This document shows, piece after piece, positions 1-64,000 of a stretch of DNA of 64,000 nucleotides. The stretch covers positions 25,666,409 to 25,730,408 of the forward strand of contig JASCQW010000190.1 of NCBI GenBank assembly GCA_030264375.1. Direction: 5' to 3'. The notes below the pieces were generated by a model. The model was given only the letters and a program-made list of their open reading frames with translations. It made no database searches and had not been told where the DNA came from. Both the position numbers and the translations under genes were made by a program. The stretch comes from Carcharhinus longimanus (Eukaryota). Each line of letters begins with the position of its first letter. Positions within the stretch are counted from its first letter, which is position 1.

Positions 1-92
1 ATCCACTTCAGATCAGCCATGATCTTATTGAATGGCGGGGCAGGCTTAAAGGGCTAGATGGCCTACTCCTGCTCCTATTTCTTATGTTCTTA
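1..92 (+). mobile_element. Young CR1 LINE 3' tail
   Basis: gatcagccatgatcttattgaatggcgg...ggcctactcctgctcctatttcttatgttcttat, with near-identical copies at 9840-9936 (-), 27099-27172 and 60155-60230. Confidence 0.8.
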
Positions 93-94
93 TA

Positions 95-900
95 TAACCA
101 GGTGAGGGCAGTCCCACTCAGCTGGATGATGTGGAGAGGTATTGGGAGAGGATGTTGTAATCAACTCTGTCAAAAGTTGAAGATAGTTGAGAATTAGGAG
201 GAATAATTTACACCACTATCACTGTAGTGACTTTGAGAGTGGCTGTTTCAGTGGTAGGAAACCTGATTGGAGGTATTCAAACATGTAGCTGTGATGATGA
301 TATGCACCGATTATGGAGGCAAAAACAGCACATTAAAGGACTTTGGGGAGGAATGGGTGATTGAAGATGGGGCAGTTTACAAGGACAGAATGGTCAATGG
401 TGGGTTTCTTGAGGAAGGGCTGATGATGGCACATTTGAAGGGAGGGAGACAGTAGCTGAGGGAAACGAACTGTTAGTATCAGCCAACACAAAGTTGGGTG
501 GTCAGCAGTTTGAAGGGAATAGTTCAAAGGAACAGGAGGTGAGGCTCATGGATGAGTGCAGAGGGGGTATAAAGGAAATTAGGAAAGTAACCAGAACAAA
601 ATAATTTCAGGGCTAGAGTGTTGGGTGGAGCAGGGTGTGCAATCTTTGGGGGAGTTTGGCTCTGTGGGCTCAGGGGAAGGAGGGAGGTGACAGAGGCCGG
701 TAAACAGATGATCGCAAACTTGGGTAGTTCATGAGCTCCTCATATTTTTTTTATTGGGCATGGAAGAAAATTTTAGAAGACAGTTGTGGAGAAGTGGGGA
801 AGGGGCTTGCAGTTTATCTTTTCATTCTAGAGTGCCCTTGAATAGGTGCAGTTCTGCTAGTGAGAGCAGAACCTAACAATGCTTTATACAGTGTTGACAA
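95..900 (-). mobile_element. L2-like LINE internal remnant
   Basis: Purine-rich plus strand typical of antisense L2 ORF2 (ctgtcaaaag..., aaacctgattggagg, atggcacatttgaa). Confidence 0.5.
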
Positions 901-3900
901 TGAATAGCTAGACCAGTTATCAACCATTAATATTCAAGATAGTCAGTGACAGCTCTACAACGAACATGTTACAATGGTATTTCACTAAAACGAAAGCTAG
1001 AGTTCGCAATGGATTGTGCAGCCCACGTACCAATTTAATATATTAGATGTGCAGAACCTTTGAAAAACTAAAAAAATGAAATGCAAGAATGAAAACACTT
1101 TTCCAAAAGTTAATGTTTGGCATTTATTTATTGTTAATTTATTGTTAAATGTGAAAAAGATTTAGAATTATTTGTATAAGCCTTGTAAATGTTATGTAAA
1201 TGTTGCATTTGGTCCCAGGTGGAAGTATTCTAAGTTATACAAAGCTTTTAGCTCAACATTGCAGTGTGGAGCAAATGATTTTGACACTGCACATAGAAGC
1301 ACAGAGCTGTGTTCTGATGATCATGAATATCAATAAGATTGCTACATATTTTTTGGTCTCTGGAGTCAATGTACTCCAGTCAAGCTGTCAAAGGTGAGAC
1401 ATGTTTTTCCCCAATCGCAGGAAAGTGTTGCTGTGGTGCACAAGTCATTTTAGAAATGTGCGCGACAAGTTAACATCCATTTATATTCTTGTACGTCTAA
1501 TTGGTTTTCCTACATTCAGACATAATGGTGACTTTGGTCACTGTTTTGTGTGTGGTCACTATTTTGCATGCAAGTCCTGTGTGTTGTTGGGGGGAGGGGG
1601 GGGCCGTGAGGACATGGTGAGGGCAAGACTGGGGAACTTCCTTTTCACATTTTCTTTTGAATGATGAATGCAGTTATGCTTCAATATTATCACTTGACAT
1701 TAATTGATGGTGATATTTTCATTAAGCAAACTGAGATTGATGGCACAAACTCTCAATGTTTTAGCCACATGCCTAAGAAACTTTCAAGTGAGCTAAGAGC
1801 TTTCCTCTTATCCTAAATAATTTACTGCCCTTGTAAGCCTCAAGTCAACCTCCACCAAAATGCCCTGCTGCTCCCCTTCCTTAACCATTGTGCCAGGTGT
1901 TTGCTGATCCTCAATAACTTAAATCTAAGCTTAACCTCAATCTTCTCAACAAGAACCATTTACTATTCCAAGATCATTTACAAGACCAAAAGGAAATTCT
2001 AGATAGGTGACTAATCACCTGTTTAATTCCATTTGCCCTGCCTCTTCTGAACTCAGTTCAAAATGGAGATTCTCCAAGATGGTACAAATGGAGACATGCT
2101 AGAAAATCAAAGTCCTGCCCAGAACATGACACTTTCAACTGTGGCAGAGGCCGGAATGGTGGTGGTGAGTGTTTTGCATGGGAAATAACTGGCCACTTAA
2201 ATCATAAGCTGTCTCCACTCAAGTAGGATTTTGGTAGCTCAGGAATGTGAACTCCAACTGTGCACAGTAAGTTGATCAGAGCAGATCTAAACTTTGTGCA
2301 TTTATTTGGATAGCCAGACTACTCCTTTGGAGAGATAAGATGCCCCTTTGGATATGCTCCTAGAACAACTTTGAGAGTGGGCAGGTGCCCTTTGTTAAAG
2401 GTATGCATGAATGTGGTTAAAAAGTGCATAAACACTAACTGTCAAGTTAATTGCAATCAACAAACCTGTCAAAATTATCAAAGACTATCAAGAGGACATG
2501 TAAAATTTACCTGTCAAAGAGAGTCATCAAGCTGCCAAGGCATTTAAAAGTCTTACCCTTTAAATCTTTGAAATAAAAAACTTGCCCTTTCACTCTGCCT
2601 GTTGATTTCAGCTTGAAGACCTTCCATTACTGGATTACTGCTGCATGACTGATTTCACAGCCATCCATTGTCACAGTGGGGTGCTCACCATTTCAGTTTG
2701 ATTAATAGCTACAAGTGGTTATAGACTCTTGCAGGTCAGACAATGAATTCCATAGCTCTTGAGAAAGAATTGTATACTTGAATGAAATGTTTGTTGTTAC
2801 AAGACTTTATGTAGTTGAAAGTATGTAAATGTAGTTGAAAGGGTTAATAATCACACAAGTTTAAAAATCACAAACTGTAAGCTGGATCTTAGTTACACAG
2901 GTAAAGTATATGAAAACCACAGGTCTTGATTAAAGCAGACCTAGATAAGAGTCAAGGACTATTCAATGGAATGAAGTGCAGCTGCAGTTCATGTTTGTCC
3001 ATTGGAAATGGGAAATTGATAAACCATTGGTCGGACAATAAGCCATCATTGATAGATGATGCTATAAATAGGAATAAGTGCACAAATTGTTTTTGAACAA
3101 CTATACCCTTTTGTTTGCATGATGTAAACCTAATCAATAGTTGGGTGTGGATACAGATATAACTTCTGTGCAAATGCAAATCTTTGATTAATATATGCTA
3201 ACTGATCTCAACTGTTAATGACTGTTTAATTCCTGGATTGGGGCTTTTTCCTGGTGAACCGCTAGTAGGAGCACCAGAACCAGCCCTGAGCATAGTCCAC
3301 ATTAAAGGCATTGCTTGAAACTCCAAGAAAATCTTTGCCTGCTTTTCTCAAAGTACACGATAGCTGAATAGCTATTTTTCTCTCTAACAGTAGTAATTTT
3401 TTTTTAGAATGAGAGTGTTGTTTCAATATAATGTCTGCAATAGATACTCAGAAATTTTTATTTTTTCTCATCTTTGCACAAGTCTGAAGGTATGCCCATG
3501 ATGGATTCTGAGTGAATTGGCATGGTAGATGCAAGGGCAATGGATAGTGGTTGAGCTGGCAAGGGGGAGTGCAGGGGAATGTGTGCATCAGTTGGCCCAG
3601 GAACAAATTTTTGCACAGTGCGGGAGGCAGTCTTTCCACCCAACCCACCTCCACAGCCAGCATCCTTCTCATCACTTCCAGGATGGCCTGCCCTGACTTG
3701 GAATATATCTCACAAAACCCCAGACCAAAAATCTGGGAAATGTTTCTTTTGACTCTGTCTGCGCTTATATCCTTGGCTGGATGTTGGACAAGCAGTTCAA
3801 GTCATTACCTACCTCCAGTCATCTCAAGAGAAAAACTATTTTCAAATAAAGTATCATTGTTGGACCTTTTCTCCCTGGCTCAGTACTTGTTTTCCTTAGA

Positions 3901-4884
3901 GCGATTTGTGAATTTGAAAGGTCTGTATAAATACACATCACTGGTTTAAAATTTTCTGTTTCAGTTATTGGAGCAGATTTTTATCATCCCTCCAGCTAGC
4001 TGTACTGGATCACCCTAATGGCCAAGTGATGCTTCACACCTGGTTTTTGTTTTTACACCCAAGAACATTTGATCTTCTCTTGTTTTGAAACACTGGTCGG
4101 AGTTTTCCAGCCATTTCTGCCGGCGTCAACGGGTTTTCCAGTGGGGAAGAGGGTGCATAAAATGGGAAACCCATTGACCACGTTGGGATCAGAAGATCCT
4201 GCCACCAGCCAGTGGGAAGCTGCTTTCACCACCATGAAACACACTGCAAGGGGATGGAAAAATGTCATGTTAACTCCAATTCTCTAAAAAAAAAATGCTG
4301 CCTGACCTGCTATTTCAAACAAGTTTTGATTTTATTTCAGATTTTCAACATGTCGTATTTTGTTTCTGTATTCACTTGATGCATCTTTCATTTAAACTCT
4401 TTCTGGGAATGTGGATGTGTCACCGCTCCTTGTATCCTGTTAAGTTGGATCATGTTTATTCAGTGTCACCCCCACAAGGCAAACCATTCAGGTTGCTCAA
4501 TATGTAACATCCATCAGCTCAGGATGGTTTCATCGATGTGGCAGACATTCGTGTTTTGATTACTCCCAACCTTACAGCTTTGGCTGAAGTTTGTTTGAAC
4601 GACTTTTAGGCCAGTCCCATTGAGCTATTTTAAAATAAATCCCTTCCAAGTTATCCTTCTCCCTGTTAACTGTTCCAACGCACGTCATCCTGCAATCTAA
4701 TGAAAGGGAAGCATCGAAGTAAGACACTAAAATAAAACAAAGTGTGAACGCTGGGAATCTGTAATATAAACCAACGATGCTGGAAATACTCAGCAAGCCA
4801 AACAATATCTTTAGAGAGGGGAACAGAGTTAGGGGCAAAGTTTTAATGAAAAAGTTGGCATTTAGACTGGATGGAAGTGTGTGT

Positions 4885-5199
4885 CATAGAAAACCTACAG
4901 CGCAGAAGGAGGCCATTTGGCCCATTAAGTCTTCAGTGACCATAATTCCAACCAGACCCTATCCCCACAACCCCATATCTTTAACCTGCTAATCCCCCTG
5001 ACACTAGGGTCAACTTAGCATGGCCAATCAATCTGACCCGCACACCTTGGGACTGGGGAGAAAACCGGAGCACCCGGAGGAAACCATGCAAACGTGGGGA
5101 GAATGTGCAAACTCCACGCAGATAGTGACCTGAGGTCAAAATTGAACCCAGGTCCCTGGCACTGTGAGGCAGCAGTACGAACCCATGTGGCACCCGTGT
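4885..5199 (-). mobile_element. HE1-type tRNA-derived V-SINE
   Basis: Reverse complement shows the tRNA-like head, central gggtttcctccgggtgctccggttt domain and CR1-like tail ending ttctatg. Confidence 0.85.
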
Positions 5200-6210
5200 C
5201 TGAAACATGCACAACAACCAGACAGTGGGGACCTCCCTCTTGATTTTACAGATGACAGAATATGATTCAGTTGCTGCTGGGGTTGCCAGAGAGCCAGCAG
5301 CTCAGCTCAGAGCGCCACCACGAAGAGTGGCCTCTGCTGAGGAAGGCAGAGCCCTGACCAGGAGGGCTGAAGAAATGTTTAAAAAAATTTAAAGTTGTGG
5401 AAGGGAAACCCGTTTGGGATCACAGGGGGCTAACGTTCCTTGCCCATGGCTCCTCTAGGAATAAAAAGTGTCTGCCACCACTCCCCCAGACTGTCAGTGG
5501 CAGTGTTGCCCTTCCAGTGGTGGTAGTGGGGTGACGGCAGATGGATGGATGGACCCACCAAGATGGTCCGGTAAAATGAATGTTAGTGCTCTTGTCTGAT
5601 ACCAGTCCCAATGCTGAAGTTCCCTCATTGGTGGGACATGGCCCAGAGAGTGACTCAGCCATATACAGTACGGCTGCCCCCAATTTTACCACCCTCCCCT
5701 CCCTGCTGTGATTCATCCTCGTGTGGGACAGTGAAATGCTGCCTAAGCTTTCAGGCCAACGACTTGTCTTCTGAACTTAGAACTTAGTTTTTGTTTATTG
5801 AAGGCGGTTAAATGCCTTTTTTCTCCCCATCTCACTTTTCACCCCCAATTTCCTATTAAATTGGGATCTGTTGAAAATAATACCAATGTCCTAGTGATGA
5901 AGATTAAGCAAATTGCTGTAACAAAATCATAACTTTAAAAGCATGGGAGGAAACCCAGGATTATTTGGAGCTGAGAGAACAATTGGTGGGATTGGCAGAA
6001 TTAATCAGGGTGGGCCTTCAGCCTGATTTAGTACATTTTAGCTGCCAAAAATTCTGCCAGCTTGAACAGCAAGTTAAATAATTACAACTGCAAATCTGTC
6101 ACCCAGAAACTATATTTTACACAGCAGTTAATTTATAAACAGAGTAGGCTGCCTTCGGTCAATTGCATAACCACTCAAAAAGTAGTTACATAACTGTCTG
6201 CAGCAGCACT

Positions 6211-6460
6211 GATGTGGATGTGCCGGCGTTGGACTGGGGTAAACACAGTAAAAAGTCTGACAACACCAGGTTTTAGTCCAANNNNNNNNNNNNNNNNNNN
6301 NNNNNNNNNNNNNNNNNNNNNNNNNNNNNNNNNNNNNNNNNNNNNNNNNNNNNNNNNNNNNNNNNNNNNNNNNNNNNNNNNGAAACCTCGAAAGCTTGTG
6401 AGTTTACTATCAAATAAATTGGTTGGACTAAAACCTGGTGTTGTCAGACTTTTTACTGTG
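6211..6460. mobile_element. Penelope-type element (same family as 34209-34481), interior hidden by N gap
   Basis: Inverted termini caacaccagg...cctggtgttg; cgaaagctt right after the gap; direct repeat tgcagcagcactg at 6199-6211 and 6459-6471. Confidence 0.68.
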
Positions 6461-6854
6461 CAGCAGCACTGTCAGAGGAGCGGGAGAAGGTTAATAACAG
6501 AACTGAAATCAACAGAGAAATTCATCAGCATCTGATGAACTAAAGGATCACGGATAATTTATCCAAGATGTGTTGCGGCTTTCTAAATCTGAAGAAATCA
6601 AAAGCTGTAGTTATCTTGGTAAAAAAAAATCACAGGCTTGGTTTTCTGCTTTTGCCAGGCAAGCCATGCTGAATTAATTCCAATTTATGTTGACCAGAGA
6701 ATGGATTGGGACTATCTGAGCAAGGAGGTTAGTCCCCAGCTTGAACTGCAACGTTTGTTTACTACAATTGAGTTCGACACCACGTAGACTATGGCCAGGA
6801 ATTTGCCTGGAGGCACAATGTACAAGTGGATGCTGTTCTATGGTCAGGAAGAAT

Positions 6855-7480
6855 GGGTTTTGATTTGATTTATTGTCACACATAGTGGGATAGAGTGAAA
6901 AGGGCGACGTGGTGGCACAGTGGTTAGCACCGCTTCGTCACAGTGCCAGGGACGCTGGTTCGACTCCTGGCTTGGGTCATTGTCTGTGCGGAGTCTGCAT
7001 GTTCTCCCTGTGTCTGTGCGGGTTTCTTCTGGGTGCTCCCACACAGTCCAAAAAGATGCATTGGCCATGCCACACTCTTCCTCAGTGTACTCAAACAGGC
7101 GCCAGTGTGTGGCAACTGGGGGATTTCATTGCAGTATTAATATAAGCCTACTTGTAATAAAGTATTGCTTCTTGCGCTATACAAAGCATACCATTCATAG
7201 GGTACATAGTGGAGAGCAAAAGGGGATGGTACAGAATGTAGTGTTAGTCATAGCTGGGGTGTAGAAAAAGATCAACTTAATGCAAGGTAGATCCATTCAA
7301 AAGTCTGATGGCAGCAGAGAANNNNNNNNNNNNNNNNNNNNNNNNNNNNNNNNNNNNNNNNNNNNNNNNNNNNNNNNNNNNNNNNNNNNNNNNNNNNNNN
7401 NNNNNNNNNNNNNNNNNNNNNAAAAGTCTGATGGCAGCAGGGAAGAAGCTGGTCTCGAGTCAGTTGGCATGCAACCTCAG
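6855..7480 (-). mobile_element. LINE 3' fragment (Rex1/Babar-like), host of the SINE
   Basis: tttgatttgatttattgtcac tail and gttcaaaagtctgatggcagcagggaagaagctg-like segment typical of antisense Rex/Babar ends; family call from memory. Confidence 0.45.
6902..7161 (+). mobile_element. V-SINE, alternative-tail subfamily, nested in a LINE 3' fragment
   Basis: A box tggcacagtgg, B box ggttcgactcc, tail ttcattgcagt...gcctacttgtaataaa. Host sequence 6855-6901 resumes at 7161. Confidence 0.8.
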
Positions 7481-8664
7481 GGTTTCTCAAATGTTCTGTG
7501 GTTTTGAGCTGTACTGCCCTTAACTTTTGATCTGTTGCTCTCCTGTCTACAGATAGCTTGACTGACAGGTTGGTGGCCTGCCAGACAAGGAGCGGGCACA
7601 GAGCACAAGGCCACTGCTGAGGCAAACCTGTAGATCTATATAGTGAGAGGGTATGTGTGGGTGAGATGGTACAGGGATGGGGGAGATCGTGGGGGATGGT
7701 AAACAGATTTCACAGGGGATGGTATTCAGATTTCGTGAGAGTTGGGTTGGGGGGGAGGGAGGTGGAGGAGTTGGGGAAGGGGAGTGGTCTGACGTCAGGC
7801 ATAGAAGTTTGTTGAGCTGCATGGAAACTTTCGCTTCTCTTGGTCCATAAGCAGGTATTATAAAGAAAAGCCCCACGGATTCAGCCCTCTTGCCTCATTT
7901 AGGCTGTTGGGTTTCCAAGGCTTGGGAAATAGGAGGTGATTGTAAAATGAAGGCACATACCTTCATTATAATATCTAAATGATGACTCTACCTCCAACAA
8001 GTAGATCAGTCGGCAGCCATTTGTGCCAACTCTTTAAACCAGAAGTGAACAGGTTTGGTTCTCATTTCAGATTTTAGAAGTTTAACCTCTAGTCCAATCC
8101 CGAGTCACCTGTCTCTGTGAATTAAAATTCAGCACTTTGTCTTCAAGAGTAATAATTGAGAATTCACCAGGGATCTGAATTACATAAATATTTGTGTCAT
8201 TTGTATCTGTGAAGAAAGCCAATTGTCTCAAATGAACTGTGCTCAGGAATCTTCAACAGTGTTGTTTATGCGGGTCCAATATGTATTAATTGCATTAACC
8301 AGTCACTTCCTGCTTACTTAGCATTTCCCTGTGGAATCCTAAAAGTCTGATCTAAATCATGCATTAGCTTGCACCACACTGAATACATTCTCATCAATAT
8401 AATTTCTGACTTCTATACTGTTAAGCTATTATTTCAAAATTATACACTTTTCTGCACTATGTCATGATAATAATCAGTATTTATCTTTGAGAAATAAATG
8501 TCCATGATTAACATGCCTTTCTCATTCCAATTTTTGCATTTCTTATTTATCTCTTTCATTTTCTTGTTGCACTGTGAGCAAGTGCCCGAAATCTGTTTCT
8601 AGGGATTTCCAAAGTGAATACTCCTGCATTCAGTCCAGTCTTTCAACATTTTTCTACCTTTATC

Positions 8665-9710
8665 CAAACAATTAAAGGAAGACATTAACAAACTTGCAGA
8701 ATGGGCAAATAATTGGCAAATTATCCATTCAAGTTGGATACATATGAGCTAGTACATTCAGGTGAGAAGGACATGGAGGTGCAAGTCTGGATGGAGTAGA
8801 GTAATAAATGGATTTTGGAGCACAAGTACATTAATCAATAAGAGATGCACCACAAGTTAGAAAGGCCATAAATAAAACAAATCAAACATTAGGTTTTATT
8901 GCCAGAGGGATAAAGTTGAAAAGTAGGGAAGTTGTGCTAAACCTGTCTCAACTCTTGCATTAGGCTCTTGTCACCATATTATTATTATATTGAACCCTTG
9001 GAGGGGGCGCTGGGAAGATCTATAAGAATAATATCAGAAATGCATGGGTTTACAGTCTCAGGAAAGGATTGGCAGGCTGGGCCTTTTGGCTAGGATCAAG
9101 CCTGAGATCAGATGTAATATGTCAGTTCTTGTTGGCTTAAATCTAGAATGTCTCTCTTATGGGGGCCATGGATTTGATTGAATTTGTATTGGTCTTTGGA
9201 ACAAGCAAGGAGATGGATTAAGAGCTTACCATGTCTACTCTGTGCATTGGCTTTGTAACTCTGAGAATGGAATAACAGGTTTCCAAAAAAATTGATAGGC
9301 TGGGTTTCTTTTCGCGTGGAAGAAAAGCCTGAGGGGTGATTTCATAGAGGTCTTTAAAACTACAAAAGGTTTTGATAAATGGATAGAGAGAGAATGTTTC
9401 CTCTTTTGCAGAAGAGCAGAATTAGAGGCCATCAATATAAAATAATCGCCGAGAAATCCATTAGGAATTTCAGAAGAAACCTCTTCACTCAAAAGTGATA
9501 AGGAGGTGGAACTCAGTACCACAGGATGTGGCTGAAGTAAATGGTACGGATGCATTTAAGAGGAAACTCTTAACAATCTATGAGAAAGAAGGGAACAGGT
9601 GGATAGGATGGTAGACTTTGATAAGAAATGATAGGAGGAGGCTCAAGTGAAACATAAACATTGGCATGGACTTGTTGGGTCAAATGGTCTATTTCTGTGC
9701 TGTATATTGT
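8665..9710 (+). mobile_element. Old decayed CR1 3' portion, interrupted by the U2-derived element
   Basis: Remnants of ORF2 3' motifs (gaatgggcaaataattggcaa, ctgaggggtgatttcatagaggtctttaaa, tagaggccatcaatataa) and a 3' tail. Confidence 0.75.
9080..9290 (+). mobile_element. U2 snRNA-derived retroposon, copy 1 (SINEU-like), inserted in an old CR1
   Basis: GGCCTTTTGGCTAGGATCAAG matches the recalled U2 5' region at 20/21, with further U2-like blocks downstream. Oligo-A at 9285-9291. TSD attggcaggctggg (9068-9081) / attgataggctggg (9291-9304). Confidence 0.8.
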
Positions 9711-9839
9711 AGTGGGAAGGGGAGGGGTGCAATTTGTCTCTCAAGTTGTGTGATTCTATAAAATGAGGTATTAACCCCCACACCCCCAATTCCTTAAAGT
9801 TCAAAGGCCAATTATCACAATCACCTGGAGTGCTACTTA

Positions 9840-10200
9840 CATAAGAACATAAGTAGTAGGAGCAGGAGTAGGCCACCTAGCCCTTCGAGCCTGACCCGCC
9901 ATTCAATAAGATCATGGCTGATCTGAAGTGGCTCAGNNNNNNNNNNNNNNNNNNNNNNNNNNNNNNNNNNNNNNNNNNNNNNNNNNNNNNNNNNNNNNNN
10001 NNNNNNNNNNNNNNNNNNNNNNNNNNNNNNNNNNNNCCTCTGTCTACCGCACTAGTCACATCCTCATAGAAATCCAATAAATTCGTCAAACACGACTTCC
10101 CCTTAACGAATCCATGCTGTGTCTGCTCTATCAAACAATTCTTTTCTAGGTGCCTCGCTATTTCTTCTTTGATGACGGATTCAAGCATTTTTCCTACTTT
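9840..10200 (-). mobile_element. Young 5'-truncated CR1 LINE spanning an N gap
   Basis: RT-domain fragment GKMLESVIKEEIARHLE..QHGFVKGKSCLTNLLDFYEDVT plus the 3' tail on the other side of the gap. Confidence 0.88.
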
Positions 10201-11619
10201 AACCTCAATAATCTCCTGGGAGTTACTTACTCTCATGGGTTCATCTATTTCTCTCGAAAATTAATCCCCTATCTTGAAACCAGATGATGTTAAGTATCCT
10301 CCTTCAATTATTAATTTTGCTTTTTTATGCATAAACAGCATAAAGCAAGAGGAACTCCTAGCTTACCTACATCTCATCCTATAAATGATTTTAAAAGTTC
10401 AGATATCTGAACAAACCCTATTTGGACTTCATAGCCTATCTCAATTAGGTGCAATCAGAATGGATGCCATTTTCAGAACAGTAAGTGAAACATTTCTGGG
10501 TGCAAAAAGACTTTTTTTAAGCATGCATACAAATTATTTTTCATACATCATGCAGTGTTAAGGGAACCACATAAGCAAAATAATGTAGTCAATTTATCTG
10601 CAATAAAGAGGAAAGTTAAGAATGGAACATTAACACAAATCTGCACAGAACCAAAACTCAATGCTCAGACCTGACAAATTGTTTTCCCTAAAAATTTAAC
10701 TTACAGAATGCAGGAGGAACTTTGGAACTTACCTGAAGAACAAAATAGTGGTAAATGAAGCTGGGAAAATTGATACTTTGCATTTGAGTGATTGACTTAT
10801 TCTAAATAAAGCTTGTCTTTTGTCAGAGAATCTTTTGAAAACTGAAATAGTATATTTCAATTGCTGTTATACATATCCATTAGGTTATATTACAAGTAAC
10901 CCTCCAGACCCCACCACGGTTTCATCTTAACACACTGTCCTCTCCCAATGACTGTATGTGAAACAAGCTCTGTGCTCAATTCCTAGGAGATACAAGTGAG
11001 TATTATGAAAGAACTCAAAGCAGCATTGTAATTTCCTCCATGTTCAAGGTGCATCATTACAAACTAATGTATCCGGTCGAATACAGGAATGGAATATAAC
11101 AAACACAACTGAGGGAATAATATGAATGTCGAGTCCAAGGAAAAGTCCAATTTCACTGACATGACATACTCACTGTGGTTCTGTCTTTTCATGCGAAAAT
11201 GCAATTACTTTTGTCTCAAGATACTGATTCAGAAAGAAACATATTATAACAAAAGGACTCACAAAGACAAGCGAGGCATAGTAGTGCTTCAGATGTCCCA
11301 CTGGACAATTTATTAGCATGCATAGCTCAAACTAGTGTGTAGGGGTCAATTCCCAATTGGAAATTAAGAATGACATTCAATTTAACAACATGATCAGTCT
11401 TAGAAATGGTTAAATCACTGAAGGCAGCTTTCAACTGAAAGTTGAAGGTTATTGGTCACTATATTAGGCAAATTCAGAGAGGTATAAAAGTGCTGAATTG
11501 AAACATAAATATCTTGTAAATAGCTCCTAAACTACATCATTCAGCAGAATTTATACAGTGCAGTGCAAAAAGTGTAAAAATGGATTTATTAAACTGAACA
11601 TCCATTAGCACTGCTTTGT

Positions 11620-11652
11620 AGAGAGAGGAGAGAGAGAGAGAGACAGACAGAC
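11620..11652. repeat. Short (GA)n/(GACA)n microsatellite
   Basis: agagagaggagagagagagagagacagacagac. Confidence 0.85.
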
Positions 11653-12207
11653 ATGTGTCAAGGTTTATTCCACAGATCATAGTAAACACTGCTCTACAAT
11701 ATAAATAAATTAACAGCACCTTCTGGAAAAGTAAAAAAATCTTGTATTTCATAAAGTCTTAGAAAGACACACGTGCAACCAAAGCATAGCTTTTCTGATT
11801 ACATAGGAACAATCATGCAAACAACAAGAGTTTCAGCGACCTTCGGGTTTGATCCAACTTCATTTAAAATGTCATTGCTTTCATACATCTTTAGGAAACA
11901 TTAGCAGTCTACAAACTGTATAGTAGCCAGAAGTGTTTTATTTAATTTAGTGATGTAACAATCTTTTGGATGAATAAAATCTATAACGATGTTTAAAATT
12001 ATACCACAATATAAATCTCCAGATAGACTACCGAGGCATTGTAGGTAACAGTCCACAGGTGTAATATTTGGTCAGTAACACGTTTTGACCCAAAAAGAAA
12101 GAAAGTGAATCTGCCGGGGAGCACAGAGGATGCTTGTTCGGTACCACTGAATTTGTGGTCCAAGTGCCACTCTTGCCTCTCATTTCCTATCAACAGAGGA
12201 AAAGTTA

Positions 12208-12503
12208 CAGCAAGATGGCACAGTAATTAGCACTGCTGCCTCACAGCGCAAGGGACCCAGGTTCGATTCCTGGCTTGGGCCACTGTCTGTGTGGAGTTTG
12301 CACGTTCTCCCCATGTCTGTGTGGGTTTCCTCCATATGCTCCAGTTTCTTCCCAGTTTGAAAACAAACATGGTTAGGTACATTGGCCATACTAAATTCTC
12401 CCTCAGTGTGCCTGAACAAGTGCCAGAGTGTGGCGACTAGGGGATTTTCACAGTAACTTCATTGCAGTGTTATTGTAAGCCTATTTGTGACTCATAAATA
12501 AAC
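12208..12503 (+). mobile_element. V-SINE, alternative-tail subfamily
   Basis: B box ggttcgattcc, V-domain, tail ggggattttcacagtaacttcattgcagtg...ataaataaa. Confidence 0.85.
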
Positions 12504-13324
12504 ATTAAAAAAATTAGTTTGTTCAGTTCCAAACAGAGCATTGATAAAGGTAGTGGGGGTGGGGGAAATGTAGAAAGTGGAAGAGGTGGAGCGAGAAAGT
12601 CAGGTTAAGAGCAAACACTGCCACATGTATGATGGGCCAAATGGTGTTATTCTGTGCTCTAATTGCAGTGATATTTATTCACGATTGAAGCGGCCCAGTC
12701 AGGTTGTTGGCCTTCTCTTCCTCCTTTCATCTGGTTCCACTCAGGTTTAAAAAATGTTAAGGTATTTTTCAAACTCACACAGATGCCACTGAACAAGGCA
12801 ACTTGTTCCCTTCTTCCAACATTACACCTTTCAGATGAGCAACATGAAACACAATCGCGATCAACAGTTATTCATGAAGACGACCAGACTGATAAAGAGT
12901 AGGGATCATTCACATTAAAGCACCATGACACCATTCCATTCATTAAGCGCACAATGTACATTGTAGTAATAAGCTTTGTCTACAAATAATAAAATGCAAA
13001 AGAAAGGCAATTAAATCCTGGGATGCATTGGACCTATGGATATTGTACAACAAAACAGTTCAAATTATTGTCTCCCCCCAATTGCATTTACTACGTTAAT
13101 TTGAGTCCTGTTCTGGTAAATGAAGTTGAAAAACAAAAAATATTGCTTTGGTGCTGGCACTGCATTGCATGTAAACCCTGATAATAAATACAATACTAAT
13201 AAATAAAAATTAGAGACATTACTACAGTTGAACTGAAAGTACCGAAATGAAGACTGACAGCTTAGCATGCACTAACAATTAGCAAGAGTATCACTAAATC
13301 TATACAAACTAGCTTTAAACTACT

Positions 13325-13338
13325 CTGCCCCCTAGTGA
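13325..13338 (-). promoter_or_regulatory. Candidate CTCF site
   Basis: Minus strand TCACTAGGGGGCAG versus consensus CCACYAGRKGGCR; motif-only. Confidence 0.45.
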
Positions 13339-14304
13339 TCACTTTTCAATATTTCAGTAGTATTCAACTGTCAGAATGTGTGTGATTAACATTGTGAGAA
13401 AACGTATGACTGTTTCAATATTTTCTTAGGAATCATTTTCGATGTTTTTGACTCGAGTTACAAAATACTGAATTTGCAAGGCCAAGTTCTGGCCAGTCTG
13501 CCAATCAAAGCCAAGCCTGTCCTAGAATTAAAACACATCCAATGGCCAAAAAAAGGTTTGGAATTCATGGCAGCTGGGCTGTTGTTCATGGCACGGGATG
13601 TCTCGGAGATTGAAAACACTGACAAAGTTATATTGCATTAAAATTCCTTCAAAGGTGGAAACTCAACCAGCACCCATGAGGTTAACAATGAATAAACTTG
13701 TGATACTTCAACTTTAACCCCCTCCATTTTCATAATCTGCAAATCTTCCCCTGAACAGAAGGCAAATATAGGTGCCAGATTGTCAAAAAAAGAGAGATGA
13801 AAGTATAATACTTGTTTTATAAACTCACCCAAAGGTTGCACATGGAATATTCCAAAAATGTTTCTAAGATAGTTAGCATATGGTTAATTTGATTTGGGAA
13901 TTTATTACAAAAATATTTTATATTACACAGCTGGTAAACACGCCTATTGGCTCTTTCACATGGCATGTAAACAGGTGTGAAAGATTTAATTTTGTGCATC
14001 ATCATCCTTATTCAGTCAACTGAAAAAGTACAATCCTTCTAATGTGCTTCCCCAGCTAAGTATAGGAGTTTGAAAATGAATCCAATTTAAGGGGATAGGA
14101 TGGAAAAAAAAATATTCTCTCTATCATGGGACATTTCAACGGCCTAAGACTGGAATGTGGTTAACATTTGAACACCAGAAACCAATGTTGTGTTTTCATG
14201 ATTGTTTCTAAACTGTACAGCAAATGCACAGATATTGAGGTGTTAGGTAATTTGTGCCAAAAATCAGAGCAAACATTCACAATACAGCTTGCAGATGCAA
14301 GAAC

Positions 14305-16808
14305 TTATTTCACATGTTCTGCAGTATGAGAAGAACAGTAATACTTCTTGTGAGCTATAAAAGTTGAAAGGCTACTGAACTTGATGTTGCACAAGCGACA
14401 GTATCTGTGGTTTCCATTCTGCACCGGGCTTGGGAGTGACATGGCTGTCTGAACAGATTTGTCAACATTCATGGCTGGGCTAAGGGATTTGAAACCTGGG
14501 TTCCTGGGACTTTCAGGCACTGGTAATATTTTCAAAGCAACATTAGGGGAGGGTGTCACTAAAGGTTTAGGTGAGATGTTTTGCAAAGGACTTTCAACTG
14601 ATGACTGGGAAGAGAGCGATTCTCTTTGATCTTTGGCATTCGGGATATTCTTCTGTATTTGAGCAACTGATTTGAGAGATGGGGCAGAAACTATGGAATT
14701 CTGAGGGCTGATTTCAGAAACACTGTTTGTCATGAGTTTACCTGGTGCTGAAATATCGTGCATTAAGCCATCTGCTGAGTGCCCAGTTGAAAGTTGCTTG
14801 GCCAACAACAAATCATGAACATTCTTAAAATGATCAATAAGGTCTCCTTCAATTGGTCCATTAAGTGGACAATAGGGGCAGATGACTGAATGAGTGCGCT
14901 GAGATGCTGAGAAGGTTTTAACATGGGGTGACATCTGAGGCCCATCTTGCAAAACATCTGAACTACTGTGATACATTCCTGGAGAGCTGTTGGGCGTAAC
15001 ACTGCCATGTACTATGTTTGGACTTTCTGGAATACATTTAGTGCTTATTTCATTTTTCTTCAATTCCTCAGTTTGTATTGGAGGGTCTGCATTTTCCACC
15101 CTATTTTTCTTGGCTTTTACTGAAGCTGATGCCTGCATCTTTACTCTGGCCAGATGCTCCACCTTGCTGTGCTGAAGAGCAGTAGCAGAGCAGTAATACT
15201 TTTTGTGAGTAAGATAGTTTTCTACATTGTTGAAACCAATTTTGCAGGAGGTACATTCATGATAGTCTGTTGAAAAGTGCGAGGCTGGACGCAAAGGGGC
15301 AACATGAATCAACGGTTCTTCCTGAATACGAGGCTTTTTGCTAAGATCAATTGGTCCATCAACATCCAAACTTGAACCTGGTGATGATGTTGCACTGGAC
15401 TGTGTTGTTAATATATAACCTGTTGATAGGGAAAGAGAATCTGATGACCTTGAAGAAAGTGAGAGAGCCTCTTGTTTAATTTTCAAAGGTTCCACATTGT
15501 TAGGTGGCCCAGCACTTTGAAGGATGGCAGCCGAAGGACTGTGAACAGGTACTTCACTTGGGGAAGGTGGAGGAAAGGGCTGATGGCTAGTACCATGAAT
15601 CTCATACAGTTTTCTACGTTTACGTGTACGTACAATTTGCTGAAGCATTGCCGCTTTTCCTCCGTTTGGCCTGCGAAGAGGGGGGTCATGTCTTGAAGCA
15701 CAATATAAACGCTTGTGGACCACATAAGTTTCATGCCGGGTAAACCTTATATTGCAGGCTTCACAGACAGTTTTTGAAGGGTCATCATCAAAATCTTCAA
15801 CGGAGTTGCTTGGACTTTGGCTGCCTTCACTGACTCTACTAACACTTTCCCCTTCAGATGAGGTATCCTTCATGGCACTGTCTTCACTTTTGATTTCTGG
15901 AGGTTTACTCTCAACATTTGGTGTCCGCAGGTCTCTTTCAGAGTCAGTCTGTGAGGAAGAAGCATGCTGGTTTTCTGTTCCAGAAGTTGGGCTGTGAATT
16001 ACTTGTTCATTTCTATGTGCGGGTGCAGAATCTTTCACAGCGTCATCGACAGTAGGGTTTTCTGCCTGCTGATGCCTGCTGGAACAGTAGAGTCGTTTGT
16101 GTGCCAAATAATTGTTGATATTATTGAATGTAATGTCACATTCATAGCATGTTGCTCCTTTTTGAATGGGTGCTCCTGCATAGAGAAGTGGATAGTTGTT
16201 GACTCCTTGCTTTAATCTGCTGTGGACCAGCTCAGACATCTTGGCTAAAATTTCAGAAGCTTGTGGAAATGTGGAAGTTTCATGACTGAACATGTATGGT
16301 ATCAGAACTGTTCCTTCAGGCATAATTGAACCTGTCCCGCAGTGGACAGGACTCGAGGCTGGTGTTGGGCTTGAACACTCCGATTTCACCTTTGCTATCA
16401 ATGTGCTTCTTGGTGATGAAACATTGGAAGATTGGTCAGGAGTAGGGGCTGTCTGACCCTCCACCATTGTCCTATCACCTTCACTTTCACACTGCAAATT
16501 GAGAGGCTCCTCTTTGACTTTCACAACTACGTCAAGTTCCTCGGAAACTTCTCTACTCAAAGCTGGAGATCTTCTGTCATCCCTGCCCTTTGTCTCCTCC
16601 ACATTGTGCCATGGCTCATCACCTTGATGAATCTCCATGTGCTTGGCCAACTCTGCAGCATTTCTTAGCTTCTCGTGGCACTGGCTGCACTGAAATGTAT
16701 CTTGTACAACATGCAATGAAATATGTTGCTGCAAGTTTGATTCAGAATCCCCAACATACTCACACTGGTTACACTTCAGGCTTAGGAAAGGACTTGCAAC
16801 CTTTACAC
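14305..16808 (-). CDS. ZFPM1: ZFPM1/FOG1 terminal coding exon: 7 zinc fingers, NLS, CtBP motif, stop codon
   Basis: Acceptor tttatcacag|GT, phase 1, open to TAA at 14305-14307. Contains ASEILAKMSELVHSRL; CCHC fingers CYEC..HKRLYC, CEAC..HKRLYC, CTSC..HKKYYC and CRLC..HKKYYC; C2H2 CPYC..HFKNVH; two extra N-terminal C2H2 fingers; ends SSHTAEHVK. Confidence 0.98.
15340..15354 (-). other. ZFPM1: PIDLS CtBP-binding motif of FOG1
   Basis: CCA ATT GAT CTT AGC in frame (GPIDLSKKPR), the established PXDLS CtBP motif of FOG proteins. Confidence 0.93.
15610..15630 (-). other. ZFPM1: Basic NLS RTRKRRK
   Basis: In-frame basic cluster after finger 6, at the position of the FOG-family NLS. Confidence 0.8.
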
Positions 16809-17161
16809 CTGTGATAAACAGATTACCACAAAAAGAAATATAAACAAAAGTTGTATAAATCCAGTATTATTTTCAGCTTTCATCCACTAAATAGAATTTT
16901 TAAAGTGTTATTAATTCTATACAGCCAATGCACAAATTGGAAATGTTTCTAAACTTGGATGTTACTTCCCCCATTGTTACTAACCTACATTACTTTTGCA
17001 ATTTTAAAATATGAACATTTTCCAACTTTTAAAAATAATTTTACGAAAGTATCATTTGATAAGTGATGCAATAAATAAGGAACAGACCGATCATTTGCCA
17101 TTTCAAGCTGACACTAAAATAGCAGGATATGGGACATTTCTAGCATGTGCTTGTTGCTTAC

Positions 17162-17305
17162 CTGTTGGAGGAAGTGCAGGTACACCTGTCCTTGGAGAAG
17201 ATGAGTCACCTCTTGCCCCTGGCTGGCAGGCCATGTGATTGGTAAGTAGATGACTGTACAAGATATCTCTTGTGGTGGAGACAAATCCACAGCCATGACA
17301 AACAC
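17162..17305 (-). CDS. ZFPM1: ZFPM1/FOG1 coding exon (exon 9 equivalent): C2H2 finger 4
   Basis: Acceptor ttaccacag|GT, donor ACAG|gtaagc, 144 nt, phase 1 to 1. Encodes VCHGCGFVSTTRDILYSHLLTNHMACQPGARGD... Confidence 0.96.
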
Positions 17306-17759
17306 CTGTGGTAAACCACACAACAGTCTTGAGATATGATCTTTAAAATTCACACCACCTCTCTCAACCTGGTACTCCTGCCCTACTCGAATGTTTTAAA
17401 ACCAATGCATCCCTTGTTTAAAAATATAGTTTACTTAAAATTTTGCATATGGAGTAAGAGTAGGCCATTCAGCCCCTCAAGTCTGCCATTCACTGTGATA
17501 ATGACTAATTGCCATCTCAATTCCATGGACTGGTCTTTGGGAATATCATTTGTCTTAACTGGGCAATCAGAGGTCACTGACTTTATTGCTACTGTCCATC
17601 TTCTACTTTTGAACCAATCACCAATTCATATCATGATGTTACCTCCAATTCTATACCATTTCCTTTTTATAAATACTTGTGTGTAGAACCTTGTCCAATG
17701 TCTTCCAAGACTATATAGGCAACATCCATAGAGATGCTTCCTTGATTATCCCAAGAAAT

Positions 17760-18840
17760 CACAGAATATTTATAACACAAAAGACAACCATTCAACCCCT
17801 TGTGCCTGTGCTGACTCTCTGAAAGAACAATTAATCTAATGCCACTTCCCATAACCTTGCGCATCTTTCCTTTTCAGATAATGATGCAATTCTCTTTTGG
17901 AAGCTCCAATTGACTGTGCCTCCACCCCACTCAGACAGCATTCCTAACCACTGGCTGCGTCCAGAACACTTCTCTCATGTCACCACTGTTTCATAATTGC
18001 CAATTACATGAAATCCGTACTCAAGTTCTCATTCCATTCACCAACGGGAACAACTTCCCCCTATCTACTCTGTCCAGATTCTTCATGACTTTGAAAACCC
18101 CTATTGAATCTCATCTGAACCTGCTCATCTTCAGGGAAAAAAGTCAACTTCCCCAACCTTGGTAACTGAAATCCCTCAACCATTTCCATGAATCTTTTCT
18201 GCAACCTTCACATCCTTCGTAAAATGTGTGCCCAGAACTGGATGTAATACTCCAGCTGAGGCTGAGACAATGTTTTATAAATTTAACACAATGTTCTCAC
18301 TTCTGTACTCTATGCCCTTATTGATAAAGCTCAGGATGCTGAATGCCTTATTACCAGCTCTTTCAACCTGTTCTATCTTCAATAACTTATGTACATATAT
18401 ACCGGGGTTCCTCACTCTCTTTATATAGTCTCTCTGCATTCTTCCTACCAAAATACATCACTTCACACTTTCCCGTATTGAATTTCATCTTGCCAATGTC
18501 CACCCATTCCAACAACCTATGTCCTTTTGAAGCTCTAAACTATCCTCTACATGGTTCACAATATTTCCAAGTTTCATATCATCTGCAATTTTTGAAACTG
18601 TACATTATACACCAAAGGTCTGGATCATTAATACTGGGGAGAATATATATTCTATTCCCTGTGGAACTCCTACAAACCTTCATCCAGTCCAAAAAAAACC
18701 TTTCATCTCAACTCTTCAATATGTCACACTCAGCCAACTTCACATCTGTGTTGCCACAGCTGTCCCTTTCATTCCACGAGCTCTCACTTTGCTCAAGTCT
18801 GTTGCGTGACACCTTATTAAATGCCTTTGGGAAGTCCAAA
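17760..18840 (-). mobile_element. Old decayed CR1 3' portion
   Basis: Reverse of cagttctgggcac, ttcccaaaggcatttaataaggtg (DFPKAFNKV) and a tail near 17760-17820. Confidence 0.75.
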
Positions 18841-19084
18841 TTTTTTTTTTCTTTTATCCAGTAAAACACTAGAGCAAGCATGCAATGCCAATTTTGGTAA
18901 TTGTATCTGGTCACTGGCTTGTGTCGAAGCTTTCAGTTTTCTGTCAGAGTTCTGAATAACTTGATCTTACGTGCCAAAATAACTTAATTTCTAAAAGCTG
19001 GTTTAAAATACTTTGCAAACTCTTCATAAAACTAAAGAGAAAACTTGGAAGGGTAAGACCGTGGAGAGAGGGTAAGACCATCTC

Positions 19085-19505
19085 TGTTTCAGCTCATCTG
19101 CTGTGCTCACTGACCTATGTTGTCTCCTGCTCAATGTCCTGATTTTAAAATTCTTATTTGTTTTCAAATCCTTCCATGATCATACCCCTCCCTATCTCTG
19201 TAATCTGTTATTTCAGCCTTATGACGCTCAGAAATCTGCACTTAACAAATACTCATCTAATGCTTATTAAAGCGATTTGAACACCCTTGATATTAATTGC
19301 TCTACCACTGGTGGTCATACCTGAAGTGGCTTTAGGCCCCTACGACTGTCCTCCTTTAAGACACTCGTTAAAATACTTCTCTGATTAAGCTTTTAATTAT
19401 CTGCCTAATATCTCCTTCTGTGGCTCAGATTTTGTTTTATAATGTTCCTGGGAAGCATCTTGGAAATCACATTAAAGGCTCTATGTAAATTTAATCTGTT
19501 GTTAA
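19085..19505 (+). mobile_element. L2 LINE 3' end
   Basis: tgctcactgaccta...gattttaaaattctt...ccctatctctgtaatct...cattaaaggctctatgtaaat tail. Confidence 0.68.
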
Positions 19506-20229
19506 GCTGTAAACTATAGCTTCCAGTCTACATACACATGCAGTTTACATGAAAACGCTTGCAAATGGGCCAAGGATTTCCAGCAAAATAACTCGGCAGT
19601 GCCACCCAAATACTTATTAATTCAAATGGGAATAGATTTCTCCAAGCATATCTCCATGGCAAGGAAACCATAAAAGTGCATAATGATAAGCACAGAATAA
19701 AATGTGCCTTAGTAATGTTCACTCCTTTGATTCTGGGGATGAATTATGTGTGTTCAAAAAGAACACTGAATATTATGTTAACCAGCACTGGCTTATGGCC
19801 TTCTTTGCTCAAACTTTCTACAAAGTCTAAATACATTTACAGGAAATCCAAACCTCCAGTTTCATTTCATCTTTCACTGTGCACTTTCGTCATTCATCCT
19901 TATTGACCCGAGTGTATGAATTACAGATCCTCCTATGAATGCTACTGGCAGTGTCACTTCACTCCTTGGAGACATTATTTTACTTTTCAGTGCATGAAAA
20001 CAGTAAGCAGGATGGCCCATGGAAATAAATTGTCATTGCTGGGGATTAAATGCCCAACTGAGAACAAAGTGACAATGATTGATGAATCTATGTATCACAA
20101 ATCCCGGAGTCAAGAATCTATCAGATTCAGTGTAGGAGATTACTTGTTATTTTACCAACAAATTTCTTCAAAAACAATGTTCATTCAAGATTCTTGGCAG
20201 GAAGAGGATTTAAAAACAATATAACGGAT

Positions 20230-20930
20230 GGGACTTTCCCAAAAAAATTCCAAGTGTTGAATTTGCGTAAAAACTGGAGTAAATTACGCTTTTTTTTCAG
20301 CGGGATTTTCAAAATTAATCTCCCACACACTGTGTGCTGCAGTGTGCAAATCTCATTAAAAATCAGGGGGGCAGGGCCTATTTCCACTGGACAGGCTGGC
20401 AGCATAGTATTGAGCAGGGCACTGCGCATGTGCCAATCTGTCATAGTGGAGATCAGCACATGCACAGTGGACCCGCACTGATGGCCTCCTGAGCGCTGGC
20501 CAGCACAGCAATCCTCGCGTAGCTGGCCGTGCAACCACCCCCCACTACTGCCCACCCCTCGCAACATGCACCAATCACTGGCAACCTTCTTGCCCCTGAC
20601 CTTCTCAGGGAGTGGGGACCTCAATTGCACCCCCTTCACTGCAGCGCACTTGGGTTGCCAGCTCCCTGCAAGTGGGGAGCTGTTGAAAACCCAGCTGGAG
20701 TGAAACACTCCTGGTTGGGGGAGTTGAGTCCCTGTCCTGCTAATTAGATGCAAATTTTGATTTGAATACATTATGCAACTCTGCACCGATTTCTGGCATG
20801 GAGCTGATGGCACCCAGACACAGAGGCCGTGGCGCCCAGGGGGAACCCCACGACCTGTCCTCTGCACGAGTCTCCCAGCTCACTGCTCTAATCGCTCCCA
20901 ATGCCTTTAAACTGGGAGTACTGTTAGAGC
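20230..20930. repeat. GC-rich interspersed repeat (MITE or DNA-transposon-like)
   Basis: Abrupt GC-rich block with internal palindromes (cactgcgcatgtgc..gcacatgcacagtg) in an AT-rich intron; ORFs show no domain signal. Confidence 0.45.
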
Positions 20931-21284
20931 ATTATTTCGCTTTCAATGAGCAAAATAGACAGAATAGGGTAAGCTGAATTCTATTCAAAATATTTTGTTT
21001 CAACATGACAATATATCAAAACACCGTGTTTAAAATATATTAGAATGATCAACACAGGAATCAAGTCAAACATTCCAGGAAACAAACCTACTGACTGGAT
21101 CTCTCAAGAAAGTTATTTTATTAACAGTGGATATGATTTGGTGCCTTCAGACTGAATGTAGATTCAGCTCATATTCAACTTGAAGGACTTTGTAATGGTG
21201 CCAAATTAAATAACAATTTCAAAGCAGTTTTCTCCTGTAGGTTTGTTCAGCTTCTGACTAGACTGGAAGGGTGGAGAACTCAGT

Positions 21285-21490
21285 ATTGGGGTCAGTTTAT
21301 TCGATTGCCTGGATAACTAGATGCAGAATGACAAGTTGAATCCTAGTTCTGGCTGTGGTGGTTGATGGAGGCCTATTTCCTCACTTTGCCCTGTGATTGT
21401 CGAGTGGTGCGCCTCAAGCTATATACAACCATTGCATCTTTCCAATGGAGGGAGATGTTTGTGGTCCTTTGTGGACCTATGGCTAACGAA
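21285..21490 (+). mobile_element. Old tRNA-derived SINE-like repeat
   Basis: ggggtcagtttattcgattg (A-box-like) and gttgaatcc (B-box-like); resembles a recalled shark repeat; heavily decayed. Confidence 0.35.
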
Positions 21491-22254
21491 CTTATCTGGA
21501 AGGGTGGCGAACAATCATGAACAAAATGCATCAACTACAGGAAGCAACATCCCAGAGAGAGCTATAGTGTGAACTGGAAAATATATACTTCCACATGTGC
21601 GCACACATGCACGAAGACGCGCACGCACAATAAAAATAAGTTTAATATACTTCAAACTGTTACAATCACATTACTGGATTTGACAATAACTGCTTTAATT
21701 ACTTTTCAACTACAATGAAAATAGTTTGAAAATGCATCTAAAGAGTAACCTTCTACCAAATTCAGGGATTGGGAACTATGAAAGTTTAAGTTTATTGAAT
21801 GAAACAAGGACCTTCAATTCATATTGAAACTTTGGTTTTTAAATACATTTCTATAGGATTTAATTTTAGGAAGACTAATTGTAGTATTGGAATAAAGTTT
21901 CACTTCTGCTTCTTGAACCCAGCTGATTCTAATCTAAAGGTGTGAGAAACAAACTTATAGCATCAACTCAGCCAGGAATTTTCCAGCCACAGATGCCTGG
22001 CTGGATTAGAAAAGGCAGCTATGGAGTTGCTCAATTGTGGACATAACTGGGGATGCAATTTTGGCTCAGACATTTAGTGCCACAGAGCTGGGTTACAAAA
22101 ATACTGGTTGCTCCATTGCTTTTTGTGATTTTAAACTTTCTTTCCTCCCACAGTTTTAACGTTATCCCTTTCCTTTCCATTCTGAACGTGTGTTGACTAT
22201 CTAGTTTTGTGCATTCGGCATCTCCTAGGCTTGCATATTTCGTAAACTGAGCCT

Positions 22255-22670
22255 GTGTCAGGATTGGTTCAGTCTCGCACTCTTGCCCAAGTCAGATGGT
22301 TGTGAGTTCAAGTCCCACTCCAGAAACTTGTGCAGTAAATCTAGGCTGACATTCCACTGCCATACTGAGGATGTACTGCAATGCCATAGTGCTGTCTTTT
22401 GGGTGAGATGTTAAACAAAAGTCAGCTGTGCCCCGCAGGTGGGTGCATACGATTCCATAATACTATTCAAAGATGAGCAGGGGAATTCCTTCCAACGTCC
22501 TGGCCAACATGTAGCCTTCAACCAACATCACTAAAAACAGAAGACCTGGCCACTAACACATTGCCGCTTATAGGAACTCACCTTGTGCAACAAGGCTACC
22601 ACATCCCTACATTACAACAGTCATTATACTTCAAAAGTACGTCATTCACTGTAAAGTGCCTTGGGACATG
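22255..22670 (+). mobile_element. SacSINE1/DeuSINE-like ancient SINE
   Basis: tRNA-like head (gagttcaagtcccactccag), Deu-like core (gtcttttgggtgagatgttaaac...gtcctggccaacat...caaccaacatcactaaaaacag), tail cttcaaaagtac..cactgtaaagtgccttggga. Confidence 0.68.
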
Positions 22671-22739
22671 GAAGGTGCGAGGATGCCATTCTGATTGTTT
22701 GAACTTGATGAACATAAGAATATACAAGATAAAATACAG

Positions 22740-23515
22740 GTAAGTGTGAGGTGTTGCATTTTGGCAAGTCAAATCAAGGTAGGACTTTCACGATGAATGG
22801 TAGGATCGTAGGGAATATTGTGGAACACAGCGACCTTGGAGTTCAGGTGCATGGTTCTCTAAAGGTGGAGTCATAGACAGATAGGGCAGTGAAGAAGTCT
22901 GTTGGCATGCAGTACTTCATCAGGGCACGGAGTATAGAAGTTGGGAAGTTATGTTGCAATTGTACAAGATGTTGGTGAGGCCACACTTGGCGTAGTTTGT
23001 TCAGTTTTGGTTGCCTTGCTATAGGAAAGATGTTATTAAACTGGAGAGAGTAGTAGAGAAGAGATTTACAAGGATGTTGCCAGGTCTCAAGGGACTGAGT
23101 TAGAGGGAGAGCTTGGACAGACTAGCACTTTTTTCTTTGGACAATAGGAGACTGAGGGGTGTATAAGATCATGAGAGCATGGTTAGGGTGAACACATTCA
23201 GTCTTTTTCCTAGGGTTGGGGAAATCGAGAATTAAAGGCCATAGGTTGAGGTTAAGAGTGGAAAGACTTCATGGGAACCTGAGCAGCAACTTCTTTTACA
23301 CAGAGTGTGGACATATGTGGAATGAGCTGCCAGAAGAAGTGGCTGAGGCAGGGACATTGACACCATTTAAAAGGCATTTGGACAAATACACAGTTTGAAA
23401 AAGTTTAGAGGGATATGGGCCAAATGCAGGCAAACGGGAATAGCCTAGGTGAGCATTTTGGTCAGCATGGACCAGTTGGGCCAAAGGGCCTGTCTCCGTG
23501 TCGTTGATTCTATGA
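22740..23515 (+). mobile_element. CR1 LINE 3' portion
   Basis: KCEVLHFG, LVRPHL and WNELPEEVAEAGTLTPFKRHLD motifs; tail gggccaaagggcctgtctccgtg..gattctatga. Confidence 0.85.
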
Positions 23516-24258
23516 TAATCAATGATATCCCTGACCACTGGGACATCCAGTCCATATGAACTGATGCACAAATAGAATGTCTGCAGATATATGCACCTTT
23601 CTTTTGGGTGAATCAAACACAGAATACGTCAACTATTACCATTTTAAATGGTTTAAATCTTTTGCCACGAACCAAACAAAAGATCTGGGAGTGAAGGTAT
23701 AATTACTACTGTCCTCCACTAGAGAGAGTTCCTTGCGACCTACTAAACAGAGTCACAATCAATGTGAAAACAGGTGAACTTTATTGACTTCAATGACGGA
23801 AGCAGAGTCCCCAATTCTACTGTCAACTGAAACTAACCCCTTCAATGTTTGACTAGTCAAATGGTTATTGAAGGGAATCTTTGTGACATTATTGTAAAAA
23901 GAGCACTTCCAAATAGGCTAAAAAATAGAGACTACCTTGAATATTGAGAACAAGTACATAGCATTTAGTTTTTAAACATGTTTTCCTTTTTAAAATATCT
24001 TACAAATAATGTCTCAAACATATTAGCTTGGCACTGAAGCAGAAGCCTTGCTGAAGGTGTTCCCTTCTATATGAGTCATTAAATTGAGAGCCTTTCTGCC
24101 TTCTTGGGTGGATGTGTTCCAAACAGTGGTCTTGCTAATCTCCTGTCTCACGTTTATTCCCCATTAACATCTCCAAACTAAAACAAATCAATTGCTTAGG
24201 AAGACAGGAAGTTGATTCTTATCCTGGCTGCTGGTGCACGTATAGTTTCCCCAACTAA

Positions 24259-24406
24259 GTGGCATGGTGGCACAGTGGTTAGCACTGCTGCCTCACAGTG
24301 CCAGGGGCCCAGGTTCAATTCCAGCCTCAGGTCACTGTCTGTGTGGAGTTTGTACATTCTCCCTGTATCTGCATGGGTTTCCTCCCATTGTCCAAAGATG
24401 TGTGGG
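24259..24406 (+). mobile_element. V-SINE 5' part, running into an N gap
   Basis: ggcatggtggcacagtggttagcactgctgcctcacag...ggttcaattcc head. Confidence 0.85.
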
Positions 24407-26346
24407 NNNNNNNNNNNNNNNNNNNNNNNNNNNNNNNNNNNNNNNNNNNNNNNNNNNNNNNNNNNNNNNNNNNNNNNNNNNNNNNNNNNNNNNNNNNNNN
24501 NNNNNNNNNNNNNNNNNNNNNNNNNNNNNNNNNNNNNNNNNNNNNNNNNNNNNNNNNNNNNNNNNNNNNNNNNNNNNNNNNNNNNNNNNNNNNNNNNNNN
24601 NNNNNNNNNNNNNNNNNNNNNNNNNNNNNNNNNNNNNNNNNNNNNNNNNNNNNNNNNNNNNNNNNNNNNNNNNNNNNNNNNNNNNNNNTGCTACATGATC
24701 GAGCAGAAAGAGAAGCAGCAAACTGTGTGAGGGAAGTCAGATGGACCAGGGAGAAACGAGCCATCGACAAAGGAAACAGCTAGGAGTCGAGAAGGTAAAC
24801 TGAAGCAAGGTAATTTGAGGGTGCCACAGGGGTAGGGATGCAAGGGAGCGGTGGGGTCATGGGGAGAAAACCAGAGCAATGTTGTGTTTTCTTTACTGTC
24901 TTTGTTAATTTTAATACAGGCAGCTGCCCGCGATGTCTCTGTCAATGATCTCGGTCTGTGCAGGAAGTGCACCCTCTAGTGCTGTGGCATATGTAAACAC
25001 AATTCTTATCTCATTACAGTTGCGGTACTTGCCACGTGTTAATAAACTAATATACTTACTCATTAAAGAAAATCAAAGTGACAAATTCAAAGTAAGTTCA
25101 CTTGCTATCAAACACATTGGAAGATCTCGCGGATGTGAAAAATGCTTTAGAACGAGTTATGTTTTTTCTGAGGGGCACAAACGGCAACAATTTTGCTAAC
25201 ATTTCAAAAGTTTGACACTGGTAGAAATGAACAGATTGCAAGGAAAGAATGGATTTCTTCAAGGAACTATATTGGTATAAGCACTTAGTTATTTAGTGAA
25301 TGACTCAAAATGGGAGTGAAGTGCAATTTTAAACTTAGGTGACGTAAAACTTCAACAAACAATTATTTTGTTATATATTTCTACATGTGACCAAAAAGAA
25401 CACATTTGAGAAAAGAAGACATCATGTGAAGTAGGGTACAGAAATAGATTACGCTTAGCTCTGGCATAAAAGCTCAGTTTAAACTCTATATTTACTTTGG
25501 GTTTGTCTGAATCGGAGCTAAGAACATGACAGTAATCAAGATAGCTGAGAAAAGGTCTTTGGCTTGGGTAGTCTGGTGACCAACATAATTCACATTATAC
25601 CATTAGAGTTACTGATTTATATCTCTGTGACCCTCTGCCTCCCAAGTAATACATTGAGAAAATGCATTAAATGGACCTCATTATTTTTTCATTGATTCAT
25701 GTCTTCTTTAATCAAACAAATGCAAAAATCAGGTGGAAGGAAAATATAGAAAGAAAAATCAGTTTTAGATGGAGATTTCATTTCTTTTCCAAAATAGAAT
25801 CATGTTTTTCCAAAGCAGCAATGCTCCAGGTAGAGATATCCCAAACTATATAAAGATAAATGGAATAATGAAAGTTTTCAAGGAAACTAGACAACAGCCC
25901 AAAGTATAAATAAGATTATAGCTTTGCCAACTTAACTGAGTTTAGAGGTATGGCTTTGGCCTGACTGGAAGAACAAGCAATAAATAAATGGTTTGCCTCA
26001 GAATCAGAACATCTGGATTTTAATCTCATGGCTGTCCAATATTTAAAGATGGAAGTCTCAGTAAGCGGAGCTCCAAATACTAGCTGAAACATCACACAAG
26101 TACAATTTTCATCTCGGATGACTGGAAAGGTGCACAGTCTCGAATGTGCAATCCATTTTACATCACTCACTGGATAGTCAGGATATGGGCAGCGCAGTGG
26201 TTAGCACTGTTCTCAACACCAGTGACCTGGGGTTCAGGTGATGATTCATCACTATATACAAGTGAGAGGGTAGTACATTATGCAGGGGAAATCAACAAAT
26301 TAAAAGCCCCTCGTGGGTAGAATTTCTGGATGGAAGAGTAAATTAC

Positions 26347-26442
26347 CATTCAGGCTGTCCATGTGCACTTTCAGGTGTCGCTCACAGTTTGCTTTCGTTG
26401 TAAATGCTGATAGACAGATTAGACACACAAATGGCCTTTCAC
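26347..26442 (-). CDS. ZFPM1: ZFPM1/FOG1 coding exon (exon 8 equivalent): C2H2 finger 3; not in ORF track
   Basis: Acceptor ttgatcag|GT, donor AATG|gtaatt, 96 nt, phase 1 to 1. Encodes (G)[31 protein letters not shown](G), nearly identical to recalled FOG1 finger 3. Confidence 0.96.
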
Positions 26443-27098
26443 CTGATCAATAAGAGAACAAACAACAGTCTGAAAACCAATGACAATGGCAACATTGAAA
26501 GGTATAATTTTTAAAGGCAAGTGAATGTGCACTAACTCAACATCAATCTTAAAGTTTCTGTTTCTTACAAAATAACAAAGGTATTTAGATCAACCACCAC
26601 TTCAATATTTAATTCCATTCAAGCTGAATTGCTGCAGCTTAAAGTAGAGATTGCAAATTAATTACATGCCAATTTAAATCGCTTCCTTCTAAAATCTATG
26701 TTCTTGTCCTGTGGTAAGAGGTTAATTCTATTACTTTCATTAATATATTGCCCCCGCCTGCCCCCTTGCTCCCAATCCAATTTCACAATGGCAACAATTT
26801 GTACCTGCTGCTTTTGGCAACTTTCCTCTAGTTTCTTTTTAATTTGATAAAAGCAAAATACTGCGGATGCTGGAATTTGAAACAAAAACAGAAAATGCTG
26901 GAAAACCTCAGCAGGTCTGACAGCATCTGACCAGTTTCAAAGGGTCATCCAGCATCAAAACNNNNNNNNNNNNNNNNNNNNNNNNNNNNNNNNNNNNNNN
27001 NNNNNNNNNNNNNNNNNNNNNNNNNNNNNNNNNNNNNNNNNNNNNNNNNNNNNNNNNNNNNNNNNNNNNNNNNNNNNNNNNNNNNNNNNNNNNNNNNN

Positions 27099-27172
27099 GA
27101 TCTTATTGAATGGCGGGGCAGTCTCGAAGGGCTAGATGGCCTACTCCTGCTCCTATTTCTTATGTTCTTATG
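27099..27172 (+). mobile_element. Young CR1 3' tail after an N gap
   Basis: Same tail as 1-92. Confidence 0.8.
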
Positions 27173-27725
27173 TTCAAACCATAGGTGAATTTCACCATTG
27201 ATGAGCAAGGCATGTTTCTTTGACATTCGGAAAGGTTCATCATCAAGGTTTTACAAGATTCCAACAGATTATTGCATGCAGTGACAGAGTTTTACAGAAG
27301 AAGCACCCAAAGTTGCTTAAAAGAACACAGAGCTGGAAAAATAAACACTTCATGTGGCTACGGTGGCAGGGTTGCCACACAAAGTATCTAATTGTGCTGG
27401 CTAGTTTTCTTCGTTCCATCTGAGGATTCACTTCCCCAGCCCAAAGTCAAGACTTCCAGCCAGAGACTGAACATATGGCTTGTTTAAGTGGAGATTCATC
27501 TCTTGACTAGCATCCTCCTCCCGTGAAAACATTACTACCATGTACAAGCTACAGAACTGAGTTATGGATAAAACATTCACATTACAGTGAAGTTGATAGT
27601 GTTCTACATTGTCTAAGAATGTAGTGGTGTTCAGAACTGTACTCAAAAATAAAAATTTGAACATTGAGGCAAAATGCACTCTCAGCTTGGTTTTCTTTGC
27701 TTGTTTCATGAATATTAAACCATTT

Positions 27726-27909
27726 CATAGAATCCTACAGTGCAGAAGGAGGTCATTCAGCCCATCAGTTATTCCACCCAGGCCCTATCCCCATGCATTT
27801 ACCGTAGCTAGTCCCCTTGATAGTAAATGGCAATTTAACATGGCCAATCCACCTAACTTGCATATCCTTGGACGATGGGGAGGAACAGTGGGAATCGAAC
27901 CTGGGTCCC
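27726..27909 (-). mobile_element. HE1-type SINE, internally deleted
   Basis: catagaatcctacagtgcagaaggagg tail, agcatggccaatccacc-like core, gggaatcgaacctggg B box (reverse). Confidence 0.75.
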
Positions 27910-27984
27910 ATGTGCTCTTTTCTGGAAAGTTTGTCCAAAAATGAAATAGCCAGTGTAAATCCTTGTAACGGATTCAATTCATGG

Positions 27985-28870
27985 CCATTGCTGAATCCCT
28001 GACTATTAACATTCTGGGGGTTACCACTGACCAGCAAATTAACTGGAATAGCCAAATAAGCACTGTGGCTACAACAGCAGGTTAGCGGCTCGGAATTTTG
28101 TGGCAAGTAATTCATGTCCTGGCTCCCCAGAACTTGTCCACAGTCGACAAGGCACAAGTCAGGAGTGTGATGGAACACTCTCCGCTTGCCTGGATGGGTG
28201 CACCTCCAACAATATTGAAGAAACTTGACGTCATCCAGGACAAAGCAGCCNNNNNNNNNNNNNNNNNNNNNNNNNNNNNNNNNNNNNNNNNNNNNNNNNN
28301 NNNNNNNNNNNNNNNNNNNNNNNNNNNNNNNNNNNNNNNNNNNNNNNNNNATGGAACACTCTCCGCTTGCCTGGATGGGTTCACCTCCAACAATATTGAA
28401 GAAACTTGACGTCATCCAGGACAAAGCAGCCTGCTTGACTGGCAACCCTACCACCGCCTTCAATTTACACTCCCTCCACCACTGACGCACAGTGCCAGCA
28501 GTGTGCACCAACTACAAGATACACTGCAGCAACTCACCAAGGTTCCTTCGACAGCACCTACCAAAACCACGGTCTCTACCACCTAGAAGAGCAAGGGCAG
28601 CAGTTACATGGGAACACCACCACGAACAAGTTCCCCTTCAAACCACACACCCTCCTGATTTGGAACAATATCACAATTCCTTCGCTGTTGCCAGATCAGA
28701 ATCCAGGAGCTCTCTTCTTAACAGCACTGTGGCTGTTCTAACACCATATGGGCTGCAGCAGTTCAAGGTGGCGGCTCATCAATACCTTCTCAAAGGCATT
28801 TCTGCATTTATGAACGGACAATAAATATTGGCCTAGCCTGCAATGCCCACCTGCCATAAACAAACAAATT
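27985..28870 (+). mobile_element. CR1-clade LINE, second family, 3' portion
   Basis: KAQVRSVMEHSPLAWMGAPPTILKKLDVIQDKAACL; 3' end gcagcagttcaaggtggcggctcatca...caataaat. Confidence 0.8.
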
Positions 28871-28930
28871 TTAAAAACGTGAACTCTAATTTCATAATAG
28901 CTTTGAAAATATTATGACAGCCACTTTCAT

Positions 28931-29220
28931 TTTATTTATTAAAAGTGTCACAAGCAGGCTTACATTAATTAACAATGCAATACAGTTACTGTGAAAATCC
29001 TTTATCTGGCAAACTCTAGCTTCTGTTCAAGTACACTGAGGGGCAATTTAGCATGGCCAATGTGCCTAACCAGCACGTCATTCGGATTGTGGGAGGAAAC
29101 CCACACTGACATGGGGAGAATGTGCAGATTCTGCACAAACAGTGACCCGAGCCAGGAATCGAACCTCGGTCCCTGGTGTGGTGAGGCAGCAGTGCTAACC
29201 ACTGTGCCACTATGCTGCCC
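28931..29220 (-). mobile_element. V-SINE, alternative-tail subfamily
   Basis: Reverse complement of the 12208-12503 type. Confidence 0.85.
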
Positions 29221-29283
29221 ATTCAGTATGTGATTGGAAAAAATGTAAACTACAATGCAGTATTCAGAATGATATTCTGATTT

Positions 29284-29630
29284 GGGTGGCACGGTAGCAT
29301 AGTGGTTAGCACTGCTGCTTCGCAGCTCCAAGGACCTGGGTTCAATTCCCGGCTTGGCTCACTGTGTGGAGTTTGCACATTCTCCCCGTGTCTGTGTGCG
29401 TTTCCTCCGGGTGCTTTGGTTTCCCCCCACAGTCCAAAGATGTGTGGGTTAGGTTGATTGGCCATGCTAAAATTGCCCTTAGTGTCCTGAGATGCATAGG
29501 TTAGAAGGATTAGTGGGTAAATATGTAGGGATATGGGGGTAGGGCCTGGGTGGGATTGTGGTCGGTGCAGGCTCCATGGGCCAAATGTCTTCTTTCTGTA
29601 CTGCAGGATTTCTATTCTTCTATTTCTATG
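29284..29630 (+). mobile_element. HE1-type V-SINE, full length
   Basis: Head, V-domain, ggcctgggtgggattgtggtcggtgcag and a ttctat-type tail. Confidence 0.88.
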
Positions 29631-29819
29631 CTGTTTACATGTTTTGGAGCACCAAAATGATGTGACACGCTGTTGGAGAGACAAGTCCATGCCTACAATA
29701 CAAGATTCCCCTCTGAAAGTGGCAGTCAAGCAAGTGAGAAGCATCTTAATTTTATTTTATATGAAACGATCTGGAGAAACATTACAAATTCTAGATTTGA
29801 AAAACTTATCTACGAGAAT

Positions 29820-30155
29820 CTCCTTTTAAGATTGAAGGGTGACTTAATAAACAGCCTCAAAATTATGTAACGTTTTGACACAATAGACACAGTATTGCCA
29901 TGTGTATAGAAGAGCAAAACTAGAGGCCTTTTATATAAGAAGTTAAATAACAAATACAGAAGAAACATCTTCACTCAGTGTGAAGAATGTGAAACTTGCT
30001 ACTATGGCAATTAGTTGAGGAAAAAGAATTAAGAGGAATATGCTGATCGAATTAGATGAAGAAGGATAAGAGGAGGCTCGAGTGGAGAATAAACACTGGC
30101 TCGATTGGCTGGACTAAATGGCCTGTTTTTTCACTATGTTCAATGCCATTCTATG
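29820..30155 (+). mobile_element. Old CR1 3' end
   Basis: gattgaagggtgacttaata...gaggctcgagtggagaataaacactggc...aatggcctg. Confidence 0.65.
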
Positions 30156-30709
30156 TTACTGCAAATGAGGTAATGAGGTGAATAAGGGACTCATTCATTG
30201 TCCAGAACATTAGACTGCAATTTTTTCCGTTGATATATTTCTGACAAACATTTCCATTACAGGTGTTTCAACTGAACATGGGTTTTCCAAAACAGTCCAT
30301 AATGAATGGCAAGCAATGTGTCTATTAATTTAATTTTGAAGTCTTTTTCTCAAGTTAAACTAAAATGTGCCATCATTCATTGGATGAACAATATTAAACT
30401 ATTCTGAGCTTTTGAAATCACATCATAATTTAGAAAGCAACATTCCTCCTGCAATGCTAGAGTTTTCCACTTCACCCAGTGAAATTTCCCTGCCTTTACC
30501 TCTGTATAACTATGTAAAATAATGTTGTCTATTATCAGGAGTAAGTCAGATGTAACAATGAAGTGGCAAAAAAACAGCAAACACAGATTCACAAAGGAAG
30601 ACTGCAGCAATCTTTTAGACTTTTTAGAGGAGTTGAAAAGAATTGGACAATCGGAGGCCCCATGATGTGGTGCACTTCCAAAATGCCTCTGAAAAATATC
30701 TAAAAAATA

Positions 30710-31090
30710 CTGAACTTGTTTATGTGGCATCTTTCACAACCATAGGATATTCCAAAGCTATGCACAGCTAACTAATCACTGAAGTGTATTAACACTTGAA
30801 ATGCAGGGAAACCAATTTGCACAAAGCAAGGCCCCACAAATTTCAAGACCAGAACATCTGTATTGGTAATGTTANNNNNNNNNNNNNNNNNNNNNNNNNN
30901 NNNNNNNNNNCATGGGATTTATTTTGTTACATTCATCTGAGACGATGGACAGCTCAACAATTTAACACCTCATCCAAAATGCAGGATCTTCAAACATTCA
31001 AATCCTTCAGCATTCCATTCAACTGTCAGTTTAGATTATGTGCTTAAATTGGACCCGGAGGTGAGTGTGTTACGAGTGAACCAAGGCTGA
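30710..31090 (-). mobile_element. Degenerate SacSINE1/DeuSINE-like copy
   Basis: Reverse-complement similarity to 22255-22670 (tttaacacctcatccaaaa, gtcagtttagattatgtgc). Weaker remnants near 24040-24190 and 33230-33350. Confidence 0.5.
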
Positions 31091-31159
31091 TTGCCAACTA
31101 TAAAGCTTCTACTTAAGGTTCAAGTGGTGAGGTTACGAGGCTTTACCTGGGGATATATA

Positions 31160-31538
31160 CAAGCTGACAGCTGTGTACAAAATAATGAGAGACATGGACA
31201 GAGTGGATAGGGAGCAGCTGTTCCCCCTAATTGAAGGGTCAGTCACAAGGAGACATAGGTTCAAGGTGAGTGGCAGGAGGTTTAGCAGGAATTTGAGGAA
31301 AAACAATTTTTTTACCCAGAGGGTGGTGACGGTCTGGAATGCACTGCCCAGGAGGGTAGTAGAGGCAAGTTGCCTCACATCCTTAAAAAGGCATATGGAA
31401 GAGCATTTGACACATCATAACATTCAGGGCCACGGGCCAAGTGATGGTAGATGGGATTTGATGGGGGTTCAGGTGTTTCTAATGTATTGGTGTGGACTCG
31501 ATGGGCCGAAGGGACTCCTCTGCGCTGTACGATTCTAG
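31160..31538 (+). mobile_element. CR1 LINE 3' end
   Basis: YKIMRDMDRVDREQLFPL..TRRHRFKV..FFTQRVVTVWNALPRRVVEA, the ORF2 C-terminus, followed by a tail. Confidence 0.87.
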
Positions 31539-32265
31539 GTACAAAGCATTAGGCTTTTATTAGGGTAGTTATGTCACATCGGGGAAGTTCGTGTTACATC
31601 AGTTTTGGAATTCCTACTGAGCGTCCAACATCAGAGAATTCCAGCCAATGACTCTGGATCAATTCAGGGATTATTATGCAAAGCCTGGATTGCTAATTTG
31701 TCAGAATGACAAATCGGACATTCACTTTATATTACTTGATTTCATCGCTGTTGGCATGTCGTGGAACCTAATTGTACTTTTTGTGGCCGTAATACCACTA
31801 ACAGGTCACCAGAGCCAGAAACACAAATCATTTGTTCTGGAACACAGGCCATCGCTGACAGACTTGTGTTATAGTTAAGTGAAACAAACTTGTATTTGGA
31901 ATTTTGAATTGTTACTCTGTTATTCTTTTTTTGGATTGTTCGAGGNNNNNNGAACACTTTCTAACTATGCACTAAACATATAATTGGCAGATACCATTCC
32001 CTAGTGCTAACAAACATTGACTTGATGATTAAGTACCGACTACCATTTAGCTTCACAGCTCCTCCAAGTCAGCGTACTCATGTGATGATGTAATGATTTA
32101 ATTAATACTCATTTCTGTCCCACTTCTGTGGCGTCTCCAAGTTATTTCTTTTGTACTGAAATGGTTGCAATCCAGCACCCTAATTACCCCATTCTACACC
32201 CAGAATATTTTAAATTAAGACCTGCTGTATTAGAACAATTTAACTATAGGTGTAAATTTACTCAC

Positions 32266-32490
32266 CACTGTGACTACGAACATGGATCTCCAGCGAACTG
32301 GCACTGGGACAACTTTTGTTGCATTGCGGGAAGGGACAGATACGCTCATGTGGTGAAGGATCCTTGAGCTTTTCCTCTGTAGGAGTGGGTACAGATTTCT
32401 GCCGGCTGGCACAGTAATACATAAGGTGAGCTTGCAGGTTTCTTTCGCTCCGATACCAAATCCCACACGATTTACAGGGAAAGATGTCCT
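32266..32490 (-). CDS. ZFPM1: ZFPM1/FOG1 coding exon (exon 7 equivalent): CCHC finger 1 and C2H2 finger 2
   Basis: Acceptor gttccag|AG, donor AGTG|gtgagt, 225 nt, phase 1 to 1. Encodes [30 protein letters not shown]...[24 protein letters not shown](G); [11 protein letters not shown] is FOG1-type. Confidence 0.97.
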
Positions 32491-33445
32491 CTGGAACAAT
32501 CAAGTTTAAAATAAATATTCTGAAGAACTATAAATACAACAATTCTGATAAGTAACCAAAAATCTGCTTTGATATTCTTTTTCTTGTACAGATAGCAATT
32601 TCTCTATTTGCCTGTCTTCCGAGATCGTGACGAAAGGAATGCATACATAGTCTGATCCTACACACTAATCAACAAGATGTGAAACTGCTGTTAGGGGATA
32701 GCAGCCCTCTGTGACCCTCCTATGGATTCTCTCTTCCCTAACGAGTAGCACTTCCATCACTGCGACAGTCAACTCAATAGTGGGGGGGGGAGGGGGGGAG
32801 GGGTTAGTTATCAATGCAAATCAATATCCTGCTACAATATTATCATGGATCATCTTCAGACTTGAGTTTAATTTATCCTTCAATGATGAAGCTCGTTGGA
32901 AATATGGTGTATATTTTAAAATACCACATAAGGAAACAATTTTATCAATGACATTTAATAAGAGCCTCTGGTGCTCTGAAATATGATATGGCATGCACAT
33001 AATGAGCTGCTAAATCAAGCAAATTCATTTTATGATAAAAATACTGATTTATAAACAAAGCGAAGGAATGAAAAGGACAGGAGCAAGTATTTTATGCAAA
33101 ATATTAACCCATTTTCGCTTCAAAAACAAAATCCCAAACACATTATCTGTGCCCACCATCCTTTAATTAGTTTTCCAATTAACCTCTGTTGAAAATGTCA
33201 CCGTTTTAGCACTTAACATTCAACTGCTTCATTATCTGAGTACTGATGGAGTGCTACACTGTTGGGGGCACCGCCTTCCATGCAAGGTCTTCAACTAAGA
33301 CCCTGCCACATTTGCTTAATTAGCAAGTGACGACACTTCAAAAGTCATTCACTTAGTTTAATCTTCTCCAGTAAATAACAGAAGGCCACAGGAAGTTGTT
33401 ACTTTAGTGATTACATTAGCTGCTTTCTATTTCAGTGGAACTTAC

Positions 33446-33682
33446 TGTTGACAACTGCAGTAGCTAATATTGCAGCCATGCCCGCTTGCTGAGGAAGAAG
33501 CTGGATGTCAGAATGTAATGAAGCAGGGTAAGTGGTCGCTTGCTCCGAGCACTCTGCAGGCTCCACTGGCTCCATCTTAACACTTAGATTTAACACAGGG
33601 TAATTGTTACTCTGATCAACAATTGCTGTTAAACATTCTCCTTCTGCGATGGGCTTAGTGGTTTTGCACCAGATCTGATTAT
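33446..33682 (-). CDS. ZFPM1: ZFPM1/FOG1 coding exon (exon 6 equivalent)
   Basis: Acceptor ttttcctctacag|AT, donor AACA|gtaagt, 237 nt, phase 1 to 1. Encodes NQIWCKTTKPIAEGE...DIQLLPQQAGMAAILATAVVN(K), a FOG-family signature. Confidence 0.95.
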
Positions 33683-34261
33683 CTGTAGAGGAAAACAAGA
33701 CACTTTTGTGAAACAGTTCTGAAGTGTTCTAACAGTGCCAGAGCTTGGTAATACATCCAAAACATTCTATAAATCTGCAGCAGATAGTATTTATTGTTTG
33801 CTAGGGGACTGAGTTCATTTATTTACCACCCCCTCCTCCACTTATTTTCTGATTTTGTTCACTCAGAATAGAGGATTGAATTTGTTCTGATTTTTGCTTC
33901 CTTTCCTCTCCAGGGCTTCAGATTTGGTCTCAATTGAGGGGACAAGTCACCTTCCTCATCAGAAATTTCCATCAGCTCTGATATTGTTCATAGATTGGGG
34001 ATCTGATCCTACCTACCCTAGAGACGCAGTTAGTTAACTGGAACTTAAATCAATTGGGGGAGGACCACTGGGGACAATGGGAATGATCGATACGCAGACC
34101 AGGAGCCTCATAAAGGTGAAGAAATGAGAGAATACTTCTGTCAACCTACCTTAACCAACTTGTACAAACCTGGCTATTAGCTCAGGCTCAAAGGCCAAGG
34201 TTGCTGCAAGTAAGTAGTTCACAACACCAGGTTAAAGTCCAACAGGTTTATTTGGTAGCAC

Positions 34262-34290
34262 GAGCTTTCAGGGTGCTGTCCCTTCATCAG
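34262..34290 (-). ncRNA. Minimal type I hammerhead ribozyme motif
   Basis: CUGAUGA-AGGG-ACAGCA-CCCU-GAAA-GCUC, flanked by CAC/GUG as a short stem I. Palindromic AGCU stem III, as described for Penelope minimal hammerheads. Confidence 0.6.
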
Positions 34291-34363
34291 GTGAGTCGAA
34301 GGGCAGCACTCCGAAAGCTCGTGCTACCAAATAAACCTGTTGGAGTGCTGCCCTTCGACTCGC

Positions 34364-34392
34364 CTGATGAAGGGACAGCACTCTGAAAGCTC
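34364..34392 (+). ncRNA. Minimal type I hammerhead ribozyme motif (second arm)
   Basis: CUGAUGA-AGGG-ACAGCA-CUCU-GAAA-GCUC. Stem II has a G-U pair and stem I is weak. Confidence 0.5.
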
Positions 34393-35357
34393 GCTACCAA
34401 ATAAACCTGTTGGACTTTAACCTGGTGTTGTGAGGCTTCTTACTGTGCTTACCCGAGTCCAACACCGGCAACTCCACATCAAGGTTACTGCACCACGATG
34501 ACTGCTGACTAGAGCTAGACAATGATTGAAATGTGGACTGGAATGTAGCTGAGATCAATCATGATATTATCCAGGAAGGCAGGAACGAAGTTTATTTCAA
34601 GCCAGGAGTGAGTGGGCTGCAGTGTTGAGGGCCAGGATGGAGGCTAGCATGGAGGCTGGAGTACTGGGGGAAAAAAAAGTAGCATTCAGGACATGCTGAT
34701 GTGGGAAGAAGGATATGGAAACAGAGCTAGCAGGGAAGAGGTGGCCAGCCAGAGGTCTGGGGAGTGTAAATGCTAGCTAGAGCACTTGTGGTTAAGGATT
34801 AACTAAGCAGAAAAAACCACATGCTGTGTCAGATGGAGAACGCATCATCATGAAGGATTTACTAAATTACTACAATCGCACAACATTACAGTCAGACCCA
34901 CATTACAAACAGATTTTTAATGAAAGAAAGAAGTCCACCATATGTTCCATAAATATGCAAACACTTTCTGCAGCATGTTGCTGCTCTTGAAAATTTGAAT
35001 CAGCAAACAAAGGATCAAGCACATACATAAATTATAGTAACAGTGGTTAAACAAGGCAGGGGACTGTACATCTTTTTTTAAAGGAAAAGAGAATCTTTGG
35101 GGACAAGGTGGTTAGGAGGGAGCATTCGCTTCTAGTTGCAATAGCATCCTGGAATAACTCTTCCAGAGCAAATGAGGGCTGTGGCACAACTTCAAAGGGG
35201 TCAGAAAGCTGCTGAGCCACACACAAGCTAGAACCACAGATTTTTCATTCAATTAGTGAGGGCAGGCAGCGCTACAGAATCCTCAGAGCTGCCTCCTCTG
35301 GCCTCATGTTTGTTCTGATGTGGATATGCCTGCGTTGGACTTTGTTCATCAATGAAG

Positions 35358-35500
35358 TCATAGAATTTCTGCAGTGCAGAGAAGGCAATTTGGCCCATTG
35401 AGTCTGCATCGATCTTCCAAAAGAGCACACCACTTAGGCCCAATCTTCCATCCTAACCCTGTAACCCTGCAGATGACCAATCCATCCAAGTTGCACGTCT
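35358..35500 (-). mobile_element. HE1/CR1-type 3' tail fragment
   Basis: catagaatttctgcagtgcagagaaggcaatttggcccattgagtctgca, the same tail as the HE1 copies. Confidence 0.65.
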
Positions 35501-35729
35501 TGGCCACCAAGGGACCGGCTTGGCAACCAAGGAGATAAATTGCTTCCAAGTTGAAGTGAACTATTTAATTGATAAAGGATTAATCATAGCAGACCTTGTT
35601 GCTAGTGCAGAATATATTTAGAATATCATTGTTAGGGACAGCAGAGAATAAAGATTATTTTCAAGAAAGATTTTTTTTTGCCATGCTGGCCTCAAAGTAC
35701 TTGGGCATCATGAGTGAAATAAAGTCCGA

Positions 35730-35975
35730 CAGATGCAATGCTGTATCATCTTCACCATATATAAACAAAGAAACATGTTTACATCTGAGGGAACCATTAC
35801 CACAGAGCAACATAACCACATCTGTTACTAACCACAAAGGGTTTTTTTTCTCTGATAAGTCATTATCATACCTATCTACGAGGCATCCCACTGCTACCAC
35901 TACTCTGGCTTGGTGGTTGCACCTTTCAAAATGTGAATGCCTTCTCTAGCATCGAGCAAAAATCTTACCAGATAA
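35730..35975. promoter_or_regulatory. Candidate haematopoietic intronic enhancer (GATA/RUNX/E-box/FOX cluster)
   Basis: 3 ACCACA, 3 CAGATG/CATCTG, 4 WGATAR and a TGTTTAC in about 250 bp; motif-only evidence. Confidence 0.5.
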
Positions 35976-37389
35976 TCAAAAAGCTAATAGCCATTTTGTT
36001 TATAAATTTTAGAAATGAAGAGGAAACCATAAATACCTATGACTCAGACAACTGAATTTAAGCAAAGCTTACCTATTTTTAGCCAGAATGTTTCAGAGCT
36101 TTATTCTCTCTTGTTAAGGCATTTACTGCTCATGTTCCTTAGAAGCCTATTTCTTTCCCCCACAAGGTGCCACTCCAATTTGAATTTCCTTAGTCTCACT
36201 AAATCCTAACTTAAAATAAATCTTTTGTAATATTGAAATTAGTAAGCAGACATTCATAAAACATTCTTCATAGTTGTATTTTAATATTGAATGTGTGCAG
36301 CATTATGTTTTACCGTACGGTTATGCTAAACATAGCTAATTTAGCTTCGCTAAGAATGCCAATGATCCATCGATCATATTCAGGATCATTCTCGAGAAGT
36401 TGACCCCATCAGGCTAGGAACCTCTTCTCCAGCTTGCCAAGCACCAGGCATTTCCAATGACAATCTTATAAGTTACAACCAAGTGGAGTTGCTTGAACTG
36501 GCCTCAATGTATCTCAGCGATGGGAAAAGAATCCTCACCAGGGTTCACATTCATAGGCTGGGAATTGGTAGCCCATTTTCAACTGTGTGTGTATATCCAC
36601 AGTCCCACTGGAGGAAGGTATACAGGCAAGTATAAAATTTAATATGATCATGATGTCTGATCAAATACCCTGCCAGCTTTCTACTTAAATTCACACAATA
36701 CAATTTTTTACATGGCCAAATTACCAGAGAGCATCCAGGATCCATACCTGAACTGGAATTACTAGCAGAGGAGAAATGGAGAACACAAATAAAATTATTA
36801 ACTGACAGCAAGATTCTTTATTGTTAATGGGTTGGTGGTTTACCAAAAACAATGCAGTGATTAAAACTTCTGGCATTTCTTTATGAGTACGAATCATAAA
36901 ATGTAGTTTATCATAGCAAAGGAGATTAGAAATTTTAAGAAGAGGTGGACACATTTCTAGTAGACAAAGTTACTGAGTGACATGGAAGGTAAGGGTGATG
37001 GAGAGGGGTTTGGGACTGATGAAAACAACCGTCTCCAGTTTTGTACAGTCCTATGTTCCACAGTACATTTCAGAACTTTTAGCGTTTAAATAATTGTGGG
37101 GTGCTAATAGGAGCAATGGAGGGGTGGAATAAAAAGTAAACAGAACTTAAGTTTTTTTTAAAAATATAAAATGATCTTGTTATCTGTAGCATTGTAAAGA
37201 AAGGAGGCAGCCCATTGCAACCAAATGAAATGATGCAGTTACCAGCTGTAAAACAGTTGTGCTAACTGCTGCATTTATTTATTTATTGAACAAAGTACAA
37301 CAGACAACTTTTAAATATGTACATGTCCAAAGAACAATAGGAAAGGTCATGAATAATGGTGGACAATTAAACAACTAACAGGATGGGGA

Positions 37390-38135
37390 GGAGGCTCCTC
37401 ATCCTCAACAATGGGGAAGGCCAACACATCAGTGCAAAAGAGAAACAAAAAACAGAAAATGCTGGAACATCTCAGCAGGTCTAACTGCACCTGTGGAGAG
37501 AGAATGGAGCTAATATTTCGAGTCTGGGTGACCCTTCATTAGAGCACTTCATCAGTGCAAAAGAGAAGACTGAATCATTTGCAACAATCTTCAGCCAGAA
37601 GTGCCAAGTGGATGATCCATCTCACAGTCTCCTACTGAGATTCTCAGCATTTCAGATGGCAGTCTTCAGCCAATTTGATTTACTCCATGAGATATCAAGT
37701 AATGATGAAGACACAGGATACTGCTAAGGCTACAGGGCCCTGGCAACATCCCACCTATAGCACTGAAAACTTGTGCTCCAGAACTTCCCACGCCACGAGG
37801 CACGCTTAGTTCGAGGACATCAGTGCAGGAGATTGTCATGGAAGTGCAGCTTCCAAATCCAGAACCTATACCTCCTAGAAGAGCAAGGGCAATGGATATG
37901 TTGGTTCCCCATCACCTTGAAGTTCCCCTCCAAGTCACTCACCATCCTGACTATAATCGCCGTTCCTTCACTGTCACTTTGTCTGAATCCTGGAACTTCC
38001 TCCCTAACAACAGTGTGGGTGCACCTACACCAGATAGACTGCAGCAGTTTAAGAGTACAGCTCATCACCACCAATTAGGGATGGGCAATAAATGCTGGCC
38101 TAGCCAGCAATGCTCATGTCTCAAGAACAAATAAA
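37390..38135 (+). mobile_element. Second-family LINE fragments
   Basis: KATGP.NIP-like segment and the same 3' end as 28500-28870. Other copies at 44770-45130 (+) and 51140-51960 (-). Confidence 0.7.
37445..37549. mobile_element. Short Penelope-associated repeat (family 2) with 18-bp TSD and a decayed hammerhead
   Basis: TSD catcagtgcaaaagagaa at 37427-37444 and 37550-37567. Minus strand reads CTAATGA-A-GGGTC-ACCCA-GACTC-GAAATATT. Related fragments near 4290-4370, 4735-4830, 26849-26961 and 40530-40745. Confidence 0.6.
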
Positions 38136-40236
38136 AAAATCACATTGTATTTCTGACAGACCAGGGTCTATAATTTAGATATTAATTTTATCATGAAGCA
38201 CATACAAGAAACACTATCTAATTAATGAATTAGCTATCATAAACTAAATCATATTTTAACATATAAGCAGAGCCCATCTTCTGCTGTCCATGCATTTTTA
38301 TCACTCCCATTTGAACTAAGTTGGTCATTAGACTGCAGCAACAAACCGTTTCTCTGTTCTGACTTGAAAAAGGAACCTGAACATCAATAAAGGGATGTTA
38401 CACAATATGTGCACACATTTCAAATAACAAAGTGGTTGTTTTGTATCAATCCTCAGGAAGCTCATCCATCCAGTAGTCAAAAGGATGTGATGGAAAGTCT
38501 TTTGCACCCCTGATAATGGAAAACCCCAGACTGATGGCCCATTGTGATCTTCCCAGAGAACCTATTTGACATGGTCAAAAAAATCCTTTAATTTCAAAAT
38601 AGAATTGATTGGTGCTGGTTGGAGAACTTGCCCCAAGACAAACCAGCCCATTGTGATCTGAACTACCCGGGCATAGTCCGTATTTGGAATGTGGCAAAAA
38701 CAGGACAATGCTTAAATGTTTGGTGACAGAAATTCAGATGAAGCATTTAATGATGCACAAACACTTTTATTGCTCTGTTAAGTAAAAGCAAACCAATGTT
38801 TGCATTGATTCCTATCCTTGTTTTTTTAAGGAAAGCTTTTCATAAAATCTGGAAAAATACTTATATACAGGTAATGGCATTAGAAATGCTTGACACAATT
38901 GGCGAGTTATTAGTTTCAGATGGTGCTTATGCATATAAATGTACAAAATATAATGACGACTTGAAAAGGAAATATAGAATCTGGAGAGATAGGAGATCTT
39001 AAGGTTTGATTAGTAGACCAGTTATTAAAAGTTATTGGGCTATAATTTGTCGTAATAGTGGTGTATGCCGTTAATTAGATTTGCTCCTGCACATTTAGCT
39101 TTTAATATTTTTCTGCAAAGAACATTGTTGAAAATGTGAGCTAATAATGTGAGAGCAAGGGGAAACAGGCATCTGCAGCCCAGGTGAACAGGGCAAATAA
39201 TCAACTATTCAGATTGAAGAGTCGTGAAATAAGCAGCACAAGGACTGAGAAGCAAGCACAATTTAGAGTGGGTCAATTCAATCAGCCAGACCTTGGTAGA
39301 ATGATGGGTTTAACAGCACACAGCATTGTTAAACTGGTTAGCAACTTCTGGTGATTCCAAATGCGCAATTAAACATGGAAACCAGAAAGCTGTCCGAGTT
39401 ACATTGCTCTTGAAGCTGGATGAGAATGGTATCTTGCTGAGAGACTTGCATTGAAACATATGGGTACAGTGTTAAGTTGCAGTACTTAAGTGATAAATAC
39501 CCACTACACTTGCCAGAAGAAAATGATGACTTGTCCATTTCAGCACAAGTAAATTTTTATTGCTATGTTAAGTCTTAACTGCTGTCAAACAACACACAGG
39601 CACAGAAAATTAATGTACATCTGTGGTGGCCACTACTTCAGATTTAGCATTAGCATTAGAGATTTAAAGTAAACATATATATTTTACTTGATCTTATCTT
39701 CTTGCATCTCTCTTCTAATTTAGTCTTTCTTTAGATCCCTTTATTTTCTCTGTACCTGATTTGACATTAAGTTAAGAATTTAGCTGCCACTTTCTGGAAA
39801 TGCTGTTCATTAACCTTCATGTGGGTTAATTAAGGCGATACAAACAAATTGTTCGTCCTAGCCCAGAGCTCTGTAGTGTGCAGAACGCCTTTTGGTTCTC
39901 CAGTTACATCAGGTTCCAGTGCAAAAAGCCAAGTGGGCGAGTGCAAATATAACAAATTATGTGTGCCATTGATTCTCTGCTATTCGCAACATCTAGTCCA
40001 AAGTCAAATCAGGTATAGAAAGAGAAATAAAGAGAAGGAAAGTGAAAAAAAGAATGAGAAAAAAATGAGACAAAAAAAACTCAAAATGATCAAAACCACG
40101 AATGAATGAATGAAATGTCACACCTGTAATAATTAATTTTCAGTAGCTGAGGGGTTGATTGGCATTAATTAACACATAGCATGTCATTAAAACTTTAAGA
40201 CTCAAAATTATATGACTCAACTTTGTGTGGCGAGTT

Positions 40237-40454
40237 AACCAAATGAAGTGTCAGATCAAGCTCAAGATAGGGTCAAGGCCTTATCCTGTCAACTTGGGTC
40301 TTATTTGTCTCTCTTGAAGGGACCTTGAATTGGATTCAATTGGATTTTGAATTTGGTTTTTGGAGCAAGCAGGGAATAGATTTGCATTTGCCCAATTTAT
40401 TCTGAACACTGGCACTGCAACTTTAAGGATGGAGTAAAATTTTTTTTAAATTGG
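40237..40454 (+). mobile_element. U2 snRNA-derived retroposon, copy 2
   Basis: Colinear with copy 1 (agatcaagctcaagat, tgtctctctt, ggtttttggagcaagca, aacttt..ggatggagtaa). Perfect 12-bp direct repeat gtgtggcgagtt at 40225-40236 and 40455-40466. Confidence 0.7.
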
Positions 40455-41230
40455 GTGTGGCGAGTTTGGCTCATGTCTATCATATAAATAAAGCATCTTC
40501 ACACCATCCCAACCACTTCAATGCAAGGACAAAGCATTCCAGATGCTGAAAATCTGAATACAAACTGAAAGTTCTGGAAATGCTCAGCAGTTGTGGTAAC
40601 ATCTAAGGCAAAGAGAAACAGAATTAGTGCTTCAGGCTGGCGACCCTTCACCAGAATAGCAGTTCAAACGAGAGATCAACTCAGCATTTTAACCCTGTTT
40701 CTCACAGACATCAGGTCTGCTCAGTATTGCCAGCATTTTCTACTCTTAATGCACTTCAGACAGTAAGGTGATCTTTTTGCAAAGGTGATGTTTTTGTAAA
40801 GCTAACAGTGGGGTGGTACAACTGGGATATGTGGATATTTGTGTTTAACTGGGCATTGGTGATTCTCCTGAAGTCGCTGTACAGTTCATGGGTTGAAAGC
40901 GACAAGTGGCATTAGCCTCACTGTTATTCCAAGAGCAAAATCAAGCCCACTGAAATGTAAAGTTAATGGTGGCAGACGGACAGATTTTCCGATGAGAAAA
41001 TTCCCCCTTCCGATATATAGAATTGGTTTCTACAACAACTTCTCTCAACAGAGTAATGCCGAAATAAGTTTATTCTTGATTGGAGTTGTTTACATTTTCA
41101 GTAGGCTTGATGATTGAAAGTTTCCCATCCTAAAGCTTTTTCAAAGCATCAGAAAAGCAGTAAGCTTAACCAAAATGAAATTTGGCCAACATACAATATA
41201 CTCTTAAGAGTTGACAGAAAGAACACACAC

Positions 41231-41333
41231 CTTTGCAGTAGATGGTGCAATTGGCCGATTCTTCATTCACCGTTACTTTCAGTTGTCTTAACCAGCACCA
41301 TTCGTCCTTCAGCTGCAGGGTCACAGTAACACA
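41231..41333 (-). CDS. ZFPM1: ZFPM1/FOG1 coding exon (exon 5 equivalent), PR/SET-like domain; not in ORF track
   Basis: Acceptor ttttctccctgcag|TGT, donor AAAG|gtgtgt, 103 nt, phase 0 to 1, which fits both neighbouring exons. Encodes CVTVTLQLKDEWCWLRQLKVTVNEESANCTIYCK(D), with the CWLR...AN motif of FOG1. Confidence 0.9.
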
Positions 41334-41571
41334 CTGCAGGGAGAAAATAACTTGTTTAGGAAACTCCTTTCCTACTTGACAATGGTTTTTGACCTAATTT
41401 TGACAGATTGCACAGAGTACAGCATTGGTTGCCAATTTTGTTCATTCAATGGTTATGATCATGAGCCAATTTAGTGCATTTAGATGACTCTAGCATGTGT
41501 GAGAAGTAATTTTGTTTTGGACTAACGCTAATGTTTTTGTGCAAATGCAGGATAAAATCCAGGATCAAGTT

Positions 41572-42670
41572 CCAACAACGCCAACTTAAATTTATATAGT
41601 GTCTTTATTGTAATAAGACATTCCAAGATGCTGCATAGGAGCATTATAAATATGACACTGAGCTGCATAAGGAGATATTAGGGCAGAGCCCCAACCACTT
41701 AGTCCAAGAGCCAAGAAAGAGCGTCTTAGAGAGATAGGGCGGTATGGAGGTGTAGGATGGGATAGGCAGAGCATAGGGCCTCGGAACTGAAAGCCCTCAA
41801 TGGTGAAGTAATCATGAATCAGGGATGCTGAAGACGCCAGAATCAGATAAATGCTAGTATCTCAGAGGGTCTCGGAGGAGTTAAAAAGAAAGGGAAGAGT
41901 GAGAATTTTATCATGACATTGTTTGATTGGGAACCAGTCAGGTCCGTAAGCACAGGCATGGTAGTTGAATGGGATTTGATGTCTTGAACATCAGAGTGTG
42001 TGGGAGTTTGGGGCAGAGTGGTTAGCACTGCTGCTTCACAGCTCCAGGGACCTGGGTTCAATTCCCGACTTGGGTCACTGTCTGTGTGGAGTTTATACAT
42101 TCTCTTCATGTCTGCGTGGGTTTCCTCCGGGTGCTCTGGTTTTCTCCCGCAGTCCAAAGATGTGCAGGTTAGCTTGATTGGCCATGCTAAAAATTGCCCT
42201 TTAGAGTCCTGAGATGCAAAGATTAGAGGGATTAGCAGGTAAATATGTAGGGATATGGGGGTAGGGCCTGGGTAAGATTGTGGTCAGTGCAGATGCAATG
42301 GGCCCAATGGTCTTTTCTGCACTGTAGAGTTTCTATGATTGGTCAGGAGTGCATTGGAATAGTCAAGTCTTCAGGGAACAAAGGCATGATTTGAGGGTTT
42401 CAGCAGCAGATGAGCTGAGTTGGGTATGGCTGGGCAAAGTTAGAGAGATAAAAAAAAAGCATTTTTAGCAATGGTTCACTTGTGTGTCATAATTGACTTA
42501 TCCAAATCAATTAGGACACCAAGTTTGGGAACAGGCTAGTTTTGTCTCAAATCGCAGCCATCGAACGGAATGAAGTCAGTAGCAGGAACGGAGTTTACAG
42601 CAGGAACCAAAACGGATGCCTTCAGCTTTTCCAATATTCGACAAGAGGAAATTTCTGCTCATCCAGTACT
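41572..42670 (-). mobile_element. L2 LINE 3' portion, interrupted by a SINE
   Basis: Reverse L2 tail caacaac..tttatatagtgtcttt; continues after the SINE (cattggaatagtcaagtct..ggtttcagcagcagatgagctgag). Confidence 0.65.
42011..42340 (+). mobile_element. HE1-type V-SINE nested in an L2 fragment
   Basis: Closely similar to 29284-29630. Confidence 0.88.
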
Positions 42671-45600
42671 GGACGGCCAAATTAAAAGGTGGGAGTTTCC
42701 CTCTACTTTGTTGTGAAAACAGACCAAACATCACCACTGATTTTGCATCAGTAGGAAATGAAGATCACTTTGCATCATTGCCAAACCTGTAGTGTAAATG
42801 CATCCTAGAACACAAGGCAAGTCAGCTAAATAGCATAATCTCTTATAGCAAAAACAAAAGCGTCCTTGGAAGTTCAATTTCAATTTCACTATTTAATTAC
42901 ATTCTTGTTAAATTTTGACTCGCGTCTTTCTGTCAGGACAGGGGAATCCGTTCTATACTTATTCTTCTTGAAATATGCAGACAATTATAAAATAGGCAAA
43001 GTATATATCACCTCAGGGACACATATTTCAAAAATACTGCGTTAAAAATTTGAATTACTTATGCACTCAATTGGTTCACCCCACTTATAATGGTATTCTT
43101 CAATTTTCAATAAATTAGCCAGAAAGTAAAGTTTTAAGAATCATGATACATTGCACAACTGAATCAAATGTGCACAATTCCTTTCACAATGCTTTCGAAT
43201 ATCTTAAAATAAAATCCAGTAAATCCGCCACTATTACTCAAATGATCCCACATTGACCTGCATCTTTGTACTTGGGAATAATTAATGAACAGAGACTCTT
43301 AGTTAAAAAGCTCAGTACACAAAAACAAGAACCACATGACAGAGTTTGAGAAATTCTCCATCTTTGACAATAATCATTAGAAGGCTAACAAAATAAAAAC
43401 TCTTCACGGCAGCACACAACATTACTCTCAGCCACAAGATGGCACCAACGATGGATTGTTCCTGCGATTTAGTTCAGTTTTTTTTCCAGGTATAGCTGGG
43501 ACAAGATTTCATAATTCAGCCAGATTAAAAAGAATAAATGGATTTCGATTTCCAAAAAGAAATAGAAACAGAAAACGCTTTCTAAGTTGAGGTCATTGGA
43601 CTGCAGTGAACAAGAATTTCTATACAGCAAGATTAACTTTACTTAGCATAGAGGTCGGCATACAAGTCAACCTCTAATGCCTCAAAGAAACCCTCCAAAA
43701 ATTGAGGTCAAGTAGTATAGATGTAAACTGCTGTTGCGTAATAGTGGTTGCCATCACTGTGGTTTGTCACGTGGGGATTTGCTTTATGCAAACATGTCTT
43801 AAACTCTCGTGCATCTTTGCAACACAGCCACATCACCTGTTCGATGCCTTCCACCAAGTTATAAGGTACAAGTAAAAGATCCATTGTGGTGTGAAAAATT
43901 GAGGCTGACTACTAATGAGGGTATAATGTGTCATGGCTGAAAAGGGGAGCAGGGGTCAACTCCTTTGCTGAGTTGATGCAAAATAATGAGTTTTGGAGCT
44001 AAGAATAATGCTGCCAGTTTATACACCATAATCTGCGTTACATTGAACAGGTTTTTTTGGCAAATTATTGTGCAAAAGTACAAAAACATACCACAAGAGG
44101 GATATGACTTATGTAATTTATTTTAAAAAGTTGCAACATCAGTGAAAAAGGCTATCACCCTCAAGTTATACAATAATAGCACTTCAAAGCATTCCTGCCC
44201 ACAGCACTTTCAGTGTAAATTTTGTAAGCCAATACCCGATGGCAGCCTGGATCCAAATTCTCCTGGATCTTACTGATTCCTATCAAAGCGCAGCCAAATG
44301 TAGCCCTCTTGGACTGCAATGGGCCTAATGTTTGGATCAGTGGCACACCAGAGGAAAGCAATACATCGATGCTTATAGGCTGTCTGGATTCTAATTTCAA
44401 AATATATGGCTATGTCTCTACCATCTCAATTCATATCTTATCCCAGGCAAAGCAGTAAATTAAGAAGCAGATCAAAATTTGATGGTTTAACAGTATCACA
44501 GTAGTTATAAAAGGAAATGCAGCCCATGGTATTGAATTTGTTCTGTCGAAAGACGACTCCCAATTTATGTTCAGTTAAATGTTAAAAGAAGCCAACTATT
44601 CCTTCCATTAAACCACGAAGAGTTTACATGAAAATATATTAATGCAAATCATCTTTCTGATAAACGGTTACAAGGAAAATGCAGGGAAAAAAGACCAGAT
44701 GGATAGTTCACGCAGAGACACAAGGGGCTGAACTGCCTCCTATGCTATAAAGAATCAAACCAATTTCCCTTGTCAGTCATTGGCATTACAATCAATGAAT
44801 TCCTCACCATCAACATCTTGGTGATCACTATCAATTGGAAACTTAAGCGGATCAGCTGCATAGATTCTGTGGCTATAAGAGTAAGTCAGAGGCTGGGCAT
44901 TTAGCAGCAAGTGACTCACCACTCTCCCCCACCCCGTAAATGTCACACACTCCATCTGGCTTTGGAACGTATCACCATTTTGGTCAAAATCCTGGAAATC
45001 TCTAATGTCACTGAGTGAGAATACCAACAATCAACAGACTGCAGCATTACACCAACATTTTCTCAAGGGCAATTAGGGATGGACAATAAATGCTGACCAC
45101 ACCAGCTGTCCACATTTGATAAACAAACAAAAATTCTACGGTTCTAAGGTGCAGTATACTGAGCAGAATTTGGTTAGCTATGAAATGCATCAACGTTAAT
45201 ACTTTGCAAACCTAGTTATTTTCTAGGCTTTTCTATCTGCTTCTGAAATTACTCAATGCTTGACAATGATGCTGACATCTGCAATCCTGAAATCTTTCAC
45301 ATCCTTTTCCTATGAATGTTAATGATTGCGAAAATTTTAATCTGGGATGATCCCTGAGCTGTTGCTGAGCTTTTGATATGAAATCTAATTATTCAGCCTC
45401 AAACCAAGAGCTACAGTCATCTCCGAGAACTCATCAGTGCAGTAGCCAGAGTTCAAAGCCAGATGCAATATCCAACATTCACGGTACAAGTGAAATATTT
45501 TACCAAAAATAATGTTGTTTGTCAACTAAATGCAATTCTATTTCAAAAATCAAATTATAACAAATGCCCGAGTGAACCTTCCACTATTTTTACAACCAAA

Positions 45601-46331
45601 CCTTAGCTAAGAAAGTCAATAATTGGTTTGCAACCGACTTTTTTTAAAACCATTCTTAATTGTTTACCCCTTTGGGAGTCACTAGAATGGGTGAAAGGGT
45701 TGGGGGGTGAGGGGGGTGGGGTGCAGGGGATGTCCATTGTCTGATGCAGTGGTCACTGGCATGCAGTAGAATCTAACAGTTGCCTGAGATTTTTGGTGGA
45801 TTTTTCAGCCTGACTATATTGAGTTATGCACATCTTGCATCTCAACTGCTGGCTGATGGGTTTCCAGAGGCCCTCTGCAACCTGCGAATAGGGAGAAACC
45901 ACAATTTCGATGTTCCAAAGCTAATTACATAACTTTATCTACATATGCATCCTAATGAATTAGTTACCAAACATCAGTCTATCATTAAACAAAATAAATG
46001 GTAATTTATTAACTGCCAACATTGGACGTGGGCTTCCTTGATTTCTGACTGCAGTCCAAGTTTCATTCGCAAAGTTCCTACCAACACATTTTCAACTGTT
46101 GTCTAATTTAACTTCTTCCACAGCGCAATGGGCATGACAATCCTAAGTTGTACTGGGAAGCCAAAATGAAGCACTGAGCTAAAAATATCTCATAGCAACC
46201 AGGTGATGCTTTTTTAAGAATTAATACAAGTATACTAGAAGTATACAGCATGTATACCAAAATAGAAAGTGCTGAAAATTCTCAAATAGTAATAAAATAG
46301 TAGCCCCTGTGGAGAAAGAAGCACAATTAAT

Positions 46332-47924
46332 GGGCAGAATTTTACCACCATAGTCTCTGGTGGAAGGGCAAGAATGTTTTCAGGTTCAGAACTCAACCAC
46401 CACATTAGAGGGATTCCGGTTATTTTTGCCAGCTCCAGTTCCCTGAACAATTAGGAAAGAGCTTGGAATGGGACAGTCATTCACTCAGGAGGACAGTTTC
46501 TGATTAGAGACCAAAGCACGCTTTGGTAAACCTTGCCAGCACTTGGATTTTTCAAGCTGTTGCACAAAAAGGAATGGGGAGGACACCACTGCCACCACAC
46601 CTCCCACCCTTTCCTGGAGGTCTTGCTGATGGTCTGCAAGAAGGCGAGTTCTCCTGAGGGAGGGTAGAGGTGGAGGTGGTAGTGGAAGAGGAAGTCAGCA
46701 GCAGGAGTGAATTCTCTCCAACATGGACATAACACAATAAGAGGATAAATGATCTGAAGAGGGGGAAATAGTTAACACTTTCGGGTGTCAAACCCTAATC
46801 TCTGGCTTGCTTAGCACTTTCCTGCACAGCACATTTTGGGTTAACACACCTTATAGCACCACTGATTCCCCTCCGTGCAGGCACCTCACAACCCATGTGC
46901 AAGAGGGCAACCTTATTGCCCTCTTGCACACATGCCTAACAAGCACCCTTCATAATTGGTGTCCTTCCTTCCACTGTACAAAAGCAAACACCAGCATTCA
47001 CTGCTTTCTCTCCCTGCAGGCAAGCAGCACACACAATTTAGCAAAAAGCAGGGAAGTGGCATGTGGGGGAAAGCAGGGGGAGGGACAGGCCTCCACTGAT
47101 GGACACTTATTGGCCAATGACAATTCATGCCCAACTGGTCCATTGGGAAGGCACTGTTCTCCAAGGATCTAGATGTTGGCAGTGACCTGCTGAGAGAGCT
47201 GGGGTTTTTTTGAGGCACTGATGCTCAGACATGTTACCAGAGCTGATCCCCTGCCTATCAACCCTATTTTGGGCATCTGATCTCCTTCCAACCAAATTTT
47301 AGTGTCTATCCCTTGCCATGCATGGGGCATGCAGTGGAGGAGAAGGCAGACAGTGCAATTGTTGGTGTGTTGCTAGGGCAATTGGTAGTGCTAGGCCCCC
47401 TGCCCTAATCTGTGGATCTGGTGGATCCCAGCTGCTCTGAAGGCAGGGAGGAGTACTGAGGCAGGTAAGTGGTTCAACAGTTGTAGCGTCTGTCAATCAG
47501 TCAGCAATCAACTTTCAAGCACTCTCTGACAGAATGCTGTGAACGGCAAGATCTCACCTGGCCATATCTGCAGCTTTTCTGTGTGACAGGTCAAAGCTTT
47601 CCCAACCTGTCAGTTTCACTGAGGAATTTTTTTCTCATTGTACATTCGCCTCCTCCAACCTGCCATGTTGAAGATGCACATTGGGACTGCTGCACGGTAG
47701 GAAGAAGAAAACTAGGTGCAATATCACTCCTAATCACTAAATACCTCAACTTTCTTCCTGCTTCAGTCATTTAGGTGGGTGGGGTCAACTTCACAACCAA
47801 TCTGCCCTTGGGAAAGGTAGAAGGTGATGGGAACTCATCAGATACTGGTCCAATGCCATATTCTGCAACTTCCTTATCTCTGTGACCCTGAATTTGCCTC
47901 CTCCAGCCTGGGAAAATTTCACCC
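46332..47924. mobile_element. Decayed PIF/Harbinger-like DNA transposon
   Basis: Imperfect TIRs gggcagaattttacc / gggaaaatttcaccc; GC-richer interior; traces of a Myb/SANT-like frame near 46610-46760. No clean TWA TSD. Confidence 0.4.
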
Positions 47925-48281
47925 ACCAAAGCTCTCCTTTTTGGGGAAAGGGACTTGCAGAGTTGGGAAGGGAAGTGTGAGGGGAGTACTGAGAAATGAA
48001 AATGTTCCCCACAAAAGGTCTGTATAATGAAATTCATTGGAATATTTTATAAAAAGGCAGCACCTATCTCACAAGCTGCAATAAAATACAAGAATGGGGA
48101 GTCCATTTTATTAGGGGTACCATGAATATCAATTGCTTGGCAGTATGCAGAAACAAATTAACTTTTTTATATGAGGCAAGAGGGAAAACATTGCTCATCA
48201 TATGCTGATCAGAACAGACTCAATAAGGTCCTTCAAACCTACCAGCTCTTTTGGGGATGACAGTGAATCATGCAACTCTTA

Positions 48282-48590
48282 GGGCGGCACAGTGATTAGC
48301 ACTGTTGCCTCACAGCGCCAGGGACCTGGGTTCAATGCCAGCCTCAGGTCAGTGTGCAGAGTTCTCCCAGTGTCTGAGTGGGTTTCCTCCTGGTGCTCCA
48401 GTTTCCTTCCACAGTCCAAAGACGTGTGGGTTAGAATGATTGGCCACGCTAAAATTGCCCCTTAGTTTCAGGAGGACGAGCAGGGCAAATACACGGGCTT
48501 ATGGGAATAGGGCCTGGGTGGGATTATTGTCAGTGCAGGCTCAATGGGCCAAACGTCATCCTTCTGCACTGAAAGGATTCTATGATTCTA
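48282..48590 (+). mobile_element. HE1-type V-SINE
   Basis: gggcggcacagtgattagcactg head through ggattctatgattcta tail. Confidence 0.87.
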
Positions 48591-51500
48591 ACTCTTGTTA
48601 AAAGGCATATTTGACTTTGGAGAATGATTTGCAACCCTGAAGCCCTTTTTAAAAATTATAGCAAGCAGCTGTGTAAAAATTAAAATTGTGTTTGTGTTTA
48701 TCATAAAGAGCAACATATTCATTAAAAATCTAAGTTTATATTTTTGAACGTGATTGTATAAGAACCGAGTATAATGGTCATGGCAGGGTGTCAAAAAAAC
48801 CTTGCTCACTGCTGAACTAGATTACCAGCAATTGTCCAAAATAACACCAATTTCAAGATATAGTCATGATTTGGAAAGCTCCAAAATTTACATCAAACAG
48901 CAAGAGTGACTACTCAAGAAAATACACTATGAAAAATTATGAGCATATGCTGATTTGAAATGCATCTTTAAATTCTGACAAAATTTGGAACTTCCAGTAC
49001 ATTTAACAGCATCAGTTCTTCAGTCCAATTATTCTCATCATTCAAAACATGGCTCTGGTATCCTGGCTCACAAAGGATTCCATATTTTTAAAGAGTTGAA
49101 GGAAAACTATGACAAGAGCATAGTGCTGGTAATATTAACCAGACCGTCTCAAATACATATCATACACAAACATGTTCCACACCACATCTTTATCATCTGC
49201 TTATCACTAATTTATCAGGTTTCTCCTGATGCACTAGAGCCTCAGATACTTAAGACTTGCTGAGCTGCTTAATTTATCACACTTTGTAGTTCTGGAAAGC
49301 ATCCATCAAACAGTCGAGTTTCTTTAGAAGGAAAAGAAATTTTTAAGAGTTTTTTTTAGGAAACTTCACAGATAACACGAAAAGAACATTTAACTGCAAT
49401 GTAATATCAGAATGTCATGATATGAAGCAACTTGCATAATCAAGCCACGCAAACAGGAAAACAGGTCCTCAAAAGTAGAGTGATGATTGGAGAACTTTTA
49501 ACCACTAAACATGAAAAAAAATCTCTAAAACTGTTGAAGTAACACATTTGGCACGAAAATGAAATGTACGCCAGGAAAAGAAAATACAAAACTGCCATTA
49601 ACTATTCCATTCCAGAACCAGGAGATTTTTTTTGACCTTAAGTCATAGCTAGCAAATTAACCAAAAGATGCCCCATATGTTTCCTTCTTTTGAGCAGCAA
49701 GTAAATGTCTTACTTGTGTTACCAGGGAATGTCAGTTGGGTTCTGAATGGGGCACACATTTAGAAGATAAACTCCGTCAAGGCAAGGTATCTCTTTCTTT
49801 CTTACTGCATCATCACAAAAAAAGTAAATACTCAATGGACCTCAAGGTGGAAGCAATTTTTAAAAAAAATTTGTTCATGGGATGTGAGCATTGCTGGCTA
49901 GCTCAGCATTTTTTTGCTCAATCCTAATTGCCCTTGAACTGAATGGCTTGCTGGGCTAGTTTCAGAAGGCAGTCAAGAGCCAATCATATTGTGGTGGCTA
50001 ACATCAACAAAAGGGAAGTAAAATCGCTCATCATCTGTGTATTTCTGAAATAAGCGAGTCAGGGGATGCTCAACTGACTCTTAGCCCTTTATATTCTGTT
50101 CTCCCTTTCCCACACATTCTTTTCCAAATTTTTAATCTTCTTTTAATGACTTAATTATTCCAGATTTGGTTTCATCCAAGTTATTTTAAGACATAGCCTT
50201 TGCGCTTAGTTTATATCTCCTTGTTAGCTCAGACACACAAGCAGAAAAGTGGACTTAAACTTGAAGCTGAAAGCACCCCCAATAACCCAGTTAGGTTATC
50301 CACTAAGCAAGTGAACTCTGCAGTTCTGGAAGTTTCAACATTCAATTCCAAGTGTATGCAGTGTTGACCGATAGCAAACAAGTGGTGTGATGTAACTGGC
50401 ATTAGTGCTCCAAGATAATGCACAGAATTCCCATTTCTGGTCATCACTAATCCTCTTCCGGGAATATCTGTGAAAGGACCGTTAGTCCTATTTCGGGTTA
50501 GATGAATCTCGACATTGTAAATTTTCTCTTAATTAGGAATTTGCAGCCTGCCAATACTGTGACAATTCTAATTTGGCTTCTTTCCTGGGAAGGCAGAAAG
50601 AGGATAAGATGTGAAATACATAAAGTGGTCTGGAATTTGGAAAGGAAATGATTCATTGCTGTTATGTCAATTGCTTGTAGGCTGCACACCCACATCAAGA
50701 CAAAACACCTCGACTCTTTTGGCAAGTAATAATTTAGGACCAAGCAAGTTGTATCATCTAACAAAGGCAGTAGATGTAATGCCTGTTCAGGTAATGGAAA
50801 TAATTAATATCTATCGCCAAGATGTCATGTACCTATATTTACAGTCTATGGACTCTGCAATTGTCTTGTCAGGAACAAGATTCTTGTGGTTTTGCTTTGT
50901 AATAAAGTTACAAATGTTTATCAGTATTTTGAAAAGCCAACATAGTGCATTTTACATTCTGTTTTTGGTTGATACTTCTGATTAACTGTGGACGCAGCTT
51001 CTTATCTTCCTTTTGGATTTGCTCAATAACAGAAGAGAGGCTGAAAAACTAACAATACGCCCCGTGTCATTAGTTTCNNNNNNNNNNATAGTAACTAAAA
51101 ACATCACTGGTCCAAGTTGGGGTGGTGTGCGAATTGAAGGCTATTGTATTCCCATAATATACTGCCTTTGTCCTTGTTGATAAACAGCATGGGGAGGGAG
51201 CTGCTGTTGCATGATGAGTTGCTGCAGTATATCTTGTAGATTATGCATTACAGTGCGCCAGTGAAAGATGGGGTGGGTACCAAGTCCAGTGGCAGGAGCA
51301 CTGATCAAGTGAAATGCTGCCAAAGCTTCAGGGGTGTGATTATGGCTGCACCCAACCAAGTAAGCATTCCAACACACTCCTGCACTGCGTATCATAGATA
51401 TGGAGAAGGTCCAGGAGTCATAAATTTCTCAATCTTTGGCCAGCTCTCAGCCACGTGTCAATATCTGGTTCAATTCAATGCAGCTTCTGGTCAATTCAAT

Positions 51501-52149
51501 AATGTCAGTGAAGATGTTGATAATGGAGGATTGGGCCGTAGTGAGTACCTTTGAATACCAAGCGAGATGGATGTACTCTCTCTTATTTGACAGAGTCATT
51601 ACTGAGCAAACTGTCACTTGTCAGCAAGTGACTGTCACCAAGACTGGACATTTTACAGATCTCCTGTAGGCTGGGAGGAGAAAGGCATGGAATGGAACAC
51701 TGGAACTGTTAGAAAATATCCCCATTTCTGACCTTGCTTCCCCCCACCCCCTCGACTGCCATAGCTTTCAGTTTTGCTTGGGTTTTTTCACTAAGACTTT
51801 GTCAAATGTCACCTTGATGTTAAACGCAGCAATTCTCATTTTCTATTGGAGTTCTGCTCTTCAGCCAATTTCTGGGTCAATGCTGTTGCCGTGATTTTAA
51901 TGCAATTCAAATTGAACATCAGTGAGCAGATTATTGGTGAGAAGCTGATAAATTAGTCATTAACTAGGTTAGATATATCCACACAAAATCTTGTCTTAAT
52001 TGACTTATGTTCCGCCATAAAGAGGATCTCTATTCTTGAAAGTGATGAGTAATCAAAGATTGGGTTTTCCTGTTCAAGCCATGAAGCCGATGTACGGCAT
52101 CTTTCTAAGCAAAGATGCGAGTGCCAGGACATTGCAGCTGATCTTCCTG

Positions 52150-52750
52150 CATGAGGACAATTAAGCTGCCTTTTCTGGGAACATCATCCAGTTAGTGATG
52201 GCAGGTGACCAGAGGATGCGGCATTGTCAATCAGAGCTAAGTGAAGGATGGTTGGCAGAGCCACTGCGATACTGCGTCGCTGAGGTGGATGGAGAAGCAG
52301 AGAATGACACAAAATGGGTGTCGTCATATTACTGATGAAACCGCAGCCAATCCCTTATAGGTGGATCCATCTATAGGCGACAAGCAAATACAAGCATCTG
52401 CCTGCAAATATCCTCAGGATTGGAAATGTTGTCCTTAAAAGTGACCGCTGCACATGAATCACATGGTGCTCCGATCTTCTGCTCTCCTCACGTTTCCTGA
52501 GAGTTGCCGATCCATGGCTCAGTGAGGTACCATGTGATGCCAGCAAATTTCCATTCCCTTCCAAAAATATCCATTGATTTGTCTCCCCTTACCATAATTG
52601 GCTTCTCACTGTGTTAGGTAGGCTGCCATTACTGTTCTGAAGTCATTAAAAGAGTGAGGAGGTGGGAACATATTGGACAGCTAAGCCAACACTTTTGGTT
52701 TTCCACTTCCATGATCTTAGACAAAGCCGCCTCCAGAGTACATGGTAAAT
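52150..52750 (+). pseudogene. Possible decayed HARBI1-like (Harbinger) transposase remnant
   Basis: Ordered degenerate motifs resembling RFPGSCHD (cgtttcctgagagttgccga), WLLT (tggcttctcact), IG.LK (attggacagctaag) and FRCLD (ttccatgatcttagac); many frameshifts. Confidence 0.38.
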
Positions 52751-53633
52751 CCTCCCTCCTCCACAAACATTCAATCTTATATTCTTTCTTTCAATTGATT
52801 CATTTTATCACATTCTATTTAAAAAAACTAATTTCAGTCTGAATTATATGACGCCTTTGTTTTATGTTCTCCTAATTCTGGAGTGCATAGCAGCATCTGT
52901 ACTATTTTCAATGCATCGTTAACAAGGTTTATGGTTCACACTGCAGCCTTCCATTACAGTTCAGTTCACAGGGAGATTATGCTATGTGTATGAAAATGTT
53001 TTTTTCCTTTCATAAGAGAAAAATACCTGGAATGAAGTTAAATCATGAGACACAAACATGATGGCCTTCCACCAGTGAATCGTCAACTGACCGCATTGAT
53101 ATAGAACATACTAATATTGGTCACTTCAGCAGAAGATGTCTGGCACCAACAAGAAATCAATGTCTTCAGGAGAAATGGGGAAGAGCAAAACTGATAGGGA
53201 AAGGCAAAGATCTATAGCTCCCAGATCCACTGCTGCCTGTGGAGCAAATTTTTTTCTTGGTGTCAGAGTGATGACCAACATAGTATGGTAATCCACCTGA
53301 AGAGAAATGAATTCACTATAATATACTCTTAAATTTAAGAAAACATTATTTATCTAATTTATAATGATAGCAATCAAACTTTAAAAAGGATTAATTGATA
53401 AAAAGATTAACCGATGTGCAGCAGTTTCTAACAAATTTAATCCCACATTTCCCCAAATACAAAAGCTCGTAAAATAGCATTTTAAAAAATATACAATGCT
53501 GGAACAGAACTAAACTAAACCAAAAAGAACTAAACAGTTCATTCTAAATGTATGGCAACGCAATTTCTCTGGGCATGTGGGACAAAAAAAGTCCATAAGA
53601 TCATTTTACTGTGTTAATTACTGTTAAAAAAAT

Positions 53634-53800
53634 GGAAGTCTCACAACACCAGGTTAAAGTCCAACAGTTTATTTGGTACAAAGCCACTAGCTTTGAGTGT
53701 TGCTCCTTTGTCAGGTAAGTGGGAGTTCTGTTCACAGAACCTGACATTGAGAGACTTCTGATTGTGTTTATTCCAGTCCAACGCCGGCATCTCCACATCA
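53634..53800. mobile_element. Penelope-type element, degenerate copy of the same family
   Basis: tcacaacaccaggttaaagtccaacag...ccagtccaacgccggcatctccacatca; hammerhead core decayed (ctgacaa...caaagct on minus strand). Confidence 0.65.
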
Positions 53801-56800
53801 AAGAAACAGAAAACAGGTAGCATGCTTAAATATTATATTTTTAATGAAATGTTCAATGAATGTCAAAATGTGCAACCAAGTTTAAGAAAGCTCTAAAGCT
53901 TCCAGTTTGGCCTTGGCTGATTTGAAACTTGCCAACTGCGATCCCAATTACAATCAGAATATGAAAAATAGGTTGATTAAGACTCAACAGCAAAAATAAT
54001 TCAACATTACATTTTATTCCACTGATTTTCTTGCGATATAAGTACTATTAAAACTATTTGAGGAATACTCAATTAGAGAACCCTCTAATTGAAACATGAC
54101 ATATGTCCTTCAATCGAATGGGGATATCAGCACAAAGCATTTAACAAGCTGTTTTCACGAATCCAACCTTACTTCCAATTATTGAAGGTGGCATGTTTTA
54201 CTCAGCTATTTGACTTAGTTAAAATAGAATACATTTTATTCTTTTGCTTTGTTAGCAGGTCAGTGAGGTCACTGATGACCTTTAAAATATTTTTGCAAAA
54301 GCGAAATGTTTCAGTTATTTTAAAATCCTACAGACCAATGTATCAAAGCCTATTTTGTTCCTGTGGCTACATAGGCCTATTGACTCTTGCCCTTGACCCA
54401 ATGATTTTGCAGTGATAGTTTGGAAACTTTCAAGTAGCTGATAAGGGTTTGTATAGATTAACAGGACCTGTTATGACTGAGAGTAACTCAGACCTAGCAG
54501 GAAAGATGGCTTGAAAGAATATTTTAACACTGCAGGATTAAACTGAGGCTGAAACCGTCTTGTAGCTGTGACTGGCTCCAACAATCATGTCAGAATAACA
54601 ATCCATTGAAAAGTAACTTCCACATGTTAGACTACAGGGTGCCAATAGACAGAAAAGCCAAATTTGACTTCCAAATTTAACCATTTAAAATTAAATAATT
54701 TTCCAAAACAGCAACTTTATAAATCATATTTTAACACATTATGTGGGGGTATGGTACGAACAGGCACCGGGGGTTCAGAACAGGTTACAACATGTAAGAG
54801 AGGAGAATGAAAGAATCTGCATTTATACAGCATATTTGCTGTATACAGCCTTATGATGCACCAACACTCTTAACGAAGTTCTTCTCGAGTTTTGTAGTTT
54901 CAGATCAGAAACACTTTGATGACGTGTTCACTCAATCTTATAAACTGCTAGAGCTTGAAGCTGATTTTTTTGATCAAAAAGGGTTAACTTTCTCTTCGAA
55001 AGTCAGTCCTGCACCATGTACTTTTAAAACAAAATAGAAGTTGAAAAGATTTGTGCATCTTTATTAATCAACCGATTGATGAGCTTTAATTCAGCTACAT
55101 CCTCACTGGACTGAAAATACTGCTGCTCATTACATAAAACAAAGATAAGCACACCACCGGAACTCAACAAATATGTAGATAGAAGTTAAAATCTTGGAAA
55201 TGAATGTGTATCAGCCAGGAATCAATCATTTTCGACTTGGTGTACCAACAGCCTCCCAGAAGCATGGCGCCTGAGGGAGATAAAGCTCAGACTAGAGAGA
55301 TAAGGGTTAATCTGTATTTAATTCGAGATGATGATGAACAGGACATTTAATGAACTCAGAAATATAGATTTTTTTTATGTAATCATGTTATGTTCTCATA
55401 TACCAGACAACTGTGGTTGCGTTAATTACCAGCTTAACAATTTTCCCTTATCAGAAACACTCATTTGACCGGAATTTATATTAAAATACTTCCAAATCAT
55501 ACCAGGGGAAAAATAGTTTGATGTTTTTCATACTCACTGAACATTATCATGCAAGCTAACTGTTTATAGTTTTAACTAAGTGTTAAATTCTTCCTGTCTT
55601 TCTATATTGTCTGAAGTGTGGCAGCAATTTAAATTTTGCCTATGTCAATTTGATGAAATCCCAAGTAGTAAAATATTTAGCATGTGGAATTATCTGCACG
55701 AAAGATGCAATATAATGCTCGCACCAAGAACAAGCCATCACAGCTGTAAATAGCAAATATTAAAACTGGGTTACACAATAGGGTAATTACAGGTCAAACT
55801 CCAGTTTAATTCCAGATCAGAGAAGATTAAATTTCCATTGGCCCTTTATGAGTAGCAGGCCACAGGACATCTCAGCAGAGAGATGATATGCGAGGCACTT
55901 TAAATAAGATTTAGGGATGAGATGCATTTTTGTAACACAGACCTTCATGGGTAAGAAAGTAATATTCTATACTTAAGCTAACTCTGACAGGAATTCTGCC
56001 AACGTTGGCTATTCAAAATTGAAAATGTCCATTTCCTTCATGAAGTTTATCTTCATGAAATCATTTTTTACCCATACAGCTTGAATGCTAAGCATCGCCT
56101 GCAATTTCTCATGTCAGGTCATTCCACATGGGCCGATGTGTACAGAAACACAACTTATTCTAATGGTGATTATGATTATGGGAGGCATGCTAATGGGAGC
56201 TTGCTTGTCTTGCCTACTAAAGAGATCTTCATTGCAATTTGTTTTTCAGTCCATTTGGGGAAAGTGGTATGGTTCCCACTCTTCCAGCATTTTCACACCT
56301 GCAAATAGAGACGTGCATTCCCCTGGCTACAGGTGAAATGTGTCATGACCAGTCTTCTCTGACAGCTAGCATCAGAAGTCTAAATGAAGTGGATTTGGGA
56401 ATCTCAATCCAGTTTCTCATGTACAGCACTGAACGCAAACTCAAGGAAATCATAATATATTTGGTGTGTGAAAAGCAATGTCATTACTGCAGTCGTCTCA
56501 GCTGAGGCACATGGCTGAGAAAGTAGTGGGTCCTTCAGTCAACATTTGGGGACGCTATCCTGATATGGGGGTGCCTGATGGCAGCACTGCATATTTAAAA
56601 TTAGAAGGGCTTTATCCCCATCTTAAACACCCCTCATTTTGACGAGCACCAAAAAAGACAGTATTTGGAAATATTACTGAGTTTATGTTATGCCAGTACT
56701 ACCAGTAAATTAACATAAAATTATATACTGGAAAGAATAAAATATATGATGTTGTTAGGAGATATTATTTTACAACTGTTCAATACTAAAATAGTCATTA

Positions 56801-57095
56801 ATAAAGGATCTCCATTTCTGTGAATTTGTTCCAAGTACTTCTTTCCTAACTGGATTCTCTGTTAATCAGAAAATAGCTTTACCAAAATATCTCAAAAGAG
56901 ATATTAAAATCAGTTACATTTGTCATGCATGTCGCATCTGCCATCTACCTTGTGATTATCAAAACAATTGTCTTCTTCCTCACTGGTTAAATGTCCAACT
57001 CTGTGATTTTCTTTACTTCTCCATAATTACAACCTTGTCAAAAATCTAACATACAGATTTCATCAAAGCACGCTCTCCNNNNNNNNNNTCACTCA

Positions 57096-57355
57096 TTTAT
57101 CTATTAGTATCCCAAGTAAGCTTATAATAACACTGCAATGAAGTTACTGTGAAAATCCCCTAGCTGCCACACTCTGGCACCTGTTCAGGTACACTGAGGG
57201 AGAATTTAGCATGGCCTACATCTTTTGGACTGTGGGAGGAAACCCTCACAGATATGGGGAGAACGTGCAGACTCTGCACAAACAGTGACCCAAACTGGGA
57301 ATCGAACCCAGATCCCTGGCCCTGTGAAGTAGCAATGCTAACTACTGTGCTGCCC
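57096..57355 (-). mobile_element. V-SINE, alternative-tail subfamily
   Basis: Reverse complement of the 12208-12503 type. Confidence 0.83.
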
Positions 57356-58829
57356 TATTTGCATTTGCAGAGATACCACTTACACTACAGATCCACACTC
57401 ATCCCATATTCCTAAAACATCCAAAACGCACAATAATGTTTGCAAAAAGACAAAACCTCGCCACAGATTGGCTCGTACAGTTTCACCCCTCCACCCACAA
57501 ACGGCGTCTTGTAACTCACCAGATACCTGAGCAACGTGGGGTCAGTCTTTGAATGACTATTTTCCAAGGCCTCTCCTGCCCCTCACCCCCTCAAAATACT
57601 TCACGGCTGCCAAACAGCCATCCCAAGTCTGGAGGCAAAATGCAAATAAATTCCAAATAGTCACAGCTCCCAAGGATGGGAAAATGATTGTTTTTTTTTA
57701 AAAACAGCTCCATTCAGGGAAGCTAGGAGATCACAGGCCAGTCAAATTGGTGCTCCCCTCATTAAAAAAAAGTATTAGAAACTTATTACTTGGATTACCG
57801 CAATTTCATTGATCTAATTTTATTTTGACTTCAGTTTTGTAGGCTTTCATTTGATGTTTATAATTCGGAAAGCATAATGACAGGATGACAGATTAAGAGC
57901 AATGTGACATTGATGTAAACTTAATTCCTGATTACTGGAGACGTAGTGGGAAGTGTGGGAGAGTGGTCTGGGGAAGGGAAGATGACTAGACATATAAAAA
58001 AAAAGTGGATTGTTGCTGCTAATTGCTGAAGTTTCTGCCAACATGGGATGATCTATCCCTGCATGGAATCAGACATATAGAATGAAGGCCACGTAGCTAA
58101 CAGTTTATAAAATAAACTCAAGGAAGTATTACATGCTGCGTGATTAATTGCATTTTTTTTTCAGGGGCAGGGAAGGGTTATTCACTCGGATTATTCATCA
58201 GGAATTCAAAGAAAGTGCACCATGAATGATCCTTATTGGCACAGCACAGTAATAATTTAGCAAGACATTTTTGCCGAGAAAGAAAGCCAGAAATAAATTA
58301 AATAAAACTTGCTCCAAAATAATTTGCTTGACAATAGGATCAATGGAAAACACCTCATAAATGCCTAAACTTTGTGGTCAGTTAATATCAGAACTGGAAA
58401 TGTTGAGTACATCTCCGAGACACATTGGAAGATAAATGACCAAACCATACCTCAAGGATGACACAAACTTTAGGGCTGGAATGTAACTGTTCCATAAAAA
58501 TGGCAAGAAAAGCGATGATTTGTTTTATATTTAAAGAAAAAGAAAAGCCAGAGATTGAGTAAAGACACTGAAAAGAGGATCAGATGAGGGCATGACAACT
58601 AACTGCGCACAAATGCAAAACTGCAAAATACGTTTCTCTTGTCTCAGCTTTTAAGCAAGAAGTCAACTTATTTGATTTGGAAAGAATGACAGTGAAGAGC
58701 AGAGGTAAGTTGTGATATTATTCTCATTGCTAGCAGCACGGTAACTGCCCAGCTGTGTGCACAAGGGTTGGTGACTAAGATTAATCATTTTTCTTTGAAA
58801 AGGTGTGTAAAATAGTCAGAGGAATGTCT

Positions 58830-60320
58830 GTGGACTTTAATTGTACAGACTTTCATAAGGCATTTGATAAAGTACCTCATAAGACTCAGCTAAACTTGAA
58901 ACTCATGGAATTGAAGGCACATTTGGTTAGAAATGGGTAAAGCAACAGGAGACAGAGTAGGTATAATGGGCAGGTAGTCTGGGATTGGCTCATCTTCAAG
59001 AATCTGTCTTGCAGTCTCAATTATTCACCGTATTTCATGGGATAGAAATGACATATCTAAATTTGTTGATGACACAAAGGTAGGTGGCATTGTATGCAGT
59101 GTAAATTGAAGGATAAAATGAAGACAACATATTAAGTCAATGGACAAAAAGTATGAAAAATAGAATTCAGTGTAGGCAAATGGAAGCTCATCCAGTTTAG
59201 ATTTAGAAACAGATACAACAGGGTACTTTCTACATGATCGAAAGCTAGAAGCAATGGAGGTCCAAAGTTACGTGGGAGTCTGAGTACATAGAGTATTAAA
59301 CTGTTCTCAACAGGCACAGAAAATAATCAATAGGGCTAATGGAATGATGGCCTTTAGAGAGCAAGAATAAGAGGGGATGGATCCTATACTCCAGATATAC
59401 ATAAAGAATGATTAAACCACATCTGGAATCCTGGGAGCAGTTCTGAGCAACATACCTTAGGAAGGATAAATTGGTATTAGAAGAGAGCACTGTAGATTTA
59501 TCAGGATGATGTTCAGACTCCAAAGATCAAAGTGAGATTGTATTCTCTGGAATTTAGAAGATTATGGGGTGATTTAATTGAAGGTTTCAAGATATTAATG
59601 GGCACAGGTAAGTAGATAAAGAAACTATTTCTGGTTGTCGAACGGAGTTTGAGGGGCATAGACTAAACATTAAAGTCAGATCTTTGAAACTGAAATTTGG
59701 AAACACTACTATGCCCAAAGGGAGTTCATAACACTCTTTTGCAAATGATAATTGATGCTAGATTAATTGTTAATTTTAAATGAGATTTTTGGATATTTTT
59801 AATTAAAGGGGTCTTCACGGAGGAGGACGTGAATAATTTGCCGGATGTTAGAGATGGAAAGGTGGTAGGGCTGGAGGGTCTCGATGACATTACTGTTACT
59901 AGAGAGGTGGTGCTCGACAGACTGGAGGGGCTGATTGTGGACAAGTCCCCAGGACCGGATGGAATGCATCCGAGGGTCCTGAAAGAAATGGCGGAGGTGA
60001 TAGTGGATGCCTTGGTGGTTATTTTCCAGACGTCGCTGGATTCCGGGGAAGTGCNNNNNNNNNNNNNNNNNNNNNNNNNNNNNNNNNNNNNNNNNNNNNN
60101 NNNNNNNNNNNNNNNNNNNNNNNNNNNNNNNNNNNNNNNNNNNNNNNNNNNNNNATGATCTTATTGAATGGCAGGGCAGGCTCGAAGGGCTAGTTGGCCT
60201 ACTCCTGCTCCTATTTCTTATGTTCTTATGAAGACGGGTTATATAAAGTTGGGTCGCAGGTCAACCATGATCTCACTGAATGACAGCACAGGTCTGAGGC
60301 AGTGAGTGGCTTCCTGTTCT
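58830..60320 (+). mobile_element. Old CR1 3' half, interrupted by the young CR1
   Basis: DF.KAFDKVPH (gactttcataaggcatttgataaagtacctca), SKF.DDTK (tctaaatttgttgatgacacaaag); its tail resumes at 60231-60320. Confidence 0.78.
59809..60230 (+). mobile_element. Young CR1 LINE spanning an N gap, nested in an old CR1
   Basis: ORF2 fragment VDKSPGPDGMHPRVLKEMAEVIVDALVVIFQTSLDSGEV, CpG-rich; tail at 60155-60230. Confidence 0.88.
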
Positions 60321-60589
60321 CAGCGCTTAAATCTCAGGGTCTGATTAAGGCGAGTCTGAAGAACTTAGGGTAGAAATTACAGAAACTCTTCCAGAGATCA
60401 CTGAATACCAGAGAAGACAAAGTTTGAAGTAAAGTAGAAGTGACGCAGTAAGCCACATATCACAGAGTTTGATATCCATCGAAGAAACACTGCCTGTGCG
60501 AAACCAGCATGAAGTTACTGGATAATTTAGTAAGGTGAACAATAACTGTTGAAATGATTACGAGAGCATTTGGATAGAAATAAAACCAA

Positions 60590-61190
60590 ACAGTTTATTC
60601 CAGATGGGTTTTTGGAAAGGTAATTTTATCAATCTAATTTGTTGGATTTATTTGATGATGTGACAAATGAGCTTAATGCATCTGAAGGGTCCAGCAATTA
60701 AATAAATAGCTCCTACACTACAAAAAAAAATCAACTGACTTGAATGCATTACGGTCAATACTAAGCAAAAATCATCACTTAGTGCTGTCCTTTACGTATC
60801 ATTGGAGGAATCACACTTAGAATACTGCATACAGTACAAAAAGGATATTGCAGTTATTGGAATGATACAGATGAGAGCAAAAAGGATGACTGACTGATAG
60901 AATTGGATTATGAAGAGCGATCACAAATTATACAATTTTAATATAAAAGATTGGGAGAAAAGCAAGCAACAATGCCATTTTTAGAATGGGGATAGATAAT
61001 GAGCTGCAGGACCAGAGGACATGACTTGTGCTTGAAGGAGAGTATATTCAGAAGTAATGTGCAGAAGCATCACTTGAGTAAGTGAGCAGTAAAACCACGG
61101 AGCAGGCCCCAAGAGGTGGTGGAAGCACTTAGTTTTGATTAATTCAAGGACAAATTAGATGCTTTCATTCAGAAAGCATGTTGAAATACA
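60590..61190 (+). mobile_element. Very old CR1 remnant
   Basis: Traces of HGF..G.SC..NLL.FF and cacacttagaatactgcatacag (PHLEYC.Q). Confidence 0.5.
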
Positions 61191-63046
61191 AAAACAAGTA
61201 ATTTGAGGAATGATGAATGTTACATACAACATGCTTGGGAACCACAGGTGAACCACAAACCTTCAGTTTGCCAAGATTTTCATTTGTAGGAGCTTCTTTC
61301 GGTAATTAATAGTGTTCAAATTAATTTTGTGTGCACTGTATTTTTGTAGCGAATTTTTTACTTCCTAACATTTATGCAATTGTGGTAAGTAAGCAAGTGC
61401 ATTTATTTTATTAACTACAGCATATCATCTCCCAGACAATGCATTCCAGATCTTGAACATTCATGTGTGAAAAAGCTTTTCTTCATGTTACCTTTACTTC
61501 TTTTGCCAATTTCTTTAAATCTACGGTCTCTTTTTGAGTGTGGGCTGGAGGCAGGTTCAACTGAGCCATTAAAGAGGGAACTGAATTGTTACCTGAAAAG
61601 GAAGTGTGGGCAGAGCTACAGAGACAAAGCGGGTGAGAGACACTAGGTAAACTGATCCTACAAAAAGCCAGTGCAGACATGATGGGCTGAATGTGCTACA
61701 ACAATGCTGTGATTTTATGATCATGTGCTTATCTGCACAGATTTACTTATTTAACTAATGTTGCGTGGATCCAAAACATCTTTACCTAACCATGGCTACT
61801 GAGGATTATACTAGTAATGTGTTTGTTTAAAAAAAAAGAAAAATTAATTGATGAGCAAAACACATTGTAGATTCACCAGTTTTATAGAACAAATTAAAAT
61901 TGAATAGCGCATTTATGCTTTTGGGGGGTCACAGAGTCTTTAAAAAGTTAAGGTTGGCCTTTTTAGGACTTTTGAATGCATTTCCAACTCAATTAAAATT
62001 GGTTTCAGCACTTCTCACATCCATCCTTAATTAGCATATGCAATAGATCTTATTCATTGACAGATTGAGAAAATCTATGCCTTCCTGCTCAATGTACAAT
62101 GCAGCAATAATCACAAGTGATTTAGCAGCTCCCCGCCAGTTGGAAAATCAAGTTCCTGTTCTTGAAATCTGGACTGTAATCAACATTTTGACCACCATCA
62201 CGTTAGACTTTTGAGAGATTGCAATGTTATAATAGTTCAAGTGAAGCAATGTATTGTTCCATTCTGGCATAGAAGTATATTTCAGTTTACAGTGCATTTG
62301 ACACGTCGAATCAACGTTTGAATATAATTTATGTAAAAACCTGCCAAGAAAAATAAATTCATGATGTACCAGTACAACTGCAACGCACGAGGCCAGTGAA
62401 AAGGTCAAAGCACTTTTGAGTCAAAGGGGCTGTTCAAAATTCAGTCATGACAAAAAAGAAACTATACTGTGATGAGCACTGCAATTTTATTCTTTGAACG
62501 GAAGTTCTCCTTTACACTGTTACAACGGTTCAACCACAGAAAAACACTCCTTCCACCACCCGCATGTTATTTCCTACACCCCTCGACTGGAAACCGAATG
62601 CCAAATTGCAAGCAACTGCATGCAATGCATCAGACAATAGGAACTAGGTTGAAAATTAAATCGACTGAAAATTAATTGAACTGGAAATAAAAAAAGTGTA
62701 AAGTGAGTAATCCATCTAAAGTATAATGGAAACACTAGTATTTTGAGCTACTTCCTCGGATGTGCATGGCACCAACACTTAATTCATTGACTGTTGTATT
62801 CTCAGATGTTCATTGGTTAGTTGCCAGTGCAAAGCAAATGGCAGTGACTTCAGAGTTGTTGAAGATAATGAGTCAAACTCAATGAGAGCCAATGGAGTAT
62901 GAAGCAATTTCTCCATGAAACATAATTGACAATACTTATTCTATGTAAGCAAAGCTCAAGCTTTCAGAATTAATTTCTTGCCAGATAATTTTTAAAAAAA
63001 ATATAATGGTATGAACTGTGGTACACAAAAAAAAATTACATCCTAC

Positions 63047-63183
63047 CGAGTTATCACTTTCCAGGGTTCTTTTGTTGTTGCTGTTTATCGAACCTTCATA
63101 TGGACCCCAGGATAATCCTTTTGCCAGGCTTTGACATGCACGCACTTGCATTTCAGTGTCCAGGTGATGTAGCTCCAGTGACT
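63047..63183 (-). CDS. ZFPM1: ZFPM1/FOG1 coding exon (equivalent to human exon 4), start of PR/SET-like domain
   Basis: Acceptor tttaatcag|AG, donor TCG|gtagga, 137 nt, phase 1 to 0. Encodes (E)SLELHHLDTEMQVRACQSLAKGLSWGPYEGSINSNNKRTLESDNS; GLSWGP matches the FOG1 PR-like region as recalled. Confidence 0.88.
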
Positions 63184-64000
63184 CTGATTAAAATGAAATT
63201 TGAATAAAATAATTTAAATGAGATATTTCTTAGACCGCCCTTTATCATGCAATATAACATCTGCCTAAAACAAGACAAAGAGGTGTTCCCTTTAAAGCAA
63301 CTTGGAATGCAAGGAAAGTTGGGATGGGGAGATCAGATTCTCTGGGAAAGTATTCCACTCTTCCTTATCCTAAAATAAAAATAGCATGGACCAAAACAGC
63401 ATTTTCGAACTGCTTAATGGAGATCCAGAATTTTGCCAGCTTCTATTCTGATAATGCAAATTATTGGGTTGAGCCGTATGAACCCTGGTACACATCCACA
63501 CACTTCAGTGGACCAGAACTTTGAACCAACTTGAGTGCCAATAGGTCCCATAAAATAACACTACCAGCTGTCCCCACACTGCCACACTTTTTTTTCATGA
63601 GAATTAAGGATTTATCAAAAGATTGAGGAACAGGAACCCTCTTTGGTGTTGTCTTGTCCAATACAGAAATCAACATTCTGGAAAAGAATGCTCACCTGGA
63701 AGTGAACTTTGAGAAATCAATCAGTAACACATTGCTTTTTTCAGGATAATGTCCATCTCCTGTAAAAGGTTGGCCAATTTTTTAATCACTTTGATAGATA
63801 TACAGACAGGTCTCTGCTCTGTTTTAAAATGGCCATTTGCAATGACCACAAATGTGAGCATGGTAAGTCTTCAACAATAACAATGAATTCTCAAGTGAAG
63901 GTGCACAGCTGCTGAGAGGTGAAAAGAATAATAGAACTTTCATTTATGGGATTTTTTTTAAAAAAGTGCTGGTCACACCATTTGGTTCGATTTGTGAATA

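Follow-up and report, generated by a model that had tools for sequence, protein, structure and literature searches.

The minus strand of the analysed window, a stretch of 64,000 nucleotides from Carcharhinus longimanus, carries the ZFPM1 (FOG1) gene of this shark, whose product acts as a partner of GATA transcription factors. Zinc fingers were located by a six-frame scan of the window, and exons by tblastn with Mustelus ZFPM1. The scan returned 11 minus-strand fingers in gene order, five of the CCHC and six of the C2H2 type, which is the number and composition that an earlier, sequence-only reading of this DNA had given; two plus-strand matches were treated as chance. Fingers are numbered here as in mammalian FOG1 (F1 to F9), and the two extra C2H2 fingers at the start of the terminal exon are called A and B; all coordinates are collected in Table 1. 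The 45-nt exon, which would add 15 residues to the linker between F2 and F3, matches an insert in two Mustelus isoform models.

Table 1. Exons and zinc fingers of ZFPM1 in the window, in gene order (window positions).
Feature	Position	Strand	Basis
ZFPM1 PR-domain exon (earlier exons beyond the window)	63047..63184 (approximate ends)	-	tblastn
ZFPM1 PR-domain exon	41232..41333 (approximate ends)	-	tblastn
ZFPM1 exon upstream of finger 1	33447..33683 (approximate ends)	-	tblastn
Exon with fingers 1 and 2, phase 1-1	32266..32490	-	scan, tblastn
Finger 1, CCHC	32476-32411	-	scan
Finger 2, C2H2	32338-32270	-	scan
Likely alternative exon, 45 nt, AG/GT flanked, between fingers 2 and 3	28538..28582	-	
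Finger 3 exon, 96 nt, symmetric phase 1-1; no FOG2 counterpart	26347..26442	-	
Finger 3	26425-26363	-	scan
Finger 4 exon, 144 nt, symmetric phase 1-1; no FOG2 counterpart	17162..17305	-	
Finger 4	17300-17235	-	scan
Last coding exon, 2504 nt up to the stop, encoding fingers A, B and 5-9 and a PIDLS (CtBP-type) motif	14305..16808	-	
Finger A, C2H2, extra; corresponds to FOG2 finger 3	16711..16773	-	scan, scoring
Finger B, C2H2, extra; corresponds to FOG2 finger 4	16627..16689	-	scan, scoring
CCHC finger, equivalent to mammalian FOG1 finger 5	16084..16149	-	scan
Finger 6, CCHC	15700..15765	-	scan
Finger 7, CCHC	15190..15255	-	scan
Finger 8, C2H2 (H-x4-H); no intact FOG2 counterpart	14815..14880	-	scan
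Finger 9, C-terminal CCHC	14335..14400	-	scan, Pfam

The terminal exon shares 96% identity with that of Mustelus asterias ZFPM1; the best 120 matches to it were either ZFPM1 or entries without a name, and in a tree of 31 terminal-exon sequences (quick search) it fell within FOG1 with a support of 100, adjoining the catshark. A ZNF469 query, taken from a fused rodent protein model which implies that ZFPM1 and ZNF469 are adjacent in rodents, produced a single match in the shark genome, about 244 kb past the end of the window, on the same strand of the same contig and with a frame of 3556 aa. The assignment to FOG1, for which the sequence-only reading had looked to alignment and synteny, is therefore upheld both by the position of the gene on the FOG1 branch and by its upstream neighbour. 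The shark gene also possesses F3, F4 and F8, by which ZFPM1/FOG1 is recognized, its F3 scoring 53.4 bits against PDB 1srk (ZFPM1), and it bears the traits of the FOG family, namely five CCHC fingers, a PR domain and a PxDLS motif. The Mustelus orthologue matched the Pfam families CCHC_ZFPM2 and FOG1-like_PR and contains the N-terminal start with the NuRD-binding motif; the first exons of the Carcharhinus gene lie beyond the window. One further FOG gene is present in the genome, on contig C61, and is 99% identical to Mustelus ZFPM2a. Two paralogues that we take to be SALL-like are located one on the contig of FOG1 (C190) and one on that of FOG2 (C61), an arrangement which fits duplicated chromosome segments.

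The terminal exon starts at 16808, behind a pyrimidine-rich AG acceptor, and its intron is in phase 1, as are the introns of the three upstream finger exons; the exons of F3 and F4 are each flanked by phase-1 introns, and either can therefore be skipped in frame. The peptide quoted in the sequence-only reading was read exactly on the minus strand, and the exon opens, as that reading held, with two intact C2H2 fingers; A and B are each of the form C-x2-C-x12-H-x3-H, with 7 residues between them. The A+B stretch scored 38.3 bits against Pfam zf-C2H2 (cut-off 25.2; two stretches), and because 14 of the 15 chondrichthyan ZFPM1 rows contain the two fingers in intact form, the pair is no chance match. 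An in-frame AG at 16701 (12 of 20 pyrimidines) would skip A. Among cartilaginous fishes B has the lowest mean identity of any finger, 70.8% compared with 86% in A and 89-100% in the remaining fingers (linkers 60-80%), which argues that B is under weak constraint. Both points would suit an explanation in which the fingers lie outside the mature protein, either because a downstream acceptor skips them or because B is a drifting relic that binds no zinc. We regard this as very unlikely, given that the region of A and B is included in all 37 chondrichthyan ZFPM1 models examined, several of which skip F3, that A is well conserved at the above 86%, and that all four ligands of B are kept in 13 of 17 chondrichthyan species, the chimaera among them. 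The acceptor at 16808, judged from the DNA, is probably the one in use. Among the database models of Callorhinchus, some leave out F3, some F4 and some the two together, the last of these forms yielding the FOG2 junction.

The last exon of FOG2 in the same shark is organized likewise, with a phase-1 start, a short leader and a pair of C2H2 fingers spaced by 7 residues; A+B and the start of this exon are identical at 25 of 64 positions (39%; 49.3 bits). As tandem fingers generally resemble each other, the genome was searched both ways. With the FOG2 pair as query, A+B was the top non-self match (46.5 versus 36.5 bits; 150 of 1705 candidates scored); with A+B as query, FOG2 ranked first by a margin of 3.3 (44.6 versus 41.3 bits; 150 of 3605 candidates scored). 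A+B and FOG2 fingers 3/4 are thus reciprocal best matches in the genome among the 150 candidates scored each way. When individual fingers from 13 FOG1 and 89 FOG2 proteins were scored with the zinc ligands excluded, A scored best with FOG2 finger 3 (25.1; next 12.9) and B with FOG2 finger 4 (27.5; next -0.7); F3, F4 and F8 of FOG1 had no FOG2 partner, reaching at most 6.5 with any FOG2 finger. The proposal that the two extra fingers are of the FOG2 type is accordingly supported by reciprocal best match, by the shared exon start and phase, and by the ligand-excluded scores.

The 3/4 pair was found in all 120 ZFPM2 rows, and is strongly conserved in FOG2, whereas its A+B counterpart is weakly conserved in FOG1. 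Motifs of F3 and F4 occurred in none of the same 120 rows, and the 4.4-kb intron of shark FOG2, which is free of N, gave no match to either finger; the earlier statement that FOG2 lacks the finger 3/4 exons of FOG1 therefore holds for shark FOG2 and for 120 of 120 ZFPM2 rows. FOG2 likewise has no intact F8. A CLYPG segment, present in 105 of 120 FOG2 rows between FOG2 fingers 7 and 8, aligned with F8 of FOG1 but was not upheld as a relic of it, the best domain of a finger-8 profile falling there in 0 of 120. Thirty-one of the 120 ZFPM2 rows were without fingers 1 and 2, mostly as isoform models skipping the phase-1 exon, with a few last-exon fragments. Three divergent FOG2-like proteins, two of them named as teleost ZFPM2-like/ZFPM2b, keep both fingers of the pair, A alone, or neither.

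Among FOG1 proteins, B was found in cartilaginous fishes only. The layout that had been ascribed to the shark gene is present there, as claimed, but it is not confined to one shark and is common to the cartilaginous fishes. In four rays (Hemitrygon, Hypanus and two Mobula species) the second cysteine of B is replaced by serine, a decay that is separate from the loss in bony vertebrates. Two extra fingers occurred in 0 of 169 bony-vertebrate FOG1 rows: 148 rows had one extra finger, 20 had none, and in 1 a single extra finger was read by eye. The 20 rows lacking an extra finger comprised all 13 birds, marmot, elephant shrew, wallaby, 2 unnamed fragments and 2 turtle models; the wallaby row has a 3-residue deletion, two other marsupials keep A, and the turtle models look truncated. 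Fishes, amphibians and reptiles keep finger A, as do some marsupials. In birds and placentals it has decayed, and the A profile picked up relics of it, at 7.9-24.9 bits, in all 4 birds and all 5 placental-type rows that were tested. For B, a relic in bony FOG1 was unsupported, with 1 of 148 rows at -2.1 bits. In the lungfish, F8 of FOG1 has lost two zinc ligands.

Mammalian FOG1/ZFPM1 is described as having nine fingers (PMC4146578, PMC3250481), a count the sequence-only reading had adopted; it applies to placentals and birds, but most other bony vertebrates have ten. A putative tenth FOG1 finger in frogs and fishes is already noted in the legend of Fig. S1 of PMC3250481, which does not link it to FOG2. 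We take that finger to be A, since the Xenopus and teleost proteins retrieved have no extra finger but A.

The restriction of B to chondrichthyans among FOG1 rows would also be expected if A+B had moved from FOG2 into chondrichthyan FOG1 after the duplication, by gene conversion or exon transfer. Such a transfer is highly improbable: A+B are just 39% identical to the FOG2 of the same shark and form a branch of their own (99/96), A persists throughout the bony vertebrates, and the pair is present in outgroups.

These outgroups were gathered by HMMER with a CCHC profile from 1.84 billion representatives (846 matches, of which the best 150 were taken, 145 new ones parsed and 20 named). The FOG protein of amphioxus (Branchiostoma XP_035679450.1) contains an F2-like finger and an F3-like finger followed by a pair with a 7-residue linker; that of Ptychodera (XP_070575941.1) contains an A+B-like pair, also with a 7-residue linker. 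Single-finger scores were weak: of 197 generic fingers, 48 scored as high as or higher than the F3-like finger of amphioxus and 67 did so against its B-like finger, the amphioxus finger at the A position ranked higher on the F4 profile, and the second finger of echinoderms scored both as F4 and as A. As single-finger scoring was too noisy, pairs were scored instead. On the A+B profile the amphioxus pair reached 48.8 bits, which 5 of 154 generic pairs matched, and the Ptychodera pair 52.5 bits, matched by 1 of 154; glutamine at linker position 3 is found in both and in most vertebrate linkers, and in 1 of 153 generic linkers. On the F3+F4 profile the echinoderm pairs (n=5) scored 32.7-47.3 bits, three of the five lying above all 154 generic pairs.

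Two trees of finger pairs were built, each on 52 columns and each with long-branch warnings. In the first, A+B, FOG2 3/4, amphioxus and the hemichordate formed one group (99/98); in the second, to which 22 generic pairs were added, the same four again fell together (99/97). The two extra fingers thus group with FOG2 fingers 3/4, as the sequence-only reading required. The F3+F4 pair of FOG1 grouped with the echinoderm pairs at 96/92 in the first tree and 100/98 in the second. Since F3+F4 and A+B are each found in outgroups that precede the duplication, both pairs are likely older than the split between FOG1 and FOG2. No protein among the 145 representatives parsed contained all of F2, F3, F4, A and B: amphioxus lacks a clear F4, echinoderms lack A+B, and Ptychodera has one finger before A+B. 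The ancestral array of five fingers would thus be the union of what the several outgroups hold. Amphioxus FOG has further C2H2 fingers that are without a counterpart in the shark, and the shark gene is therefore not the full ancestral set.

Alternatively, A+B could be ancestral and F4, perhaps with F3, a gain of FOG1 only, for example through duplication of A or exon shuffling, in which case FOG2 would never have lost that pair. Amphioxus, the closest outgroup with the cluster, does have four fingers there with no clear F4, the F4 and A profiles cross-react on outgroup fingers, and F3 and F4 lie on symmetric exons, which are readily gained as well as lost; moreover, the nearest non-self genome match to F3 is a finger of another gene (68% identical over 25 residues; contig C132, at about 134.36 Mb), presumably RREB1-like from its motifs. 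A gain confined to FOG1 is nonetheless unlikely in our judgement, because it is at odds with the echinoderm pairs, both in their scores on the F3+F4 profile and in their grouping at 100/98 with the FOG1 pair, and with the tunicate Styela, which has F2, F3 and an H-x4-H finger in the place of F4 (assigned by position only).

The F2-B cluster was absent from all 4 cyclostome genes examined, and these therefore give no direction; cyclostomes were rejected as a polarising outgroup, the cluster having been lost in them. The lamprey and hagfish FOG genes examined keep the CCHC fingers, and two lamprey genes retain different late C2H2 fingers. Candidates for F8, at 16-20 bits and with 0-1 of 197 generic fingers scoring as high, were present in amphioxus, Ptychodera, a crinoid and one lamprey gene, which suggests that FOG2 likely lost F8 too. 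The single C2H2 finger of Petromyzon was discarded as F8, as it aligns upstream of the site and scored 5.1 bits, equalled by 15 of 197 generic fingers; a second lamprey gene has a better candidate (17.7 bits; 1 of 197).

We consider it likely that A+B of the 11-finger shark FOG1 represent the kept half of an ancestral array that was split between the FOG1 and FOG2 duplicates. The ancestor would have carried the C2H2 array F2-F3-F4-A-B before the vertebrate duplication. FOG2 would then have dropped F3 and F4 before the split of sharks and bony fishes, the reading frame being preserved because both lie on symmetric phase-1 exons; FOG1 would have lost B in the stem of the bony vertebrates, and A would have decayed later, separately in birds and in placentals. 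The ancestral layout and reciprocal loss put forward in the sequence-only reading are thereby retained as regards the homology of the pair, the missing FOG2 exons, the orthology and the outgroups, and are refined as follows: the loss in FOG1 was stepwise, and the ancestral set was larger than that of the shark.

The linker within A+B is canonical in length but not in sequence, and neither finger has an arginine at helix position -1, 3 or 6; on these grounds we read A+B as an accessory pair that would bind protein partners, under weak constraint, rather than as a classical DNA-reading array. By the same token the 3/4 pair may be essential to FOG2 and A+B dispensable to FOG1. GATA binding has been assigned to fingers 1, 5, 6 and 9 (PMC3250481). 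These four are intact in shark FOG1, in which, by analogy, GATA binding would still proceed via the CCHC fingers. A broader proposal, which we offer tentatively as possible rather than probable, is that FOG in the ancestor of the deuterostomes bore the five-finger array, which is whole today only in chondrichthyan FOG1, that FOG2 is an exon-skip form which became fixed, and that the two pairs bind different partners; if true, separate partners of the finger pairs would explain part of the differences between FOG1 and FOG2. The exon-skipped form that FOG2 would have fixed is one that chimaera FOG1 still appears to make.

A full-text literature search, read at the level of titles and the starts of abstracts and with subscription papers mostly outside it, returned neither an 11-finger FOG1 nor the homology of A+B to FOG2. 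An ESM Atlas search yielded nothing beyond generic finger clusters and clusters already known as FOG, and in a PDB search with A+B the best 60 of 208 matches were all other zinc-finger proteins. The protein models themselves are already in public databases, and partitioning after duplication is a familiar pattern. What changes is the correspondence of fingers: the C2H2 fingers of FOG1 and FOG2 are usually numbered serially, as though fingers 3/4 of the two proteins corresponded, which they do not. FOG2 fingers 3/4 correspond to a pair lost from placental FOG1, and nothing in FOG2 corresponds to FOG1 fingers 3/4, so that finger homology is corrected for mutants and variants. This likewise accounts for the orphan tenth finger in frogs and fishes, whose FOG1 is structurally unequal to the mouse protein. 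As natural chimeras, shark FOG1 and its skip isoforms would allow the role of each pair to be probed.

Compared with known systems, the shark gene resembles mammalian FOG1 in its PR domain, F1-F4, CCHC fingers 5, 6, 7 and 9, C2H2 finger 8, PIDLS motif and upstream ZNF469; unlike mammalian FOG1, its last exon opens with two more C2H2 fingers, of which placentals keep just a relic of A. With the ten-finger FOG1 of frogs and fishes it shares A, but not B, as none of the 169 bony rows has two extra fingers. FOG2/ZFPM2, with eight fingers, is alike in that its fingers 3/4 agree with shark A+B in exon start, in phase and in their spacing of 7 residues, and differs in lacking the F3 and F4 exons and an intact F8. 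In the invertebrate deuterostomes, amphioxus FOG has F2-like and F3-like fingers and A+B, the hemichordate has A+B, and echinoderms have F3+F4-like fingers; none has all five. Under duplication-degeneration-complementation, duplicates lose ancestral parts in a complementary fashion. The FOG genes differ from this scheme in that the parts are coding fingers and that the losses on one side are spread over several later lineages; they are a well-supported instance of domains being partitioned between duplicates, in which complementary function is putative.

Follow-up and report, generated by a model that had tools for sequence, protein, structure and literature searches.

A probable SINEU-like family of U2-derived retroposons in sharks, with an old copy in an intron of ZFPM1

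Within the literature that we searched, SINEs headed by snRNA sequence are otherwise known from crocodilians only, and of these SINEU-3 is the nearest to the shark element described here. In the parts of PMC4494074 available to us, SINEU-3 is short, almost wholly derived from U2 and characterised by changes common to its copies; it has an A-tail, oligo-T inside, tandem insertions and no internal promoter, and the matter of how SINEU are transcribed without such a promoter is left open. These features recur in the shark element, the A-tail being seen in copy 1. Peculiar to SINEU-3, by the same partial account, are an internal U2 deletion of ~50 bp after nucleotide 32 (keeping 32 and 83 bp), a 40-bp non-U2 end and insertion into Mariner-N4_AMi. 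This description sets the shark element apart, which retains U2 32-85 (copy 1 aligns across it) and has grown by small insertions, one copy lying within the remains of a LINE and the other in intronic sequence that is nearly unique. SINEU-1 and SINEU-2 offer a further likeness in that snRNA pieces have repeatedly been added at the 5' end and partly duplicated (PMC4494074, same parts), as the segment at 40239-40251 suggests for the shark element, but U1 pieces or a 3' half of non-snRNA origin are found in them, whereas no U1 piece was noticed in the shark copies (no U1 match in Rfam) and they have no long foreign 3' half. The parts of that paper at hand report that no SINEU was detected outside crocodilians.

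Other known systems also bring U2 sequence into contact with retrotransposition. Processed U2 snRNA pseudogenes, tailless or with poly-A, likewise consist of U2 between target duplications, but they are independent copies of the normal gene, whereas the shark copies share insertions and are far more abundant. Keno, of the Tx1 clade, and Utopia are LINEs whose insertion target is the U2 gene, and they are associated with pieces of U2 near nucleotide 38-39 (PMC4640811, accessible portion); both are protein-coding and have U2 halves on either side, whereas in the shark element the U2 sequence is itself the insert, and Keno's clade is the one to which we would assign the shark element's partner.

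The window analysed, a stretch of 64,000 nucleotides from Carcharhinus longimanus, holds two copies of the element (Table 1), which probably belong to a SINEU-like, U2-derived and non-autonomous retroposon family of sharks, copy 2 being an old member. Copy 2 sits between direct repeats inside an intron of ZFPM1, in near-unique surroundings. An 853-aa frame at 14305-16866 on the minus strand carries ZFPM-type zinc fingers and has shark ZFPM1 as its closest relatives (Mustelus asterias 96%, Carcharodon 90%), with 70% to Callorhinchus and 41% to Alligator, so that by this protein the host is most likely a carcharhiniform shark; seven ZFPM1 coding segments were mapped on the minus strand. The exon mapping bears out the initial annotation in placing copy 2 antisense in the intron at ~0.8 kb from the exon (about 765 bp). 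Copy 1 lies outside the coding span of the gene, roughly 5 kb past the stop codon (14305), and interrupts a LINE remnant that has tblastx matches to LINE-like remnants at 23216-23500 and 31203-31310 and that we take to be CR1. No ORF of at least 110 aa lies over either copy, and the two target sites have no evident motif in common.

Table 1. Coordinates of the two element copies, their parts and their surroundings in the window
Feature	Positions	Strand	Remarks
Copy 1	9082..9290	+	209 bp; U2 positions about 13-181, common insertions, 7-A tail
Left target-site duplication, copy 1	9063..9081	+	15/19 identical to 9286-9304; 12/14 for 9068-9081 / 9291-9304
Right target-site duplication, copy 1	9286..9304	+	15/19 against left
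Degenerate LINE ORF2 remnant into which copy 1 is inserted	8700..9700	+	translated frame continues across duplicated target
Next ZFPM1 coding exon, closing the intron of copy 2	33447..33683	-	tblastn 96%
Left target-site duplication, copy 2	40219..40236	+	15/18 identical to 40449-40466; exact 12-bp core 40225-40236
Copy 2 body, U2-derived SINE-like element	40237..40448	+ (U2-sense)	antisense to ZFPM1; 212 bp
Putative extra 5' U2 fragment, absent from copy 1	40239..40251	+	U2 21-34; 11/14, one gap
U2 23-31-like unit, then 12-nt insertion of the family	40252..40272	+	copy 1 insertion at 9101-9112, 8/12 to U2 20-31
Reiterated units similar to U2 93-104, the segment of the Sm site	40328..40361	+	local repeats
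Common 4-nt insertion just after the Sm site	40362..40371	+	motif in window + strand solely at 9198 and 40362
Copy 2 3' end common to copy 1	40414..40450	+	loop motif of U2 stem-loop IV no longer present; tail short and A/T-rich
Right target-site duplication, copy 2	40449..40466	+	15/18 against left; core 40455-40466
ZFPM1 coding exon upstream of copy 2	41232..41333	-	aa 136-169 of Mustelus protein; tblastn 34/34 identical

The two copies are homologous. They are identical at 126 of 184 aligned positions (68%; difference 32%), and the similarity is recovered by blastn (E 2e-6) and by nhmmer (E 3.8e-12 from copy 1, and 1.2e-11), with a local score of 165 where the best of 500 shuffles reached 104, so that the interior alignment first made by eye is upheld at an nhmmer E of ~1e-11 and by the shuffle test. 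Similarity ends at the element borders, the flanks and target repeats being unrelated, and the different repeat around copy 1 (9068-9081 / 9291-9304) agrees with the earlier claim that copy 2 is a separate insertion.

For the comparison with U2 we used loci fetched by a U2 5' motif (129 in all; 20 of 20 tested match Rfam U2) and a reference, L005 (Rfam U2 190.7 bits), which is not the host's own U2 and which we take from its look to be of vertebrate type. Copy 1 is of U2 origin: it aligns over U2 8-181 and is identical to the reference at 119 of 165 positions (72%; nhmmer E 3e-10), its local score of 130 stands against a shuffle maximum of 78, and it matches a profile of 89 U2 sequences at E 5.5e-7. 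Copy 2 alone gives an nhmmer E of 1.6 against U2, a score that 3 of 500 shuffles reach, and no match to the 89-sequence profile. Its U2 ancestry is therefore shown indirectly, through its homology to copy 1, through its paralogs and through the 5' piece, and the initial description of copy 2 as U2-derived holds by that route, although the copy is not detectably U2-like by itself. Among the paralogs the majority letter is that of U2 at 9 of 11 listed places in 40286-40398, and copy 2 has the U2 letter at one of the 11. At the gap of the 5' piece, organisms E and F have one more base, which is the U2 base and raises the match to 12/14 (p about 0.003); the piece is putatively a 5' addition made by a template switch or a tandem duplication. 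An Rfam scan returned no U2 in the whole window, nor around either copy at E<=10, and the snoRNA-level matches around the copies lay below gathering scores and were treated as chance. A functional U2 snRNA (RF00004) was rejected on the same lack of a covariance-model match at E<=10 and because both copies are without the branch-point-pairing hexamer and the loop IV motif; nor does either fold better than shuffles (z -0.38 for copy 2 and +0.91 for copy 1).

The three-way alignment of copy 1, copy 2 and U2 that the initial annotation had called for yields derived indels common to the copies, together with an excess of shared substitutions (p 0.007). Within the 121 columns compared, which were limited to U2 positions up to 150, 66 are invariant and 9 are different in all three; in 16 the copies agree with each other against U2, in 20 copy 2 alone departs from the other two and in 10 copy 1 alone does so; the 16 common non-U2 bases compare with about 7.8 expected from independent decay, and since the reference is not the host's U2, some of them may be differences of the host U2 itself. 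The indels are the stronger evidence for common derivation. Where the copies have no U2 partner, 27 of 40 columns are identical between them. The 12-nt insertion falls after U2 31, near the branch-point helix, and the spacing to the next U2 anchor, which is 7 nt in 117 of 131 U2 matches (the remaining 14 yielded no anchor), is ~21 nt in copy 1. In the Sm-site region copy 1 has an insertion of 11 nt and copy 2 has 6 nt more, the units at 40328-40361 agreeing with U2 94-104 at 9/11, 9/11 and 7/10. The run earlier put forward as an Sm-like site retained in copy 2 is degenerate and without the A that precedes the T-run of U2, but Sm-like motifs are present at 40343 and 40350. The motif of the 4-nt insertion occurs in none of 89 U2 sequences. 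Insertions that are common to both copies and absent from the U2 genes checked point to descent from a modified U2 master; it was by such a sharing of structural changes that Kojima (2015, PMC4494074) set SINEU-3 apart from a sum of retrocopies, and the shark copies conform to it.

The perfect 12-bp direct repeat first noted around copy 2 is indeed exact (40225-40236 / 40455-40466), but it is merely the core of a decayed repeat of ~18 bp, as is indicated by its leftward extension to 15/18 and by the right repeat in organism F, which differs from the window at 40451, 40452, 40454 and 40462; at 40451 and 40454, two of the three mismatched places, it has the letters of the left repeat, and at two other places it departs from them. 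As no empty site was seen for copy 2, its target duplication is deduced from sequence only. An exact 12-bp repeat at such spacing, taken alone, is not rare in the window: exact repeats of at least 12 bp at a spacing of 180-280 bp number seven, namely that of copy 2, four unrelated ones and two beside an assembly gap. That one of them should by chance flank the element at either end, within 20 x 20 nt, has a probability of ~2.5e-4. The tail of copy 2 is just a T/A-rich remnant, while that of copy 1 is 7 A.

Abundance and age were approached through contigs from four of 22 runs (organisms A, C, E and F; B, D, G and H were left out), aligned at 80% likeness; one run, X1, may be the window's own source. 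Between 2173 and 3270 contigs aligned per run, some of them on other short repeats in the stretch, and the summed depth at 40338-40379 was about 4,900, 5,400, 17,400 and 8,400 times that of the unique flank in the four runs; since a ratio of summed depths is no copy number, we claim abundance only as 'thousands'. What has been amplified and dispersed, with long target duplications, is a modified U2 sequence. The contigs piled on the element are members of the family: of the 16 listed places in 40277-40418 at which the greater part of the paralog depth disagrees with copy 2, the majority letter is that of copy 1 in 14, the loose ends of the paralogs carry a 17-mer identical to copy 1 9244-9260, and derived letters at 40317 and 40372 are present in about 90% or more of paralog depth. 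The same insertion is present in relatives: organisms C and F show it at both junctions and E at the left one. At the right junction E has no contig cover and X1 is without depth in several places; such gaps at that junction, in X1 and X13, carry no weight as evidence. Presence in C, E and F means that the insertion of copy 2 predates those splits, and the suggestion that two copies in the window betoken an old, high-copy family is borne out on both counts, by thousands-fold depth in 4/4 runs and by an insertion older than the split from three relatives. The proposed search for an empty site found the orthologous insertion in all three relatives examined but no empty site, and among the joints listed for the four runs none skips copy 2. 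The divergence of orthologous pieces from the window is 1.2-2.2% in C, 3.8-5.0% in E and 4.2-6.5% in F, and the target duplications of the two copies have 7 mismatches in 37 places (19%, 95% interval 8-35%). Published shark rates are flagged by their authors, in the part of PMC9826928 at hand, as possibly underestimated. In sequences of other kinds, the 17-mer of the family had seven matches in viral contigs, which apart from the seed scored as background and were set down to chance, and a 21-mer had none in prokaryote genomes.

Two subfamilies, that of copy 2 carrying the extra 5' U2 piece, are hinted at by paralog contigs that align from 40246 and 40247, by a head-to-tail joint to 40245 and by two kinds of loose end at 40371. 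The difference of 32% between the copies exceeds the 19% decay of the repeats but lies within the 8-35% interval, so that subfamilies are suggested rather than proven; two copies only are readable in full, and nothing shows that dispersed copies served as masters.

In proposing how such a family could arise, we suppose that a U2 of the shark lineage gained insertions resembling tandem duplications, of 12 nt close to the branch-point helix, of 11 nt in the Sm site and of 4 nt behind that site, and that this modified U2, having lost the branch-point-pairing hexamer and the loop of stem-loop IV, may have become the master of a short non-autonomous retroposon. Its RNA would then have been copied to new sites by the target-primed reverse transcription of a LINE, leaving duplications of 14-19 bp and a short A-rich tail; thousands of copies would remain, and copy 2 would come from a sub-lineage that has an additional 5' piece of U2. 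An A-tail together with duplications of this length suits L1/Tx1 or RTE better than CR1 or L2. Tx1 is our best guess for the partner, because the whale shark has Tx1-like repeats and no full L1 (PMC8455134, in the portion available) and crocodilian SINEU are thought to use Tx1-Mar (PMC4494074, likewise in part), and we lean slightly towards retrotransposition by an enzyme of the Tx1/L1 clade. Neither copy has a usable internal Pol III promoter: the 9-mer at 9094 that resembles a B box is disrupted in copy 2 and is not preceded, within the element, by anything like an A box, and there are T-runs inside. Transcription was probably by Pol II from outside, under a U2-type promoter at the master locus or from a read-through or flanking promoter. 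More than one master may have been active, and template switching may have supplied the 5' piece.

The main rival to descent from a retroposon master is that the copies are processed pseudogenes of one or a few variant shark U2 genes with an upstream snRNA promoter of their own, no copy having ever been a master. We consider this unlikely, but several observations lean towards it: the element spans nearly the whole of U2 (about 13-181) and no LINE-derived tail was found, a usable internal Pol III promoter is absent, and the same ambiguity was raised by Kojima for a full-length 7SL family (PMC7245038, in its accessible part). The tail of copy 1 at 9279-9290 also matches the beginning of the consensus for the snRNA 3' box (PMC9006982), a resemblance that we treat as a weak lead, given that the last three letters are missing, that the match is confounded with the A-tail and that copy 2 has none. 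Set against variant-gene pseudogenes are the thousands-fold depth in four organisms, the suggestion of two structural types (the 5' U2 piece in the paralogs of copy 2 and the two loose ends at 40371) and the loss from both copies of the branch-point hexamer and loop IV motif. A further proposal for the source, which we hold to be unlikely, is a variant U2 transcription unit that is still extant, with an upstream snRNA promoter and a multiplied Sm-site segment, whose RNA could not read branch points and which would have seeded thousands of copies and kept capturing U2 fragments at the 5' end, evolving independently of crocodilians. Were it real, such a source would show directly how promoter-less SINEU-type elements get transcribed.

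The remaining alternatives fare much worse. That the copies are two unrelated retrocopies of ordinary U2, alike through U2 ancestry alone, might be entertained because U2 retrocopies with poly-A and target duplications are known (PMC4494074, in part) and because the identity of copy 1 to U2 (72%) is much the same as its identity to copy 2 (68%); it is largely refuted by the three common insertions and common 3' end, by the fixed U2 spacing and the absence of the 4-nt motif from U2 noted above, and by the derived letters that the paralogs carry at 40317 and 40372. Segmental duplication or chance similarity, to which the chance occurrence of exact 12-bp repeats at such spacing might seem to lend something, is refuted by a similarity (E about 1e-11) that is confined to the element between unrelated flanks. 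That copy 2 has been exapted for the regulation or splicing of ZFPM1, or persists as a source of small RNA, seems to us very improbable: copy 2 is kept at the orthologous site in three related organisms, and ZFPM1, a developmental regulator, has an exon 0.8 kb away from it, but at a flank divergence of 1-7% any fixed insertion should still be in place, copy 2 is farther than copy 1 both from U2 and from the paralog majority, and its folding is no better than that of shuffles. Nothing that we found supports a role for copy 2 or for its antisense position in ZFPM1, and it is most likely an old, fixed and neutral fossil insertion.

In its features the shark element answers to the SINEU class, having a U2-derived 5' region, a non-coding length below 500 bp (209 and 212 bp), changes common to its copies and a high copy number. 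It was rejected as a member of SINEU-3 proper, there being no ~50-bp deletion and no Mariner target, while the ZFPM1 of the window is 96% identical to that of Mustelus asterias and 41% to that of Alligator, and the shark family apparently arose separately from crocodilian SINEU. A classical Pol III SINE with a 7SL, tRNA or 5S head was also rejected, with no Rfam or ARAGORN match and no paired A and B boxes. The literature searched, mostly at title level and with Repbase and Dfam outside the search, contains no shark U2-derived element: there is no shark case in the parts available of PMC5381603, PMC5753468, PMC8143547 and PMC7245038, neither 'snRNA' nor 'SINEU' occurs in PMC5499810 on chimaera and shark SINEs, nothing relevant appears in the portion at hand of PMC9826928 with its supplement or in the supplement of PMC12361510, and the summary table of whale shark repeats gives no family names. 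The family may already stand unnamed in Repbase, Dfam or RepeatModeler libraries.

The significance lies with the family rather than with copy 2. An abundant U2 family in sharks, built differently from that of crocodilians, would make the birth of snRNA-headed SINEs a repeated event, would offer a second system in which to study master loci, promoter and partner LINE, and would provide presence/absence markers for shark phylogeny. Within the window, a candidate third copy at about 1955-2160 on the minus strand was borderline and was rejected: its combined score is 8.14, where the highest null scores of 12 controls were 5.0-8.0, three of these controls reached the score of 98 that it has against copy 1, and nhmmer missed it. 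In organism E there are head-to-tail joints, from 40446 to 40245 and from 40450 to 40278, and head-to-tail joints are reported for SINEU also (PMC4494074, in the parts available).

Contig joints in run X13, a sequencing run of organism E, a relative of the host, run from the 3' end of the U2-derived element in the ZFPM1 intron (copy 2) back to 40245 and 40278, within window 40246-40450. These joints suggest that head-to-tail tandem copies exist elsewhere in the organism E genome. In the orthologous contig of that organism (record 16 of the run), 511 letters ahead of window position 40540 are not among the listed alignments, suggesting a lineage-specific insertion or rearrangement immediately to the right of copy 2.

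A further decayed repeat, presumably Penelope-like from its appearance, starts about 70 bp past copy 2 in the window; it is kin to a second segment there, and its depth is moderate in all runs. The window also holds a possible, very decayed third copy of the U2-derived family. Among the tiles left over it scored best when compared with U2 and with copy 1; its order is roughly collinear, its score is borderline against shuffles, and an nhmmer search of the window did not detect it. On metagenome contigs, five U2 genes (L002, L017, L053, L055 and L001, numbered loci selected by the U2 5' motif) have U5, SRP RNA, 5S rRNA or tRNA genes within about 300 bp.

Seven coding segments together cover residues 90-1237 of the Mustelus ZFPM1 protein, the first exons lying outside the window. 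About ten copies of an interspersed repeat of about 300 bp, which we take to resemble the shark V-SINE/HE1, also occur. The window contains 11 N gaps; one, of 100 N, has a copy of a near-identical 81-bp repeat on each side, which is probably an assembly overlap.

Features of the window
Feature	Positions	Strand
ZFPM1 coding segments	63184-63047, 41333-41232, 33683-33447, 32515-32261, 26446-26345, 17336-17160, 16812-14308	-
Candidate third U2-derived copy	1955-2160	-
Decayed repeat right of copy 2	40530-40740	
Its kin	26866-26928	
Interspersed repeat	4884-5195, 6899-7155, 12208-12502, 24259-24401, 27725-27886, 28931-29223, 29286-29622, 42012-42340, 48280-48590, 57096-57357	
81-bp repeat	28170-28250, 28351-28431
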